From positions 17,586 to 81,585 of the forward strand of contig CAZECE010000060.1 in NCBI GenBank assembly GCA_964510525.1: 64,000 nucleotides of DNA, read 5' to 3'. The notes under the pieces are model-generated. The model had not been told where the DNA came from, did no database searches, and saw nothing but the letters and a program-made list of their open reading frames with translations. Origin of the DNA: an uncultured Pseudomonadales bacterium. Its GTDB lineage: Bacteria > Pseudomonadota > Gammaproteobacteria > Pseudomonadales > JANQJO01. Both the position numbers and the translations under genes were made by a program. Below, piece by piece: positions 1 through 64,000 of the stretch. Within the stretch, counting starts at the first letter, position 1. Every line of letters begins with the position of its first letter.

Positions 1-1696
1 TGTGAACGGGAGACAGTGCTAATTCGTTCCAAAACTCAGATCCGTCTTTTCTATAATTCAGTATTTCGACACTGATGGCGTCTCGGCGCTTTAATGCCTG
101 TTGTAACGCCTTTATTGTGTCAGGATCTGTGTCTTTGCCTTGCAAGAAAGAGCAACTGACTCCTAGAGATTCTTCTCGGGAGTAACCGGTTGTCTTGATG
201 AAGGCTGGATTGACGTAAATGATGGGAAGAAAACTTTTTTGAGTACTTGAAATGACGATGCCATTTTCTGAAGAATCCAGGGCTTGCTTCATGATTTTTA
301 ATTCGGATTCGGCTTGTCGAATACTGGTAATGTCTTGGCCTGTAAAAATAAAACCAATGATGGTTCCATTATCGTTGATCAGTTCGGATCGACGCCATTG
401 AATCAGCAAGGCTGAATCGCCGGAATTTTTAAGCTCATATTCTTTTTCGAGTAAATTGATGTTGGAAGAAATCGAAAAAAGCGAATGCCAATCTTTTTCT
501 TCAAACAGTGATTTAAGCGTATGTATTGAAGTGATTCCTGACTGTTGAAAATCGGTAGGTAAATTCAGCTGGATTTGTTGAATGAAATGTTGAAAGTTAG
601 GGTTTTCTTGTGTGATATGGCCCTCGGTATCGGTCACAACGAGGAGTTCACTCAATGAATTAATGATGTGCGTGACTTGTTGTTTCGATGTGGTGGTATT
701 GTCCAGCTTTTCAAGCATTTGGTTAAATTGGTTGGCGAGTGTGGTCAGTTCAATGGGATCGTTTTCGTCAATGAATACTCTTTCGTCTAAATGGTCTGAG
801 TCTGATTTGTTCAAAGCCTCGATGGTTGAAGACAAATTATTAAGAGTCATGGACAAACGTCGACTGGTCAGCGAAATAACCCCGCCAACAGCAAAGCCCA
901 AACCAATAATAGCGATGCCAATCGCTGCGTACAGCTTGTGCAGCAAGGTATGAGCGTGTTGATCATGCAATGCGGTGATTAGAGTGAGATTCAAGGGCGA
1001 AATTTTCTGATGAGATTTAAATTTCCAGTCGGTGTAGTCGGATTGAATCAGTTTCATCCCTGTTGTAAAGGCTTCTTGTTCACTGCTATAGAGAACGGTT
1101 TGGTCCTCTTTCAGCAAAAGAAAGTCCATTTTTTTTGACTTTAAGTAAAGAAGGTCATTTAAATTATGTGTTGAGACACGAGTAATAATGCCGCCCTCTG
1201 GAGAACTGGATAACAAAATCGGGCTGGCAATGATCAGCCCGTCTTCTTCCAGTTTGACATAGGTTTGGCCCGATTCATAAATGGCACGCCAACTCGTCCC
1301 GAGTTGTTCGAAATTGGCTTTTTTGAGGCCATTGTCGGTGATTAAGTTGCCTCGGTAGTCGGTGATGTAGATGGGTTCTTGATATCCTGACACGGTAAGC
1401 GATCTAAGGTACAGGGGTAAGTATTGGTCTCTTTGATCGGTATCGATTAATGCATTAATCACCAGGTCATTTTGCGCAATTTCTTCAATTCTCGTTACGG
1501 TATCCTTTATGGTTTTTTCAATCGCATCATGAAAATATTCTCCAACGGTGTCATGAAACGCATTTTGTTCTATTTTATTGATGGTGTTGGAGTAGCTAAG
1601 TAAGCCAAGACTCAATAAGACGGCCATTAAAATACCCATGGGGATGGTTCTAAGGGCAAGAAAATGGGATAAATCAATCGGCTTATTCAACGTCAT
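1..1696 (-). CDS. Membrane sensor protein, partial (C-terminal output domain lies beyond the window edge): TM / periplasmic Cache-like domain / TM / HAMP-like linker / PAS / LOV-like PAS
   Basis: My own minus-strand translation is open from ATG at 1696 (MTLNKPIDLSHFLALRTIPMGILMAVLLSLGLL...) down to base 1. It has no stop in the window, so it is absent from the ORF track. A second TM (AIGIAIIGLGFAVGGVISL) is followed by two PAS-like segments. The last reads IIYVNPAFIKTTGYSREESLGVSCSFLQGKDTDP...NYRKDGSEFWNELALSPV. The start overlaps the upstream gene by 14 nt. Confidence 0.8.
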   Translation of the reverse strand, partial: MTLNKPIDLSHFLALRTIPMGILMAVLLSLGLLSYSNTINKIEQNAFHDTVGEYFHDAIEKTIKDTVTRIEEIAQNDLVINALIDTDQRDQYLPLYLRSLTVSGYQEPIYITDYRGNLITDNGLKKANFEQLGTSWRAIYESGQTYVKLEEDGLIIASPILLSSSPEGGIITRVSTHNLNDLLYLKSKKMDFLLLKEDQTVLYSSEQEAFTTGMKLIQSDYTDWKFKSHQKISPLNLTLITALHDQHAHTLLHKLYAAIGIAIIGLGFAVGGVISLTSRRLSMTLNNLSSTIEALNKSDSDHLDERVFIDENDPIELTTLANQFNQMLEKLDNTTTSKQQVTHIINSLSELLVVTDTEGHITQENPNFQHFIQQIQLNLPTDFQQSGITSIHTLKSLFEEKDWHSLFSISSNINLLEKEYELKNSGDSALLIQWRRSELINDNGTIIGFIFTGQDITSIRQAESELKIMKQALDSSENGIVISSTQKSFLPIIYVNPAFIKTTGYSREESLGVSCSFLQGKDTDPDTIKALQQALKRRDAISVEILNYRKDGSEFWNELALSPVH

Positions 1697-2909
1697 TCTC
1701 ATCAGCAATTCGTTGATGTGGCACGATAAAACCTTCCTTGCTATAAGACCCAAGGATGTAGTTGGATCTGTCCAGCGCCTCGTGTCGTGTGGATGAGAAG
1801 GCGTGTTGATAATGTTTAACAAGCCCTTGATAGGGTTGCAGCTGCTCCAGACTGTCTCGAATGGCTGATGTATCTAAAGAGCCAGTCGCTTGAATGGCCT
1901 GCGCCAGTAAGTGTGTTAGATCATAAGCGTGAGCGATGCCGACGGGGGATGCTAAGTTTTCTGCAGTTGCTGCTGGATCGAAGAGCTTCCGATACAAAGA
2001 CAACACGTTTTGATGGGTTTGGTTGCGTGTCTTTGGGTTGAGAAATGAGTAGGTTTGCAGAAACAATAGGTCCACTTTTTGAATGTTCTTGAGTTCAGCG
2101 ATTGAAGTAAAATGCCCCCCCGTGATGCCCCAATGAGAGTAAATGGGTAAGCGCTCGTTCTTTGGTTGGTTCGCCATATTTTGAACCAGCACAGCACCTT
2201 CGGGGGCGTTAGCAACTAATACAAGTGCCTGGGTTGGTGTTTTTTGGATGCGGTTTAACGTGTTGGAGAAGTCATCTATACCCCAATGGAACCATTCGAT
2301 GGCATGAATATTTATATCCAGCTTTTGAGCTGCTTGCGAGACGGACTTCTCGTTAGAGCGACCCCATCCCGTGCGTTCTAGAAGCAACGCGATATCTGTG
2401 ATGCCGGTCTTTTTAATTTCAGATAATAAAAACTCCCCCGCATACTCATCTCGGACTGACAAACGGAATACATAGTTAGGGGCGTAACCGTTATCGATAA
2501 TCGGAGTACCGGCGGCCCAGGGAACTAAAAAGGGAATCTCAAGTTTGTGTATCAGGGGGAGTTGGCTTAAAACAACCGGCGTGTGAACACCGGATAACAC
2601 GGCTACGGCGTTGTTGTTTTCTACAAGCTCTCGAAGGTTATCGACGCCTCTGGCAGGATTGCCTTTGTGATCGGTGGTGATGAGTTTTAATGGGCGGTTT
2701 AGGACACCCCCCGCTTGGTTAATTTCATGAATGGCTATCTCTGTGCCTCGTTGAATCGCTTGCCCGCCTTCGGCAGCAACCGCACTCATGTCGGCATCTA
2801 GGCCAATAATGATGGGCTCAGAAGTGTTGGCCGCAATGGTGCTTTTTGCCATGACGCTGAAGGCAAAAAAAACGACAGATATCGCCAAGAGTTGTTTTAA
2901 CAGTATCAT
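1683..2909 (-). CDS. Periplasmic type-I solute-binding protein (Leu/Ile/Val-binding LivK/Peripla_BP_6-like), orphan (no permease or ATPase genes adjacent)
   Basis: 408-aa ORF with signal peptide MILLKQLLAISVVFFAFSVMA. The N-terminus IIIGLDADMSAVAAEGGQAIQRGTEIAIHEINQAGGVLNRPLKLITTDHKGNP matches the LivK-family pattern. Confidence 0.8.
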   Translation of the reverse strand: MILLKQLLAISVVFFAFSVMAKSTIAANTSEPIIIGLDADMSAVAAEGGQAIQRGTEIAIHEINQAGGVLNRPLKLITTDHKGNPARGVDNLRELVENNNAVAVLSGVHTPVVLSQLPLIHKLEIPFLVPWAAGTPIIDNGYAPNYVFRLSVRDEYAGEFLLSEIKKTGITDIALLLERTGWGRSNEKSVSQAAQKLDINIHAIEWFHWGIDDFSNTLNRIQKTPTQALVLVANAPEGAVLVQNMANQPKNERLPIYSHWGITGGHFTSIAELKNIQKVDLLFLQTYSFLNPKTRNQTHQNVLSLYRKLFDPAATAENLASPVGIAHAYDLTHLLAQAIQATGSLDTSAIRDSLEQLQPYQGLVKHYQHAFSSTRHEALDRSNYILGSYSKEGFIVPHQRIADENDVE

Positions 2910-3039
2910 TTTTATGTCTAATAAAGAGTGTACTTTTTATCATAGTTTTTATTAGACAATAGGCCCTAAAATCTCAGCGTGCAGAGAGGATTTTATTGCG
3001 TTTTAAATGAGAAACCCGTGCGGTTATGGCGAAAAGCAA

Positions 3040-5001
3040 TCAGTTTGTGTTTAAGCGCTCCGCCACCAGCTTTTCAACGGCGCTGGGGTCTGCCAGAGTG
3101 GAGGTGTCTCCCAACTCATCCACTTCATTCGCTGCAATTTTGCGTAATATCCGCCGCATGATTTTGCCGGAGCGAGTTTTGGGGAGCGCAGGCGCCAATT
3201 GAATCAATTCGGGTTTGGCAATGGGGCCAATCTCTTTGGCCACATGCTCCCTTAAGGTGGCAATTAAGCTGTCGTTGGGACCATCGTTGGAGCCCATGTC
3301 GTGCATCAGTGAAACATAGGCATAAATGCCCTGGCCTTTGATGTCATGCGGATAGCCAACTACGGCAGCCTCGGCAACGGCTTCATGCAATACCAGGGCA
3401 CTTTCAATTTCGGCGGTGCCCAGTCGATGCCCAGAGACATTTAACACATCATCGACGCGCCCAGTAATCCAGTAGTCGCCGTCTTCGTCTCGACGCGCAC
3501 CATCACCGGTAAAATATTTACCAGGATAAGCGGAAAAGTAAGTATCCAGGCAGCGTTGATGATTACCAAAAACACTGCGGATTTGGCTGGGCCAAGACTG
3601 CTCGATCACCAAGTTGCCTTCTCCCGGGCCCTCAATGAGGTTACCTTCGTTATCGACCAAACCCGGTTTAACACCAAAGAAGGGCTTCATGGCGCAACCC
3701 GGCTTCATGTCCGTTACGCCTGGAATGGGGGAGAGCATGATGGCGCCGGTTTCTGTTTGCCACCAGGTATCAACGATGGGGCATTGACCATTGCCGACCA
3801 CCTGGTAATACCATTCCCAAGCTTCTGGGTTGATCGGCTCGCCGACTGTGCCGAGTAATCGTAATGAGTTGCGTTGCGTTTTTTTAACAGGCGCATCACC
3901 CAGAGCCATCAAAGCGCGAATGGCCGTTGGGGCGGTGTAAAAAATACTAACGGCGTGTTTGTCAATGACATTCCAAAATCGGGAGGCTGAAGGGTAGGTG
4001 GGAACCCCTTCAAACATCAGCGTGGTGGCGCCGTTGGCCAATGGACCATAGACAATATAAGAGTGCCCCGTTATCCACCCCACATCCGCTGTGCACCAAT
4101 AAACATCGCCCTCTTGATAATCCAGGATGTATTTATGGGTCAGTGTGGCTTGTAATAAGTAACCGGCGGTAGTGTGTAACACGCCTTTTGGCGTTCCCGT
4201 TGATCCGGATGTGTACAGAATAAACAACGGGTCTTCCGCGTCCATCACTTCGGGTTCATGTATGTTAGAGGCTGAGGCCATCGCTTCGTGATACCAGCAG
4301 TCGCGCTTAGTATGCCAGGCTACGTCATTATCAGTACGCTGAACCACAAAGACGGTATGCACATTAGGGCAGCCTGTAAGAGCCTGGTCGGTATTGATTT
4401 TTAATGGGATGGTTTTGCCGCCCCGAATACCTTCATTGGCGGTAATCACGGCATGACAATCAGAGTCCAATATGCGCTTTTGTAAGGCTTCCGGCGAGAA
4501 GCCGCCGAATACCACCGAATGAATAGCGCCAATGCGTGCACACGCCAGCATGGCCACGGCGGCTTCGGGAATCATCGGCATATAAATGCAAACGCGGTCG
4601 CCTTTTTGAATGTTGCGAGCGAGAAGAGCGTTTGCAAACTGACACACTTCTTGGTGTAGCTCTCGGTAAGTGATGGTTTTGTTATGAGAGGGATCATCAC
4701 CTTCCCAAATAATCGCAGCTTGATCGCCCCGCGTCTCAAGGTGTCGATCCAGACAGTTGTCTGCAACATTCAGTTTGCCTTCGGTAAACCAGATGCTGCC
4801 AGCGGTAGAGAATTCTCCTTCTTGTGTGGTACGCCAAATTTCTAACCAATCAAGGGTTTCATCTGCTCGTGCTTGCCAAAAACGCTCGGGGTGTTCGAGC
4901 GACTCTTGGTACCACTTCTGATAGGTGGCGGCATCTAAATTGGCTTTCTTTTTAAAGGCATCGGATGGGGAATAACGGTTTCCTTTTTGAGCAAGAGACA
5001 T
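3040..5001 (-). CDS. acs: Acetyl-CoA synthetase (AMP-forming)
   Basis: 653 aa. Carries the AMP-binding signature [12 protein letters not shown], plus WWQTETG and a C-terminal [10 protein letters not shown]. Confidence 0.96.
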
Positions 5002-5169
5002 AGCATTCGCTTCCTTTCAACAACAATGGACGCATCCTATCACTGGCATACAAAGGAATGGAAATAACTCGGGCGATTTAACTTAAAATACCCCAGTGAC
5101 CCGTGTAGACTCCCCTTGGCTGATGAGTCCATTAGGATAAGAGCTTTAAAACTTGAAGGGCGTTAAGTA

Positions 5170-5790
5170 GTGAAGGGTAATATGGGAAAGAAAGGGGTCA
5201 GCCTGCTGCTGTTTTTGATGGTATTTTCATCAGGTTGTGTCAGCAAACCACCCAAAAACAAAAGCGATCTTTGTGCGATTTTCGGTGAAAAGAGGTCTTG
5301 GTACAAAGATGCCGTCCGCTCTGAAAAACGCTGGAACATTCCTTTGACGACATCTATGGCGATTATGTACCAAGAGTCTTCTTTTAACGCCAAAGCAAAA
5401 CCACCAAGACGTCGCCTATTGGGGTTTATTCCTTGGAAGCGACAGTCTTCAGCCTATGGTTACGCGCAAGCTTTAGACGGCACTTGGAAGCATTATAAAG
5501 AGCAGAGTGGGAACTGGTCCGCAGATCGAGACGATTTTGGAGATGCAATTGATTTTGTGGCTTGGTACAGTCGGGATGCGGTAAAACACACTAAAGTAAA
5601 CCCTGCTAATGCGTATGGCCTTTACTTGGTTTACCACGAAGGGGTTGGTGGGTACCGTCGAGGGTCTTATCAAAATAAGCCCCAGGTAAAGAAAACGGCG
5701 TCTAAAGTGCAAGCTCGTGCCAAACGGTACCATCGCCAATATGCGGGATGCAAAAAGCGGCTTGATCGGCCCTGGTGGCGATTTTGGTAG
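5170..5790 (+). CDS. Lipoprotein with lytic transglycosylase (SLT)-like domain
   Basis: Lipobox VFSSGC. SLT-like catalytic region MYQESSFNAKA...SSAYGYAQALDGTW. The start is either GTG 5170 or ATG 5182. Confidence 0.7.
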   Translation: MKGNMGKKGVSLLLFLMVFSSGCVSKPPKNKSDLCAIFGEKRSWYKDAVRSEKRWNIPLTTSMAIMYQESSFNAKAKPPRRRLLGFIPWKRQSSAYGYAQALDGTWKHYKEQSGNWSADRDDFGDAIDFVAWYSRDAVKHTKVNPANAYGLYLVYHEGVGGYRRGSYQNKPQVKKTASKVQARAKRYHRQYAGCKKRLDRPWWRFW

Positions 5791-5796
5791 TTTATA

Positions 5797-6978
5797 TTAA
5801 AAGAACTCGATGTCGCTTTCGATGATTGGTTGGTTGATCTTGCCTTGATAAATAAGATCTTCATAGCAATGCAGTTGGTTCCTTCCATGAGCTTTGGCGT
5901 AGTAAAGTGCCTGGTCGGCATGTCCAATGATCGTGGTTGGAACTTCCGTTGAAGATATTTGAACGATGCCTATCGAGATCGTGATGTTATTGGCTTTGCC
6001 AAAGCTTTGTTCTGCAATGGTGAGCCGCAGCCTTTCGAAAATGGCCAACGCTGATGTTTTGTTTTTACAAGCGGCAATGACCAGAAACTCCTCACCACCA
6101 TAACGATAAATTAAGTCCTCTTCTCGAAAATTTTTTTGCAGTAAAGTCGCCACAGTTAAAATTACGTCATCTCCAAACAGGTGGCCAAATTTATCATTAA
6201 TCTCTTTAAAGTAGTCGATGTCAATCAGACCCAACCAATAGTGTGGCTCTGAAGCTTGAGTGTCCTGGCTTGATAGTGATCTTCTTTCCTCTGAAGGCAG
6301 AGAGGTATCAAGAGTGGGGGTTGTGATGGCTTGGATTGTGTTGTTTATGATGCTATTAAGTGCATTACTTAAGCTTTTGCGATTAAGTAGTGCGGTAAGG
6401 CTATCGCGCTCACTTTCAAAGGTGGTGTCCATAATATTCTGAGCGATTTGAGTGACTCCAGAAATGAGCTGCTTGTCCATTAGTGAGTCGTATTTACTCG
6501 AGACTAAAACAATGTATTTTGTTGTACTGGCTTTATCGAGCAGGATAGGTAATGTCCAGAGAAACCCGGATTTAACTGTGATTTCAATGGGTCGCTTGTG
6601 TTCAATGCAGGGCTGCAACCAATCTTTGGCCGACTGTCGAATCAGTTGGCGTACCTCTGATAATGAGGGCGTTCGCTGAGTATTGTCGTAAGACGCTGTT
6701 ATTTTAATGTCGCTTGTTTGGTGAGAGTTTGGGACTTCAACAACACAGACGAGAGTAGCGCTAGTTAATTGTATGATCTGCTTGGCGAGATTTGTCGCAA
6801 TATCAAATAATGTTTTCTGGCCGGTTATTTGGATGAGGGCGGGAAAAATATTTTGATGCGCATTTTTTGTGGCATCAACAGCGTTATTGCTACCATTTTT
6901 GCCACTAGTAGCGTCTGCATTATCAACAGCTTTAGTGTGCTTTGCTTTGAAAAAGTCGGGTTTAAGCATGTGGCTCAA
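5797..6978 (-). CDS. Diguanylate cyclase (GGDEF domain) with an uncharacterised N-terminal sensory region
   Basis: Active site RYGGEEFLVIA, preceded by an RxxD I-site (REED) at the canonical spacing. 393 aa with no obvious TM. Confidence 0.88.
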   Translation of the reverse strand: MSHMLKPDFFKAKHTKAVDNADATSGKNGSNNAVDATKNAHQNIFPALIQITGQKTLFDIATNLAKQIIQLTSATLVCVVEVPNSHQTSDIKITASYDNTQRTPSLSEVRQLIRQSAKDWLQPCIEHKRPIEITVKSGFLWTLPILLDKASTTKYIVLVSSKYDSLMDKQLISGVTQIAQNIMDTTFESERDSLTALLNRKSLSNALNSIINNTIQAITTPTLDTSLPSEERRSLSSQDTQASEPHYWLGLIDIDYFKEINDKFGHLFGDDVILTVATLLQKNFREEDLIYRYGGEEFLVIAACKNKTSALAIFERLRLTIAEQSFGKANNITISIGIVQISSTEVPTTIIGHADQALYYAKAHGRNQLHCYEDLIYQGKINQPIIESDIEFF

Positions 6979-7229
6979 TGATATTCTTTTGTTTTTTCCC
7001 TTGGTTTTACTTGGAATGCAGAGTTTTGTGTTGTTTAGAGTATTACCGGACTTTTAAAGTATAGAGTGCAATTTGGCTTTTGACTTAGCATCTATTCACA
7101 TTAAAGGCCTTTCTTTTTAAAAAACAGTTGATGCTGATTAGGGCTCTTGGTATACCTATTCCCTTGTAGACAAGTACAAATGCTTAGAAATAAAGGGCAA
7201 AGCAACGATCAAAAGGAAGGGAGAGTCAA

Positions 7230-7601
7230 GTGCTAAAGATGAGGGCAGTAAAAACAGTAGGCTATGGTATGGCGTTGAGTTTCATAGCGTTGATGGCCAC
7301 AGGATGCGTGCCCGCAGTCGTGGTGGGGGGAACGGCAGCTGGTTATTATGTCGGCCAAGATGAGCGAACGCTCAATGAAATTGTGGATGATGCCAGCATT
7401 ACGGCCAGTATTAATGCCAAATACGTAAAAGACCCCATGGTCAGCTCTTGGGATGTGAATGTTGACACTCGATTTGGCGTGGTGACGCTGTATGGCACGG
7501 TTTCTGGTGGGGCTGTGGAGCAACGTGCCATTGAAATCGCTCAAAACACCAAAGGTGTTAAAAAAATAATCTCTAAAATGACCATTGTTGAGCGTCAGTA
7601 A
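7230..7601 (+). CDS. BON-domain lipoprotein (OsmY-like)
   Basis: Lipobox MATGC. BON-like core DVNVDTRFGVVTLYGTVSGGAVEQRAIEIAQNTKGVKKI. A Shine-Dalgarno-like GGAAGGGAGAG lies upstream. Confidence 0.8.
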   Translation: MLKMRAVKTVGYGMALSFIALMATGCVPAVVVGGTAAGYYVGQDERTLNEIVDDASITASINAKYVKDPMVSSWDVNVDTRFGVVTLYGTVSGGAVEQRAIEIAQNTKGVKKIISKMTIVERQ

Positions 7602-8614
7602 TGCTTGCGTTCGCGGTTGCTCCGATAAAGCGAGTAACGGCCCTGGTGTGCTTGTGCTGTGCTTGGTGTTTAGCGGGCAGCTCGGCAGCGTTTGCGGCGT
7701 CTTTTATGATGGAGCCTGTTGGCTTGGATCCTCAATCTCAACAGTTCAAGAAGGTGTTGAACGAAGTCTCTCAATTAGGTTTTGCGGGCAATGCCAATTT
7801 CAAAGTCATTCGGCTTGAAGATGAACTTCAGGCGCAATTGAGTTTTCATTTTTCCGTTGAGTCAGAGTTGGGCTATTCAGGCAAAGCAGATGCCATTGGG
7901 TTGCGCTGGTGGTGGTCGGAGTATGATCCTGCGACTGGACAAGGCGAGCGTTTTGAAGAGCCGATTGGATTTTCTGTTCAGGTGCTCAAGCCTCCTCATC
8001 AATTGCTTTGGAGTCCAAAATTGCCATCGCATCGAACGGGCCTTTTTGAACTTCGAGCGGAATTGTCAAATGGTGTGCAACTTCCCCCGGTGCATTATCA
8101 AGTGGTGGCCGATAAAAAACAGACACTGAAAGTGCCTCGGTTAATTGAGAGTGCGCCCGATAATCGCAACTCTGATTTGGTCTGGCGAGTAAAGCAAGCG
8201 GATCTATCACAGGTTATGGTTTATCGTGTTGAGCTATTTGTGACCTCTAAACCGCCCTTTTTTGATTGGTCACAGAACCAAGCATCTCATAGGCAGGCCG
8301 TGCATCAGACCCATCATGTGCATCGAATCCATCATATGCGTCGAGAGCTGCCTTCAAAAATCCGCTTGGGCTATCTAGTGCCCGCCACGCAAGGCCGCCA
8401 AGTGCTGGTCTCTAGCGCCTTCTCAGCAAATCCAGTGCCGGCTAGTCAAGGTGGTTTATCTAAAAAACTCGTGTTGGAATACGAGTTCCCAATGCCGGAA
8501 GTGACTCGCAGCGCTTTAAAACTCGGCCAACAAGTCTATTGGCGGGTGGTGGGCATTGATAGGTTGGGTCGAAGTATTGTCAGTAGTTCGCTTGTGAAGA
8601 AGCTGATTAAGTAA
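7601..8614 (+). CDS. Hypothetical secreted protein with a His-rich segment
   Basis: 337-aa ORF. Signal peptide ends SSAAFA. The start ATG overlaps the BON gene stop (TAATG). His cluster HRQAVHQTHHVHRIHHMRRE. I recognise no family. Confidence 0.55.
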   Translation: MLAFAVAPIKRVTALVCLCCAWCLAGSSAAFAASFMMEPVGLDPQSQQFKKVLNEVSQLGFAGNANFKVIRLEDELQAQLSFHFSVESELGYSGKADAIGLRWWWSEYDPATGQGERFEEPIGFSVQVLKPPHQLLWSPKLPSHRTGLFELRAELSNGVQLPPVHYQVVADKKQTLKVPRLIESAPDNRNSDLVWRVKQADLSQVMVYRVELFVTSKPPFFDWSQNQASHRQAVHQTHHVHRIHHMRRELPSKIRLGYLVPATQGRQVLVSSAFSANPVPASQGGLSKKLVLEYEFPMPEVTRSALKLGQQVYWRVVGIDRLGRSIVSSSLVKKLIK

Positions 8615-8617
8615 TAG

Positions 8618-9844
8618 TTAAGCAATAGTGTTTTCCTTCAAGACCATCGCAAAACATTGAGCGCTTTTTTCAAATTCTTTTAGCTGCAAGTAAACGTCTG
8701 CCAATGCGCGATGCGTCATCTCGTTGTCATCAAGCGTTAGGCTTTTACAAAGCGATTCCTCGGCCTGTTTCCAGTCTTTCTGCCGAGTATGTTGGCAGCC
8801 TAATGCATACCACGCCGCTGATTGTACTGAATGCTGAAACGTGGTTTTGGTGTGTTGCTGTAATGTTTTCAGGGTGCTGTTTTGCAGCGTGATGGGTGAT
8901 TTTCCTAGAAGCTGTAACCAAACAGCGTGACCGGTTTTTTCAAGCAACCAGAGAAGCAATGCTTCCGCTAGCGCATATTCCTCAAGTTGAGACAGTTGCT
9001 CAAGGTGGGGCTGGTGAAAATCGGGCGTTTCGATTAAGAGTGGCGGTAATGACTTCCATGCCGCTATTAACTTTTTGACTCGGCTACTGTGTTCCGGGAT
9101 TGCGGTTAGAGATTGGATTTCTTGGCGGATTAACGCATGAAAGCAGGTTCTTTCTAATTGTTGAAGGGTGAGGGTGGGGAGTATGTGGTGCTTTTTCAGC
9201 TTGGGAAGCAGCCCTTTTAAATCATGCCATTTCTCAGCCTTTTCATAACTGATCGCAAGCGTATGCAAAATGGCGGCGTCCTTGGGTTGGCGTTTGTGTT
9301 GTTTTTCCAAGTATTGCAGGGCTTGTGTGTGGTCGGGGGTGGTTTTCATTTCAGCCTCTAACAATCGAGCCTGTTTTGTTGCGGCATCTCCTTGGTCCAT
9401 CGCCGTTTCAGCAAGGCGTTGTAAATGTTGGTCTCGAGCTTGGGTATCCCCCAGTTGGTGCGCAGCTCGTGCGGCTCCTAACTGACGGAGTAAATTAATC
9501 TCAGGTTGATTCTCCGTGTTTTTAAGCAGTTTAAAGGCTCGATCATAATGGCCGCGGCTGAGAGCGACCAAGCCCGCAAGCGTGTCTGAAAAAGATTTTT
9601 GATGCGCTCTTTTTTGGTGCCAGGTTTGGAGTTTTTGAGAGGAGCTCAAGATCGGTTTTACTGCCTGGACGAATATATTGAGCACAATGAAACTCAGCAG
9701 AGCGGCTCCTACAAAAACCAGCAAGCTCATTTCAATACTGAGCCCTTGTAGGGAGATTAAAACGTAGCCGGGATCGGATAAAACAGCGCTGCCAAATAAA
9801 ATAGACAAAGTAATGAAGGCGATGCTGATCAAGGCGAATTTCAT
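8618..9844 (-). CDS. hemY: HemY-like protein (heme biosynthesis-associated, TPR, two N-terminal TMs)
   Basis: 408 aa with N-terminal TM helices then TPR-like repeats. It is the last gene of the hemC-hemD-hemX-hemY order, as in E. coli and Pseudomonas. Confidence 0.8.
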   Translation of the reverse strand: MKFALISIAFITLSILFGSAVLSDPGYVLISLQGLSIEMSLLVFVGAALLSFIVLNIFVQAVKPILSSSQKLQTWHQKRAHQKSFSDTLAGLVALSRGHYDRAFKLLKNTENQPEINLLRQLGAARAAHQLGDTQARDQHLQRLAETAMDQGDAATKQARLLEAEMKTTPDHTQALQYLEKQHKRQPKDAAILHTLAISYEKAEKWHDLKGLLPKLKKHHILPTLTLQQLERTCFHALIRQEIQSLTAIPEHSSRVKKLIAAWKSLPPLLIETPDFHQPHLEQLSQLEEYALAEALLLWLLEKTGHAVWLQLLGKSPITLQNSTLKTLQQHTKTTFQHSVQSAAWYALGCQHTRQKDWKQAEESLCKSLTLDDNEMTHRALADVYLQLKEFEKSAQCFAMVLKENTIA

Positions 9845-10998
9845 GAGCGGGCCTCCTGATGGAGACTTTCCCGCATTTGGTTGAGTAATTGACTGGCCTT
9901 CAACGACAGATCGGGCGGTATTTCAATGTTGATCTGTTTTAACTCGGCCAGTAACGCGTTCAGTTCATCACGATAGGCACGAAAATCAGCCTCATAATGC
10001 GTGGTTAAGCGCTCTAATTCTTGCATTGTATTGAAATAGAGCCTGGTGTCTTTTTGGATAATGGCGCTGCGTGCTTGTTGAATCAGTAGATCAACTTCCT
10101 GTTTCAAGTGCGTGCTTTGTTCCACTGTTAAGGAGAAGAGACCCTTAGAATCGCTGCGATGCACTTTTACGATGTGAGTTTCAATAAAATGCTGAAAGCG
10201 TTTCATGGCCAGTGCTAGCCTGTCTTTGAGTTGCAGCGGAATGTTTTGTGAGTCCAGGCTCGGCTGGTTATTTGGTTGAATAGATGACGCTTCTGAAGAG
10301 CGTGTTAATGACCGTTGCTTAAGCAAACCTTCATCAATCCAAGTGTGTACCAGGTCTAGTTGGCCGATCAGCTCGGCGTGATCGGGCATTTTGGTGCTGG
10401 ATAAGCGTTGTAGATCTTGGCGAATTGAATCACAAACATTTTGGATGGCACCTGATGGAATACGGCGGCATTCGTTTTCGGCTTTTTCTAGGGACAAGCG
10501 CGCTTGCTTGGGAGATTGGGTTAAAAACAATTGACGTTGTGCATCATTCAGCATTGTGGCTAAGTGCTCGATTTGGCGCTCCAGTTGAGTGGATTTAAAA
10601 GCCGATTGCCAACGAGACTCCAATAATACCAGCTGTTGTTGCAGACGTTGAATTTGACTTGCTTGCGCTGATGTCGTGTTTTGTGCTCGGGATAACTGAC
10701 TGGCTTGCGCGCTGAGTTCGGACTGGGCCTGCTTCAACGCTTGCTGTAGGCTCGCCTGTTCGGTGCCTTGTTGTGCGTTGGCCAGTTGCTGTTTTAACAG
10801 TTGGAATTCTTGATAACCCCACGCGATGAGGCCGATGCTGGTGATGCCCAGCATTAAATTAACCAGCAGTGTGAAGCCAAGCCAGTTAGAGGAGGTTTTG
10901 GTTTTAGCGGGCTTGGGTTGTACAGTCGTACTTTGCACAGTTGTACTTTGCCCAGTTTTACTTGGCTCAGTCGTTGAGAGGTCTTGTGAATCGGTCAT
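9841..10998 (-). CDS. hemX: HemX-like membrane protein (coiled coil)
   Basis: 385 aa with one TM (WLGFTLLVNLMLGITSIGLIAWG) and Q-rich coiled coil. It sits between hemD and hemY and overlaps both neighbours by 4 nt. Confidence 0.75.
   Translation of the reverse strand: MTDSQDLSTTEPSKTGQSTTVQSTTVQPKPAKTKTSSNWLGFTLLVNLMLGITSIGLIAWGYQEFQLLKQQLANAQQGTEQASLQQALKQAQSELSAQASQLSRAQNTTSAQASQIQRLQQQLVLLESRWQSAFKSTQLERQIEHLATMLNDAQRQLFLTQSPKQARLSLEKAENECRRIPSGAIQNVCDSIRQDLQRLSSTKMPDHAELIGQLDLVHTWIDEGLLKQRSLTRSSEASSIQPNNQPSLDSQNIPLQLKDRLALAMKRFQHFIETHIVKVHRSDSKGLFSLTVEQSTHLKQEVDLLIQQARSAIIQKDTRLYFNTMQELERLTTHYEADFRAYRDELNALLAELKQINIEIPPDLSLKASQLLNQMRESLHQEARS
10922..10966. repeat. 15-bp x ~3 imperfect tandem repeat inside hemX
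   Basis: ACAGTCGTACTTTGC / ACAGTTGTACTTTGC / CCAGTTTTACTTGGC. It encodes QSTTVQSTTVQ in the HemX N-terminal tail. Confidence 0.75.
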
Positions 10999-11837
10999 GA
11001 GGATAATTTCCGGAAGCTGTTTAATAAATCTTCGTCTTTAAGGCTGTTTGAAAGTGCAATGCGTTTAAACCCTAACAGGTGGGCTTGTTTTTGCAATCGT
11101 TGACTGATCACCAGTATGGGCAGTTCTGTAATTGCAGTTGATGCAGAGGAATGTGGTTGAGCTAACGCTTGCCAATGGTTCATCAGGTTTTGCAGAGAGG
11201 TTTCGCTGGTGATTATGATGCCTCCTCGACCTGAAGAGTTCAAGGTAAGATCAGGGTCGATGCCGATCCGTTGAAGAGCCTCGAGGATAATTGAGGGTGC
11301 ATATTCCACAGATGCGCGTTGATAGACAGACCAGTAATCGACGTGATTGTGTTGTTGAGTCAGTTGGTTTTTTAGCAGTTCGCGCCCCTCGCTGCCTCGT
11401 ATGATCAACCAACGCTGATTGGTACTGTTTTGCAATGGCGGCAGCGCGAGCAAACCTTCTGAGGTCTCTTCAATAGGGGCTGCTGCATTCAGATTAAAAG
11501 CAGTCAGTGCGGTTTGGGTGTGAGAGCCGACGGCAAACCATTGAGTGTGGTGCAGCGTCTTAGGGTGATGCGATGCGAGATAACCCACACCGATTTTGGC
11601 CGCGGTCGGGCTGATGCAAATGACCCCATCATAAGACGTGACATCTATGTTTGCTTGCGCCAGTTCGGTGTCTGGTAAGGGGTCACGCTTCAGCAAGGGC
11701 AGAGACACTGTATTAAGTCCCCACTGCTCCAGCCGCTGACAAAGCGCTTGGCTCTCAGGTTCCGGTCGGGTAATCAACCAGGTATTTGGGTTATAGGTAT
11801 GGGTATCACTCATCGCATCAGAGGGCGTTGGCTGCAT
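10995..11837 (-). CDS. hemD: Uroporphyrinogen-III synthase
   Basis: About 270-280 aa, immediately downstream of hemC. The fold-level pattern is weakly conserved, so the call rests mainly on operon position. The alternative start ATG 11813 avoids overlap with hemC. Confidence 0.75.
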   Translation of the reverse strand: MQPTPSDAMSDTHTYNPNTWLITRPEPESQALCQRLEQWGLNTVSLPLLKRDPLPDTELAQANIDVTSYDGVICISPTAAKIGVGYLASHHPKTLHHTQWFAVGSHTQTALTAFNLNAAAPIEETSEGLLALPPLQNSTNQRWLIIRGSEGRELLKNQLTQQHNHVDYWSVYQRASVEYAPSIILEALQRIGIDPDLTLNSSGRGGIIITSETSLQNLMNHWQALAQPHSSASTAITELPILVISQRLQKQAHLLGFKRIALSNSLKDEDLLNSFRKLSS

Positions 11838-12789
11838 CTAATAGACTTTGAGCGCCCTGTGATAAAAGATCCTCAGCGACGTCTTGACCCAATTGAGCAA
11901 TGGCGTGAGCGGGCTGATGATCATGAGGTGGCATTTGATCAGGTTCCAGTACGAGCTCTTTATGAGACAGGAGTCGCCTTTGTCCGTCGTGACTGGCAAC
12001 GAGCCCGGTGAGCGATAAGGTGGTTGCTGCTGTCCATTGCGCGAAACCTGCAATGGGCGACTGACAATTGCCGCCCAGCTGAAGATTTAATGCGCGCTCA
12101 GCTTGCACGGCCAACGTGGTCTTTAGATCTCCTAGGGGCTTAAGCAGATCAATGATCTCTTGTCGTTCGCTCAGGCATTCGATGCCCACAGCGCCTTGGC
12201 CTATGGCGGGTAAACAAACATCAGTACTCAAGCGCTCGGCGATATGCTCTGCTTGATTGAGTCGCTCTAATCCGGCGCAGGCTAGAATAATGCCGTCCAA
12301 GTTTTCATCAGTCAGTTTTTTCAACCGGGTCTGCAGGTTGCCGCGGATGGGCACGATATTTAAATCGGGCCGCTGGTGCAGCAGCTGGCTTTGGCGCCTA
12401 AGGCTAGACGTACCCAGGATGGCATTCTGAGGTAGGGCTTGTATGCTCTTGGTGGAGTGGCTAACCAAGGCGTCTTCCACGCTGCCTCGAGGCAACATGG
12501 CGGCGATCGAAAAAGGTTCAGGCAGTATAGCGGGTACGTCTTTCATTGAATGCACTGCAATGTCTGCGATGTTTTCAAGTAGGGCTTGTTCAAGTTCCTT
12601 AATAAAGAGCCCTTTACCGCCAATTTTACTGAGGCTGGTTTCGAGTAGAATATCCCCTTGGGTTTTCACGGGCAGCAATTCAATGATTAAGTCAGGGTAG
12701 TGTTGTTGAATTTGGGCTTTGGCCCACTCACTTTGCCAAAGAGCCAGAGGGCTGTTGCGGGTAGCTATGGTTATTTTTTGAAGAGGCAT
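11818..12789 (-). CDS. hemC: Hydroxymethylbilane synthase (porphobilinogen deaminase)
   Basis: N-terminus ITIATRNSPLALWQSEW, then ...VHSMKDVP...LRGNLQTRL. Confidence 0.95.
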   Translation of the reverse strand: MPLQKITIATRNSPLALWQSEWAKAQIQQHYPDLIIELLPVKTQGDILLETSLSKIGGKGLFIKELEQALLENIADIAVHSMKDVPAILPEPFSIAAMLPRGSVEDALVSHSTKSIQALPQNAILGTSSLRRQSQLLHQRPDLNIVPIRGNLQTRLKKLTDENLDGIILACAGLERLNQAEHIAERLSTDVCLPAIGQGAVGIECLSERQEIIDLLKPLGDLKTTLAVQAERALNLQLGGNCQSPIAGFAQWTAATTLSLTGLVASHDGQRRLLSHKELVLEPDQMPPHDHQPAHAIAQLGQDVAEDLLSQGAQSLLDAANAL

Positions 12790-12890
12790 GATGTTTGGTC
12801 GTATCCAGTGAATAAAGGCGTTTAATTCTAAGGGTATGGGCGTAAAATGTACATTTAGAATCTCTTAATCAAGGTTAATAATTTCACTAA

Positions 12891-13898
12891 ATGTCTTTTC
12901 AAAATACGTTACACAGAGCCTATGGTCCCATAGGGTATCAAGCCGATTTCAAAGCATTTCCTGAAGACTTCCAAGTCAATGAAGCGTTGGGGGTTTCGCC
13001 GTCGGGCTCGGGTGAGCACTTGCTGTTACGGATTCGAAAAACCAGCCAAAACACCCACTGGGTAGCCAAGTTATTAGCTGAGTACGTCGGTGTCTCTGAA
13101 AAAGATGTGGGCTATTGCGGGCGAAAAGATCGGCATGCCATCACGACTCAATGGTTCAGCCTCTACATGCCAAAGCAACAGCAGCAGCTTCTCACTCAAA
13201 CCGATCGTCAGTGGCATGATTTTAAACCTGATGGCGTTGAACTGCTGGAGCAACATTGGCACAAACAAAAGCTCAGGCGTGGGGTGCATCAAGCCAATCA
13301 TTTTAAGATTCGATTGCGATCTGTCTGCAAGCTTAACGCTCAAGAAGCGTTAACCACGCAAGACAAGCTGCAGCTTGCTGAAAAATTAAATCAAATAACT
13401 AAGAGTGGGGTGCCCAATTATTTTGGTGAGCAACGCTTTGGTCGAGAAGGAAAAAATCTAGAATCTGCTCAAAAGTGGTTTGCGCAAAACCAAAAGCCTT
13501 CGAGGCGAGAAAAGTCGATGATTTTATCCAGTGCACGTTCTTATTTGTTTAATCGGGTACTCGCGCAACGTGTCGCCGACAATAATTGGGATCAATTGAT
13601 TGAAGGGGATGTACCTCTTGATTCTAAACCCTCTGGTCCCTTGTGGGGGCGAGGACGATCAGCTGCAATGGATGATGCGTTAACCTATGAACAGCAGGTG
13701 TTGGCACCATGGGCGCAGTGGTGCGATGGGTTGGAGCATCAGGGGTTGCAACAAGAACGCAGGTCGTTGGTGTTGCGGCCTAATGATTTTACCTATGGTT
13801 GGGATCAAGACGATTTAATCGTGGAATTTGCGCTATCCCCAGGACAATTTGCGACCGCTGTGCTGGCTGAGTTGGTGAAATTGAATCAGGCTTATTGA
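12891..13898 (+). CDS. truD: tRNA pseudouridine(13) synthase
   Basis: FKAFPEDFQVNEALGVSPSGSGEHLLLRIRK...GYCGRKDRHAITTQWFS parallels E. coli TruD. Confidence 0.92.
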   Translation: MSFQNTLHRAYGPIGYQADFKAFPEDFQVNEALGVSPSGSGEHLLLRIRKTSQNTHWVAKLLAEYVGVSEKDVGYCGRKDRHAITTQWFSLYMPKQQQQLLTQTDRQWHDFKPDGVELLEQHWHKQKLRRGVHQANHFKIRLRSVCKLNAQEALTTQDKLQLAEKLNQITKSGVPNYFGEQRFGREGKNLESAQKWFAQNQKPSRREKSMILSSARSYLFNRVLAQRVADNNWDQLIEGDVPLDSKPSGPLWGRGRSAAMDDALTYEQQVLAPWAQWCDGLEHQGLQQERRSLVLRPNDFTYGWDQDDLIVEFALSPGQFATAVLAELVKLNQAY

Positions 13899-13948
13899 AC
13901 AGAGTGTTGGCAGGAAGTTATAGGATATTCTGGTTTCTTTGTTAACCT

Positions 13949-14458
13949 TTAATGCGTAACGAGCTGTTGAACTTCTTTCATGGGTATAAATAATTTGTCA
14001 GGATATCCTTGAAAGGGTAAAAAATGGAAATGTTTATAAAATAAGACAGCGTCATCATCAATGGCTTCGACGATCACCGCCATAGAGGCAATTTCACTTG
14101 AAAGTGACCAAGCTCGATATAGCGCATTAACAAGCAGTCGTTTTCCGATGCCTTCTCCTTGTAGCGAATTATCAACGGCTAAGCGCCCAATCAATGTGGC
14201 GGGTAAAGAAGGGTATTTCGGCAGTTTTTTTTGTAGGTTTTTGGGTAGATCACTTAACAGCAGCGTGGTGGCCGAAAGTGTGTAATACCCTTTGATCTGA
14301 AGACTGTCATGCTCGGTGAGAACAAAAACAGCCGCCACTTTCCGCTTTAAATCTTGTGAGGCGTGTTGAACGAGGTAGGTATCGAGTTCATCATTGCCAC
14401 AGGAAAATAAAGAACGATCGTGCTGTTTGGTCAGTGGCAAAATTTGAAATCTTGACAC
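13949..14458 (-). CDS. GNAT-family acetyltransferase toxin (TacT-like) of a type II TA module
   Basis: 169 aa with a GTG start 3 nt after the antitoxin stop. Motifs FSCGNDELDTYL, GYYTLSA, KKLPKYPSLPATLIGRLAVD and QGEGIGKRLL (acetyl-CoA loop). Confidence 0.85.
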   Translation of the reverse strand: MSRFQILPLTKQHDRSLFSCGNDELDTYLVQHASQDLKRKVAAVFVLTEHDSLQIKGYYTLSATTLLLSDLPKNLQKKLPKYPSLPATLIGRLAVDNSLQGEGIGKRLLVNALYRAWSLSSEIASMAVIVEAIDDDAVLFYKHFHFLPFQGYPDKLFIPMKEVQQLVTH

Positions 14459-14461
14459 GTA

Positions 14462-14758
14462 TTAACCTTTATTAGGTGGGTATTGCTTAAAAGCATCAGC
14501 CAGAACAGGCAGATCTTTTTTCTTGCGTTGATTGAGCAGTGCATCCACAAAATTTTCACTGTCTTTAGCATTTAGGCTAAGCGTGATTTTATGTTGTTTT
14601 AGCACTCTTAAGGCTTCTTCATAGGCGGAGTGCGTCATAAAGTCAGTCAGGGAGAGGCCTTGTAACCGAGCAGCATGCTCAAACAAGGATTTGTGCTCCT
14701 TGCTAACGCGTGCTGCGATGCGTTCGTTTTTAGATGGGGGTTGTTGATGCATGTCCAT
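14462..14758 (-). CDS. DUF1778 ribbon-helix-helix antitoxin (TacA-like)
   Basis: 98 aa. RIAARVSKEHKSLFEHAARLQGLSLTDFM is the typical DUF1778 N-terminus. It lies directly upstream of the GNAT toxin. Confidence 0.85.
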   Translation of the reverse strand: MDMHQQPPSKNERIAARVSKEHKSLFEHAARLQGLSLTDFMTHSAYEEALRVLKQHKITLSLNAKDSENFVDALLNQRKKKDLPVLADAFKQYPPNKG

Positions 14759-14763
14759 TTTTT

Positions 14764-14793
14764 AAATGTACGCCAATATGGCGTACATTTCAA
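14764..14793 (-). promoter_or_regulatory. Candidate autoregulated promoter/operator of the TacAT-like module
   Basis: Perfect 12-bp inverted repeat AAATGTACGCCA-ata-TGGCGTACATTT (14764-14790). On the minus strand, TTGAAA (-35, 14788-14793), a 17-nt spacer and TACATT (-10, 14765-14770) end about 6 nt before the ATG. This implies a near-leaderless mRNA. Confidence 0.5.
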
Positions 14794-14920
14794 GTGCGTA
14801 TTTGCTGGCGAAAGTTGCTGTTAAAGGTCTCGAAGTTAAAGAGTTTGGTAAGCCGGCCAAACCCATATATATTTCACGCTTTATATCAAAATCACTTAAA
14901 ACATCGGTTAGGGAGAGTCA

Positions 14921-16342
14921 ATGAGTAACGAAGGTAAGGCGGGCGCAAATATGTGGGGAGGGCGGTTTACCGAAGCCACGGATGAATTTGTGATGGCGTT
15001 TACCGCGTCTATTAATTTTGACCAGCGCCTGGCTTTGTTTGACATTCAAGGCTCTCAGGCCCACGCCAAGATGTTGGCCAAAGTGGGGGTGTTAACGGCG
15101 GAAGAAAATACCGCGATTCAACAGGGGCTTAGTGAGATCCAGCAAACAATTGAAGCGGGTCAGTTTGAATTTTCAGTAGCGCTTGAAGACATTCATATGA
15201 ATATCGAGGCCTTATTGACCGAAAAAATCGGCGATGTGGGTAAAAAATTGCATACCGGGCGTTCCCGTAACGATCAGGTCGCGACCGATATTCGCCTCTA
15301 TCTTCGCGCCGAACTGGATGACATCCTGAGTACGATCACCACTCTGCAATCCGGATTGTTGGGTTTGGCGGCACAACATCACGCAACGGTGATGCCTGGT
15401 TTTACTCATTTGCAGGCGGCCCAGCCGGTGACCTTTGGGCATCATGTATTGGCTTGGTATGCCATGTTTGAGCGCGATTGGGAGCGTTTGAAGCAGTGTC
15501 GGGATCGGGTCAATACCTTGCCTTTGGGAGCGGCCGCTTTGGCGGGCACGACATTTCCAATTGATCGTGAATACACGGCGCACTTGTTAGGTTTTGAAGG
15601 TGTTTGTCTGAATTCGTTAGATGCGGTTAGTGATCGAGATTTTGCCATGGAGTTTTGTGCGAACGCCAGTATTGCGATGATTCATCTTTCCCGTATTGCG
15701 GAAGAGTTGGTTCTTTGGGTCAGTCCGCAGTTTGATTTTATCCAATTGCCAGACCGTTATTGCACGGGTTCTTCGATCATGCCACAGAAAAAGAATCCGG
15801 ATGTGCCCGAGTTAGTGCGCGGTAAATCAGGCCGTGTCGTAGGTAATACTATGTCACTGTTGATGCTCATGAAAAGCCAGCCGCTGGCGTACAACAAAGA
15901 CAATCAAGAAGACAAAGAGCCCTTGTTCGATACGGCCGATACTTTAAAGCAGTCGTTAATGGCATTCGCTGACATGTTACCTAACATCCAAGTGCAAGCA
16001 GATCGAATGCGAGACGCCGCGCTAGCGGGCTTTAGTACGGCGACGGATTTGGCGGATTATTTAGTGCGAAAACAATTACCGTTTCGAGATGCGCACGAGG
16101 TTGTCGGGCAAGTGGTGCAGTTTTGTATTCAGCAACACGTGCATTTAGAAAATTTATCCCTGGAACAATTACAACAGTTTTCTTCGTTGATTACCACAGA
16201 TGTCTTTGAATGTTTGAGCTTAAATGGTTCAGTGGCAGCACGATGCCATGTGGGTGGCACAGCGCCTGAGCAAGTGCAATCTCAAATCAAACAATATCGA
16301 GAAATGCTGTCTTTGAGAGAAAAAAAACGATTAATGACGTAA
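14921..16342 (+). CDS. argH: Argininosuccinate lyase
   Basis: [14 protein letters not shown] plus the fumarate-lyase signature [12 protein letters not shown]. Confidence 0.96.
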
Positions 16343-16462
16343 TCTAAAGTCTGTTCAATATTCGGTCGATCTATAATCAATTGTATCGAGGTGAAAACCT
16401 CTTCCAAAATTGATGTTAAAGATAGCAGCCAAGTGCTATCTGAATGGATCTCGAGGTCATAG

Positions 16463-19318
16463 ATGCAGTCGGCTCCCAAACCTGTCGTCAGAGACAGTAT
16501 TGATCAAAAAGCGTTGTTGGCGGTTAAAAAGCGCTTTATGCAGATCAATCATGCGCGACTTAGAAGAACCATTAGCACCTTGAATCCGCATCAAGAAGTG
16601 TTCTTTGAAAGTTTGCCGATGCTGCTGCATGTCAACCACCCCTTGCTGCCTGGGTACGTGTCAGACAGTACGCCGAGTGGCATCAGTTGTTACGAGCCCA
16701 GCCGGCAACAAGTCCGTGCGGTTAAAAGCATTGCGCGAACTTTTCAGTATGAAGAGCTCGATGCTAAAGCGCCGCGTTTGATTGAAAACATTTCTATGAT
16801 GGGCTCTTGTGGCACTATTGCGCACTCCCGTTCCAGTGACATGGATTTCTGGGTGTGTCATGACCCTAATTTACTGTCAGGGCAGTTATCGGAGCTTGAA
16901 AAGAAACTCGATCTGATTCAACAGTGGGCGGAAGGGTTAGGCCTAGAAGTTTACTTTTTTCTAATGGATGCCAGCCGCTTCCGGCAGGGGTTGCGTCGTG
17001 GCGTTTCAGGGGAGGACTGCGGAACCGCGCAGCATTATTTGTTGTTAGATGAATTCTATCGAACTTCCATCTTAATTGAAGGACGTTACCCCGTATGGTG
17101 GCTGGTGCCTTCGGAGCTGGAGGCCAGTTACGATGAATTTGTTGAACAGTTAAGGACTGGAAAGCACATTGCGCCAGATGAATGTATTGACTTTGGTGGC
17201 ATTGCGCGAATACCGGCGGGTGAGTTTATTGGCGCTGGTATGTGGCAGCTCTACAAGGGAATCGATTCACCTTATAAATCCGTTATAAAAATTATGCTAA
17301 CGGAACTCTACGCCAGTGAGCACCCGAACGTTCAGCCGCTGAGTGTGAGTTTCAAACATGCGATTTATTCTGGACGTTTGGAGTTAAACCAATTAGACCC
17401 TTATGTGATGTTATATCGCCGATTAGCGGAGTATTTCAAAAAACAAAAAGCCGATGGGCGTTTAGAGTTGTTGAGGCGTTGCTTGTATTTAAAAATCAAT
17501 GAACCGATGAGTCGCCCTGAAGGTCGAGGTACCTTGAAGTGGCGTCGAGAAGCCATGGGGGAGTTGGTTGAAGAGTGGGGTTGGGACAGCGTTCAATATA
17601 AAACCCTCGATGGACGAACCAACTGGAAAGTGCATCAAGTCAAAAATGAACGCAAACGTTTGGTGGATGAGCTCAATTTCAGTTATCGGTTTTTATCTCG
17701 TTTTGCTCGTGAGAACCGGTCCGCTTTATTGATTGATGAGCAAGATATGAATTTGCTGGGCCGCAAACTTTATGCGGCGTTCGAGCGTAAAAGTGGCAAA
17801 GTTGAGTTAATTAACCCTAATATCGTGCCGAGCTTAACGGAGGAGTATCTCACGTTAATTCGTGAAGAAGCTGACCCTCATTCTCAAAAACCCAGTACGT
17901 GGGTGATTTATGGTGGGCGCGTTAAGTTAGAAGAGCAAGACATTCATGAGCCCATCAAGCGTGGGCGCAGTGTCGTGGAATTAATGGTTTGGTGTTATTT
18001 CAATGGCATTGTTGATGTTACGACAAACTTCGTCTTATTCCCCGGTTTTTCAAAACTGACAGAACCTGAAATTAAGCGCATTGTCTCAGCCTTGCAAGGC
18101 GTTTACCCCAATATGGTGGGGCCTGCTGAGCAGCAGCAATACCATTCGGCGGCGTCACCCAAGCAGTTAATTTTGTTTGTGAATATTGGTAAAGATCCAA
18201 TGAGTGATTTGAACCGAAAGGGCGTTCAACGCTTAACGGATCGAACAGACCCTTTTAATTATTCAGGGTTGAGGAAAAACTTGGTTTTATCGATTGATCA
18301 AGTGTTAGTGAACAGTTGGCATGAAATTACGACCAGTTTTTATTCTTACGATAATGTGATGATTGATTGCTTATTGGATTTTTTGCGTCAGGTGCAGCGC
18401 CTGGACTTAACGGGTATGTGTGATGTTCAGGTATTTTGCTTTTCATCCGATCGAGCAACGTCGATTGCAGAGCGTGTGGAAGCGGTTTTTAATCAGGTTG
18501 TGCAACGATTTTGTTTAACGCCAGATGCGTATCCGTGTCGCTATGTATTAGAGATGGATCAAGGATTTTATGTTTTAGATAATGAAAAGAAAAAACCGAA
18601 TGCCGTTTATTGTCGTTCCAAATTAGAACTTTTAAAGTACTTAGGGCGAGTGCAGTCTAACCCTGATTTTGTGGAATTGATTTTTGATTCACAAGCGCTG
18701 TCATCGGATTTGTTGCCGGAGTTGGCGCGCTTTAATCGGCCGAATTCCGTTCAAGTTTTTTATCAAAAACTCAATATGGAAGATGTTGGTATCCACATTT
18801 TTGATGAGTTTGGTTCCTGTTTTTATTGGCAGGAACATCACATTGAAGAACAGGCGTATTTTTCTCGTTTGGTTCAGTTTATACAACGAGCGCATTCGCG
18901 AGAAAATTTAAGTATTGGGGAATCTGAAAATGTTTTTGTACCCAAAATACAATGCTTTGAGCTGTTTAAATCGCGAAAACTCACCATTGAACGGCGTGAG
19001 TTTAAATCCAATGCGTTGGAAATTAATTATCATCCGGTGCAAGTGTTGGTTAAACAAAAAGACCCTCAATCTCATCACTATACCTTTTACTGCGATCACT
19101 TGGAATTTTCAGAGTTTGAACACGGTGATGATATTTTTAAAGTGGTCGCAGGGTACATACATCAGCAGCGATTAAACGGCGAAAAGTACCCGATCCATAT
19201 TACGGATTTGGATTTGTCAGGCCTTCAAGACGACTCCAGGCATCATTCGACCAGTTTTTTCTTGCAGCAAAAGTTTGCGTTGGAAGGGTTGTTAAATCGG
19301 GCGTTGCAGTTGCTTTGA
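16463..19318 (+). CDS. cyaA: Class I adenylate cyclase
   Basis: 951 aa. The catalytic-region motif MGSCGTIAHSRSSDMDFWVCH resembles E. coli CyaA. It lies near hemC, as in enterics and Pseudomonas. Confidence 0.9.
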   Translation: MQSAPKPVVRDSIDQKALLAVKKRFMQINHARLRRTISTLNPHQEVFFESLPMLLHVNHPLLPGYVSDSTPSGISCYEPSRQQVRAVKSIARTFQYEELDAKAPRLIENISMMGSCGTIAHSRSSDMDFWVCHDPNLLSGQLSELEKKLDLIQQWAEGLGLEVYFFLMDASRFRQGLRRGVSGEDCGTAQHYLLLDEFYRTSILIEGRYPVWWLVPSELEASYDEFVEQLRTGKHIAPDECIDFGGIARIPAGEFIGAGMWQLYKGIDSPYKSVIKIMLTELYASEHPNVQPLSVSFKHAIYSGRLELNQLDPYVMLYRRLAEYFKKQKADGRLELLRRCLYLKINEPMSRPEGRGTLKWRREAMGELVEEWGWDSVQYKTLDGRTNWKVHQVKNERKRLVDELNFSYRFLSRFARENRSALLIDEQDMNLLGRKLYAAFERKSGKVELINPNIVPSLTEEYLTLIREEADPHSQKPSTWVIYGGRVKLEEQDIHEPIKRGRSVVELMVWCYFNGIVDVTTNFVLFPGFSKLTEPEIKRIVSALQGVYPNMVGPAEQQQYHSAASPKQLILFVNIGKDPMSDLNRKGVQRLTDRTDPFNYSGLRKNLVLSIDQVLVNSWHEITTSFYSYDNVMIDCLLDFLRQVQRLDLTGMCDVQVFCFSSDRATSIAERVEAVFNQVVQRFCLTPDAYPCRYVLEMDQGFYVLDNEKKKPNAVYCRSKLELLKYLGRVQSNPDFVELIFDSQALSSDLLPELARFNRPNSVQVFYQKLNMEDVGIHIFDEFGSCFYWQEHHIEEQAYFSRLVQFIQRAHSRENLSIGESENVFVPKIQCFELFKSRKLTIERREFKSNALEINYHPVQVLVKQKDPQSHHYTFYCDHLEFSEFEHGDDIFKVVAGYIHQQRLNGEKYPIHITDLDLSGLQDDSRHHSTSFFLQQKFALEGLLNRALQLL

Positions 19319-19331
19319 TCTAATTTACTTG

Positions 19332-19508
19332 ATGAAAAAGGCGATTGCTGAATTCATTGAACGTGAAGAACAGGCTGAAACGAAGAGACAAGAAACCTGT
19401 TCTCGCTGGGAAGAGATTCAACAAGGAAAAACAATTGCTAATGATGCTGTTATGGATTGGCTTGACAGTTGGGGCAAAGATGAAGAAAAACCAAGGCCTC
19501 GATGTTAG
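19332..19508 (+). pseudogene. 5'-truncated CopG/ParD-type antitoxin remnant
   Basis: 58-codon ORF, absent from the track: MKKAIAEFIEREEQAETKRQETCSRWEEIQQGKTIANDAVMDWLDSWGKDEEKPRPRC. It matches only the C-terminal two thirds of RHH antitoxins. The frame closes at a stop at 19293, inside the cyaA 3' end, so the RHH strand and helix are missing. Confidence 0.45.
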
Positions 19509-19617
19509 TTGAAATTGTTTGGGCCGACATAAAGAGGGTTGCGTTTATGTTTTGTATATAAAGCATATGCGTGAGAACAGTTTTCGCAGCCAGAAAAAAA
19601 ATACTAAGGTTTTTTAA
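19502..19617 (+). pseudogene. ParE/RelE-type toxin remnant (internal deletion plus frame break)
   Basis: ATG 19502 overlaps the antitoxin stop (ATGTTAG) and gives MLVEIVWADI..., stopping at 19561. A second frame reads GCVYVLYIKHMRENSFRSQ..., which resembles the toxin C-terminal xIxILxIxHxR motif. Together only about 35 of roughly 95 expected residues are present. Confidence 0.35.
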
Positions 19618-19637
19618 GTTGCGACGTAAAAAAGTCT

Positions 19638-20057
19638 TCATAACGTTGTTTTAAATATCAGTTCATCGTCATCAAAGTATTTAAACTCCAAAGTATTTCC
19701 CGATGGGTCGTTGATAAAAAAAGTCCCTTGTTCGCCTGGTTTACCTTGAAAGCGAATCTTGGGGGCTATTAAAAATGCCACGCTGTGCTGTTCTATTCGG
19801 TCTATTAACGACTGCCAAGTATCTGCTTTTAGGATGACGCCAAAGTGTGGGACCGGTATGGTATCACCATCAACAGGGTTCTCTGCTAGGGATTCGATAG
19901 GTGCCTTACTGAGATGCGCGGATAGCTGGTGCCCGAAGAAGTCGAAATCCATCCAGCGCTCGTCGTAGCGCCCAACGGAGCAGCCCAATACGGTGGTATA
20001 AAAGTGATGGGTCTTTTTTAAATCGTGAACAGGAAAGGCATAATGAAAAGGGCGCAT
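19638..20057 (-). CDS. VOC (glyoxalase/bleomycin-resistance/dioxygenase) family protein
   Basis: 139 aa. MRPFHYAFPVHDLKKTHHFYTTVLGC...FFINDPSGNTLEFK is a typical VOC beta-alpha-beta-beta-beta pattern. Confidence 0.8.
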   Translation of the reverse strand: MRPFHYAFPVHDLKKTHHFYTTVLGCSVGRYDERWMDFDFFGHQLSAHLSKAPIESLAENPVDGDTIPVPHFGVILKADTWQSLIDRIEQHSVAFLIAPKIRFQGKPGEQGTFFINDPSGNTLEFKYFDDDELIFKTTL

Positions 20058-20178
20058 TTGAATACCAAGTTACGTTAGATTGAATGGGTCGGAGCTATCT
20101 TTGTGAGTTCATGGTGTTGTGAATGTAATTACTTCAGCGATGATATATGTATCAGCAAAAGACGTTAATCATTATTTA

Positions 20179-20209
20179 AATAATGTACGGATTGGTGCTG
20201 TACATTATT
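20179..20209 (+). promoter_or_regulatory. Inverted repeat (candidate operator) upstream of the decayed TacA-like gene
   Basis: AATAATGTAC-11 nt-GTACATTATT is a perfect 10-bp inverted repeat. It shares the ATGTAC/GTACAT half-site with the operator at 14764-14790. Confidence 0.45.
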
Positions 20210-20271
20210 GGGGTTGCTTGCTATTGTTGTTATTATTTGAACAGTTGTATAGCCGTCTAAAGGTGATGAAC

Positions 20272-20541
20272 ATGGCGACTTCTCGTATTGATATGCGGAT
20301 TGATGAAACGGTGAAAGCGGCTGCAGAAAAGGCGGCGGCTTTGAAAGGCATGAGTAGCCTTACTGAATATGTGGTGAGATTAATTTAAGAAGACGCTCAT
20401 AAGGTAATTCAGCAATTTCAGTCAGTGACGGTAAAAGATGATGTATTTGATCGGTTTATCAATGCCTGCGAGGCAGCTGAAGCCCCTAATGATCAGTTAA
20501 AAGCGGCGCTGGAGTTTTCTAAAAAGCGAAAGCTGCAATGA
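20272..20541 (+). pseudogene. DUF1778 (TacA-like) antitoxin interrupted by an in-frame TAA
   Basis: MATSRIDMRIDETVKAAAEKAAALKGMSSLTEYVVRLI, then TAA (20386-20388). The same frame continues as EDAHKVIQQFQSVTVKDDVFDRFINACEAAEAPNDQLKAALEFSKKRKLQ to TGA 20539-20541. That is an 89-codon DUF1778 frame with one nonsense codon. Confidence 0.75.
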
Positions 20542-20843
20542 CGCCAGAAAAGTTCAAAAAAAAACTTCCTCGATATCCTATTCCTGTTATGTTAATTGCT
20601 CAATTGACGGTTCATCGAAATGCCCAAGGTTTTGGGCTGGGGAAAATAACGCTTATTGAAGCCATGCAACATTGCTTCCAAATCCATGGCCACCTTCCTT
20701 CTTGTGCCATTGTGGTTGATGCGATTAATGACGGTGTGAAAGCGTTTTATGAGCAATACGGTTTTCAAGTGTTAGATGACAGTAACAAGCGTGCGCGGTT
20801 GTTTATTTCCATGAAGACAGTACACCAGCTTTTTGTTTCCTAG
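20538..20843 (+). pseudogene. N-terminally truncated GNAT (TacT-like) toxin remnant
   Basis: 101 aa starting KKLPRYPIPVMLIAQLTVHRNAQGFGLG. This aligns with residue ~76 onward of the intact toxin at 13949-14458, so about 70 N-terminal residues are absent. It retains the ATGA overlap with the antitoxin frame. Confidence 0.7.
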
Positions 20844-21021
20844 ACACTTCAGCTGATAAGAGAAAGCTTCTTTAATTTAGCAAAGAGGTCATGTTGTTGA
20901 ATCTGCTCAGCGTATGTTTGATACACTGGATCTTTGAAAAGAGAGGCTATTAAAGCGCCTCGACTTAAAGTTATAATTTGACCGGCTGATTCAAATCTAT
21001 TTTCTTACAAAAGAGTATTTT

Positions 21022-21144
21022 ATGAGCAACTTTAAGGCGTTGTGTGGGGTTATATTGTGTCTCATCTTGGTCCACGGCTGTGGCCAAAAAGGGGACTTAT
21101 ATGTGCCTAAAAGCGCGATGAAAGCTCAGGTGATCAACGGATAG
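21022..21144 (+). CDS. lptM: LPS-assembly lipoprotein LptM (YifL/LppL family)
   Basis: 40-aa ORF below the track cutoff: MSNFKALCGVILCLILVHGCGQKGDLYVPKSAMKAQVING. It has a lipobox plus the conserved GxKGxLYxP motif. It sits just upstream of lysA-dapF, as in E. coli and Pseudomonas. Confidence 0.8.
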   Translation: MSNFKALCGVILCLILVHGCGQKGDLYVPKSAMKAQVING

Positions 21145-21152
21145 GAAACCCT

Positions 21153-22433
21153 ATGGATGCATTTAATTACCGAGAGGCCAACTTGTTTGCTGAAGAGGTA
21201 CCAGTTGACTCAATAGCAGAACGTTTTGGAACGCCTTGTTATGTTTATTCGGTTGACACGTTCAAACGTCACTTTACAGCGTTTGCCGATCCTTTGGCGG
21301 CCTCTGGTGTGCCGCATCAGATTTGTTACGCGGTTAAAGCCAATTCTAATATCGCCATTTTAAAGTTATTGGCTGATTTGGGCAGTGGCTTTGATGTGGT
21401 GTCGATGGGTGAATTGCAACGTGTGTTGGCGGCCGGTGGTGAGGCCGGTAAAACCATTTTTTCAGGAGTTGGAAAATCCGTTGAAGAAATTCGCTTTGCG
21501 CTTGAAGTGGGTATCGAATGCTTGAACGTTGAGTCTGTGGCTGAGCTGGATCGCATTGCCAACATTGCTAAAAGCATGGGGGTACAAGCGCCCATAGCAA
21601 TTCGAGTGAACCCGGATGTGGATGCCAACACGCATCCTTATATAGCAACGGGTTTAAAAGAAAATAAGTTTGGTGTTGAGATGGGGCAAGCGGAAGCTCT
21701 GTGTCAGCAGGCGCACGCCAACGATCACCTGAAATTGCTGGGAGTGGGTTGCCATATTGGTTCTCAATTATTGTCTGTTGAGCCCTTTGTGGAAGCCGTC
21801 GGTCGAGTTTTAGGGTTATACCAGCGGTTGCAATCGGTTGGCATTACGTTAACGCAGCTGGATTTTGGGGGCGGGCTTGGCGTTCCGTACCAAGGGGAAG
21901 AGCCGCCTAGTCCAAAGTCGTACATTGAGGCTATTGTGGCCAAGCTCGCCGAGTTTTCTTTAAACCCAGCTCCAAAACTGATGTTTGAGCCGGGGCGTGC
22001 TATTGCTGCCAATGCGGGCATTTTGGTAACTCGGGTGGAGTATCTCAAACCTACCCAAGAAAAAGACTTTGTTGTGGTCGATGCGGCAATGAACGATCTA
22101 TTACGTCCCAGCTTGTATTCCGCCTGGCAAGAAATTGTGCCGGTTGATAAAGCCTTGGCAGGCGAAACCATCACTGGCGATATCGTTGGACCTGTCTGTG
22201 AGACAGGCGATTTTCTGGGTAAAGAAAGAGAGGTGCTGGTGGCTGAAGGGAGTTTGCTGGCCGTGCGCACGGCAGGGGCTTACGGGTTCACGATGAGTTC
22301 GAATTACAATACCCGCAACCGTGCGGCCGAAGTCTTGGTTGATGGAAGTGACGTGATGTTGATACGGCAACGCGAATGCTTTGACGATCAAATTCGCTTA
22401 GAAACCGTTACGCCTGAAAGGCACCGTTTATGA
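21153..22433 (+). CDS. lysA: Diaminopimelate decarboxylase
   Basis: PLP-lysine region CYAVKANSN, GGGLGVPY, and C-terminal GAYGFTMSSNYNTR. Confidence 0.96.
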   Translation: MDAFNYREANLFAEEVPVDSIAERFGTPCYVYSVDTFKRHFTAFADPLAASGVPHQICYAVKANSNIAILKLLADLGSGFDVVSMGELQRVLAAGGEAGKTIFSGVGKSVEEIRFALEVGIECLNVESVAELDRIANIAKSMGVQAPIAIRVNPDVDANTHPYIATGLKENKFGVEMGQAEALCQQAHANDHLKLLGVGCHIGSQLLSVEPFVEAVGRVLGLYQRLQSVGITLTQLDFGGGLGVPYQGEEPPSPKSYIEAIVAKLAEFSLNPAPKLMFEPGRAIAANAGILVTRVEYLKPTQEKDFVVVDAAMNDLLRPSLYSAWQEIVPVDKALAGETITGDIVGPVCETGDFLGKEREVLVAEGSLLAVRTAGAYGFTMSSNYNTRNRAAEVLVDGSDVMLIRQRECFDDQIRLETVTPERHRL

Positions 22434-23311
22434 GCATGCTCACCTTTACCAAAATGCAGGGACTTGGCAATGACTTTATGGTGATAGAGTCTTTCACGCA
22501 ATCCTTTACACCCGATGCCGAGCGCATTAGACAGTGGTCAGATCGCCGCTTTGGCGTTGGCTTTGATCAACTGTTGTGGCTTTCTCCTGCACAGGATTCG
22601 CGGCATGTTGCCTGTTATCGAATTTTTAATGCCGATGGCACAGAGGCGATGCAATGCGGCAATGGTGCTCGCTGTATAGGCCGCTTTTTGGTAGACCGAG
22701 GGTATCATACGGGTCATGATCCTTTTACCGTTGAGATGCTCAATGGAGATGCCATTCAGATTCAACAGATATCGGTAGATCAGTATGCGATTGAAATCGG
22801 TGTGCCTGAGTTTTTACCTCAGAACATACCCTTTGATCCAACAGATGCAACCCAAGTAAACGTGGTTGCTAATCAGCAAAATCAATATCAGGTGAGTATT
22901 GAAGAGTGCGGTAAACGTCAAGACATACAGTTTGGTGTGGTTTCTTTAGGAAACCCGCATGCGGTGATTTTTGTCGAGGACCTTCAAACGACACCCGTTG
23001 CAGAGTGGGGGGCTTATATTCAACATCTTACCGCTTTCCCAGAGCAAGTGAATGTTGGGTTTGCAGAACGAACTTCCGAGCAACAAATAAAGCTGCGCGT
23101 ATTTGAGCGGGGCTCCGGAGAAACGCTGGCTTGCGGTACGGGAGCCTGTGCGGCCATGGTGATTGGCCGACAATTGGGGTTATTGGATTCGACAGTAATG
23201 GTGGAGCAGCAGGGTGGAAAGAGTCAGATTTCTTGGAAAAAGGAAGGCGATTCGGTGAGCTTGGTTGGGCCTGCGGAGGACGTCTTTCAGGCCCAGCTGT
23301 CTATCGCTTAA
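22430..23311 (+). CDS. dapF: Diaminopimelate epimerase
   Basis: FTKMQGLGNDFMV and the two catalytic Cys motifs NADGTEAMQCGNGARC and ACGTGACA. ATGA overlap with lysA. Confidence 0.96.
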   Translation: MSMLTFTKMQGLGNDFMVIESFTQSFTPDAERIRQWSDRRFGVGFDQLLWLSPAQDSRHVACYRIFNADGTEAMQCGNGARCIGRFLVDRGYHTGHDPFTVEMLNGDAIQIQQISVDQYAIEIGVPEFLPQNIPFDPTDATQVNVVANQQNQYQVSIEECGKRQDIQFGVVSLGNPHAVIFVEDLQTTPVAEWGAYIQHLTAFPEQVNVGFAERTSEQQIKLRVFERGSGETLACGTGACAAMVIGRQLGLLDSTVMVEQQGGKSQISWKKEGDSVSLVGPAEDVFQAQLSIA

Positions 23312-23334
23312 AGTCGAGCGCTTAAACGTGGGTG

Positions 23335-23586
23335 TTAAATTGGGCGGCTGCCGTAGTTGGAAACCGGGCGCCTGGGTGGGTCCGCTAAAATGTTTTGTTC
23401 AATGATATTGACTTGACCGCCATTTTTTAAAAACAGCTCCATTTGTTTTTCTAACTCCAAACGTTCATGTTCTTTGGAACTCAAGCTTCGATCAGAGCCA
23501 TCATCAATGTGTTTAATAACTTTGGCATCACTTTCTGCTCGATAACCGGTGATTTCAGCGGATGGTTCTCGGTTTTCTTCAGTCAT
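23335..23586 (-). CDS. sutA: SutA-like small acidic RNA polymerase-associated regulator
   Basis: 83 aa with an acidic N-terminus. The C-terminal ...FLKNGGQVNIIEQNILADPPRRPVSNYGSRPI matches my recollection of the Pseudomonas SutA C-terminus (ADPPKKP...YGSRPI). Confidence 0.6.
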   Translation of the reverse strand: MTEENREPSAEITGYRAESDAKVIKHIDDGSDRSLSSKEHERLELEKQMELFLKNGGQVNIIEQNILADPPRRPVSNYGSRPI

Positions 23587-23773
23587 GGTTTCTCCTCCAG
23601 AAGCTCTACAAAATAATCAACGTATCTAGTTATAGACGACAATTTTAAAAATGTGAGGAATTTCGCAGGAAAAAAATGATTTTTTTGTTGGGATTTCGGT
23701 TTTTTTGTGTAATTTTCAGTGGCAGTTACTGAGATTTAGGATAGGAACGGGGATTGAGGCTATTAGCCAAAAT

Positions 23774-24469
23774 TTAAGGTAATAGGACTCGAATTCTTGC
23801 GCCGTTTAAGCTTGAGTGGTTATCCAAAAGCAGATGCCCGGCGGTGCCTTTTTGATTTTTATGGCTTTTTACTATGGCATTGGCCATGTAGAGGCCAAGT
23901 CCCGATTTGTGCTGCCTGAAGTTGCCGGGTTTGAGTTGATCGATCGGTTGCTCGAGTAGTTCGGCCGGGAAGCCAGGGCCATTGTCTTCAATAATGATCC
24001 AGGCACTTTGCGGATCGTCTTTTTCTGCTTCGCTGCTTAAGTGAATCTGAGAGGCGCCCGCTTGCAGTGCGTTATAAATAAAAGTGTCTAAGACGTTAAT
24101 CATCAAGGCTTCATCAAAGCATGGACACAGATCTGTGGTGTCATCAAACGTCAGCTGTATTTGATTTTTGAGACTTTGATGTCGGATGCTGGCTTCTTCA
24201 AAAAAATCGACTAGATCGTGATAATCCAATCGTAGTTGATAAGCGGTTTGACTTTTATAGCCTTGAAGCAATTGACCCAAACGAAAATTTAAGCATTGAA
24301 ATTGTGCGTCCAGATATTGTGATTCTGCGTCCTCAGCACTGAGGGCGGCTTTTTCTTTCAGGCCTTCAACGGCATTCATTACTTGGCCGAGTTGGTTTTT
24401 GATTTCATGCAGTGTACTTGCCATAAACAATTGCTGAATTTCAGACTGAGGGCTGGGCGATGCTGTCAT
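23774..24469 (-). CDS. Soluble minimal histidine kinase (HisKA + HATPase_c only)
   Basis: 231 aa with no TM. H-box STLHEIKNQLGQV, N-box FIYNALQAG, G1 EDNGPGFP, G2 SGLGLYMA. No response regulator is adjacent. Confidence 0.8.
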   Translation of the reverse strand: MTASPSPQSEIQQLFMASTLHEIKNQLGQVMNAVEGLKEKAALSAEDAESQYLDAQFQCLNFRLGQLLQGYKSQTAYQLRLDYHDLVDFFEEASIRHQSLKNQIQLTFDDTTDLCPCFDEALMINVLDTFIYNALQAGASQIHLSSEAEKDDPQSAWIIIEDNGPGFPAELLEQPIDQLKPGNFRQHKSGLGLYMANAIVKSHKNQKGTAGHLLLDNHSSLNGARIRVLLP

Positions 24470-24546
24470 TTGAATATTCTCGAAAACGCAGAAAGACTAT
24501 GGAGCCGGAAGACTATTAACGAGTATAGCGGATCAGAATAGCGATT

Positions 24547-25998
24547 TTATCGTCGCCAAAACATCGGGCTGAAAAGAATCAGTAAGGTGAAGACTTCAAG
24601 CCGCCCCAGCAGCATGGCAAAACACAAAATCCATTTGGCGGGGGTATTGATATCACCATAATGTTCCGCAACTGAGCCTAAGCCTGGGCCTAAGTTGTTG
24701 AGACTGGCGGTGATGGCAGAAAAACCGGTGACAAAGTCTAAGCCAGTGGCCAGAACGGCCAATAATAAAATAGAAAAGACGCTGATGTAAGCGCCCACAA
24801 AGCCCCAAACCGCTTCAATGACGCGATCAGCAACGGGTTTGTTGCCTAATTTGATCGAGAAGACCCCGCTGGGGTACATCAGGCGTTTCATTTCTCGAAT
24901 GCCTTGTTTGAACATCAACAAAATTCGAATCATTTTAACGCCGCCACAGGTTGAACCGGCGCAGCCTCCCATAAAGCTGCCCATTAACAGAGCAATACTG
25001 GCCAGAACCGGCCAGTGACCGTAATTGGCGGTGGCAAACCCCGTTGTTGAGGCAATTGAAATAGTTTGGAAGAGGGCGTGGCGGAAAGTACTTTCGGCTG
25101 TGAGATAAGATTGCGCTTTGAAAAGCCCAAAAAGAGTAACGCCGAGTAAAATCAGTAAAACAAAAACAAAAAAACGGACTTCAGGGTCGTTCCAGTAATA
25201 CTCAATGGATTTTGCGCGCCAACAGAAAAAGTGCAACGCAAAATTGATGCTGGCGATAAACATGAAAAAGCAACAGACATAGTCGATGGTCGGGTTATTA
25301 AAATACCCAATGCTTTGATCATGAGTAGAAAAACCGCCGATGGCGATCGTTGAAAAGGCATGGCCAATGGCATCAAAAGGTTCCATTCCGGCTAACCAAT
25401 ACGAGCCGGCGCAAGCCACTGTCAGTGCCAAATAGATAAACCACAATACCTTGGCGGTTTCGGTGATACGAGGCGTGAGTTTGCTGTCTTTGATCGGTCC
25501 TGGCGTTTCGGCTCGATACAGCTGCATACCTCCAATTCCCAGCATCGGCAGAATAGCGACAGCCAACACAATGATGCCCATGCCGCCTAGCCACTGAAGT
25601 TGCTGTCGATAATACAAAATAGATCTCGGTAGCTGATCCAGTTGGGTGAGCACGGTTGCACCTGTTGTGGTGAGACCGGATAGGGATTCAAAAACGGCGT
25701 CTGTAAAACTCATATTGAGGGCGCTCGATAATAAAAACGGGGTGGCGCCTGAGATACCCAGAACCGTCCAGAACATGACAACAATTACAAAGCCATCTCG
25801 AGTACGCAGCTCTTGGTTGTGATTGTGGACTGGGAACCAGCACAAAATGCCTGAAATTAAGTTAATGACAAACGCACTGAAAAAAACAGTGGCGCTACCA
25901 TCCTCGTAATACAAGGAAACAAACAAGGGTGGGATCATCGTGATGCTGTAAAGCATCAATAAAATGCCAAGAACCTTGAGAATGATGGATTTGTGCAT
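24547..25998 (-). CDS. trkH: Trk-type potassium uptake protein TrkH
   Basis: 483 aa, polytopic, with selectivity-filter-like repeats (TTTGATV, TGFAT, GGFST). Confidence 0.93.
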   Translation of the reverse strand: MHKSIILKVLGILLMLYSITMIPPLFVSLYYEDGSATVFFSAFVINLISGILCWFPVHNHNQELRTRDGFVIVVMFWTVLGISGATPFLLSSALNMSFTDAVFESLSGLTTTGATVLTQLDQLPRSILYYRQQLQWLGGMGIIVLAVAILPMLGIGGMQLYRAETPGPIKDSKLTPRITETAKVLWFIYLALTVACAGSYWLAGMEPFDAIGHAFSTIAIGGFSTHDQSIGYFNNPTIDYVCCFFMFIASINFALHFFCWRAKSIEYYWNDPEVRFFVFVLLILLGVTLFGLFKAQSYLTAESTFRHALFQTISIASTTGFATANYGHWPVLASIALLMGSFMGGCAGSTCGGVKMIRILLMFKQGIREMKRLMYPSGVFSIKLGNKPVADRVIEAVWGFVGAYISVFSILLLAVLATGLDFVTGFSAITASLNNLGPGLGSVAEHYGDINTPAKWILCFAMLLGRLEVFTLLILFSPMFWRR

Positions 25999-26013
25999 AG
26001 TGGTGTTTGAAAA

Positions 26014-27387
26014 CTAAAAAAAGTTAAGCCCCACTTGGAACAAGGATTCCACGTCTCTAATGCGGCTTTTATCAATGAGAAACATAATGACATGGTCATC
26101 GGCTTCTACGACGATGTCATCGTGTGCAATTAACACTTTGTCATTACGCACAATGGCCCCGATGTTGGTACCCTCAGGAAGATCAATTTCGGCGATGGTG
26201 CGGCCAACGACTTTAGAGGATTTGGAGTCGCCATGAGCGATCGCTTCAATGGCCTCGGCGGCGCCGCGACGTAAGGAGTGTACGTTCACCACATCCCCTC
26301 GTCGAACATGTGCCAGCAGACTCCCGATCGTTGCCAACTGGGGTGAGATGGCAATATCGATGTCGCCGCCTTGAACCAAATCGACGTACGCAGTATTGTT
26401 GATTAATGTCATGACTTTGCGTGCGCCTAAACGTTTAGCCAACATGCTGGACATGATGTTGGCTTCATCGTCGTTGGTCAGTGCGATGAAGAGATCGGTG
26501 TCTTCGACATCCACTTCGAGCAGTAAGTCTTGGTCGGATGCGTTGCCCTGCAAGATGACGGTTTCAGCCAGTTGTTGAGCCAATATTTCACAACGTTGCT
26601 TGTTGCGCTCAATGAGCTTGACTCGGTATCTGTTTTCAATGGCTTGTGCCAGACGAGCACCAATGTTACCGCCACCGGCGATGATAATTCGCTTGTAATC
26701 GTGCTCCAAGCGGCGCAATTCACTCATAACAGCACGAATGTGATTTCGTGCCGCAATAAAAAACACTTCGTCGTCTACCTCAATCACCGTGGAGCCTTCG
26801 GGAATGATCGGACGGTCTTGACGAAAAATCGCCGCAACTCGGGTTTCAACATTGGGCATGTGTTGGCGTAAATAACTCAATGCTTGCCCTACGAGTGGGC
26901 CACCATAGAAGGCTTTAACGGCAACCAGCTGGACTTTCCCGCCGGCAAAATCGAGCACCTGCAAGGCGCCAGGGTGCTCGAGCAGCCGCTTAACGTAATT
27001 GGTAACCACTTGCTCTGGGCTGATGATAACGTCGATGGGAATGTTGTCGTTTGAAAACAGTTGTCCGTACTGAAGGTAACTGATAGACCTTACTCGGGCA
27101 ATTTTAGTCGGCACACGAAACAGTGAGTAGGCCAGCTGGCAAGCAAACATATTAATTTCATCACTGTTGGTTACCGCAATCAGCATGTCGGCTTCATCGG
27201 CGCCAGCTTTTTTCAGAACATTGGGGTAGCAGGCATAGCCTTCCAGCGTGCGTATATCGAGCCGATCTTGCAGCTCTCGGAGTTTTTGCACGTCCGTATC
27301 GACGATGGTGATGTCGTTGGCTTCGTGAGCTAAGTTATCGGCCAGCGAACTGCCGACTTGCCCAGCACCTAAAATGATGATTCTCAT
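26014..27387 (-). CDS. trkA: Trk system NAD-binding subunit TrkA
   Basis: 457 aa with two RCK/Rossmann units ([14 protein letters not shown] and [14 protein letters not shown]). Confidence 0.95.
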
Positions 27388-27397
27388 AAGGGTATGA

Positions 27398-28696
27398 TTA
27401 TGGCACCTTTTTCAGTAACGCGTAATAAAAGCCGTCAGGGCCTGAAGGGCTGGGTAAAATTTGTAAACCTGTTGCGTTGCTCATGGGAATACTCGATGCC
27501 AGGGGAGGCAGTGGCATCAAGTGGGCATCAGGGGTTGTGTTTAAAAAGTGGCTGATTTGCTCACTGTTCTCAGCCGGTAAAATCGAGCAAGTGGCGTATA
27601 GCAATAACCCTCCTGGTTTGAGATGGGGCCAGAGGTGGTGTAGCAATTGCCTTTGTTGTTCGGCCAACGCTGGGATGTCTTCGGGTTTTCGTAACAGCAG
27701 GATGTCAGGGTGTCTCCGAGTAATGCCGCTTGCCGAGCAAGGGGCATCCAACAAAATACGATCGTAATCCGTTTGTTGCCATTTTGAGTTGGTTTGAGTG
27801 GCATCGGTGACATACAGTCGGTAACGTGACGTTTCAATTTGGTGTCTGGCAAGGTTCTCTTCGATTTTTTTTGCGCGAGCGGCGTCTTTTTCCAGCAGCA
27901 CTAATGCATCAATATCGGGGCAAGTCTCTAAGATACTCAAGCTTTTCCCGCCAGGGGCTGCGCAGGCATCCAGAACGCGGAGCCCTGGCTGCAAATCAAG
28001 AAAGGACGATGCCAACTGAGCCGATTCATCTTGAACCGCAAACAACCCATCTGAAAACCCAGGGAGTGTGGTGATATCAGGTGGTTTTTCCAGGGTGATG
28101 GCCATCTCACTGAGCTGTCCGAGAGTGCCCTGGATTCCCGCTGAGGCGAGCTGGGCCAAGTAATCGATACGTGAGGTTTTGGTGGGGTTGATGCGCAGTG
28201 TTGTTGCAGCGGCTTGTAAATGGGCCTGGGTAATATCCGGGATGGCTTGAGACCAATGGCTCTGTATGTGTGACTGAAACCATTCGGGAAACACCGGCGA
28301 TTTGGGGGCATTGCCGGTTTGGGGTTTTAAATCCTCTGTTTTGGCTTGCTGAAGAACCGCATTGATCAACTTTTTGGCCCAGATCTTTTTTCGGGATTTT
28401 GCCAGTTCCGTGGTTTCATTGATGGCGGCGTAATCGGGAATATTCAACCAGTGGAGTTGATAGAGGCCGAGTAATAAGATCAGCTGGATGTCCTGGTCTT
28501 TTTTCTTGAGCGGTTTTTTTAAAAAGGTACTGAGTTGGTTTTGCAGGTAAACGTGCCATCGGCAAACGCCAACACACAATGCTTTGCGCAACGCTTCATC
28601 TTGATCAGAAACCGGCGTATTCGACAGCGCGCTTGGTAATGATTGACCTTGAGTGACTTTGATCAGAGTCTTAAGAGCCGAGAGGCGAGCTTTCAT
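27398..28696 (-). CDS. rsmB: 16S rRNA (cytosine967-C5)-methyltransferase
   Basis: SAM motif [11 protein letters not shown] and catalytic DAPCSASG and TCS. It follows fmt, as in the conserved fmt-rsmB-trkA order. Confidence 0.93.
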
Positions 28697-29742
28697 GAGT
28701 GGGTTTTCTGCTGTTCTGGTGTGGTGGAGAAAAAGCAGCTACCCACAGGAAACCAATGGGCTTTACTGTTGAGTAAATCGGAAACCCGAATGGCTTTACT
28801 GCCAGGTAGCTGCACGTCTGTTATCGCCAGTGGTGTGTCTCCCGTAGCAACAATGAACTGTGTTTTTGAAATTGAGGTCAGTGTGCCAGGCTTAGGGGTT
28901 GAGTTAGGGTCGGCAGGCGTGGGGATGGGGTGGGCTGCCAGTATCTTGATGCGATGAGTGTCTTCTTTGGATGCAGAACTTTCCTCAGGAGGCGGTGAAA
29001 AGAAACTGAAGCAACCAGGGAAGGGGGTAAAGGCACGTAATTTTTGCAGGATGGTTTGCGCTGGTAAAGACCAATCAATCATACCCTCGCTCTTGGTAAT
29101 TTTGTGCGCGTAAGTGGCGCCAGATTCGGGCTGAGGTTGGCCGTTACACTCGGATTGAATGTGTTCAAAATGGCCGTCTTGATCTAACAGCCTTTGCCAA
29201 TGGTCGAGCCAATGGATCAGCAGTTGGATGCTGGCCGTATTCAATTTTTGCTCAAGGGTGGCGGTATTGTCTGTTTCGGAGATGCTAACGGGCGTGGTGG
29301 CTATCACAGGGCCGGTATCGAGCCCTGCATCCATTCGCATTAAGCTGACCCCCGTTTCGGTATCGCCCGCTTCAATGGCGCGCTGAATAGGGGCGGCGCC
29401 ACGCCATCTGGGCAATAAAGAGGTGTGGATATTGAGGCAACCAAAACGAGGAATGTTAAGGAAGCTTTCGGGCAGCAGTAAGCCATAGGCCACCACGATG
29501 ATCAGGTCTGGTGTTTCCTGCGCGACCCTCTCGAGCGTCTCGGCGTCAATTTTGACGGGTTGCAGCACTGGAATGGAATGTGTTTCAGCTAACGCCTTAA
29601 CCGGACTGGGTTTGAGCTTTCGGCCTCGTCCCGCGGGGCGGTCGGGTTGGGTCAGCACCAGCGAAACGTGATGATCAGAAGCCAATAAGGCGGCGAGGAT
29701 GTGTTCTGAAAAAACGGGGGTGCCCGCAAAAATAAGCTTCAT
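28693..29742 (-). CDS. fmt: Methionyl-tRNA formyltransferase
   Basis: MKLIFAGTPVFS plus NIHTSLLPRWRGAAPIQRAI. At 349 aa it is somewhat longer than the ~315 aa typical, with low-complexity insertions in the C-terminal half. Confidence 0.93.
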   Translation of the reverse strand: MKLIFAGTPVFSEHILAALLASDHHVSLVLTQPDRPAGRGRKLKPSPVKALAETHSIPVLQPVKIDAETLERVAQETPDLIIVVAYGLLLPESFLNIPRFGCLNIHTSLLPRWRGAAPIQRAIEAGDTETGVSLMRMDAGLDTGPVIATTPVSISETDNTATLEQKLNTASIQLLIHWLDHWQRLLDQDGHFEHIQSECNGQPQPESGATYAHKITKSEGMIDWSLPAQTILQKLRAFTPFPGCFSFFSPPPEESSASKEDTHRIKILAAHPIPTPADPNSTPKPGTLTSISKTQFIVATGDTPLAITDVQLPGSKAIRVSDLLNSKAHWFPVGSCFFSTTPEQQKTHS

Positions 29743-29923
29743 GATGAGTGTCTGGCTGAGATTAAAATGTCAGGAGGCGAGAAGCATATTACAGACCCCA
29801 GGGTAAGCCAACTCCAGAGCTTATCTGCTAGACTGAAATCAGGCATTATTATAGATATATCAAGCGTATATCCCTTGGTGCTCAGGGAAACTCTACTTAG
29901 GAAAGCAGACTCAGGAAAACAGC

Positions 29924-31390
29924 ATGGTCATCGATGTGACGTCTCAGGAAGAACAGCCCATCGAGTTTGTGGTCTTCGGAGCGACCGGCGATTTAAGTCA
30001 GCGCAAATTATTCCCATCGTTGTTTCAATTGTTTTTGGATGATTGTTGGCCTCATTCATTGAGGATTCTAGCTGTGGTCCGATCTGACATGACGCCGCAA
30101 GGCTTTGCCACGTTGATACAACCGGAATGCGAACGTCGGTGTGACGCGTCTCAAACCGAGGCCTTTAAGAATTTCTTAAGTCATATTGAACTGGTCCAAG
30201 TGGATGCCCACTCGCAACACACCTTTGAAAATTTGAGCCAACAATTTACCAAAGCGGCGTACCAGATTTTTTATTTTGCAGTCTCGCCGACGTTATACGA
30301 ACCTTTGATTACTGGGTTGGTGACTCAGCGCTGCATTCGCTCGGATACTCGAGTGGTAATCGAAAAGCCCATTGGTCAAGATTTACCAAGCGCCGAAAAA
30401 ATTCACCATTTGTTGAAAACCGTGTTCGAAGAGCGTCAAATCTTTAGAATCGATCATTACCTAGGAAAAGAAACCGTACAAAACATTATGGCCTTGCGGT
30501 TTGGTAACGCGGTATTAGAACCTTTGTGGCGTGCTGAGCGCATTGATTATATTCAGATCACGGTGGCCGAAACCTTAGGTGTCGAAAATCGTGGGGATTA
30601 TTACGATCAAACTGGCGCGTTGCGGGATATGGTACAGAACCATCTGTTACAGCTGCTGTGTATCACGGCTATGGAGCCGCCGGCGCAATTAAGTGCGTTT
30701 TCGGTGCGAGATGAAAAGCTCAAGGTGTTGTCTTCCCTACGGCCGATTTTACCGGCTGATGTGGTGACGCACACCGTAAGAGGTCAATATCACGTCAATA
30801 CAGTAGAATCGGCGTCACTTGCTTATTCAAAAGAACCGGGTGTTAAATCAGGTTCTCAGACGGAAACGTTCGTGGCCTTGAAAACGCAAATTGATAATTG
30901 GCGTTGGGCTGGCATGCCGATTTATTTGCGTACGGGGAAAAAGCTTCGTGCGCATCGATCGGAAATTTTGATTCAGTTTAAAGATGTCCCGCATAAATTA
31001 TTTCGACATTCCCCTAGCTCTCTATTGGCCAATCGGTTGCTGATCGCTTTACAGCCAGAAGAGAGTATCCAGCTGTTTTTAAATTGTAAGACCCCGGGTA
31101 AGGGCATGAGCCTGGAGCCTGTGGCATTGAATTTGGATCGGGCGCAACAGGCGACTCAGCGCCGCTGGGGGGCTTATGAGCGGTTGATTCTTGATGTGCT
31201 CCAAGGCGACTTAACCTTGTTTATGCGTGAAAAAGAGGTGTCAGCGGCTTGGGGTTGGATTGATCCGATCATCGAAGGCTGGGCGCGCCATATGCCTGTG
31301 CCTGAACCCTACTTCGCTGGATCCTGGGGGCCTGTAGCGGCCGATCAGTTGCTCGCACGCGATGGTTATATTTGGCATAATCCGCTCTGA
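29924..31390 (+). CDS. zwf: Glucose-6-phosphate 1-dehydrogenase
   Basis: VVFGATGDLSQRKLFPSLF and the active-site motif RIDHYLGKE. Confidence 0.96.
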   Translation: MVIDVTSQEEQPIEFVVFGATGDLSQRKLFPSLFQLFLDDCWPHSLRILAVVRSDMTPQGFATLIQPECERRCDASQTEAFKNFLSHIELVQVDAHSQHTFENLSQQFTKAAYQIFYFAVSPTLYEPLITGLVTQRCIRSDTRVVIEKPIGQDLPSAEKIHHLLKTVFEERQIFRIDHYLGKETVQNIMALRFGNAVLEPLWRAERIDYIQITVAETLGVENRGDYYDQTGALRDMVQNHLLQLLCITAMEPPAQLSAFSVRDEKLKVLSSLRPILPADVVTHTVRGQYHVNTVESASLAYSKEPGVKSGSQTETFVALKTQIDNWRWAGMPIYLRTGKKLRAHRSEILIQFKDVPHKLFRHSPSSLLANRLLIALQPEESIQLFLNCKTPGKGMSLEPVALNLDRAQQATQRRWGAYERLILDVLQGDLTLFMREKEVSAAWGWIDPIIEGWARHMPVPEPYFAGSWGPVAADQLLARDGYIWHNPL

Positions 31391-31432
31391 TTTTTCAGCA
31401 GTACTAATAATTTGAGAGTTGGAGAGGTGTTC

Positions 31433-32164
31433 ATGCGTCCCAGTGGCCGTGCAGTCGATGAATTGCGCCAAATTTCGTTAGAGTTAGAGTATACCTGCCA
31501 TGCCGAAGGCGCTGTTCAGGTGTCGTTCGGTAACACTCGGGTGTTGTGTACCGCCAGCGTGGAATCGGGTGTGCCCCGTTTTTTAAAAGGGCAGAAGCAA
31601 GGGTGGCTGACGGCCGAATACGGCATGTTACCGCGATCAACCGGTACTCGGATGGCGCGTGAAGCCAGTCGAGGCAAGCAAGGCGGGCGAACCCTGGAAA
31701 TTAGCCGTTTGATTGGTCGCTCACTGCGTTCTTGTGTGGACCTGACGGCATTAGGTGAAAATACCATCACCATTGATTGCGATGTCATTCAAGCGGATGG
31801 CGGGACTCGTACGGCAGCGATCACTGGGGGGCAGGTGGCCTTGGTGATGGCGTTGCATTGGATGCAGCGCGAAAAGAAGGTGAGTACGTTGCCGCTTAAT
31901 CATTGGATTGCTTCGGTTTCCGCCGGGGTTTATCAAGGTGAAGCTGTTTTGGATTTGGATTATGCCGAAGATTCTAATGCGGAAACCGACATGAATTTGG
32001 TCATGACAGAACACGGCACCTTAATTGAGGTGCAGGGCACGGCAGAAGGTAAGCCGTTTACGCCCGAAGAACTGAATTCTATGTTGGCGTTAGGGCGTCA
32101 GGGTATTGCTACGTTGATTGGGCATCAGCGTTCGGCCGTGTCTTCCTGGTTGAAAGAAAGGTGA
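31433..32164 (+). CDS. rph: Ribonuclease PH
   Basis: [12 protein letters not shown]...[20 protein letters not shown] 31433 is preceded by GGAGAGG. The track start at 31412 (TTG) is probably over-extended. Confidence 0.95.
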
Positions 32165-32802
32165 ATCACGCTATGTCTGAATCACTCATTCAACTCATCG
32201 AGCAGCATCAAGCCCTTCAAGTGGGCGAATTTGTCTTGAAGTCTGGCATTAAAAGTCCGGTGTTTTTTAATTTTGGTTTGATCAACACAGCGACTGGCTT
32301 GTCGCAGTTGGGTGAGATGTTTCGAGATCGCATTCTCGAGCAGGGCTGGGCATTCGATTATTTGGTCGGGCCGGCTTATAAAGGCATTCCGATTGCCACA
32401 GCCACCGCGGTCAGTTTGGCCGCTCTGGACAATATGCCGAACATGCAAAACCTTAAGCTGGCCTACAATCGCAAAGAGGCTAAATCGCACGGTGAAGGCG
32501 GGGCTTGGGTGGGCGACATCAGTCGATCCAAAGTGGTGTTAATCGACGATGTATTAACGGCAGGTACGGCCCTCAGTCAGGCCGTGGCAGCGGTGAAAGC
32601 GGCCGAAGCGGAGTTGTTGGGCGTGGTGATTGCGCTTGATCGTGAACAAAAAGGCCGTGATGGCAAAACGACGGCTGATCGCTTACAAGCTGAATGGGGG
32701 GTGCCCGTGGTGAGTTTGCTGACATTAACGCAAATGATTTCCTATTATAAAAAGATAGGTGATGAAAAAATCTTGGTGGCTTTGCAATCGATTGCTGGCT
32801 AA
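32161..32802 (+). CDS. pyrE: Orotate phosphoribosyltransferase
   Basis: PRPP-binding loop [14 protein letters not shown]. The start is either GTG 32161 or ATG 32173. Confidence 0.93.
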
Positions 32803-32818
32803 GTGCTTGTAAAGGAAT

Positions 32819-33562
32819 GTGGAAATTGTTCACAAAGTGTTTAAAAAGACGTTGGATAACGGCATGAAACCCTCTTTTTCGGGCAGAGTAAAACCCTCTT
32901 TCTTGGACAGAGTTTATACTTCTGTGATGGGTTCAAGCGCTAGCTTAGCATTGGGTCTACCCATAGTTGCAGGTATGAGCCTGAGTGTTGTCAGTCTTGA
33001 AGTCAGAAGCAACGAGGAATTACCGGTCTTTATGTATCGCTATACCGATCAGAAGGGCCGCAGCGTTGTTTCCCAGCAAGTGCCGCCAGAAGCTTATGTG
33101 CATGGCTATGAAGCGCTTGGTGAAGATGGCAACGTTCTCTATAAGGTTGATCCGCCGCCTACCGATGAAGAGCGTGCGGAATACGAGCGTGAAAAGAAAT
33201 ATAAAAAGCGCGCTGAAGAGCTCAAACTTCAGGATCAGGCGTTATTAAAAACGTATTCCAGTCCAGATGATGCGGTTCGTACGAAAGAAAGAAAGCTGCA
33301 GCAGCTTAATGTGACCATTGAAATAACCGAAGCTAAAATCAATCAATCACGGTTGCAATATGAGCATCTGTTGAATCAAGCGGCCGATTTGGAAAAACGT
33401 GGCCGAGACATTGATGCCGGCATATTAGCTAACATGGACAGTTTAGAAGCGCAAATTCAGGATTTAGAAGGCTTCATTGATAATAAAAACAAGGAAAAAC
33501 AGCGCATCATTGAAGATTATGATCTGCTGGCTGAGCGCTTAAAAAAGCTCATGGCACAATAA
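32819..33562 (+). CDS. DUF4124-like secreted coiled-coil protein
   Basis: FMYRYTDQKGRSVVSQQVPPE resembles the DUF4124 N-terminal motif. The C-terminal half is K/E-rich coiled coil. The start is uncertain (GTG 32819, ATG 32864 or ATG 32927). Confidence 0.6.
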   Translation: MEIVHKVFKKTLDNGMKPSFSGRVKPSFLDRVYTSVMGSSASLALGLPIVAGMSLSVVSLEVRSNEELPVFMYRYTDQKGRSVVSQQVPPEAYVHGYEALGEDGNVLYKVDPPPTDEERAEYEREKKYKKRAEELKLQDQALLKTYSSPDDAVRTKERKLQQLNVTIEITEAKINQSRLQYEHLLNQAADLEKRGRDIDAGILANMDSLEAQIQDLEGFIDNKNKEKQRIIEDYDLLAERLKKLMAQ

Positions 33563-33602
33563 GCTCATTGAAACAACAAAACCATTGAAAAATAAGATTC
33601 GG

Positions 33603-34511
<909 letters not shown>

Positions 34512-34517
34512 TCAGAG

Positions 34518-37082
34518 TTAGAAGGGCAGGTCTAAGTCACCTTTCACGTTGAGTAAGTTTTGGCGAAATTCAGCCTGGATAGCGGTCAGTTGTTCTTCAT
34601 CCGAGGCTTCGAAGCGAGCGACCAAGCAGGGGGTGGTGTTTGATGCTCTCACCAGTCCCCAGCCATTGGCGTAATCCACTCGAATCCCATCAATGGTAGA
34701 GACGTGTCCGTCAGAAAAAGTCCCAGTTTGGGTGACTTGAGAAATAATTTGAAATTTCTCTTGTTCGCTGACTTTAATGTTAATTTCTGGAGTGGCATGC
34801 AATTTAGGGATGTCAGCCATTAACGCATCAATGCCATTGTTGTCCGCGGCAATGATTTCTAGTAGACGGGCTGCACTGTATAACGCATCGTCGAAACCAA
34901 ACCAGCGGTCATTGAAAAAGATATGGCCGCTCATTTCTCCTGCCAATAACGCCCCCGTCTCTTTCATTTTGGCTTTAATCAAGGAGTGGCCGGTTTTCCA
35001 CATGACAGGCTGGCCTCCTAGGTCTTGAATAAACCCCTTTAAGCTACCAGTGCATTTGACGTCATAAATAATGGTGCCTTCACCTTTGTTGTCTGACAGC
35101 ACCTGTCGGGCAAATAACATCAGCAGTCGATCCGGAAAAACCATATCACCAGTCGGGGTAACAACGCCTAAGCGATCGCCGTCGCCATCAAACGCCAGGC
35201 CGACATCGGCTTGGTTCTCGGCAACGCTTTGAGTGAGGTCTGCCAGATTTTCAGGCTTGCTCGGATCCGGATGATGGTTTGGAAAGTTCCCATCGATGTC
35301 GCAGTATAAGGGAATAACCTCGCAGCCCAGTTGTTCAATTAATTGAACGGCTAATGGTCCTGCCACCCCGTTGCCTGCATCCACCACTACTTTTAGAGGG
35401 CGAGACAAGCTGACATCGGAGCAGACTCGATTTAAGTAGTTAGGCTGATTGTCGGATTCAGAGGTGGAGCCAGAGCCGGTTTTTAGTAGATCGTGTTCAA
35501 TAAAACGTTTTAGGTCGAGGATGTGTTGCCCAAAAAGCGTTTCGCCACCAACAACCATTTTAAAGCCATTGTAGTTGGGTGGGTTGTGGCTGCCCGTGAC
35601 CATCACGCCTGATTTATAATCGGCCTGGGTCGCGGCAAAGTACACAAGAGGGGTGGGTACTTCACCAATGTCGGTGACATTGCAACCGGACTGACAAATG
35701 CCTTGGATGAGTGCTTGGCTCATGTCTGGTGATGAAATACGGCCGTCTCTGCCAACGGCGATTTCTTTAAACCCTTTGTTTAACGTATAGGTGCCAATAG
35801 CTTGCCCTAATGTTTTGACAAATGCGGGCGTCAATGAATCGCCTACAATGCCGCGAATATCATACTGACGAAACACTTCACTGGGCAGTTGAGCCTGCTT
35901 AGATGCACCTTCTGCTTTTTCTTCTGCTTCGTCAGCGGCGGGTGCGAACAAGTCCTCGTCTTCAAAGTTGATGTCTAAATCCATAAAATCTTCTTCCTCT
36001 TCTTCTTTTGCGGGTTGTGTCGGTTTGTTTTGAGGTGTTTGTGTGGTGTTTGTCGTTTTGGCCACATTGCTGCTGGAAGGGCTCGATTTAAGCATGTCCT
36101 TTAGAGTGTTTTCAGCAACAAAAAATGCTTGCCATTGGTAGGGCGACTTCTTGTTATTGGAGGAGGGCTTTCGGCTAGCCGCAAGCAGGTTTTTTAAGTC
36201 TGATTTAATCCGGTTGTTGATTTGCCAGTAACTTAAACCAATCAATAGCAGAGCTAATACAGTAGCAGCCGCCGCTAAGCCCCAATAGAGGAGTTGATTG
36301 AATAAGCTTGAAACAGTTTTGCGCCCTAGATTGTATTCAATAGACCACTGAGTGTTATCTTGGGTTACGTTGGTTGATGGCCCGGATAGTGTGTTTTCAT
36401 TACCTAAGGTGTACATGGGTTGCGTTTTTCCACCCTCATTTACGAGGGAAATGCGTAGGCTGCTTTGTCCGTTATTTAGTTGAGGCAGTGTTTTGAAAAT
36501 AGAAGCGCCCTCAAACACAACGGTGGCACTGCCGATAACGTTGTCATCAATTTTAATGGGGGTGCCAAGAATCAAAAAAGGTTGGTTCTGATTTTTAAAA
36601 TACTCCAAAGGGGGCGTCTCACCCTTATCCAGTTTTCTTATTAAGTTTTGCGTGGTGAAACTGATTTCTTCCGACTTTTTGCGGGTTCTTAAAGATCCTT
36701 TTGGCAGCAAATAAACTTGGCTGGCGTGTGGCAGGATGGCTTTCAGCGTGCCTTCTAATGAGGATAATAGCGCTAGATTTTGATTTTCTATGGCATCCAA
36801 AACGAGTGTATCTTGTGTGATGCCGGCTAACGAATTGTCGAAAAGGCTTGAAAGATTCTTAAGCTGATGGGCGATCTCATCCGTCGTTGTTTTTTGAACC
36901 AGCTGGGTGGTTTGCTTGACTAGCTCTGAAATGACCAGCGTTTTAATCAAGCCGAAAGAGAGTAGGGTGGAAACAGCCAACAACCCAACAAAAATCAGTT
37001 GTTGATTAAGGGCGGCTCGAGTTGCTGGAGCGGTATTGGAGGAATCCTGCTTGCCTTTTTTGCTCACAAGCTTTTTTTTCAC
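34518..37082 (-). CDS. algC: Phosphomannomutase/phosphoglucomutase with a ~400-aa N-terminal membrane/periplasmic extension
   Basis: The C-terminal ~460 aa is canonical: phosphoserine loop TGSHNPPNYNGFK, Mg loop FDGDGDRLG, and GEMSGH. The N-terminal part holds TM1 (LIFVGLLAVSTLLSFGLI), a ~210-aa Cache-like segment, TM2 (LLYWGLAAAATVLALLLIGLSYW) and an acidic linker (KEEEEEDFMDLDINFEDEDLF). Confidence 0.9.
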   Translation of the reverse strand: MKKKLVSKKGKQDSSNTAPATRAALNQQLIFVGLLAVSTLLSFGLIKTLVISELVKQTTQLVQKTTTDEIAHQLKNLSSLFDNSLAGITQDTLVLDAIENQNLALLSSLEGTLKAILPHASQVYLLPKGSLRTRKKSEEISFTTQNLIRKLDKGETPPLEYFKNQNQPFLILGTPIKIDDNVIGSATVVFEGASIFKTLPQLNNGQSSLRISLVNEGGKTQPMYTLGNENTLSGPSTNVTQDNTQWSIEYNLGRKTVSSLFNQLLYWGLAAAATVLALLLIGLSYWQINNRIKSDLKNLLAASRKPSSNNKKSPYQWQAFFVAENTLKDMLKSSPSSSNVAKTTNTTQTPQNKPTQPAKEEEEEDFMDLDINFEDEDLFAPAADEAEEKAEGASKQAQLPSEVFRQYDIRGIVGDSLTPAFVKTLGQAIGTYTLNKGFKEIAVGRDGRISSPDMSQALIQGICQSGCNVTDIGEVPTPLVYFAATQADYKSGVMVTGSHNPPNYNGFKMVVGGETLFGQHILDLKRFIEHDLLKTGSGSTSESDNQPNYLNRVCSDVSLSRPLKVVVDAGNGVAGPLAVQLIEQLGCEVIPLYCDIDGNFPNHHPDPSKPENLADLTQSVAENQADVGLAFDGDGDRLGVVTPTGDMVFPDRLLMLFARQVLSDNKGEGTIIYDVKCTGSLKGFIQDLGGQPVMWKTGHSLIKAKMKETGALLAGEMSGHIFFNDRWFGFDDALYSAARLLEIIAADNNGIDALMADIPKLHATPEINIKVSEQEKFQIISQVTQTGTFSDGHVSTIDGIRVDYANGWGLVRASNTTPCLVARFEASDEEQLTAIQAEFRQNLLNVKGDLDLPF

Positions 37083-37145
37083 AAAGACCTTCCTTAGTTG
37101 GATCTGGCGGGATGGCGGTATTGGTCGGGAAGCCGTACTTGGGCT

Positions 37146-38378
37146 TCAATCATATTTGCTGCGGAATGTATCCGACAAATGATCCCATATCAAATCAGCG
37201 ATTGCCAGTTTGCTTGATGGCGGAATTGAGGTTTCGCCCTGATCATCAATCAGTAAGACAGCGTTATGGTCGCTGTTGAACCCGAGGTGGTTGGATGATA
37301 CGTCATTGGCGATGATGACATCCAGCTGTTTTCTCCGGCGCTTTTCTCTGGCATAAGCGCTGACTTGCTCTGTTTCAGCTGCAAAACCGACCATCAATTT
37401 TGGTTGGCATTTGTCTTTGACTGCAAGCAAGATATCGGGGTTTTTTTGCAGCTGAAGAGCTAGGGTGTTTTGAGCCGGTTCTTTTTTGATTTTTTGTGCC
37501 GCTATCTGTGCGGGCGCAAAATCGCACACCGCAGCAACGCCGACAAAAATGTCGCAAGATTGACCGAACTCGATGGCGGTCGTGAGCATCTCTTCTGCTG
37601 TTGTGACGGCGTGCCTGGTAACGCCGCTTGGGGGGGGCAATTGAGTGGGGCCAGAGATTAAGTGTACGTTGGCTCCGCGTTGTGCTGCGGCTTGGGCTAG
37701 GGCATAACCCATTTTGCCAGAGCTTTTGTTGGTTATGAATCGTACTGGATCTAAAGGTTCTTGGGTGGGGCCGGCGGTGAGGGTGATGTTGAGTCCGGTT
37801 AAGTCGTTCGGCTTTCTGGTTGGATCGAGGGGCGCCTTTTGTGCTTCGAGAGACTTGATGCAGTGTTTTACCAGTTCGTCAGGTTCTGGCAGTCGGCCGG
37901 GCCCATTTTCACCGCAGGCTTGTTCGCCACTGGCAGGTGGAATAATATCGACGCCATCTGCTTCCAGCTGAGCAATATTTCTGCTTGTGCTCGGGTGTTG
38001 CCACATTTGTTGGTTCATAGCGGGAGCCATGATCACGGGCGCGTTGGTGGCCAGATACACCGTGCTAATGAGATCGCTGGCTAAGCCTTGGGCGCATTTG
38101 GCCAGGGTGTTGGCGCTGGCAGGAGCAATCAGTATTAAATCTGGCCAACGAGCAAGTTCAATATGAGGCATGCCAAGCTCTGCAGCGGGGTCAAGCAGGT
38201 CTGTTGCGACCGGTTGCTGGCTCAAGGTTTGAAGCGTCAAAGGGGTGATGAATGATTGTGCGGCTTGAGTCATCATGCATCGCACATCCATGCCTTGTTT
38301 TTTGAATAACCGAACGAGTTCGGCTGATTTGTAAGCGGCTATGCCTCCTGAGATGGCTAAAAGAATCTTATAGGGCAT
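37146..38378 (-). CDS. coaBC: Bifunctional phosphopantothenoylcysteine decarboxylase / phosphopantothenate-cysteine ligase
   Basis: 410 aa. ILLAISGGIAAYK flavoprotein N-terminus, PAMNQQMW, and a C-terminal CoaB domain (ITNKSSGKMG). Confidence 0.95.
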   Translation of the reverse strand: MPYKILLAISGGIAAYKSAELVRLFKKQGMDVRCMMTQAAQSFITPLTLQTLSQQPVATDLLDPAAELGMPHIELARWPDLILIAPASANTLAKCAQGLASDLISTVYLATNAPVIMAPAMNQQMWQHPSTSRNIAQLEADGVDIIPPASGEQACGENGPGRLPEPDELVKHCIKSLEAQKAPLDPTRKPNDLTGLNITLTAGPTQEPLDPVRFITNKSSGKMGYALAQAAAQRGANVHLISGPTQLPPPSGVTRHAVTTAEEMLTTAIEFGQSCDIFVGVAAVCDFAPAQIAAQKIKKEPAQNTLALQLQKNPDILLAVKDKCQPKLMVGFAAETEQVSAYAREKRRRKQLDVIIANDVSSNHLGFNSDHNAVLLIDDQGETSIPPSSKLAIADLIWDHLSDTFRSKYD

Positions 38379-38417
38379 GGTAGAGGGTCAGTGAGTGTGT
38401 CAGATGAGAAATTGAAT

Positions 38418-38445
38418 TAGACAAATGTGCTTAGGTTGGTAGAAT
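38418..38445 (+). promoter_or_regulatory. Candidate sigma70 promoter for rpmB-rpmG
   Basis: TAGACA (38418-38423), 16-nt spacer, TAGAAT (38440-38445), about 135 nt upstream of the rpmB ATG. This is a sequence match only. Confidence 0.3.
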
Positions 38446-38501
38446 AGCACAGTTTTTTTACTAGAATTCACGGGTGTTGCTATATTATTTAGTCCTATCC
38501 A

Positions 38502-38528
38502 GTATTAAATATTTTTGTATTAAATATT
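38502..38528 (+). repeat. 12-bp direct repeat GTATTAAATATT x2 in the rpmB 5' leader
   Basis: Copies at 38502-38513 and 38517-38528, separated by TTT, in an AT-rich leader 50-80 nt upstream of the rpmB ATG. Confidence 0.6.
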
Positions 38529-38579
38529 AAAGTTGCTGCGTTTTTTTGAAAACTTGGAAGATCTTGTAAGGAAGTTACT

Positions 38580-38816
38580 ATGTCTCGGAAATGTTTGGTT
38601 ACCAACAAGCGCCCTTTAAAAGGCAATCATGTATCGCACGCGAACAACAAACGTAAGCGTCGTTTTTTACCTAACCTGGTTCAGCACAAGTTTTGGGTGG
38701 CCAGTGAGAAGCGTTTTGTGAAGTTAAGACTTTCGGCTAAAGGCCTGAGAATCGTTGATAAAAAAGGGATCGAAGCGGTTTTAAAAGACCTGCGAGCCCA
38801 AGGGCATGCCGTTTAA
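38580..38816 (+). CDS. rpmB: 50S ribosomal protein L28
   Basis: [33 protein letters not shown]. Confidence 0.97.
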
Positions 38817-38863
38817 GTTAAGGCATGCGGTTTATATTTTTAGTTAAATTTGAGGTTTGATAC

Positions 38864-39019
38864 ATGCGAGAGAAAGTCAGATTAAAGTCTCCACTGGGAA
38901 CAGGTCACTGTTATTACACGACCAAAAATAAGCGTAATATGACAGGCAAAATGACCAAAAAGAAATACGACCCCATTGCTCGGCAGCACGCTGAGTACAA
39001 AGAAGTTAAGTTGAAGTAA
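38864..39019 (+). CDS. rpmG: 50S ribosomal protein L33
   Basis: 51-aa ORF below the track cutoff: [51 protein letters not shown]. It follows rpmB as usual. Confidence 0.93.
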
Positions 39020-39044
39020 TACCTGCTTTATCCTTTTTTAGTTC

Positions 39045-39088
39045 TGTCATTAAGGCCTATGCATTAAGAGTGTAGCGCCTTAATGACA
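39045..39088. terminator. 12-bp perfect inverted repeat between convergent rpmG and the desaturase gene
   Basis: TGTCATTAAGGC (39045-39056) pairs with GCCTTAATGACA (39077-39088) across a 20-nt loop that contains the desaturase stop codon. There is no clear U-tract, so terminator function is unproven. Confidence 0.3.
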
Positions 39089-40256
39089 ATGAAAACTCTT
39101 CCAAGGCTTGAATGCCCGTCATTTCCGCTCTTCGGCACCATTCCGATAATTGTTCCGTCATCTCAGCTTTACTCATTGATGTTCTTTCCCAAATTTGTTG
39201 CAGCTGAATTTTGTATTGGTAAATCGTATCCAGAGATGGGTTTTGGTTGAGGATGGCCTCTAACGACAGCCTTGTTTTGGGGTCTAGAGTATGAGGAATT
39301 TTGCTTAACAGTGTTTTGGCTTTGTTTAACACGGCTCGACCGTTCGCATCCGCAGTGGTTTTGGCTTGAGCCACCATTGGGCTGACCACGGTCTTGCGAT
39401 AAAGAGCCATGACTTGGAATCGGTTATGAATGACGGCTTTTAATGTGTCAAAGTCTATTTCGTATTTGTTAGGGTCTAATACGGCTTTGGGTGGGGTGCG
39501 GTTCACGTTGGCCAGTTTTAATAGACTCAGCAGTTTGATGTAAAACCAACCGGCGTCAAACTCCCATTTTTTACAGGCCAGTTTGGCTGAGTTTGGGTAG
39601 GTGTGGTGATTGTTATGCAGCTCTTCACCGCCGATTAATATGCCCCAGGGTACGATGTTGCGGGAAGCATCTTTGACTTCGTAGTTTCGATAGCCCCAGT
39701 AATGGCCAATACCGTTGATAACGCCTGCGGCTAACAAGGGAATCCAGATCATTTGTATCGCCCAAATGGTGAGCCCAATAGGCCCCCATAGGCACAGGTT
39801 GATGAGCAGCATCAAGCTGACACCCCATTTGTCGTGCTTTGAATAAAGGTTTTTTTCGATCCAGTCATTGGGGGTGCCTTGGCCAAACTGAGCAAGGGTT
39901 GCTTCGTTTTGGGCTTCGGCTTGATAAAGCTCAGCACCCTCTCTGAGTACTTTTCTCAGACCCAGTACCTGTGGACTATGAGGGTCATCGGGGGTTTCGC
40001 ATTTCGCGTGGTGCTTGCGGTGGATGGCGGTCCAGTGCCGGGTCACCATGCCCGTGGTCAGCCACAACCAAAAGCGGAAAAAGTGCTGAACAAGAGGGTG
40101 TAAATTCAGGGCTCGGTGAGCTGAGAATCGATGAAGATAGACGGTAACGGCAATAATGGTGATGTGTGTTAAAAGCAGGGTGTACCCAATGACGCCCAGT
40201 ACGCTGAACGAGAAGTCTTGATGCAAAAAAAAGGCGTGTTCTAATAATGAAAGCAT
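39057..40256 (-). CDS. Membrane fatty-acid (acyl-CoA/acyl-lipid delta-9-type) desaturase
   Basis: Three His boxes (HRFSAHRAL, HRKHHAKCETPDDPHSP, HNNHHTYP) and TM helices. I prefer ATG 40256 (MLSLLEHAFF...). The track's 40367 start would overlap the divergent mutM start. Confidence 0.85.
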   Translation of the reverse strand: MLSLLEHAFFLHQDFSFSVLGVIGYTLLLTHITIIAVTVYLHRFSAHRALNLHPLVQHFFRFWLWLTTGMVTRHWTAIHRKHHAKCETPDDPHSPQVLGLRKVLREGAELYQAEAQNEATLAQFGQGTPNDWIEKNLYSKHDKWGVSLMLLINLCLWGPIGLTIWAIQMIWIPLLAAGVINGIGHYWGYRNYEVKDASRNIVPWGILIGGEELHNNHHTYPNSAKLACKKWEFDAGWFYIKLLSLLKLANVNRTPPKAVLDPNKYEIDFDTLKAVIHNRFQVMALYRKTVVSPMVAQAKTTADANGRAVLNKAKTLLSKIPHTLDPKTRLSLEAILNQNPSLDTIYQYKIQLQQIWERTSMSKAEMTEQLSEWCRRAEMTGIQALEEFSLSLRRYTLNA

Positions 40257-40326
40257 TCTAAAAACCTGAGTTGAAAGCTGATATCCTAATAATGCTTTAA
40301 GTCTACCCGAAAATGGAAGCCCTGCC

Positions 40327-41142
40327 ATGCCTGAGCTGCCAGAAGTTGAAACCACAGGTAATGGCATCAGGCCCTATGTGGAACAACAGATCATCATTCA
40401 ACTTGAGGTTCGTGAGCCTCGGTTGCGCTGGCCTGTGCCGCCGGAGCTCCCTAAATTAGTCGCTAATAAGCCGGTTCTGAGCCTTAAGAGACGAGGCAAG
40501 TATTTGTTGTTCGAATTTGAGCGCGGCGTCTTGCTGGTGCACCTTGGGATGTCGGGTTCTTTGCGGGTCGTGGAATGCGCTGAAGAGCCTTTGCGTAAAC
40601 ACGATCATGTAATTTGGCAGTTTCAGAGCCACCAGTTGAGGTTTCATGATCCCAGGCGTTTTGGCTGTGTGTTGTGGACGCAAGCACCCGTTAATCAGCA
40701 CCCTTTATTATCTGGGTTGGGACCAGAGCCTCTGACGGCCGATTTTTCTGCAGAATACTTATATGCGATCGCCAAAAAGCGGAAAGTTGCGATTAAGTCT
40801 TTGATTATGAATAGTAAAGTGGTGGTGGGGGTAGGCAATATCTACGCCTGTGAGGCATTATTCAAGGCAGGCATTTCACCGAAAAGAACGGCCAATCGAG
40901 TCAGTTTGGCTCGTATCGAGCGATTAGTGGCCGCAATTAAAGAGGTGTTGCAACAAGCCATTCAAGCGGGAGGGACCACGTTACGGGATTTTGTGAACGG
41001 ATTTGATCAGCCAGGGTATTTTAAACAACAATTGTCGGTTTATGGGCGAGCTGATAAACCCTGTGTGTCTTGTGCAGAGCCACTCACAGAAATTCGTTTG
41101 CAGCAGCGCTCAACGGTGTTTTGCCATCGTTGCCAGCGTTAA
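40327..41142 (+). CDS. mutM: Formamidopyrimidine-DNA glycosylase
   Basis: MPELPEVETT N-terminus and the C-terminal zinc finger CVSCAEPLTEIRLQQRSTVFCHRCQ. Confidence 0.96.
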   Translation: MPELPEVETTGNGIRPYVEQQIIIQLEVREPRLRWPVPPELPKLVANKPVLSLKRRGKYLLFEFERGVLLVHLGMSGSLRVVECAEEPLRKHDHVIWQFQSHQLRFHDPRRFGCVLWTQAPVNQHPLLSGLGPEPLTADFSAEYLYAIAKKRKVAIKSLIMNSKVVVGVGNIYACEALFKAGISPKRTANRVSLARIERLVAAIKEVLQQAIQAGGTTLRDFVNGFDQPGYFKQQLSVYGRADKPCVSCAEPLTEIRLQQRSTVFCHRCQR

Positions 41143-41170
41143 AAAAGGGAGGTAATTCCTTGCATCAACG

Positions 41171-41195
41171 TTGAACATAAACTCTTGAACATAAA
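41171..41195 (+). repeat. 11-bp direct repeat TTGAACATAAA x2 upstream of the small exported-protein gene
   Basis: Copies at 41171-41181 and 41185-41195, about 115 nt upstream of ATG 41310. Confidence 0.55.
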
Positions 41196-41309
41196 AAGTA
41201 TCGATGTGTTAACAAAAGGTTGCTAAAAATCGATTCACTTATGCGGATAATGTCTGTTTTATTATTATACTGATTAGTGATAAGACTCAAATGGGTGAGG
41301 AAGGATAAG

Positions 41310-41630
41310 ATGTTAAAGCAACTAAAAGCCACTGTGATAGTGATGAGCCTGATAACAGCTGCCAGTTGGTCTGGTGTCACTATGGCATCAACTGTTGAAG
41401 AGCGTCCCACTGGGGTGGCTATGGCAGCAGATGCTATTTTAGTACGTCCAACCATGACGTTGGGTTTATTGGCGGGTACTGCGGTCTATGTGGTGTCTTT
41501 GCCAATTTCTCTATTAGGGGGCAATGCCGATGAGGCGGGTAAGAAACTGGTGGTGTCGCCTTTTAAAGCAACCTTCCTGCGGTGTTTAGGTTGCACGAAG
41601 AAACACGTGCCAGAAGCCGAATACTACTGA
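41310..41630 (+). CDS. Conserved hypothetical small exported/membrane protein
   Basis: ATG 41310 is preceded by GAGGAAGGA. Signal-like MLKQLKATVIVMSLITAASWSGVTMA, then the hydrophobic segment LGLLAGTAVYVVSLPISLLGG. No family assigned. Confidence 0.55.
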   Translation: MLKQLKATVIVMSLITAASWSGVTMASTVEERPTGVAMAADAILVRPTMTLGLLAGTAVYVVSLPISLLGGNADEAGKKLVVSPFKATFLRCLGCTKKHVPEAEYY

Positions 41631-41649
41631 GTTTTTAATACGTCTGCTC

Positions 41650-43681
<2,032 letters not shown>

Positions 43682-43762
43682 TTAAAGACAGTGCCGAAGT
43701 GGGTATTATTTTCTGGTCGAATCAATATATGGTTAGAATTTTAGCACAGAGAGGCGGCTGAG

Positions 43763-44386
43763 TTAGGATGGCGTCATCAAAGAAAGTAAATTCAGGCTAA
43801 CATCACCAATGGTTTTTTCTTTTTCCAAATGCCATGCCGGATTCAAATGCCATGCCGGATTGAAGGAAAGAGGGGCGCTTGAGGTTTTGGCGGCTTCAAG
43901 ATAAACCCGTCCTTTGGAACTTAGCCATGAGTGCTGGTGAATCAAGTCCAGTATGGATGGGCTCAGGTTGGGTTGGTTGAACGGTGGATCTAAAAAAATG
44001 AGATCGAATGAGTCAGATGGTTGTGTGTTGAGCCATTGAATAGCGGATGCTTGGAGGACTTGAGCGCGTTCTTTCAACAGCTCGGTTTCAGAAAGCGATA
44101 AGGCTTTTGCCAGATTTAGCTCGGCGAGATTTTTGTTGAGTTGGTTAAAGGCGTGTTTGTCTGACTCGATCCAAGTGACATGCGCTGCTCCACGAGAAAG
44201 TGCTTCCAACCCCAAAGCGCCAGATCCGGCAAAAGCATCCAGACAGCGGGCGCCAGGCAAATAAGGCGCTAACCAGTTAAATAGGGTTTCTCGAACGCGA
44301 TTGCTGGTGGGCCTTAGATCGGGGCGGTCGATGACTTTTACTTTACGCCCTCTGAGTTGCCCGCCAATGATTCGTATGTCAGCCAT
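43763..44386 (-). CDS. rsmD: 16S rRNA (guanine966-N2)-methyltransferase
   Basis: RIIGGQLRGRKV, LDAFAGSGALGLEALSRGA, LDPPF. Confidence 0.92.
   Translation of the reverse strand: MADIRIIGGQLRGRKVKVIDRPDLRPTSNRVRETLFNWLAPYLPGARCLDAFAGSGALGLEALSRGAAHVTWIESDKHAFNQLNKNLAELNLAKALSLSETELLKERAQVLQASAIQWLNTQPSDSFDLIFLDPPFNQPNLSPSILDLIHQHSWLSSKGRVYLEAAKTSSAPLSFNPAWHLNPAWHLEKEKTIGDVSLNLLSLMTPS
43826..43861. repeat. Perfect 18-bp tandem duplication inside rsmD
   Basis: CAAATGCCATGCCGGATT x2 (43826-43843 and 43844-43861). It encodes NPAWHL-NPAWHL near the RsmD C-terminus. Confidence 0.9.
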
Positions 44387-45982
44387 TTATTCTGGTTTTT
44401 CAGGGCCCAGTGTAATGATCAGCCAGCTAGTCGTTCCGTCATGGTTCTCTGCAGGGTTAAAACGTTTTTGCCAAGCATTTTTCACGGTATCCAAACGGGT
44501 ATCTGACACATCAAGCAAAAATCGAGTGAGCCTTTCCAAAGGCATCTGATAGAACCCCATGTTGCCAATAAATCCCAACTGACTGGCGTTGCTGGCCAAC
44601 AGCATGGGATGGCCATTGATGATGTTAGTTTTGACATCAAGCAGTTGTTTTTCAGTAGGCCCTTCGGCGATGAATGCGTTGAGTGTGTCTAGGCTGACCG
44701 TTAACGCATTGGTGGCCTGATCGTTTTCTGTTTTGAGATCCAACCAAAAGGGTCCTAGTTGTTGCATCCCGACGAAGGTGCTGTAAACACTATATGCCAG
44801 CCCTCGATCTTGTCGAATCGCTTGGTTCAACAGGGAGGCAAAGCCGCTGCCACCCAATATTTCATTGCCAACATAAAACGGAACGTAGTCTTCAACAGTG
44901 CGCTTGAGGCCGAGCTGGGCCACACGAATGTGGGTTTGTTGACTGGGGTAATCGATGTGATGGTGCGAACCCGTTACCGGTTTCGGTTCTGGTAAAGTAG
45001 GAGCTTTTGTACCAGTTTTGAGTGAGTCTAATAAGGTATTGGCAATGTTCTGGGCGCGTTTAGGTTCAAGGGCACCAACGATGGCCACAGTAGCATTAGC
45101 CGACACATAAAACGTTTCGTAAAACGATTGGATATCAGTCTGCTCTATGGATTCTAAGCCCTCAACAGTGCCTTCGGTGGGAGAGCCGTAGGGATGTTCT
45201 GGAAATAAGTGTTGCCACATGGCTTTGTTGACCAAGGCACCAGGGTTTTGTTGTTGGTACTCCAAATAACGCAGCATTTGAGCTTTGATTCGGTCTATGG
45301 AATCTTGCGGGAAGGTTGGCCGGCTGATCAATTGTTCGGTAAGTGCTAAGGCGGCATCTTCGTATTGATTCAACTTTAAGGTGCGCAATGAAATCACGGC
45401 CATATCACGATGAGCGCTGGCACTGAATTGCGCTCCGATACTTTCAAACCGTTCGGCAATAGCCTCAACATCCAGCTCTTGCGTGCCTTCGTCGAACAGG
45501 GCGGCAGAGAGTTGCGCGAGCCCCGGTAAATCGCCATCCCGGGCGCTGCCGGCATTAAATATGAGGCGGATATCGACCATCGGGAGGTTCGGTGAGGGGA
45601 CAAAATAAATGGGAGCGCCTGAGCTGTGTTGCCATTGTTGCACATCTAAAGACAGTAATTCGGGGTCTTTAAACGGCGTGTTTTTAAGAAGCGTCAGTAG
45701 CGTGTTTTCATCTGTTTTTTGGTAGCCTGTTTTTGGCTTTGCTTCTGGGGCGGTTTTTGCTTCTGGGGCGGTTTCTGCTTCTGGGATGGTTTCTGGTATT
45801 GTTTTTGTGGTGGCCTCTGGGCTGGAGGTGCTTTTGGGCGATAAGGCTTTTTCTAACGCATCAAAATCCCCGGTCTGAGATAAGATGGCAATTAAAATGG
45901 CGACGACAATGATGATGATGTTGAGGGTTTTACGATTAAAACGGCTGGGTATAGGAAAACTCGAAGACGTTTTTCGGCTCAT
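44387..45982 (-). CDS. M16 (pitrilysin) family peptidase-like protein lacking the HxxEH zinc motif, N-terminal TM anchor
   Basis: 531 aa with TM LNIIIIVVAILIAILS and the M16 fold pattern (VDIRLIFNAGSARD...). I found no HxxEH, so it is likely the non-catalytic type. Its stop abuts the rsmD start. Confidence 0.75.
   Translation of the reverse strand: MSRKTSSSFPIPSRFNRKTLNIIIIVVAILIAILSQTGDFDALEKALSPKSTSSPEATTKTIPETIPEAETAPEAKTAPEAKPKTGYQKTDENTLLTLLKNTPFKDPELLSLDVQQWQHSSGAPIYFVPSPNLPMVDIRLIFNAGSARDGDLPGLAQLSAALFDEGTQELDVEAIAERFESIGAQFSASAHRDMAVISLRTLKLNQYEDAALALTEQLISRPTFPQDSIDRIKAQMLRYLEYQQQNPGALVNKAMWQHLFPEHPYGSPTEGTVEGLESIEQTDIQSFYETFYVSANATVAIVGALEPKRAQNIANTLLDSLKTGTKAPTLPEPKPVTGSHHHIDYPSQQTHIRVAQLGLKRTVEDYVPFYVGNEILGGSGFASLLNQAIRQDRGLAYSVYSTFVGMQQLGPFWLDLKTENDQATNALTVSLDTLNAFIAEGPTEKQLLDVKTNIINGHPMLLASNASQLGFIGNMGFYQMPLERLTRFLLDVSDTRLDTVKNAWQKRFNPAENHDGTTSWLIITLGPEKPE
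45741..45794. repeat. 18-bp x3 tandem repeat inside the M16-like gene
   Basis: GCTTCTGGGGCGGTTTTT / GCTTCTGGGGCGGTTTCT / GCTTCTGGGATGGTTTCT. It encodes the PEAETAPEAKTAPEAK linker. Confidence 0.9.
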
Positions 45983-46026
45983 GGGCGACTAACCTTGCAA
46001 GGGGTTAAAAGGGAATGGTGCAAGTG

Positions 46027-46869
46027 TTAAATAAGTTTTAAAGCTTTGCAAATATCGAGGCTGGGTTGGGCTTTATTCAATGTGTAAAAATGCAAGCCTG
46101 GCAGGTTGAGTTCAAGGAGCTGTTCGCACAAACGAGCCACGACCTCTAGGCCAAAGTCTTGCAAACTGGCTGCATCATCACCAAAAGCTTGTAAACGTTT
46201 TTCCAGCCAGCGGGGAATGTCCGCACCGCAAGCGCTGGAAAAGCGAGCCAGTTTTTCATAATTGGTGATCGGCATGATGCCAGGTACGATGGGGGCTGTA
46301 ATCCCAATTTGCTCGGCGCGGTTGAGAAAATCTACGTAAGCATCGATGTTAAAAAAGTATTGCGTGATGATGCTGTCGGCTCCAGCATCCACTTTTTCTT
46401 TTAAATGCATCAAGTCTGATGTCGCGGATTCGGCTTCGGGGTGAACTTCCGGGTAGCCGGCGACTTCAATAGTGAAATGATCGCCAGTGGTTTCTCGAAT
46501 ATAGGCCACTAAGTCTCGAGCGAACGGCAGTTCGCCGCGCCCAAAGCCTACGCCAGAAGGTAGGTCTCCTCTCAGAGCCACAATGCGTCGAATACCTTCA
46601 TCTTGGTAACGGGTTAACAAGTCGTGGATGTCGGATTTGCTGTCGCCAATGCAAGACAAGTGCGGCGCTGTCGGAACCTGAGTGTGTTTTATGGTGTTCA
46701 GAACGGTTTCGACAGTGGGTTGACGCGTCGAGCCACCCGCCCCATAGGTCACAGAAAAAAATTCCGGTTTCGTCTGCTGGAGTATGAGGCTTTGTTCAGC
46801 GGCTAAGTTTTCCCGCCCTTTGTCGGTTTTAGGGGGAAAAAACTCAAAGCTGATCGGGGGCTGATTCAT
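46027..46869 (-). CDS. metF: Methylenetetrahydrofolate reductase
   Basis: ISFEFFPPKT N-terminus, 280 aa, downstream of ahcY. Confidence 0.93.
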   Translation of the reverse strand: MNQPPISFEFFPPKTDKGRENLAAEQSLILQQTKPEFFSVTYGAGGSTRQPTVETVLNTIKHTQVPTAPHLSCIGDSKSDIHDLLTRYQDEGIRRIVALRGDLPSGVGFGRGELPFARDLVAYIRETTGDHFTIEVAGYPEVHPEAESATSDLMHLKEKVDAGADSIITQYFFNIDAYVDFLNRAEQIGITAPIVPGIMPITNYEKLARFSSACGADIPRWLEKRLQAFGDDAASLQDFGLEVVARLCEQLLELNLPGLHFYTLNKAQPSLDICKALKLI

Positions 46870-46940
46870 TGTCTGTTCCTAGTATTGTCGATTCCTAGTA
46901 CCTGGTTTATCCCTAGGTCTTCAGATGGCAAAGAGTAGGA

Positions 46941-48353
46941 TTAATACTTGTAAGTGTCGTTTTTAAACGGACCTGCTGCAGGAACGTTAATGTAATCCGC
47001 TTGCTCTTGGGTCATTTTGGTAATGACGCCGCCAAAGCCTTCGACCATGTACTGAGCCACTTCTTCATCGAGAATTTTAGGCAGCACTTCGATGGTGATG
47101 TTGGCCGCTTTTTCTGCTTCAGGCAGTTTGGCAAACTGCTTTTTATACAGATGAATTTGTGCCAACACCTGGTTCGCAAAGGAGCCATCCATGATGCGAG
47201 AAGGGTGACCGGTGGCGTTGCCTAGGTTCACCAGTCGGCCTTCTGAAAGCAGTAACAAATGATCGTCGGTGGCTTTGTTGCGATAGACCTTGTGGACTTG
47301 AGGTTTGATTTCTTCCCACTCCCAGTGCTCGCGCATGTAAGCGGTATCAATTTCATTATCAAAGTGACCAATATTGCACACTACCGCACTGCTTTTCAGG
47401 GCTTGCAGAATGTTTTTATCGCACACATCGACGTTACCTGTGGTGGTGACGATCATATCGGTGTTTTTTAACAGTTCGGTGTTGATGCCATCGAGTGTGC
47501 CAGTGTTGATGCCGTCTTTGTAAGGTGAAACCACTTCAAACCCGTCCATGCACGCTTGCATCGCGCAGATTGGGTCAATTTCACTGACTCGAACAATCAT
47601 GCCTTCTTGGCGTAAGCTTTGCGCAGAACCTTTGTTGACATCACCATAACCCATGACTAAGGCTTTTTTTCCCGCCAATAAATGATCAATGGCGCGTTTG
47701 ATACCGTCATTTAAGCTGTGACGACAGCCATATTTGTTGTCGTTTTTGGATTTGGTTACCGAATCGTTGACGTTGATCGCCGGGATTTTTAAAGTGCCAG
47801 CCGCCATTCTTTCAATCAACCGATGTACGCCTGTGGTGGTTTCTTCCGTAATGCCGCTGACGTTATCAAGAATTTGCGGATATTTGTCATGAGCCATATT
47901 GGTTAGGTCGCCGCCATCATCCAGCAGCATGTTGGCATCCCAGGGGGTGCCGTTTTTCAAGATGGTTTGCTCAATACACCATTCGGCTTCTTCGTTGGTT
48001 TGACCTTTCCAGGCATAGACCGCGATGCCTTTGGCGGCAATGGCCGCAGCGGCGTGATCTTGAGTGGAGAAAATGTTGCAAGATGACCAGCGAACTTCTG
48101 CCCCCAGGTCTACCAGGGTTTCGATCAATACGGCGGTCTGGATGGTCATATGAATACATCCAATGATTTTCGCGCCAGCCAAAGGCTGACTTGCGGCGTA
48201 TTTTTTTCGAATGGCCATGAGGGCCGGCATTTCAGTTTCGGCAATACTGATTTCTCGGCGACCCCAGTCCGCCAAATTAATGTCGGCAACTTTATAGTCG
48301 TCGGTTGAGTTTGTGGTTGCGGTGGGTCTGATGGCTTCTGCAGTTGCGGTCAT
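46941..48353 (-). CDS. ahcY: Adenosylhomocysteinase
   Basis: 470 aa. [16 protein letters not shown]..., NAD site [11 protein letters not shown]-terminal FKNDTYKY. Confidence 0.96.
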
Positions 48354-48425
48354 ACGAAATAATCCTTCATTTAATTTTGTGTGTAGTTTGTGTGTGTATT
48401 TGAGCTGTTTGCTTGAGTATTTGAG

Positions 48426-49586
48426 TTACAGTTTTACCGATGCTTTAAGGGCCTCGACTTTGTCAGTGGCTTCCCAGGTAAAGTTGCTGTCTTCTCGGCC
48501 AAAGTGTCCGTAGCTGGCCGTTGGTTGGTAAATGGGGCGCTTCAAATTAAGCATTTCAATCAAGCCTTTGGGTCGCAGATCAAAGTGCTCTCGGATCAGC
48601 TCAATGATGGTTTCATCTGAGACCTTGCCAGAACCAAAGGTATTGATGCTGATGGAGGTTGGCTCGGCAACCCCGATGGCATATGAAACTTGAATTTCAC
48701 AACGATCCGCTAAGCCGCTGGCAACAATATTTTTAGCAACATAACGGCACGCATAGGCCGCTGAACGGTCAACCTTCGAGGGATCTTTGCCCGAAAATGC
48801 GCCGCCTCCGTGGCGTGCCATGCCGCCATAAGTATCAACGATGATTTTACGACCTGTTAAGCCGCAGTCGCCCATGGGGCCGCCGATAATGAATTGGCCG
48901 GTGGGGTTGATGAAGTAATCGGTCTTGTCGGTGAGCCATTGCGCCGGCAGAACCGGTTTAATGATTTCTTCCATCACCGCTTCTTCAATCTGTGATTGAG
49001 AAATATCGGCCGCGTGTTGCGTGGAGAGGACAACGGCATCAATGGAGGCAGGCTGTCCGTTTTCATCGTAACGAAACGTGACTTGGCTTTTGGCGTCAGG
49101 GCGCAAAAAGTCTAAGTGTTGTCGGCGCATCTCGGCTTGTCTTTGCACTAAGCGATGCGAGTAGGTGATAGGCGCGGGCATGAATACATCGGTTTCATTG
49201 GTGGCATAACCAAACATCAAGCCTTGGTCGCCGGCCCCTTGTTCTTTTTCCGTATTTTCATCAACGCCCATCGCGATATCTGGGGATTGTTTGCCAATGG
49301 CATTCAGAACCGCGCAAGAGTTACCATCAAAGCCCATCTCCGAGCTGGTGTAGCCAATTTCACAGACGACTTCGCGCGCTAATTTGTCGAGGTCGACCCA
49401 AGCGGTGGTACTCACTTCGCCGGCAATCACCACCATGCCGGTCTTGACCAGGGTTTCACAGGCCACGCGGGCTTGAGGGTCCTGTTCTAATATGGCATCT
49501 AACACTGCGTCTGAAATTTGATCCGCAATTTTGTCGGGGTGACCTTCTGAAACCGATTCGGAGGTGAAAAGACTGTACTCACTCAT
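48426..49586 (-). CDS. metK: S-adenosylmethionine synthase
   Basis: [48 protein letters not shown]. Confidence 0.97.
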
Positions 49587-49851
49587 TTGGCTAACTTCCT
49601 TAAAACAACAACCCAGTTGGCGTTAAACAATAATTCAAGCGCTAAACAACAATCCAAAAGGCTGTCTGTGCAGGTGAATTGAGATGTTTTCCGATAATCC
49701 ATTGAAAAACGGCGAGTATGATACGGGTTTTCATTGTAAAATGCAGCACAAACAACAGCACCCACTGGATAAATAAACACAATGTTTGTTTTTTCTAGGC
49801 AGCTGTCGCAATTGGAGTGAATTTGGAGTGAATAATGGGAGTGAAAAGTTG

Positions 49852-51867
49852 ATGAAAGTGACGCCACAAACCTTGGCTAACGCAATTCGAGTGTTAAGTG
49901 TCGACGCGGTTCAAAAAGCCAATTCGGGTCACCCGGGCGCTCCGATGGGCATGGCGGACATTGCAGAAGTTTTGTGGCGAGACTATTTGCAACACAACCC
50001 AAACAGCCCAGACTGGGCTAATCGCGACCGCTTTGTGCTCTCGAATGGCCATGGGTCCATGTTGATCTATGCGTTGTTGCACTTAACTGGTTACGACCTC
50101 TCAATAGAGGACCTAAAAAACTTTCGGCAGCTTGGTTCCAAGACAGCCGGGCATCCTGAATACGGTATTACGCCGGGGGTCGAGACCACCACAGGGCCTT
50201 TGGGTCAGGGGTTTGCTAATGCGGTGGGCATGGCGTTAGCGGAACGTTCCATGGCTGCTGAGTTCAATCAGCCCGATTTTCCGATTGTGAATCATCATAC
50301 CTATGTCTTTGTGGGTGACGGTTGTTTGATGGAAGGCATCTCCCACGAAGCGGCCTCATTAGCGGGGACTCAGCGGTTGGGCAAACTGATCGCTTTTTAT
50401 GATGATAACGGCATCTCCATTGATGGCCAGGTTCAAGGTTGGTTTGCGGATGACACACCAAAGCGTTTCGAAGCCTATGGCTGGCAGGTCATTCCAAATG
50501 TCGATGGCCATGATCGTGAGGCTTTAACAAAAGCCATCGAGTTAGCACAATATGAAACCGGTAAGCCCAGTTTGATTTGTTGCAAAACCGTGATTGGTTG
50601 TGGCTCACCAAACCAAAAAGGTACGGCGGACATTCACGGCAAGCCCTTAGGGGATGATGAGATTGCCGCCACTCGAAACGCTCTGGGCTGGACGGCGGCT
50701 CCTTTTGAAATACCTGAAGACGTTCAAGCGGCTTGGGATGCGCGTGAAGCCGGGGCCGAACGTGAGGCCACTTGGCAAACTCTGTTCGAAGACTATCAAG
50801 CGGCTCATCCTGATTTAGCGGCGGCTTTTTTGCGTCGCAAAACCGGGGCTTTGCCGGAAGATTGGTCTGAAACCGTGGGCGCATTAACGGCCGAGTTGCT
50901 CAGCCAGGAAAAGCCCGTAGCCACTCGAAAAGCATCTGAGTTGTGTTTGAACGTGCTTGGACCTCGAGTGCCTGAGTTGTTGGGCGGTTCGGCGGATTTA
51001 ACGGGCTCTAACAACACTAAATGGAAAGCAGCTGAAATGCAGTCAGCTGAGCACCCATCAGGTCGGTACCTTTATTACGGGGTTCGAGAGTTCGGTATGA
51101 CGGCCATCATGAATGGTATGGCGCTCTATAAAGGCTTTATTCCGTTTGGTGGGACGTTTTTGGTCTTTATGGACTATGCGCGCAACGCTGTCCGGTTAGC
51201 GGCGCTGATGAAGCAAAAAGTGGTGATGGTCTATACCCATGACTCCATTGGTTTGGGGGAAGATGGCCCAACGCATCAGCCCATTGAGCACTTGGCCAGT
51301 TTGCGTTTGATGCCAAATCTTAATGTCTGGCGGCCCGCGGATGCGTTGGAAACCGCCGTGGCTTGGCAAAAGTCCATTGAAAATCAAGGCCCTTCGGCGC
51401 TGGTGTTAACGAGGCAAGGTTTGCCACCCTTGGGTAAAGAGGTTGCTCGTGTAAAGTCGATTGCTCGTGGTGGGTATATATTGGATGGCTGTGCCGAGGA
51501 GCCTGAATTAATCCTGTTGGCAACGGGCTCAGAGGTTCAGTTGGCCATTGAGGCCAAAGCCTTGCTGTTGAAAAGTGATGCCAGGCGTCAGATTCAAGTC
51601 GTGTCCATGCCATCAACCGAGGTATTTGAGCAGCAAGAAGCCAGTTACCGCGAACAGGTATTGCCGTCTCATGTGACAGCGCGGATTGCCATTGAAGCAG
51701 GGGCCACGGGGTTGTGGCGGCAGTATGTGGGGCTGGAAGGTGAAGTCATTGGCTTGGATTGTTTTGGTGAATCGGCGCCTGCTAAGGCTTTATTCGAACA
51801 TTTTGGCCTGACAGCGGAGAGTGTGGTTGCGGTAGCCGAGCGGCTCTTGGTACGATTGGGCGCTTAA
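49852..51867 (+). CDS. tktA: Transketolase
   Basis: ATG 49852 ([33 protein letters not shown]). TPP motif [13 protein letters not shown]. The track start at 49786 is over-extended. Confidence 0.95.
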
Positions 51868-51930
51868 TAATAATTCAATTGATAACAGAGGCTCGGTGAT
51901 TTTAACTGAGCGAATGATTAGGGCGCAGTG

Positions 51931-53019
51931 ATGCCAGTACGAGTGGCAATTAATGGCTTTGGCCGAATTGGACGGGCATTGTATCGGGCTTGGTTTCAAC
52001 GCCACTTATCGGCCTATTCAGGTGTGGAAATCGTTGCGGTCAATGATGTTGAATCGCCCGAACAGCTGGCTTATTTGCTTCAGCACGACAGCGTTTACCG
52101 TCGTTTTTTACCCCATATAAAGTATGAAGAACAGCACCAGCAATTGCGGGTTGCCCAGTATTGTTTACCTATTACGTGTCATCGGGACATTCCGGCCGAG
52201 CACTGGGCTCAGTTGGGTGTGGATTGGGTGGTGGATGCGTCCGGGGCTTATCGAGCTCAAGATCGGATGAGATTGCATGTGGCTTCGGGTGCCAAGCGAG
52301 TATTAATCACGGCCCCGACTGAAGCGGCGGATGTGACTGTGGTGGCAGGCGTAAATGACGATCAATTTCAAAACCAGACCTATGTCTCAGCCGCTTCTTG
52401 CACGACTCAAGCCATGGCGGCCGTCTTGCAGCCCTTACTTTCTGATCGATCGTTATCAGAGTCATTGTCAGGAATTGAGTCAGGTGTTGAGTCAGGTGTT
52501 GAAATTGAATCCGTGATGATGACCGAAATACATGCCAGCACCCTGGATCAACCGGTTTTGGATACCGTGCACCAAAACCCGGTTCGCGGCCGAGCTGGAG
52601 CGTTTAACATGGTACCCACCTTAACCACGGGTGATCGTGCCATTGGTCAGGTGTTGCCAGAGCTGGCAGGTAAGGTTAAGGGCTATTCGATGCGTGTGCC
52701 TGTCCCTAATGGGGCCTGTTTGGATTTAACCATTGCGTTGTCAAAACCCGTGACTGAAGAACACATCAAGGCTCTGTTTCAATCTGCAGCTGAGCAACCC
52801 AATGCGATTTTAGGTGTTACAGAGCATCCTTTTGTGTCCAGTGATGTCACTGAGTCGAACTTGTCGGCGGTGATTGATTTGAATCACGTTCGAGTCAATG
52901 GTCGTCAATTACAGTTGTTGGCTTGGTACGACAATGAGTGGGGCTATGTGTCACGTGTGCTGGATTTTTTAAAAGCGCAAGTGGTGCCCGATCCCACTAT
53001 AGAGCAAAGACCTATTTGA
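51931..53019 (+). CDS. epd: GAPDH-family dehydrogenase, most likely erythrose-4-phosphate dehydrogenase (Epd-like) with a low-complexity insertion
   Basis: VAINGFGRIGR, catalytic ASCTT, and GIESG...TEIHASTLDQPVLD, which resembles the E. coli Epd [21 protein letters not shown]. It holds the tkt-epd-pgk-fba position seen in Pseudomonas. Epd versus Gap cannot be settled by eye. Confidence 0.75.
   Translation: MPVRVAINGFGRIGRALYRAWFQRHLSAYSGVEIVAVNDVESPEQLAYLLQHDSVYRRFLPHIKYEEQHQQLRVAQYCLPITCHRDIPAEHWAQLGVDWVVDASGAYRAQDRMRLHVASGAKRVLITAPTEAADVTVVAGVNDDQFQNQTYVSAASCTTQAMAAVLQPLLSDRSLSESLSGIESGVESGVEIESVMMTEIHASTLDQPVLDTVHQNPVRGRAGAFNMVPTLTTGDRAIGQVLPELAGKVKGYSMRVPVPNGACLDLTIALSKPVTEEHIKALFQSAAEQPNAILGVTEHPFVSSDVTESNLSAVIDLNHVRVNGRQLQLLAWYDNEWGYVSRVLDFLKAQVVPDPTIEQRPI
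52477..52500. repeat. 12-bp tandem duplication inside the epd-like gene
   Basis: GAGTCAGGTGTT x2. It encodes ESGV-ESGV within SLSESLSGIESGVESGVEIES. Confidence 0.85.
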
Positions 53020-53084
53020 TAAAACTAAGATCCATTTGATAGACCGAAGACCTCTTTAATGATTTCAGCAGGAGTAATAAGTTT

Positions 53085-54242
53085 ATGAAAATCATGCAAG
53101 ACATCGATCTGAAACAAAAGCGCGTCATGATCCGCTCGGATTTAAACGTGCCATTAAATGCAGAAGGTCAAATCACCGACGATGCGCGCATTAGAGCAGC
53201 GTTACCTGCGTATCAGCAAGCACTCAAAGCCGGTGCGGCTGTGTTGGTGCTGTCGCATTTAGGGCGACCGGTGGAAGGCGAATACGATGCGCAATTCTCA
53301 TTGGCGCCGGTTGCACAACACTTAGAAGGCTTGTTGGGTCAGTCGGTGCGCTTGGAAAAAGAGTGGCTGGCGGGCGTTGATGTTCAGCCGGGTGAGATTG
53401 TTCTCTGTGAAAATGTACGCTTTAATGTTGGTGAGAAAAAGAATAACGCGGACTTGGCCAAAAAAATGGCGACCCTGTGTGATGTGTTTGTGATGGATGC
53501 CTTTGGCACAGCGCATCGTAAGCAGGCTTCTACCTATGGGGTTGCAGAGTATGCAGCAGAGGCGTGCATGGGGCCTTTGTTGGGTGCGGAAGTGCAAGCG
53601 CTGCAAAAAGTCTTGGGCGATCCTGAGCGTCCATTATTGGCCATTGTCGGTGGTGCCAAGGTTTCTTCTAAGTTGGCTGTGTTAGAATCTTTGGCTGATA
53701 AAGTGGATCAACTCATCGTGGGAGGCGGTATTGCCAATACCTTTATCGCCGCATCTGGGTATGGTGTGGGAGCTTCTTTGTGCGAAGCCGATTTGATTGA
53801 GACTGCAAAACGCATTCAAGCGAAAACCGATATTCCATTACCCGAGGATGTGGTTGTGGCGAAAACCTTTGCCGCCGATGCTCCGGCTACGGTGAAAGCC
53901 TTGTCAGAGGTGGCGGAAGACGACATGATCTTGGATATTGGCCCGAAAGCGGCCAAGGCATTTGCCGAGCGCGTTAAAGCCGCTAAAACCGTTGTGTGGA
54001 ATGGCCCTGTTGGAGTGTTTGAGTTTGACGCCTTTTCTGGAGGCACGCGCGCATTGGCACAAGCGGTTGCAGAGTCTCCCGCCTTTTCTGTCGCTGGTGG
54101 AGGTGATACCATCGCTGCGATTAATGCGTTTGAAGTAGATAGCCAAGTGGATTACATCTCTACCGGTGGTGGCGCGTTTTTGGAATTCTTGGAAGGTAAA
54201 CAGTTGCCCGCCTTGGAAGTGTTGGCGCGAAGAGATCAGTAA
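53085..54242 (+). CDS. pgk: Phosphoglycerate kinase
   Basis: [31 protein letters not shown]. Confidence 0.96.
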
Positions 54243-54655
54243 GAACGTAACCCCAAACTTGATTTGGGGTCCAGGGTAGGAGGCACAGAGCAGAGTTTTT
54301 CTGTGATCTTAGCTGGGAGCACTGACCCCTGGATTCCAGATCAAGTCTGGAATGACGGTAGGTAGTGCAGAATGACGGCAGTGTAGTAAGTAGTAAAGGA
54401 TTAAGTAAGAACGTCACCCCAAACTTGATTTGGGGTCCAGGATAGGAGGCACAGAGTAGAGTTTTTCTGTGATCTTAGTTGGGAGCACTGACCCCTGGAT
54501 TCCAGATCAAGTCTGGAATGACGGTAGGTAGTTCAGTAAGAACGTCACCCCAAACTTGATTTGGGGTCCAGGATAGGAGGCACAGAGTATATTTTTTCTG
54601 TGATCTTAGTTGGGAGCACTGAGCCTTTGGACTCCAGACCAAGTCTGGAATGACG
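54238..54655 (+). repeat. Tandem array of three ~128-bp structured intergenic repeat units (pgk-fba spacer)
   Basis: Copy 1 is 54238-54365, copy 2 is 54404-54531, and copy 3 is 54535-54655 (more diverged). Copies 1 and 2 differ at about 4 positions. A 38-nt spacer after copy 1 repeats the unit's 3' end (GAATGACGGCAGTGTAG). Each unit carries hairpins ACCCCAAA-CTTGA-TTTGGGGT, CACAGAG...CTGTG and ATTCCAGA-TCAAG-TCTGGAAT. Copy 1 starts on the pgk stop codon. Confidence 0.9.
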
Positions 54656-54691
54656 TGAAGAATTCATTAAAAAGCAGTTGAGGAGAAAGAT

Positions 54692-55756
54692 ATGCCATTG
54701 ATCAGTATGCGTCAGTTGTTGGACCATGCCGCTGAGCACGAGTACGGTGTGCCGGCTTTTAACGTGAATAACCTAGAACAAATGCGGGCCATTATGAACG
54801 CCGCAGATAAAACCGATTCCCCCGTCATCGTTCAAGCCTCGGCGGGCGCACGAAAATACGCAGGTGCGCCTTTCTTGCGCCATTTGATCCTGGCCGCCAT
54901 CGAAGAATGGCCACACATCCCAGTGGTGATGCATCAAGATCACGGGGTTTCGCCTGCTGTGTGTCAGCGGTCTATTCAGTTGGGTTTTTCGTCGGTGATG
55001 ATGGACGGTTCACTCGGGGAAGATGGTAAAACCCCAATGGACTACGATTACAACGTCAAAGTGACCCGCCAAACCGTCGAAATGGCGCATGCTTGTGGTG
55101 TCTCTGTAGAAGGCGAATTGGGTTGCTTGGGATCTTTGGAAACAGGTCAGGCGGGTGAAGAAGATGGTATCGGCGCGGAAGGTACGTTAAGCCACGACCA
55201 AATGCTGACAGATCCGGAAGAAGCCGCTGATTTTGTTAAAGCCACTCAAGTGGATGCTTTGGCGATTGCGATCGGCACCAGTCACGGCGCCTATAAATTT
55301 ACCCGGCCACCGACGGGCGACATCTTAGCGATTGATCGCATTCGTGCGATTCACGAGCGTATTCCAGATACACACCTGGTGATGCACGGCTCTTCTTCGG
55401 TGCCTCAGGAGTGGTTGGCGATCATCAATGAATTTGGTGGTGAAATTCCAGAAACCTATGGCGTGCCGGTGGAGGAAATCCAAGAAGGCATCCGACACGG
55501 AGTGCGCAAGGTGAATATCGATACCGATTTGCGTTTGGCGTCAACGGGCAGTATCCGACAATTTTTAGCGGAGAATCGAGCTGAGTTTGATCCGCGTAAA
55601 TATTTGAAAAAGTCCGTGGCAGCGATGCAAGACATCTGTGTTGATCGTTACGAAGCTTTTGGTACGGCAGGTCAAGCTTCGAAAATAAAAACCCTCAGTT
55701 TGGATGCCATGGTCGACCGTTACTTGGCGGGTGAGCTGGATCCACGTGTCCACTAG
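54692..55756 (+). CDS. fba: Class II fructose-bisphosphate aldolase (354-aa Calvin/gluconeogenic subtype)
   Basis: [40 protein letters not shown]. Confidence 0.95.
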
Positions 55757-56744
55757 GTTTGATCCTGTTGCTGTAAGACAAGCCCTACCGCCGTTTGATA
55801 TCGGCGTTGGGCTGTCTTCGGCAGAATCTATTCAGCATTACCTTCAATTTTATCTTCTTCATACCTATTCCCAGCAAGGCATTCAGCACGATTTAGGTGT
55901 TGTTGATGCCGCGGGCTTTCGCATAGCCGTACAACATTTTAAACCGGCTCAGCTTGAAGGGAATCCCTCTCAGGTTAAAGGCACCGTTTGGGTGGTTCAC
56001 GGCTATACCGATCACGTCGGCAATTTTTCGCACCTAATTTTGACCTTGGTTAAAAGTGGTTTTGAGGTGATGATTTATGATTTGCCAGGTCATGGATTGT
56101 CGGATGGAGATCCTGTTGCGATTGATGATTTCAGTCAATACCGAGCGGTATTGCTCGCACTCATGGAGCATTTTGGCCCAAAAGTCGCAGCCCCTCATTT
56201 TGCAGTAGGGCAGTCAACAGGGGCGGCCATATTAATGGATACCCTGTTGTCACCGCCTTTTCTCGAATCCACTTCCGAAGCAGATCGACAGGCTTTACCC
56301 TGGGAGAAAGTGGTGTTGATGGCGCCGTTGTTGCGCATTCCGCTTTGGTGGCAAACGCGTTTGCATTATTGGTTGGTGAAATCGTTTAAAAGCCGAGTGA
56401 AACGTCAATTTCGAGCCAACAGCAGTGATGACGAGTTTGTTGAGTTTTTGAAAACCAAAGACCCGCTGCAGACGCACTACATCACCGCCAAATGGGTCGG
56501 GGCTATGTTTCGATGGGCAGATCGAATGGAATTAATCCCAGAGAAAGCCAGTAATGCTGAGGTCTTGGTCATTCAAGGAGAACAAGACAAAACCGTCGAT
56601 TATAAATACAACATCCCTTGTATTGAGAGCCGATTTCCCAACGCCGAAGTTGAGTATTTCCCACAAGCCTCGCACCATTTGGTGAATGAAACGCAGGTGT
56701 TGCGAGATCAGATGTTTGATCGGTTAAAAGGGTTTTTGAGTTAA
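55746..56744 (+). CDS. Alpha/beta hydrolase (lysophospholipase/monoacylglycerol lipase-like)
   Basis: [10 protein letters not shown], nucleophile elbow GQSTG, C-terminal ASHHL. The only in-frame starts are ATG 55704 (53-nt overlap with fba) and GTG 55746 (11-nt overlap). Confidence 0.8.
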
Positions 56745-56767
56745 AACGCGCTTAAAACAAAACCCTT
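56728..56767. terminator. 9-bp inverted repeat spanning both stop codons of the convergent hydrolase and serA genes
   Basis: AAGGGTTTT (56728-56736) pairs with AAAACCCTT (56759-56767) across a 22-nt loop. There is no U-tract, so it is weak as an intrinsic terminator. Confidence 0.25.
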
Positions 56768-57984
56768 GCCCGTATCGTGCCATTTACGCCCATCAGTTTT
56801 TCCAGCGCTAACTCGCTGTACTGTGCTTCGACATCAATCACCACGTAACCCACATCTCCCTTGGTTTGCAGAAATTGAGAAGCGATGTTGATGTTGTTCT
56901 CTGAAAACACCTGGTTGATTTCGGTCATCACGCCGGGAATATTCTGATGAATATGCAACAAACGATGACGGCCGGATTGAGAAGGTAAGGCCGCTTCGGG
57001 GAAATTCACCGCCGATAAGGTTGAGCCATTATCACTGTATTTGATCAGCTTTTCTGAGACCTCAACGCCAATGTTTTCTTGCGCCTCTATCGTGCTGCCA
57101 CCAATGTGAGGAGTCAAAATCACATTAGGGAAGGCGCGCAGGGGGGATTCAAAGGTTTCATCATTCGACCGCGGCTCTACGGGAAAGACATCAATGGCCG
57201 CGCCGTAAAGGTGTTTGTCTTCCAACGCTTGGGTCAGAGCATCGATGTCCACCACGGTGCCCCGTGACGCATTGATCAAAATGCTGTTGGGTTTCATTTG
57301 CTGAATTTCATTCGACCCAAACATCGAATGGGTGCTGGCCGTTTCAGGTACATGCAAAGACACCACATCGCTGGTTGCCAATAACGTATCAAGCGAATCC
57401 ACTTGTTCGGCGTTACCAAGGGGGAGTTTGGTAACGATGTCATGAAACTGCACCTTCATACCCAGAGCTTCGGCCAATACGCTGAGTTGCGAGCCAATAG
57501 AACCATACCCAATAATGCCTAGGGTTTTGCCACGGATTTCATGAGAGTTGTTTGCAGATTTCTGCCAAATTCCTTCGTGCGCTTTGGCGTTTTTCTCTGG
57601 AATGCCGCGCAACAATAAAATGGCTTGAGCCAAAACCAATTCAGCAACACTGCGCGTATTAGAGTAGGGTGCGTTAAACACCGGAACGCCTTGAATGGCG
57701 GCCGCATCCAAATCAACCTGATTAGTACCAATGCAAAAGCAACCGATGGCAATGAGCTTTTGTGCGGATTCAATGACTTCTTGGGTCAGCTGAGTGCGTG
57801 AACGAATCCCAACAAAGTGCGCCTGGCTGATCTTTTCTTTAAGTTCTTCAGCTGGCAACGCCGTTTTCAAGGCCTCAATATTGGTATACCCATTGGCTTC
57901 AAACTGCTTAATGGCTGAAGGGTGGACCCCTTCCAGCAGTAAAACATGAATTTTGTCTTTATCGAGGGAAAATGTAGTGCTCAT
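56752..57984 (-). CDS. serA: D-3-phosphoglycerate dehydrogenase (long form with ACT domain)
   Basis: 410 aa. NAD site GIIGYGSIGSQ, catalytic TPHIGGST, and a C-terminal ACT-like region. Confidence 0.94.
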   Translation of the reverse strand: MSTTFSLDKDKIHVLLLEGVHPSAIKQFEANGYTNIEALKTALPAEELKEKISQAHFVGIRSRTQLTQEVIESAQKLIAIGCFCIGTNQVDLDAAAIQGVPVFNAPYSNTRSVAELVLAQAILLLRGIPEKNAKAHEGIWQKSANNSHEIRGKTLGIIGYGSIGSQLSVLAEALGMKVQFHDIVTKLPLGNAEQVDSLDTLLATSDVVSLHVPETASTHSMFGSNEIQQMKPNSILINASRGTVVDIDALTQALEDKHLYGAAIDVFPVEPRSNDETFESPLRAFPNVILTPHIGGSTIEAQENIGVEVSEKLIKYSDNGSTLSAVNFPEAALPSQSGRHRLLHIHQNIPGVMTEINQVFSENNINIASQFLQTKGDVGYVVIDVEAQYSELALEKLMGVNGTIRARVLF

Positions 57985-58041
57985 TGTTTGATCTTTTTTT
58001 GAGGTTGAATTTGGGCGAAAATTTTATCATGAAAGCGTGAG

Positions 58042-58368
58042 TTGGGGTATGCTTCGGGATCAAACGCGTTCGAGACTACTTTAAGTGGTGTGAGCTATGC
58101 CAATAAAATTGAAAAATGGAAAGCGCTGGGTTACGAAATGGTATTGCTGTACTTTTGGCTACCATCAGTTGATATGGCCATTGAGAGAGTGAAAACTCGC
58201 GTTCAGCAAGGCGGTCATAATATTCCTGAGGAAGATATCAGGAGACGTTTTACCAGAAGTTGGGACAATTTTAACAACGTTTATAAACTAATTGTTGATA
58301 AATGGCTGGTTGTTGATACATCTTTTACTGTACCTAAATTAGTTGAAAGTTATGGTGATGTTCAATGA
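58042..58368 (+). pseudogene. C-terminal remnant of a zeta-toxin-like P-loop kinase/ATPase (Walker A half missing)
   Basis: FETTLSGVSYANKIEKWKALGYEMVLLYFWLPSVDMAIERVKTRVQQGGHNIPEEDIRRRF matches the C-terminal ~105 aa of ~190-aa zeta/COG4185-type proteins. Only 57 nt separate it from the serA start, which leaves no room for the P-loop half. Confidence 0.6.
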
Positions 58369-58559
58369 GTACAAATGGTTATTACGCTGAAATTGTTATG
58401 AAGGCCGCCAAAAGAGCCGCTTATAAAGTCATTGAGCGCGCGAACCTAGAAAAAAGACCCATACCCATCTGGAAAGACGGTAAGGTGGTTCATGAGATTC
58501 CACCGATGCCCAATGATGAGAGCTTTTCTGATGATAGCTCGGAGAATAAAGATAATTAG
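58365..58559 (+). CDS. Hypothetical small protein, translationally coupled (ATGA) to the zeta-like remnant
   Basis: 64-aa ORF with an acidic C-terminal tail (DESFSDDSSENKDN). No family recognised. Confidence 0.4.
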   Translation: MSTNGYYAEIVMKAAKRAAYKVIERANLEKRPIPIWKDGKVVHEIPPMPNDESFSDDSSENKDN

Positions 58560-58601
58560 CACGCAGCGCTATACATCTAATCACAGAATAACGAGGTAAG
58601 A

Positions 58602-59081
58602 ATGGCTATTTTAATGAGCTTAGGTGGGCTTATCATTTGCGTGTTGGCAGGCATTGCTCTGTTTCTGTGGCGAAAAGTGTGGGCCAATCAACGAGCCATT
58701 CAGTCTCTTGAGTCTGAGAAAACTCAAAAGCGGCTCGATTATATCCACGACAGCATTAACATACTCGCCGTATCACTCTTGAGCGATCAAGTGCGCGTGG
58801 CCGAGGCCAGTATTCGCCTGGCGGTGTTGCTCGATAATCTCGAATTGAGCTGCGAGCAAAAACACCTATTTGCGCCAATCACGGAAGTCTATAACCGCAC
58901 CAGGCACATTCCCACGCATGAGCGTTTTAATGCATTAAAAAGAAGTGAGCGACGTAAATTTGAGGCTGAGTTGCAGCAAATCGAAGCCGAGCTAGAAGAC
59001 CGAGTCAAAGAGGCGGCAAAGCACATCAAAAGCAACCCTTTCGGATCAGGCCATGCTGTTACAGAACGAGCAGCCTCTTAA
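58602..59081 (+). CDS. Membrane-anchored hypothetical protein (possibly DUF2489-like)
   Basis: N-terminal TM ILMSLGGLIICVLAGIALFLW, then a helical domain. The family assignment is from memory only. Confidence 0.5.
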   Translation: MAILMSLGGLIICVLAGIALFLWRKVWANQRAIQSLESEKTQKRLDYIHDSINILAVSLLSDQVRVAEASIRLAVLLDNLELSCEQKHLFAPITEVYNRTRHIPTHERFNALKRSERRKFEAELQQIEAELEDRVKEAAKHIKSNPFGSGHAVTERAAS

Positions 59082-59253
59082 TCCACGCATTAAATTCATT
59101 AATTCCCTAATAGACAAAATACCACCTTTGCTGAGTGATCCGCCGCTCTGGATACACGTCGTGTATTAAAAAGGTTGTTTTTTGGTTTATTTATGATAAA
59201 AGGTTCCCCTGTCTGTTTTTGAGGCACTCACTCATTATTAGGGGTATCAGTTT

Positions 59254-62200
59254 ATGTCTTGGTTTTTCCACCCAAGCGGCATGTCGAGAGCAATCGGTTT
59301 TTCAAAAAAATTGAAATGTGTTTATCTGACACTGTTTTCGGTGACGCATGCGTTATCCGTGACCCATGTGTTCGCCAATGCGTTGCCGGATTATTATCAA
59401 GAGCCAGGGTTTAATCATTTTCGTGATGTGAATATTGGTGCCCTGGGCGAGACCATTGATCCTTTTCATGGCGGGTTGCAGTTTCACGTTTCACCCTTTC
59501 GAGTGCCCGGCAATGGTGGTTTAGACATTGAGGTGCAGCTGACCTACCGTTCCATCGCAAAGCAAGCAACTCAATTTGGCCCCGACCACAAATCTTGGCC
59601 TTCCCCTTTCGGTATTGGTTGGGACTTCCATATGGGGCGTATTTGGCCGGGCTCAAAGCCTTGTCCAGGTAAAAACAGCGTCAATGGTTCTGAAGACTTT
59701 GATGCGGTCGCACCTGTGCTGGAATTAGCGGATGGCACAAGACGCGCGCTATTGGCTTACACGGGCGAAGGCGATTTTGATTTAATCACGAAAGATCGCT
59801 GGGCAGCACAATGTGACGACCTGAATAACCGCTACGTGGTGTATTCGCCGGAGGGGGTTAAATACATCTTTCCTAAAACGGGACATTCCATTGCTCAGGG
59901 CAGTGGTGTGGCATACAGCGTGGAATCAATCATGGATCCCAGCGGCAACACCATTGATGTACAGTATCTGACGGATGATAACTATGAGTTGGTCAGCCAG
60001 GTATCCTTTAAAAATCAGTCCAATAGTACGGTGACGATCGCGTATGAAAAAGTGGGCAGTTATTATCGATTACAAAGCATGTCATCAAATAGTCAAACCT
60101 GGAAGTTTACGCTCAATACCGTGCCCAATGTCGGCAGAGGCTATTTTCTGTTAAATAAGATTTCCCCAACGGGCATCAATGGGTGGGCGATTGAGTACGG
60201 TGACACGTCAGGCACGCCCGATCATTACAATATTGTCAAAACCGTGTCACCAACGGGGGTGCAGACTGATTACAGTTATGTCACGGTGTCTTTCGATGGG
60301 AGCTTTGGGATGCAACCGCAAGACGTGGCGATTAAGACGAAGAGCACTTCGGGGGCCGATACCAAAGCAGCGACATGGGCGTATGCTTACAACCCTGGCA
60401 GTGCCACTGACAATGGCGTGACCACCATCACCACGCCCATTGGCACAGAGAAACACACCTATTACCCCTCATTACGACCTGACAATGGCGACGTTTGGCG
60501 CGTCGGTACCTTACTGAAGCAAGAGTGGTTGCAAGGCAATACGTTGCTCAAACGTGTGGTCTACGATTGGGCGCCGGATTTTATTTCCACCATGCAAGTT
60601 AGGCATCGGCGTCGTCCCGGTGATGCTGTGAGGGATGTGGATACCTGGACGCCGAGGTTGGTGAGTCGTGAGAGCACGTTACATGATGGCGATCAATCGG
60701 TTCAATTTAAAACTGAGTACCTGGCATACGATGCCTACAGCAACCCGACGCGCATCCGAGAAACAGGTTATGACGACGGTGCCTCAGACAGCCGTACTCG
60801 AGAACTGACCTACGATGTCAAACTGGATCATTGGATCTTGCGCTTGGTCTCCAAAGAACAGTTTGACGGTGAATCAGTTGACGGTGAATCGGGTGCCATC
60901 GAGCGGACCTATGATGACAAAGGCCGATTAACGAAAGTATCTGAATTTGGCGCCAGCACCACTTATACCCGATGCAGCACGCACGGTGGCATTAATGAAG
61001 TGACCAATGCCAATGGGAACGTGACGCACTTTATGTGTGAAAAATACGAAAAGGGCGTTCCGAAAGAAGAGTTTCGAGCCAACAATGACAGCTCGCATCG
61101 TGTGGCGGTGACTCGCCTTGTGGATGATCATGGGCGCGTTACTTCTGAGACCATTGCCGATGGCATAGCATTACTCGATGGCACAACACAAGATTTTGTC
61201 ACGAAATTTGAATGGGATGAGTTGAATCGGCTGAAAAAAATTAACACCTCGGCCGCTAACGACAGTAACGTCAGTATTAGCTGGAATAAGCAGGGCACCC
61301 TTCGAACGCTTAAAAGAGGCACCTTCACACAATCGTCACAATACGATGGCTTAGGGCGTTTGCTACGAGAGACCAATCCAGAATTTTATGTGCGTTATGA
61401 GTACGATCAACTGGGAAGACAGGTGTTTGCATCAAACCCCATCGCCGTTAATCAAAACAGCTCCTTGGGTACCGACACCACTTATGATGTGATTGGGCGC
61501 GTTAAAAAGCAAAACCCGCCAGGAGCAGGGGAGATCACCTTTGATTATCAGAACAATAATACAGTTCGAATAACCGATCAGTTGGGCCATGCGACAAGCT
61601 ACCGTTATCGCTCGTATGAAGAGGGTGGCAATCGCCAACTGATGCGCATTATACCCGCTCAAGCATCAAGTTCGGTATCCATTAATTCCACCATCATAAA
61701 ACGCGATGTCTGGGACTTTATGACGTCGGTCAGTCAAGGAGGCGTGACACGAGATTATGCGTACAACGATCGCAAGCACTTGATCAGCCTGACTCATCCT
61801 GAAGTAGGTACTGTTAAGTACGGACGTGATACCATGGGGAACATGACCAGTTTGCAGATCAATGAGGGTGACACAACCACCTACGGTTACACCGCTTTGG
61901 AACAGTTGGCATCGGTGAGTTATCAAGACCCTCAAACGCCAGATGAATTTTTTACCTATACCAAAACAGGTCAGATTAAAACGGCGACCACGCAGGGCCA
62001 AATAGAATGGTCCTATGGCTACAACCTGAATAATTTGCTGTCACAAGAAACATTGACGCTATTAGCAGGGTCGCCGATCAATGCCGGGGTAGCTCGTCAG
62101 TTTAAGGTTCGATACCAATACGATGCGATGGATCGACGCACCAACATCATCTACCCCAGCCGCATCAACTATGAATTCACAAACGATGCGTTAGGGCGCC

Positions 62201-62943
62201 CGAACAAGCTGCGCTTTTTGAATGGACAATATCTGATGAAAAGTGCGCGTTATTGGCCAAGTGGTCAGTTACGACAGTTAATTTATGGCAATAATAAAAC
62301 CACGCAGTTTGATCAAGGCGAACTGTTAAAGCCGACCACTTCCCTAACAGGGGATGTCGACCCCGATGATCAAAATGCATTGGATGGTTTGTCGATTGTT
62401 AACCCGCTGGCGGATGAGCGTTATCAATATAATGGCAAAGGGTTGTTAACGGCGTTGAGTGATGCCATGCAACCCGAGTTTGGTTTTACCGCCTTTGGTT
62501 ATGATACCCGGGATCGGTTAACGCACTTGAATGGTGTTGAGCGATACACTTACGATGGTAATCACAATATTTTGTCCAATACAGTGGCCAACCGAAATTT
62601 CATTTATCAATACGATGCCAACCAAAGGCTAACGGGCATTGCCAATTCCCCTTACTCAAATTTTAGTTACGATGATCGGGGTAATGTGGTTGATAACACC
62701 AAAGAGCAATTTCAATTTGATGAAGCCAGCCGGTTGCGTTCGGTGATCAATCGAAACTGGACATTTAATTACGATGCGCATGGCAAACGGGTCTATCAAA
62801 ACAAGCCTGGTGGCGCTGTTATCGCCTTCTATGGTCTTGAGGGTCGGTTGCTGTTTGAATGGGACGAGCAAGCCAATCAGCAGCGCGATTATTTGTACGT
62901 AGGCAATCAAATGGTCACTAAAATTCAGCGACCCCTCCCTTAG
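59254..62943 (+). CDS. Secreted YD/RHS-repeat protein without a recognisable C-terminal toxin module
   Basis: 1229 aa with more than 12 YD-type repeats (YDDKGRL, YDGLGRL, YDQLGRQ, YDVIGRV, YDAMDRR, YDTRDRL, YDANQRL, YDDRGNV, YDAHGKR...). The N-terminal PGNGGLDIEVQLTYRS...FGIGW is typical of RHS N-regions. It ends at ...DYLYVGNQMVTKIQRPLP with no DPxGL or PxxxxDPxGL motif and no tail. Confidence 0.88.
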   Translation: MSWFFHPSGMSRAIGFSKKLKCVYLTLFSVTHALSVTHVFANALPDYYQEPGFNHFRDVNIGALGETIDPFHGGLQFHVSPFRVPGNGGLDIEVQLTYRSIAKQATQFGPDHKSWPSPFGIGWDFHMGRIWPGSKPCPGKNSVNGSEDFDAVAPVLELADGTRRALLAYTGEGDFDLITKDRWAAQCDDLNNRYVVYSPEGVKYIFPKTGHSIAQGSGVAYSVESIMDPSGNTIDVQYLTDDNYELVSQVSFKNQSNSTVTIAYEKVGSYYRLQSMSSNSQTWKFTLNTVPNVGRGYFLLNKISPTGINGWAIEYGDTSGTPDHYNIVKTVSPTGVQTDYSYVTVSFDGSFGMQPQDVAIKTKSTSGADTKAATWAYAYNPGSATDNGVTTITTPIGTEKHTYYPSLRPDNGDVWRVGTLLKQEWLQGNTLLKRVVYDWAPDFISTMQVRHRRRPGDAVRDVDTWTPRLVSRESTLHDGDQSVQFKTEYLAYDAYSNPTRIRETGYDDGASDSRTRELTYDVKLDHWILRLVSKEQFDGESVDGESGAIERTYDDKGRLTKVSEFGASTTYTRCSTHGGINEVTNANGNVTHFMCEKYEKGVPKEEFRANNDSSHRVAVTRLVDDHGRVTSETIADGIALLDGTTQDFVTKFEWDELNRLKKINTSAANDSNVSISWNKQGTLRTLKRGTFTQSSQYDGLGRLLRETNPEFYVRYEYDQLGRQVFASNPIAVNQNSSLGTDTTYDVIGRVKKQNPPGAGEITFDYQNNNTVRITDQLGHATSYRYRSYEEGGNRQLMRIIPAQASSSVSINSTIIKRDVWDFMTSVSQGGVTRDYAYNDRKHLISLTHPEVGTVKYGRDTMGNMTSLQINEGDTTTYGYTALEQLASVSYQDPQTPDEFFTYTKTGQIKTATTQGQIEWSYGYNLNNLLSQETLTLLAGSPINAGVARQFKVRYQYDAMDRRTNIIYPSRINYEFTNDALGRPNKLRFLNGQYLMKSARYWPSGQLRQLIYGNNKTTQFDQGELLKPTTSLTGDVDPDDQNALDGLSIVNPLADERYQYNGKGLLTALSDAMQPEFGFTAFGYDTRDRLTHLNGVERYTYDGNHNILSNTVANRNFIYQYDANQRLTGIANSPYSNFSYDDRGNVVDNTKEQFQFDEASRLRSVINRNWTFNYDAHGKRVYQNKPGGAVIAFYGLEGRLLFEWDEQANQQRDYLYVGNQMVTKIQRPLP

Positions 62944-62984
62944 ATTTTTTAATAAATAAAATGCAGTTTCTGAAGGAAATTAAA

Positions 62985-64000
62985 ATGAAATTTCGTTTTT
63001 CTGTTCTTATTTTATGTTTTTTTAACGCGGTTGCTTTGGGTAATACTTACTATCTTCTGGAACCAGAGTCAGTTTATGGTCCATTATCAGTTGTCAGTTT
63101 GACAGATAATAATGTGATTGAATTGAATGATCAGATGCTCAACCTCAATGCAGGAGAGTTTGGCGATTTGTCATTGGAAGGTCAGCTTGCGGCTGGAAGG
63201 ACGCTCTCAGGAACGGGGCCCTTTTCGGTAGCCAGTGATGTCGATGGTTTTGACATGCCTGTCTCAGAAGAAATGCTCGGTACTCGATTTGTGTTGCCAC
63301 ATACCTTGCTTACTCATTGGTACTACATATATAGCCCGGATACTGAGGCGACGGTTGAACTGGCCGTTGGTAGAAGCAGATCAAACACATTACTGACTGT
63401 ACCCGCTGGTGAAGTAGTGCCATTCAATGCTGGCACTAAGAAGCAAACGGCGGTTATTACATCAAATGTTGAAATAGCCATTTATCATGTATCTCTAAAT
63501 AAAAAAAAGAGGAAGAGAAGAAAGAGGAAAAAGGATGATGAGCCGGAAGTGGTTGAGCAACGTGAAGCAGGGCAATACGTTGTTCCCGTTGTGCCAGCTG
63601 AGTTCGAGCTTTTTGGGATTCACAGAAATACCTTAGTCGGTGTTTTAGAAGACAAAACCGAGTTAAATGTTTTTACCAGTGAAGGCGGAGCCTTCCGTTA
63701 TTCATTACGACAATATCGAAATAAAAAGTTACCACTCAGACCCGTGATGGCTCAAAGCACAGGGATGGCGGTTCGATTAGTTGCCAATAAACCGATAGGC
63801 GCCGTGCAATACGATGATGACGATGGCGAGGAAGCACTTTCCTTTTGGCCAAAGAGCTTGTTTAGAACGCATTACCGCTTGCCCTCAGATGCGCAATACG
63901 TAGCCGTGGTCTGTGATCAACCCAATACGGAAATCACTTTAACGCAACCAGACGGGACATCGGAAACACAGGTATGTCATGCCATTGGTGATGCGCCGGG
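62985..64000 (+). CDS. Hypothetical secreted protein, partial (continues beyond the window), with a polybasic insert
   Basis: My own translation runs from ATG 62985 (SD AAGGAA at 62973-62978). Signal peptide MKFRFSVLILCFFNAVALG. The frame is open to base 64000. It is beta-rich with an insert NKKKRKRRKRKKDDEPE. It is absent from the ORF track because no stop falls in the window. Confidence 0.7.
   Translation, partial: MKFRFSVLILCFFNAVALGNTYYLLEPESVYGPLSVVSLTDNNVIELNDQMLNLNAGEFGDLSLEGQLAAGRTLSGTGPFSVASDVDGFDMPVSEEMLGTRFVLPHTLLTHWYYIYSPDTEATVELAVGRSRSNTLLTVPAGEVVPFNAGTKKQTAVITSNVEIAIYHVSLNKKKRKRRKRKKDDEPEVVEQREAGQYVVPVVPAEFELFGIHRNTLVGVLEDKTELNVFTSEGGAFRYSLRQYRNKKLPLRPVMAQSTGMAVRLVANKPIGAVQYDDDDGEEALSFWPKSLFRTHYRLPSDAQYVAVVCDQPNTEITLTQPDGTSETQVCHAIGDAP
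63501..63535 (+). repeat. 35-nt pure polypurine tract including an A8 run
   Basis: AAAAAAAAGAGGAAGAGAAGAAAGAGGAAAAAGGA. It encodes the K/R-rich insert of the partial ORF. Confidence 0.9.

Follow-up and report, generated by a model that had tools for sequence, protein, structure and literature searches.

The spacer between pgk and fba in the 64-kb window (the whole stretch of DNA analysed here) is filled by repeated, strongly folding sequence, which raises the question of whether it encodes a structured RNA or consists of repeats that act as DNA. The initial annotation took it for a transcribed, structured element whose substitutions preserve a plus-strand RNA fold. The array is most likely a known kind of DNA repeat and not a new regulatory RNA. 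The spacer is probably a tandem array of three inverted doublets of an Ssn-related (NTS-type) hairpin, resembling the NIME and REPIN arrangements. The initial reading of the array is only partly supported, although its description of the layout was confirmed.

The 449-nt spacer holds three head-to-tail units of about 128 nt, recovered by TRF (score 563, 96% matches), by alignment, and by a repeat search over 138 nt in which the copies had 100, 95 and 72% identity. Successive copies start 166 and 131 nt apart, and the first two differ at 4 of their first 128 positions, as had been claimed. Copy 1 opens on the pgk stop codon (AG-TAA-GAACGT), so that the last pgk codons and the stop (GAT CAG TAA) fall within the boundary of the repeated unit; the fba ATG stands 36 nt beyond the end of copy 3. 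A 493-aa ‘Pgk’ (P0002), examined in case it read through into the repeats, turned out to be unrelated and to contain an internal duplication.

Within each unit, a hairpin motif of 30 nt (CGTCACCCCAAACTTGATTTGGGGTCCAGG) is followed by a unique spacer of about 52 nt and then by an inverted copy of the motif (reading CGTCATTCCAGACTTGATCTGGAATCCAGG on the minus strand). With one motif in opposite orientations as its outer hairpins, every unit carries an imperfect terminal inverted repeat (TIR) of about 31 nt. The array as a whole is a series of six hairpins alternating with 52-nt spacers and 18-54-nt linkers. A degenerate pattern for the 30-nt terminal motif matched six times in the window, always inside the array, against an expectation of 0.00 from 100 dinucleotide shuffles. 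The structural parts listed in the initial annotation were all found, namely the hairpins ACCCCAAA-CTTGA-TTTGGGGT and ATTCCAGA-TCAAG-TCTGGAAT, the central hairpin between them, the long-range pairing GGGGTCCAGG/CCTGGATTCC, and the diverged 3' arm of copy 3 (CCTTTGGACTCC).

Features of the pgk-fba spacer and its flanking genes (positions within the window).
Feature	Position	Strand	Details	Evidence
pgk	53085..54242	+	Phosphoglycerate kinase, 385 aa	ORF list; Pfam PF00162 on identical protein
Unit 1	54238..54365	+	5' flank AGTAAGAA, hairpin doublet, 3' flank GTAGGTAG	TRF, alignment, repeat search
Hairpin 1a	54246..54275	+	Ssn-related (NTS-type), plus-strand sense: CGTAACCCCAAACTTGATTTGGGGTCCAGG; one GTCA-frame mismatch; 8-bp stem, 5-nt loop, -7.9 kcal/mol	Pattern match, DNA fold
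Unit 1 central hairpin	54284..54305	+	7 bp, CACAGAG-N8-TTCTGTG, within unit-specific spacer	Fold
Hairpin 1b	54328..54357	-	Minus-strand sense: CGTCATTCCAGACTTGATCTGGAATCCAGG	Pattern match, DNA fold
Long linker, units 1-2	54366..54403	+	Truncated remnant of hairpin 3' end plus linker (GAATGACGGCAGTGTAGTAAG, from 54370)	Sequence; alignment gap vs unit 2/3 junction
Unit 2	54404..54531	+		TRF, alignment, repeat search
Hairpin 2a	54412..54441	+	Plus-strand sense: CGTCACCCCAAACTTGATTTGGGGTCCAGG; 0 mismatches	Pattern match, DNA fold
Unit 2 central hairpin	54450..54471	+		Fold
Hairpin 2b	54494..54523	-	Minus-strand sense; 0 mismatches	Pattern match, DNA fold
Unit 3	54535..54662	+	Diverged copy	Alignment, repeat search
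Hairpin 3a	54543..54572	+	Plus-strand sense; 0 mismatches	Pattern match, DNA fold
Unit 3 central hairpin	54581..54602	+		Fold
Hairpin 3b	54626..54655	-	Degenerate: CGTCATTCCAGACTTGGTCTGGAGTCCAAA; 3 mismatches, G-T wobble in stem, 3' frame CCAGG to CCAAA	Pattern match, DNA fold
fba ribosome-binding site	54680..54685	+	GAGGAG, outside repeats	Sequence
fba	54692..55756	+	Class II fructose-bisphosphate aldolase, 354 aa	ORF list; Pfam PF01116 on identical protein

Hairpins of this kind occur well beyond this locus. A scan of genomes from 185,579 species with the 21-nt hairpin core, for which about four chance matches were expected, found it in at least 117 stretches from very diverse phyla, including CPR bacteria, Alpha- and Gammaproteobacteria, Planctomycetota and Dependentiae. 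The hairpins of the array match those of other taxa at 27-30 of 30 nt, and stretches of 27-30 nt with 100% identity recur in both orientations in unrelated phyla, where they occupy unrelated and mostly intergenic sites. Several genomes, such as those of Woodsholea and a Rickettsiales MAG, carry multiple copies. Only 16% of the instances among the matches listed fall within ORFs of 120 aa or more, compared with a background of 79%.

The GTCA 5' frame of these dispersed hairpins lay outside the pattern used for the 21-nt core, and is present in about 100 of the 124 unique hairpin instances among the matches listed. The three variable stem pairs covary. In the same 124 instances, the first pair is CG in 76, TA in 40, TG in 4 and mismatched in 4; the second is TA in 108, CG in 10, TG in 3 and mismatched in 3; and the third is AT in 89, GC in 33 and GT in 2, with no mismatches. 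Inverted doublets are the usual arrangement of the hairpin: an inverted partner occurs 3-168 nt downstream in 51 of 120 instances (42%) among the matches listed, while a same-sense partner occurs in 9. The 52-nt interior of the unit had no match outside the array locus among the sequences compared, and neither did an internal 29-mer in JGI metagenome contigs or the unit itself by blastn against PLSDB plasmids. A scan of viral contigs with the hairpin core returned five loci, of which one (L125) combines the GTCA frame with an inverted partner; the other four look like chance or coding matches. A literature search on the hairpin sequence gave unrelated primer matches only.

The closest published counterpart is the NTS/dRS3 repeat of Neisseria, a single-stranded-DNA hairpin that is the target of single-domain GIY-YIG Ssn nucleases (Chenal et al. 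2025, Nat Commun 16:2388, PMC11893778). A hairpin of this class would be expected to be bound and cleaved by Ssn on its sense strand only, as single-stranded DNA and not as double-stranded DNA or RNA. The C immediately 3' of the NTS palindrome is reported to be the base most critical for SsnA binding, and Ssn-related motifs (SRMs) have been reported in the genus Wolbachia (PMC11893778). The array motif shares the outer frame of NTS/dRS3 (CGTCATTCC...GGAATCYRG). Its hairpins read CGTCAYYCC-palindrome-GGRRT-C-CAGG, where NTS is CGTCATTCCCGCGMAVGCGGGAATCYRG. The CGTCA 5' frame is found in five of the six hairpins, with hairpin 1a having CGTAA, and five of the six end in ...GGGGT-C-CAGG or ...GGAAT-C-CAGG, with hairpin 3b retaining the C and reading CCAAA. 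The array hairpins have the GTCA frame, the self-complementary core and the C 3' of the palindrome that mark an SRM. The published SRM string, HGTCWYN(0-2)YYVSBRHN(0-5)WNVSBRGN(0-2)RNCYNB, has no match in the window because it demands S (G/C) at stem positions occupied here by A/T; the string is a search heuristic that its authors drew from 29 genomes and is no functional definition.

Gene neighbourhoods elsewhere bear on the link to Ssn enzymes. When nuclease genes were counted within about 4 kb of the hairpin, only 7 of the 117 loci listed had a 94-97-aa single-domain GIY-YIG ORF (PF01541 at E 1e-15 to 1e-17) with a hairpin immediately upstream and another downstream. Judged by sequence, this is the published NTS-ssnA-NTS gene layout (PMC11893778). 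The ssn genes are of the single-domain GIY-YIG type cd10448, for which NCBIfam has no specific model. Against the link, the 64-kb window and some 13 kb of further sequence from the same population, added through exact-protein look-ups, contain no GIY-YIG or ssn gene, and these roughly 77 kb contain no hairpin of this class outside the array.

The array could have arisen in two steps. One doublet would have reached the 3' end of pgk, possibly mobilised in trans by an Ssn-type enzyme; transposition driven by Ssn has been raised as a hypothesis only and never demonstrated (PMC11893778). The doublet would then have been amplified in place, by unequal recombination or by replication slippage between repeats. 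Growth by local duplication is most likely, since one population variant re-duplicates 16 nt over the pgk stop codon: in contig L002, a unit is preceded by AGATCAGTAAGAACGT, the re-duplicated segment. The units share their flanks, including the pgk stop codon, which indicates segmental duplication and not three separate insertions. Contig L002 has at least three full units and an upstream remnant, whereas in L003 the unit-1 linker is joined directly to a unit-3-like copy. Copy number therefore appears to vary within the population, although these variant arrays (L001, L002 and L003) come from short-read metagenome contigs that break within the array and in which repeats can be mis-assembled. 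Beyond this population, Pgk homologues are at most 67% identical to the Pgk of the window. Marinomonas keeps the gene order tkt-gap-pgk-fba with an unrelated, repeat-free spacer of 297 nt, and in another gammaproteobacterial MAG pgk is followed by pyk.

Where a cognate Ssn is present, it would bind each hairpin and nick it a few nucleotides 5' of CGTCA, at times when the sense strand of the hairpin is single-stranded, that is, during replication, repair or DNA uptake. Such nicking would make the locus recombinogenic and its copy number variable. The array is probably transcribed as well, given that pgk and fba are co-oriented, and transcription of the spacer is plausible. The transcript would then form RNA helices of about 20-30 bp that could affect processing or stability, an effect that would be a by-product and not the cause of sequence conservation.

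A variant of this account gives the RNA a larger part, and has a small but real chance of being correct. It holds that the CTTGA-loop hairpin forms a distinct Ssn specificity class, missed by the SRM strings, and that the array was co-opted as RNA punctuation in the tkt-gap-pgk-fba operon. The hairpin, CGTCAYYCCARA-CTTGA-TYTGGRRTCCAG, may be such a class, and its identity over 27-30 nt in organisms as far apart as CPR bacteria and Proteobacteria would imply that it recently passed from phylum to phylum. A co-opted array may serve as an RNase III site or as a barrier to 3' exonucleases, uncoupling the expression of pgk and fba.

The proposal that the array acts in cis as a selected structured RNA, or comprises tandem sRNAs, tuning the stability, processing or attenuation of pgk relative to fba mRNA, is unlikely. 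It draws on the co-orientation of the two genes, whose spacer has neither a sigma-70-type promoter nor a convincing terminator; a scan of the spacer gave nothing above shuffle expectation, the central hairpins being marginal terminator-like matches. It also draws on strong plus-strand folds (-52, -57 and -50 kcal/mol for the three units; z = -7.1 for the whole spacer). The minus strand, however, folds nearly as well (-46, -48 and -47 kcal/mol), z-scores for the units lie between -4.4 and -6.8 on both strands, and the minimum-free-energy fold of the unit is one long stem on either strand. A few one-sided transitions among the array copies retain plus-strand G-U pairs, but 3-4 keep that pairing while 2 break it, a bias that is not significant. 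The claim of substitutions preserving a plus-strand fold was not borne out. The C-to-T change that recurs lies within the CCWGG site CCTGG and would fit deamination of 5-methylcytosine as well as selection for G-U pairs.

What is preserved in the array is the local hairpins, not the long stem. As DNA, these hairpins have an 8-bp stem and a 5-nt loop (-6.4 to -7.9 kcal/mol), and the two hairpins within a unit are separated by three double-sided compensatory differences (CC/GG to TT/AA, and A/T to G/C). Since the local hairpins are conserved, the long-range stem has exactly three G-U pairs and three C-A or A-C mismatches on either strand. Covariation across the six distinct array copies, which the initial annotation had looked to, amounts to no double-sided change in either structural model, and the copies vary too little for such counts to support either one. 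The T-to-C change in copy 3, read as a repair of the long stem, keeps the local hairpin paired too, through a G-T wobble on the minus strand. Likewise, the complementary loops and the long-range pairing behind the suggested kissing interaction and two-state switch are present, but both follow automatically from the unit being an inverted doublet. The array hairpins are under selection; the conserved parts, however, are generic hairpins that recur in unrelated phyla, at other sites and in either orientation, which undercuts their use as the mark of a transcribed element at this locus, and the unit-specific interior has neither homologue nor covariation. In spirit, this dispersal in both orientations is what the initial annotation itself had named as refuting the RNA-element reading.

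The whole window, the unit included, has no Rfam family at gathering score, and under permissive settings the only matches were hairpin-shaped ones below threshold, to WsnRNA46 and miRNA precursors. The best of these, RF02625 WsnRNA46 (E 0.0097), is a similar palindromic repeat of Wolbachia catalogued as an expressed sRNA, and the match is weak. Long TIR hairpins of Neisseria Correia elements are known to bind RNase III, which cleaves or protects them (PMC2649163), and this too favours an RNA role; the apparent variability of array copy number in the population argues against a tuned element.

That the units are classical MITEs, non-autonomous deletion derivatives of an insertion sequence with a DDE transposase, moved through their TIRs and leaving target-site duplications, is very improbable. 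The TIRs, a length of about 112-128 bp and the multi-copy state of the hairpin in several genomes would suit this reading. Clear target-site duplications are lacking, however: the flanks read AGTAAGA|ACGTCA...TGACGG|TAGGTAG, units 1 and 2 have no flanking direct repeat, and around unit 3 only a 4-nt AAGA is shared. In addition, both ‘TIRs’ are hairpins in their own right, self-complementary and carrying the oriented NTS frame, the gene that adjoins the hairpin in other genomes encodes a GIY-YIG nuclease and not a DDE transposase, and the flanks common to the units speak for segmental duplication.

Mobilisation as a REP or REPIN by a RAYT (an IS200/IS605-type Y1 transposase) deserves even less weight: the inverted hairpin doublet is the REPIN architecture (PMC3116915) and GTAG motifs occur in the 3' flank (GGTAGGTAGT), but the frame is CGTCA...TCCAG in place of the REP GTAG-hairpin, and the co-located gene in other genomes is of the GIY-YIG type. 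Neutral tandem duplication of a fortuitous palindrome belonging to no family, which the sole occurrence in about 77 kb and the unique interior might suggest, has next to no credibility, being already contradicted by the genome scan (terminal 27-30 nt identical in dozens of unrelated genomes, against the few chance matches expected for the 21-nt pattern), by the covarying stems and untargeted GTCA frame of the dispersed repeats, and by the cross-taxon matches.

Reading the spacer as an array of Ssn-related inverted doublets has several implications. An apparent structured-RNA candidate is explained by a known class of DNA repeat, and a false riboregulator lead is avoided. The array adds a data point on a repeat-nuclease family outside Neisseria, and describes an Ssn-type hairpin variant that the published string misses, yet which is conserved almost base for base over distant phyla. 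It also shows NIME-like hairpin arrays organised outside Neisseria. Should a cognate Ssn be active at this locus, two essential glycolytic genes would have a recombinogenic array of variable copy number between them, which would offer a simple natural test of whether such repeats affect operon expression or genome dynamics only.

The array can be set against five known systems. RF02625 WsnRNA46 matches below threshold over its full model length, with the frame GTCA...GGGATCCAG...CTGGATTCC...TGAC; at 25.6 against a gathering score of 65.3 bits, and with an unrelated inner sequence, the unit is no member, and the match is a weak hint suggesting that WsnRNA46 derives from the same repeat superfamily as the array hairpin. 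Correia/CREE (NEMIS) and ERIC elements are 100-150-bp TIR elements in transcribed intergenic regions, with long RNA hairpins that RNase III can bind and then cleave or protect (PMC2649163). By analogy, an RNA-level side effect of the array would best be modelled on them, but they share no sequence similarity with the array, which has no TA target duplication. The initial placement of the array among REP/ERIC-like intergenic palindromic repeats, and not random DNA, nevertheless holds.

REPINs and BIMEs (Bertels & Rainey 2011, PMC3116915) resemble the array more closely, as an inverted pair of short hairpins with a spacer, forming a super-hairpin of about 100 nt, that is non-autonomous and has a candidate mobilising enzyme working on single-stranded DNA. 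They differ in sequence frame, and the enzyme associated with the array hairpin is a GIY-YIG nuclease, not a Y1 transposase. In NIMEs, described as Neisseria-specific, dRS3 (ATTCCC-N8-GGGAAT) lies on either side of RS elements of 50-150 bp (Bentley et al. 2007, PMC1797815). Here too, hairpins alternate head-to-tail with 20-150-bp repeat segments in an intergenic region, and array length appears to vary between strains. In contrast to NIMEs, the array reads ATTCCA-N9-TGGAAT or ACCCCA-N9-TGGGGT, departing from the dRS3 consensus, and has only three units, placed in a glycolytic operon spacer away from surface-antigen genes.

The nearest relatives are the NTS and SRM hairpins. The array differs from them in the A/T-rich core of its palindrome (CCAAA-CTTGA-TTTGG), on which the published SRM string fails, in a 64-kb window without an ssn gene, and in a host that is a marine-biofilm gammaproteobacterium, neither Neisseria nor a symbiont. 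It has in common with them the same oriented frame, CGTCAYYCC-palindrome-GGRRT-C-YRG, including the C after the palindrome, an 8-bp hairpin core, and an intergenic, multi-copy distribution over phyla. In other genomes, hairpins of the array type adjoin a single-domain GIY-YIG gene of about 95 aa.

The best explanation for the 449-nt spacer between pgk and fba in the window is a NIME/REPIN-like array in which a DNA hairpin of the Ssn-related (NTS) type is arranged as tandem inverted doublets; NTS is a Neisseria hairpin repeat, NIME the Neisseria intergenic mosaic element, and Ssn a group of small GIY-YIG nucleases. A seed-and-extend search recovered three in-register copies of a unit of about 128 nt, spaced 166 and 131 nt apart, and Tandem Repeats Finder returned a period of 166 nt (score 563, matches 96%). 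Copies 1 and 2 show four differences across their first 128 positions, and copy 3 diverges mainly in its 3' arm (alignment A1, window units). Six matches to a degenerate 30-nt pattern of the terminal motif were found, all within the array, against a chance expectation of zero (100 dinucleotide shuffles). Neither this pattern nor the repeat search found further copies in the 64-kb window. The array is a real, non-random feature, and the three units and every hairpin and stem named in the initial annotation are present in the sequence and its folds. The repeats also give rise to spurious ORFs of 55-85 aa on the minus strand, which gene callers could label as hypothetical proteins. About 3.5 kb downstream of fba lies an RHS/YD-shell (PF25023) gene of 1229 aa, followed by another large ORF and carried also by the same-population contig L002; the region may be a polymorphic toxin locus.

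Coordinates of the array, its sequence features and related loci (window positions unless a locus is named)
Feature	Position	Strand	Remark
pgk	53085-54242	+	upstream gene
fba	54692-55756	+	downstream gene
Unit starts	54238, 54404, 54535		copies 1, 2, 3
WsnRNA46 match	54395-54541	+	Rfam RF02625
CCTGG	54329-54333, 54495-54499		inner hairpin frame
CCAGG	54271-54275, 54437-54441, 54568-54572		inner hairpin frame
TTTGG	54627-54631		unit 3, counterpart of CCTGG
Repeat-born ORFs	54160-54417, 54475-54642, 54545-54739	-	spurious
RHS/YD-shell gene	59254-62943; L002 5029-8718	+ (window)	PF25023
100%-identical framed hairpins	L022 4052-4081; L035 23-51; L065 4807-4835; L030 4616-4643
100%-identical framed hairpins	L026, L058, L064, L079, L081		Woodsholea, extended hairpin
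Tandem hairpin arrays	L041 191-297, 4147-4416		MAG JAJXZH010000024
Hairpin in tandem duplicate	L121 2901-3107		186 nt
Viral 21-mer matches	L122 2763-2783; L126 10127-10147; L123 1358-1378; L124 987-1007		not Ssn-type
P0002 'Pgk'	L127 190-1671		ENA ERZ27233562

The outer hairpins of each unit are one 30-nt motif, present twice in inverted orientation (CGTCACCCCAAACTTGATTTGGGGTCCAGG on the plus strand and CGTCATTCCAGACTTGATCTGGAATCCAGG on the minus strand). Because of this arrangement, each unit has an imperfect terminal inverted repeat of ~31 nt, and minimum-energy folding predicts one long stem for either strand (-52, -57 and -50 kcal/mol for plus-strand units 1, 2 and 3, and -46, -48 and -47 for the minus strand; z-scores -4.4 to -6.8 on both strands). 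The kissing loops and two-state stem proposed earlier do have their basis in complementary loops (CTTGA/TCAAG) and a competing long-range pairing, but these follow automatically from the inverted duplication. The two hairpins of a unit differ at three stem pairs, with both sides changed (CC/GG to TT/AA; A/T to G/C), so that each local 8-bp hairpin is perfect. The long-range helix must then contain three G-U pairs and three C-A/A-C mismatches, and the other strand likewise. Conservation falls on the local hairpin rather than on a strand-specific long stem.

The 21-nt hairpin core (CCARACTTGATYTGGRRTCCA), scanned against 185,579 species with one genome apiece, matched at least 117 stretches, where about four were expected by chance (an estimate). 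The matches listed include Saccharibacteria and other CPR lineages, Rickettsiales, Rhodospirillales, Maricaulaceae/Woodsholea, Ensifer, Gammaproteobacteria, Campylobacterota, Planctomycetota, Dependentiae, and others. Their contexts share an oriented frame absent from the query: GTCA 5' of the stem (about 100 of 124 unique instances) and CCAG 3' of it. Across the same listed matches, three variable stem pairs covary almost perfectly (pair 1: CG 76, TA 40, TG 4, mismatch 4; pair 2: TA 108, CG 10, TG 3, mismatch 3; pair 3: AT 89, GC 33, GT 2, mismatch 0). The matches are mostly intergenic, with 16% of those listed falling fully within an ORF of at least 120 aa versus 79% for background. An inverted partner hairpin lies 3-168 nt downstream (mostly 3-80 nt) in 51 of 120 listed instances, and a same-sense neighbour in only nine. 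The palindrome core of the partner often differs (CCAGCCTTCGCTGG, CCCGCCTGCGCGGG or CTGAATCAAGTTCAGG, for example), and the doublet type is GTCAT-hairpin-ATCCAG...CTGGAT-hairpin-ATGAC, 55-130 nt long.

Similarity between the window unit and the foreign loci listed is confined to the hairpins (27-30 of 30 nt identical); the unit's internal 52 nt have no counterpart among them, and recur only at the same locus in population variants. Framed hairpins of 27-30 nt are 100% identical between the window gammaproteobacterium and Patescibacteria/CPR2, Rhodospirillales, and Woodsholea. Such cross-phylum identity suggests either that the hairpin spread horizontally not long ago or that a protein imposes very strong constraint on it. 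In locus L041, two sets of three sense copies, with periods of 43 nt and ~124 nt, are intermixed with other hairpin types, and L121 has the hairpin in a tandem duplicate; NIME-like arrays therefore exist well outside Neisseria. The hairpin of Woodsholea maritima DSM 17123 is the CCCC/GGGG variant, as in the window's 5' hairpin, followed by a conserved ~40-nt extension (CCATGCCGGACGnGTTGAGC...). This combination occurs at eight sites in five loci on two scaffolds, and thus represents a longer dispersed repeat family on the same hairpin. Four IMG/VR viral matches were rejected as not Ssn-type, being conserved, apparently coding and devoid of the GTCA frame; their contexts are shared pairwise (L122 with L126, L123 with L124). 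The only true doublet among the viral matches L122-L126 is L125.

Judged by sequence, the hairpins have the frame of the Neisseria NTS repeat (CGTCATTCCCGCGMAVGCGGGAATCYRG), of which dRS3 (ATTCCC-N8-GGGAAT) is a part, and all NTS sequence features are present in the array. SsnA, a 94-aa single-domain GIY-YIG nuclease, binds NTS as a single-stranded DNA hairpin, on the sense strand only, and cleaves a few nucleotides 5' of the motif; it is inactive on double-stranded DNA or RNA, and the base most critical for binding is the C directly after the palindrome (PMC11893778). Across bacteria, Wolbachia among them, homologues of ssn are bracketed by Ssn-related motifs (SRMs), giving the NTS-ssnA-NTS layout (PMC11893778; Chenal et al. 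2025). Iterative searching of every ORF in the 117 loci listed identified seven GIY-YIG ORFs of 94-97 aa (PF01541, E 1e-15 to 1e-17), all with this exact hairpin 10-60 nt upstream of the start and another hairpin just downstream. The published degenerate SRM string had zero matches in the window, because positions that must be G/C in the string are A/T-rich in this stem. Neither an ssn gene nor another NTS-type hairpin outside the array was found in the 64-kb window or ~13 kb of added same-population contigs. The only Rfam signal is a sub-threshold end-to-end alignment of a unit with WsnRNA46 (Wolbachia sRNA 46; 25.6 bits), through the common frame GTCA...GGGATCCAG...CTGGATTCC...TGAC. This fits a shared repeat superfamily, not family membership, and an Ssn-type palindromic repeat may be the source of the catalogued WsnRNA46.

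All three units share a 5' flank (AGTAAGAA) that includes the pgk stop codon, and units 1 and 2 share a 3' flank (GTAGGTAGT). In L002, the final pgk codons and the stop recur as AGATCAGTAAGAACGT, ahead of a unit and downstream of an earlier unit remnant. The linker between units 1 and 2 contains a truncated hairpin 3' end, and the same-population contigs L001, L002 and L003 differ in unit sequence and number. Together, these features point to segmental duplication in place, through slippage or unequal recombination; three independent insertions are disfavoured by the shared flanks and duplicated pgk stop region. Contig ends fall inside the array. The evidence also points to ongoing copy-number change, subject to the limits of the short-read assemblies behind it. 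A 493-aa 'Pgk' (P0002) is unrelated to the array; it has an internal duplication of ~110 aa of the central domain and is probably an assembly artefact.

The initial annotation had proposed a structured plus-strand RNA, with substitutions that preserve its fold, and this covariation argument is unsupported. Among six distinct units (alignment A4), double-sided pair changes number zero under long-stem and local-hairpin models alike, and shuffle controls were uninformative because variation among copies is so low. One-sided transitions in stem columns show no significant strand bias: pairing survives on the plus strand alone in three or four (columns 48, 92 and, twice, 93), is broken on that strand in two (76 and 105), and improves on both strands in one (98). 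The column 98 T-to-C change, earlier taken as G-U becoming G-C, also turns a local minus-strand hairpin pair into a G-T wobble, and is therefore equally compatible with a sense-strand DNA hairpin. The recurrent C-to-T change sits in CCTGG, a CCWGG site, which fits a 5-methylcytosine deamination hot spot as an alternative cause. This Dcm-type site forms the inner hairpin frame, and its inner C has become T in unit 3 and again in an L002 unit (about 139-145).

No sigma-70-type promoter or convincing intrinsic terminator was found in the spacer, which makes pgk-fba co-transcription across the array plausible. If co-transcribed, the RNA would carry three helices of about 20-30 bp. The array analyses gave no sign of selection for an RNA-level effect. 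Correia elements, which RNase III binds and either cleaves or protects (PMC2649163), offer an analogy for a possible side effect on mRNA processing.

The host is an uncultured gammaproteobacterium from marine-biofilm metagenomes, with its nearest Pgk homologue 67% identical. Its hairpin variant is of interest as near-identical across phyla and missed by the published search string, and its array, probably recombinogenic, is placed between two essential glycolytic genes. Marinomonas retains the tkt-gap-pgk-fba order, but its 297-nt spacer is unrelated and repeat-free. The early intuition of a REP/ERIC-class element was right. In the array, hairpins alternate with 18-56-nt repeat segments, as in Neisseria NIMEs (Bentley 2007, PMC1797815), and each unit is an inverted hairpin doublet similar to a REPIN (PMC3116915).
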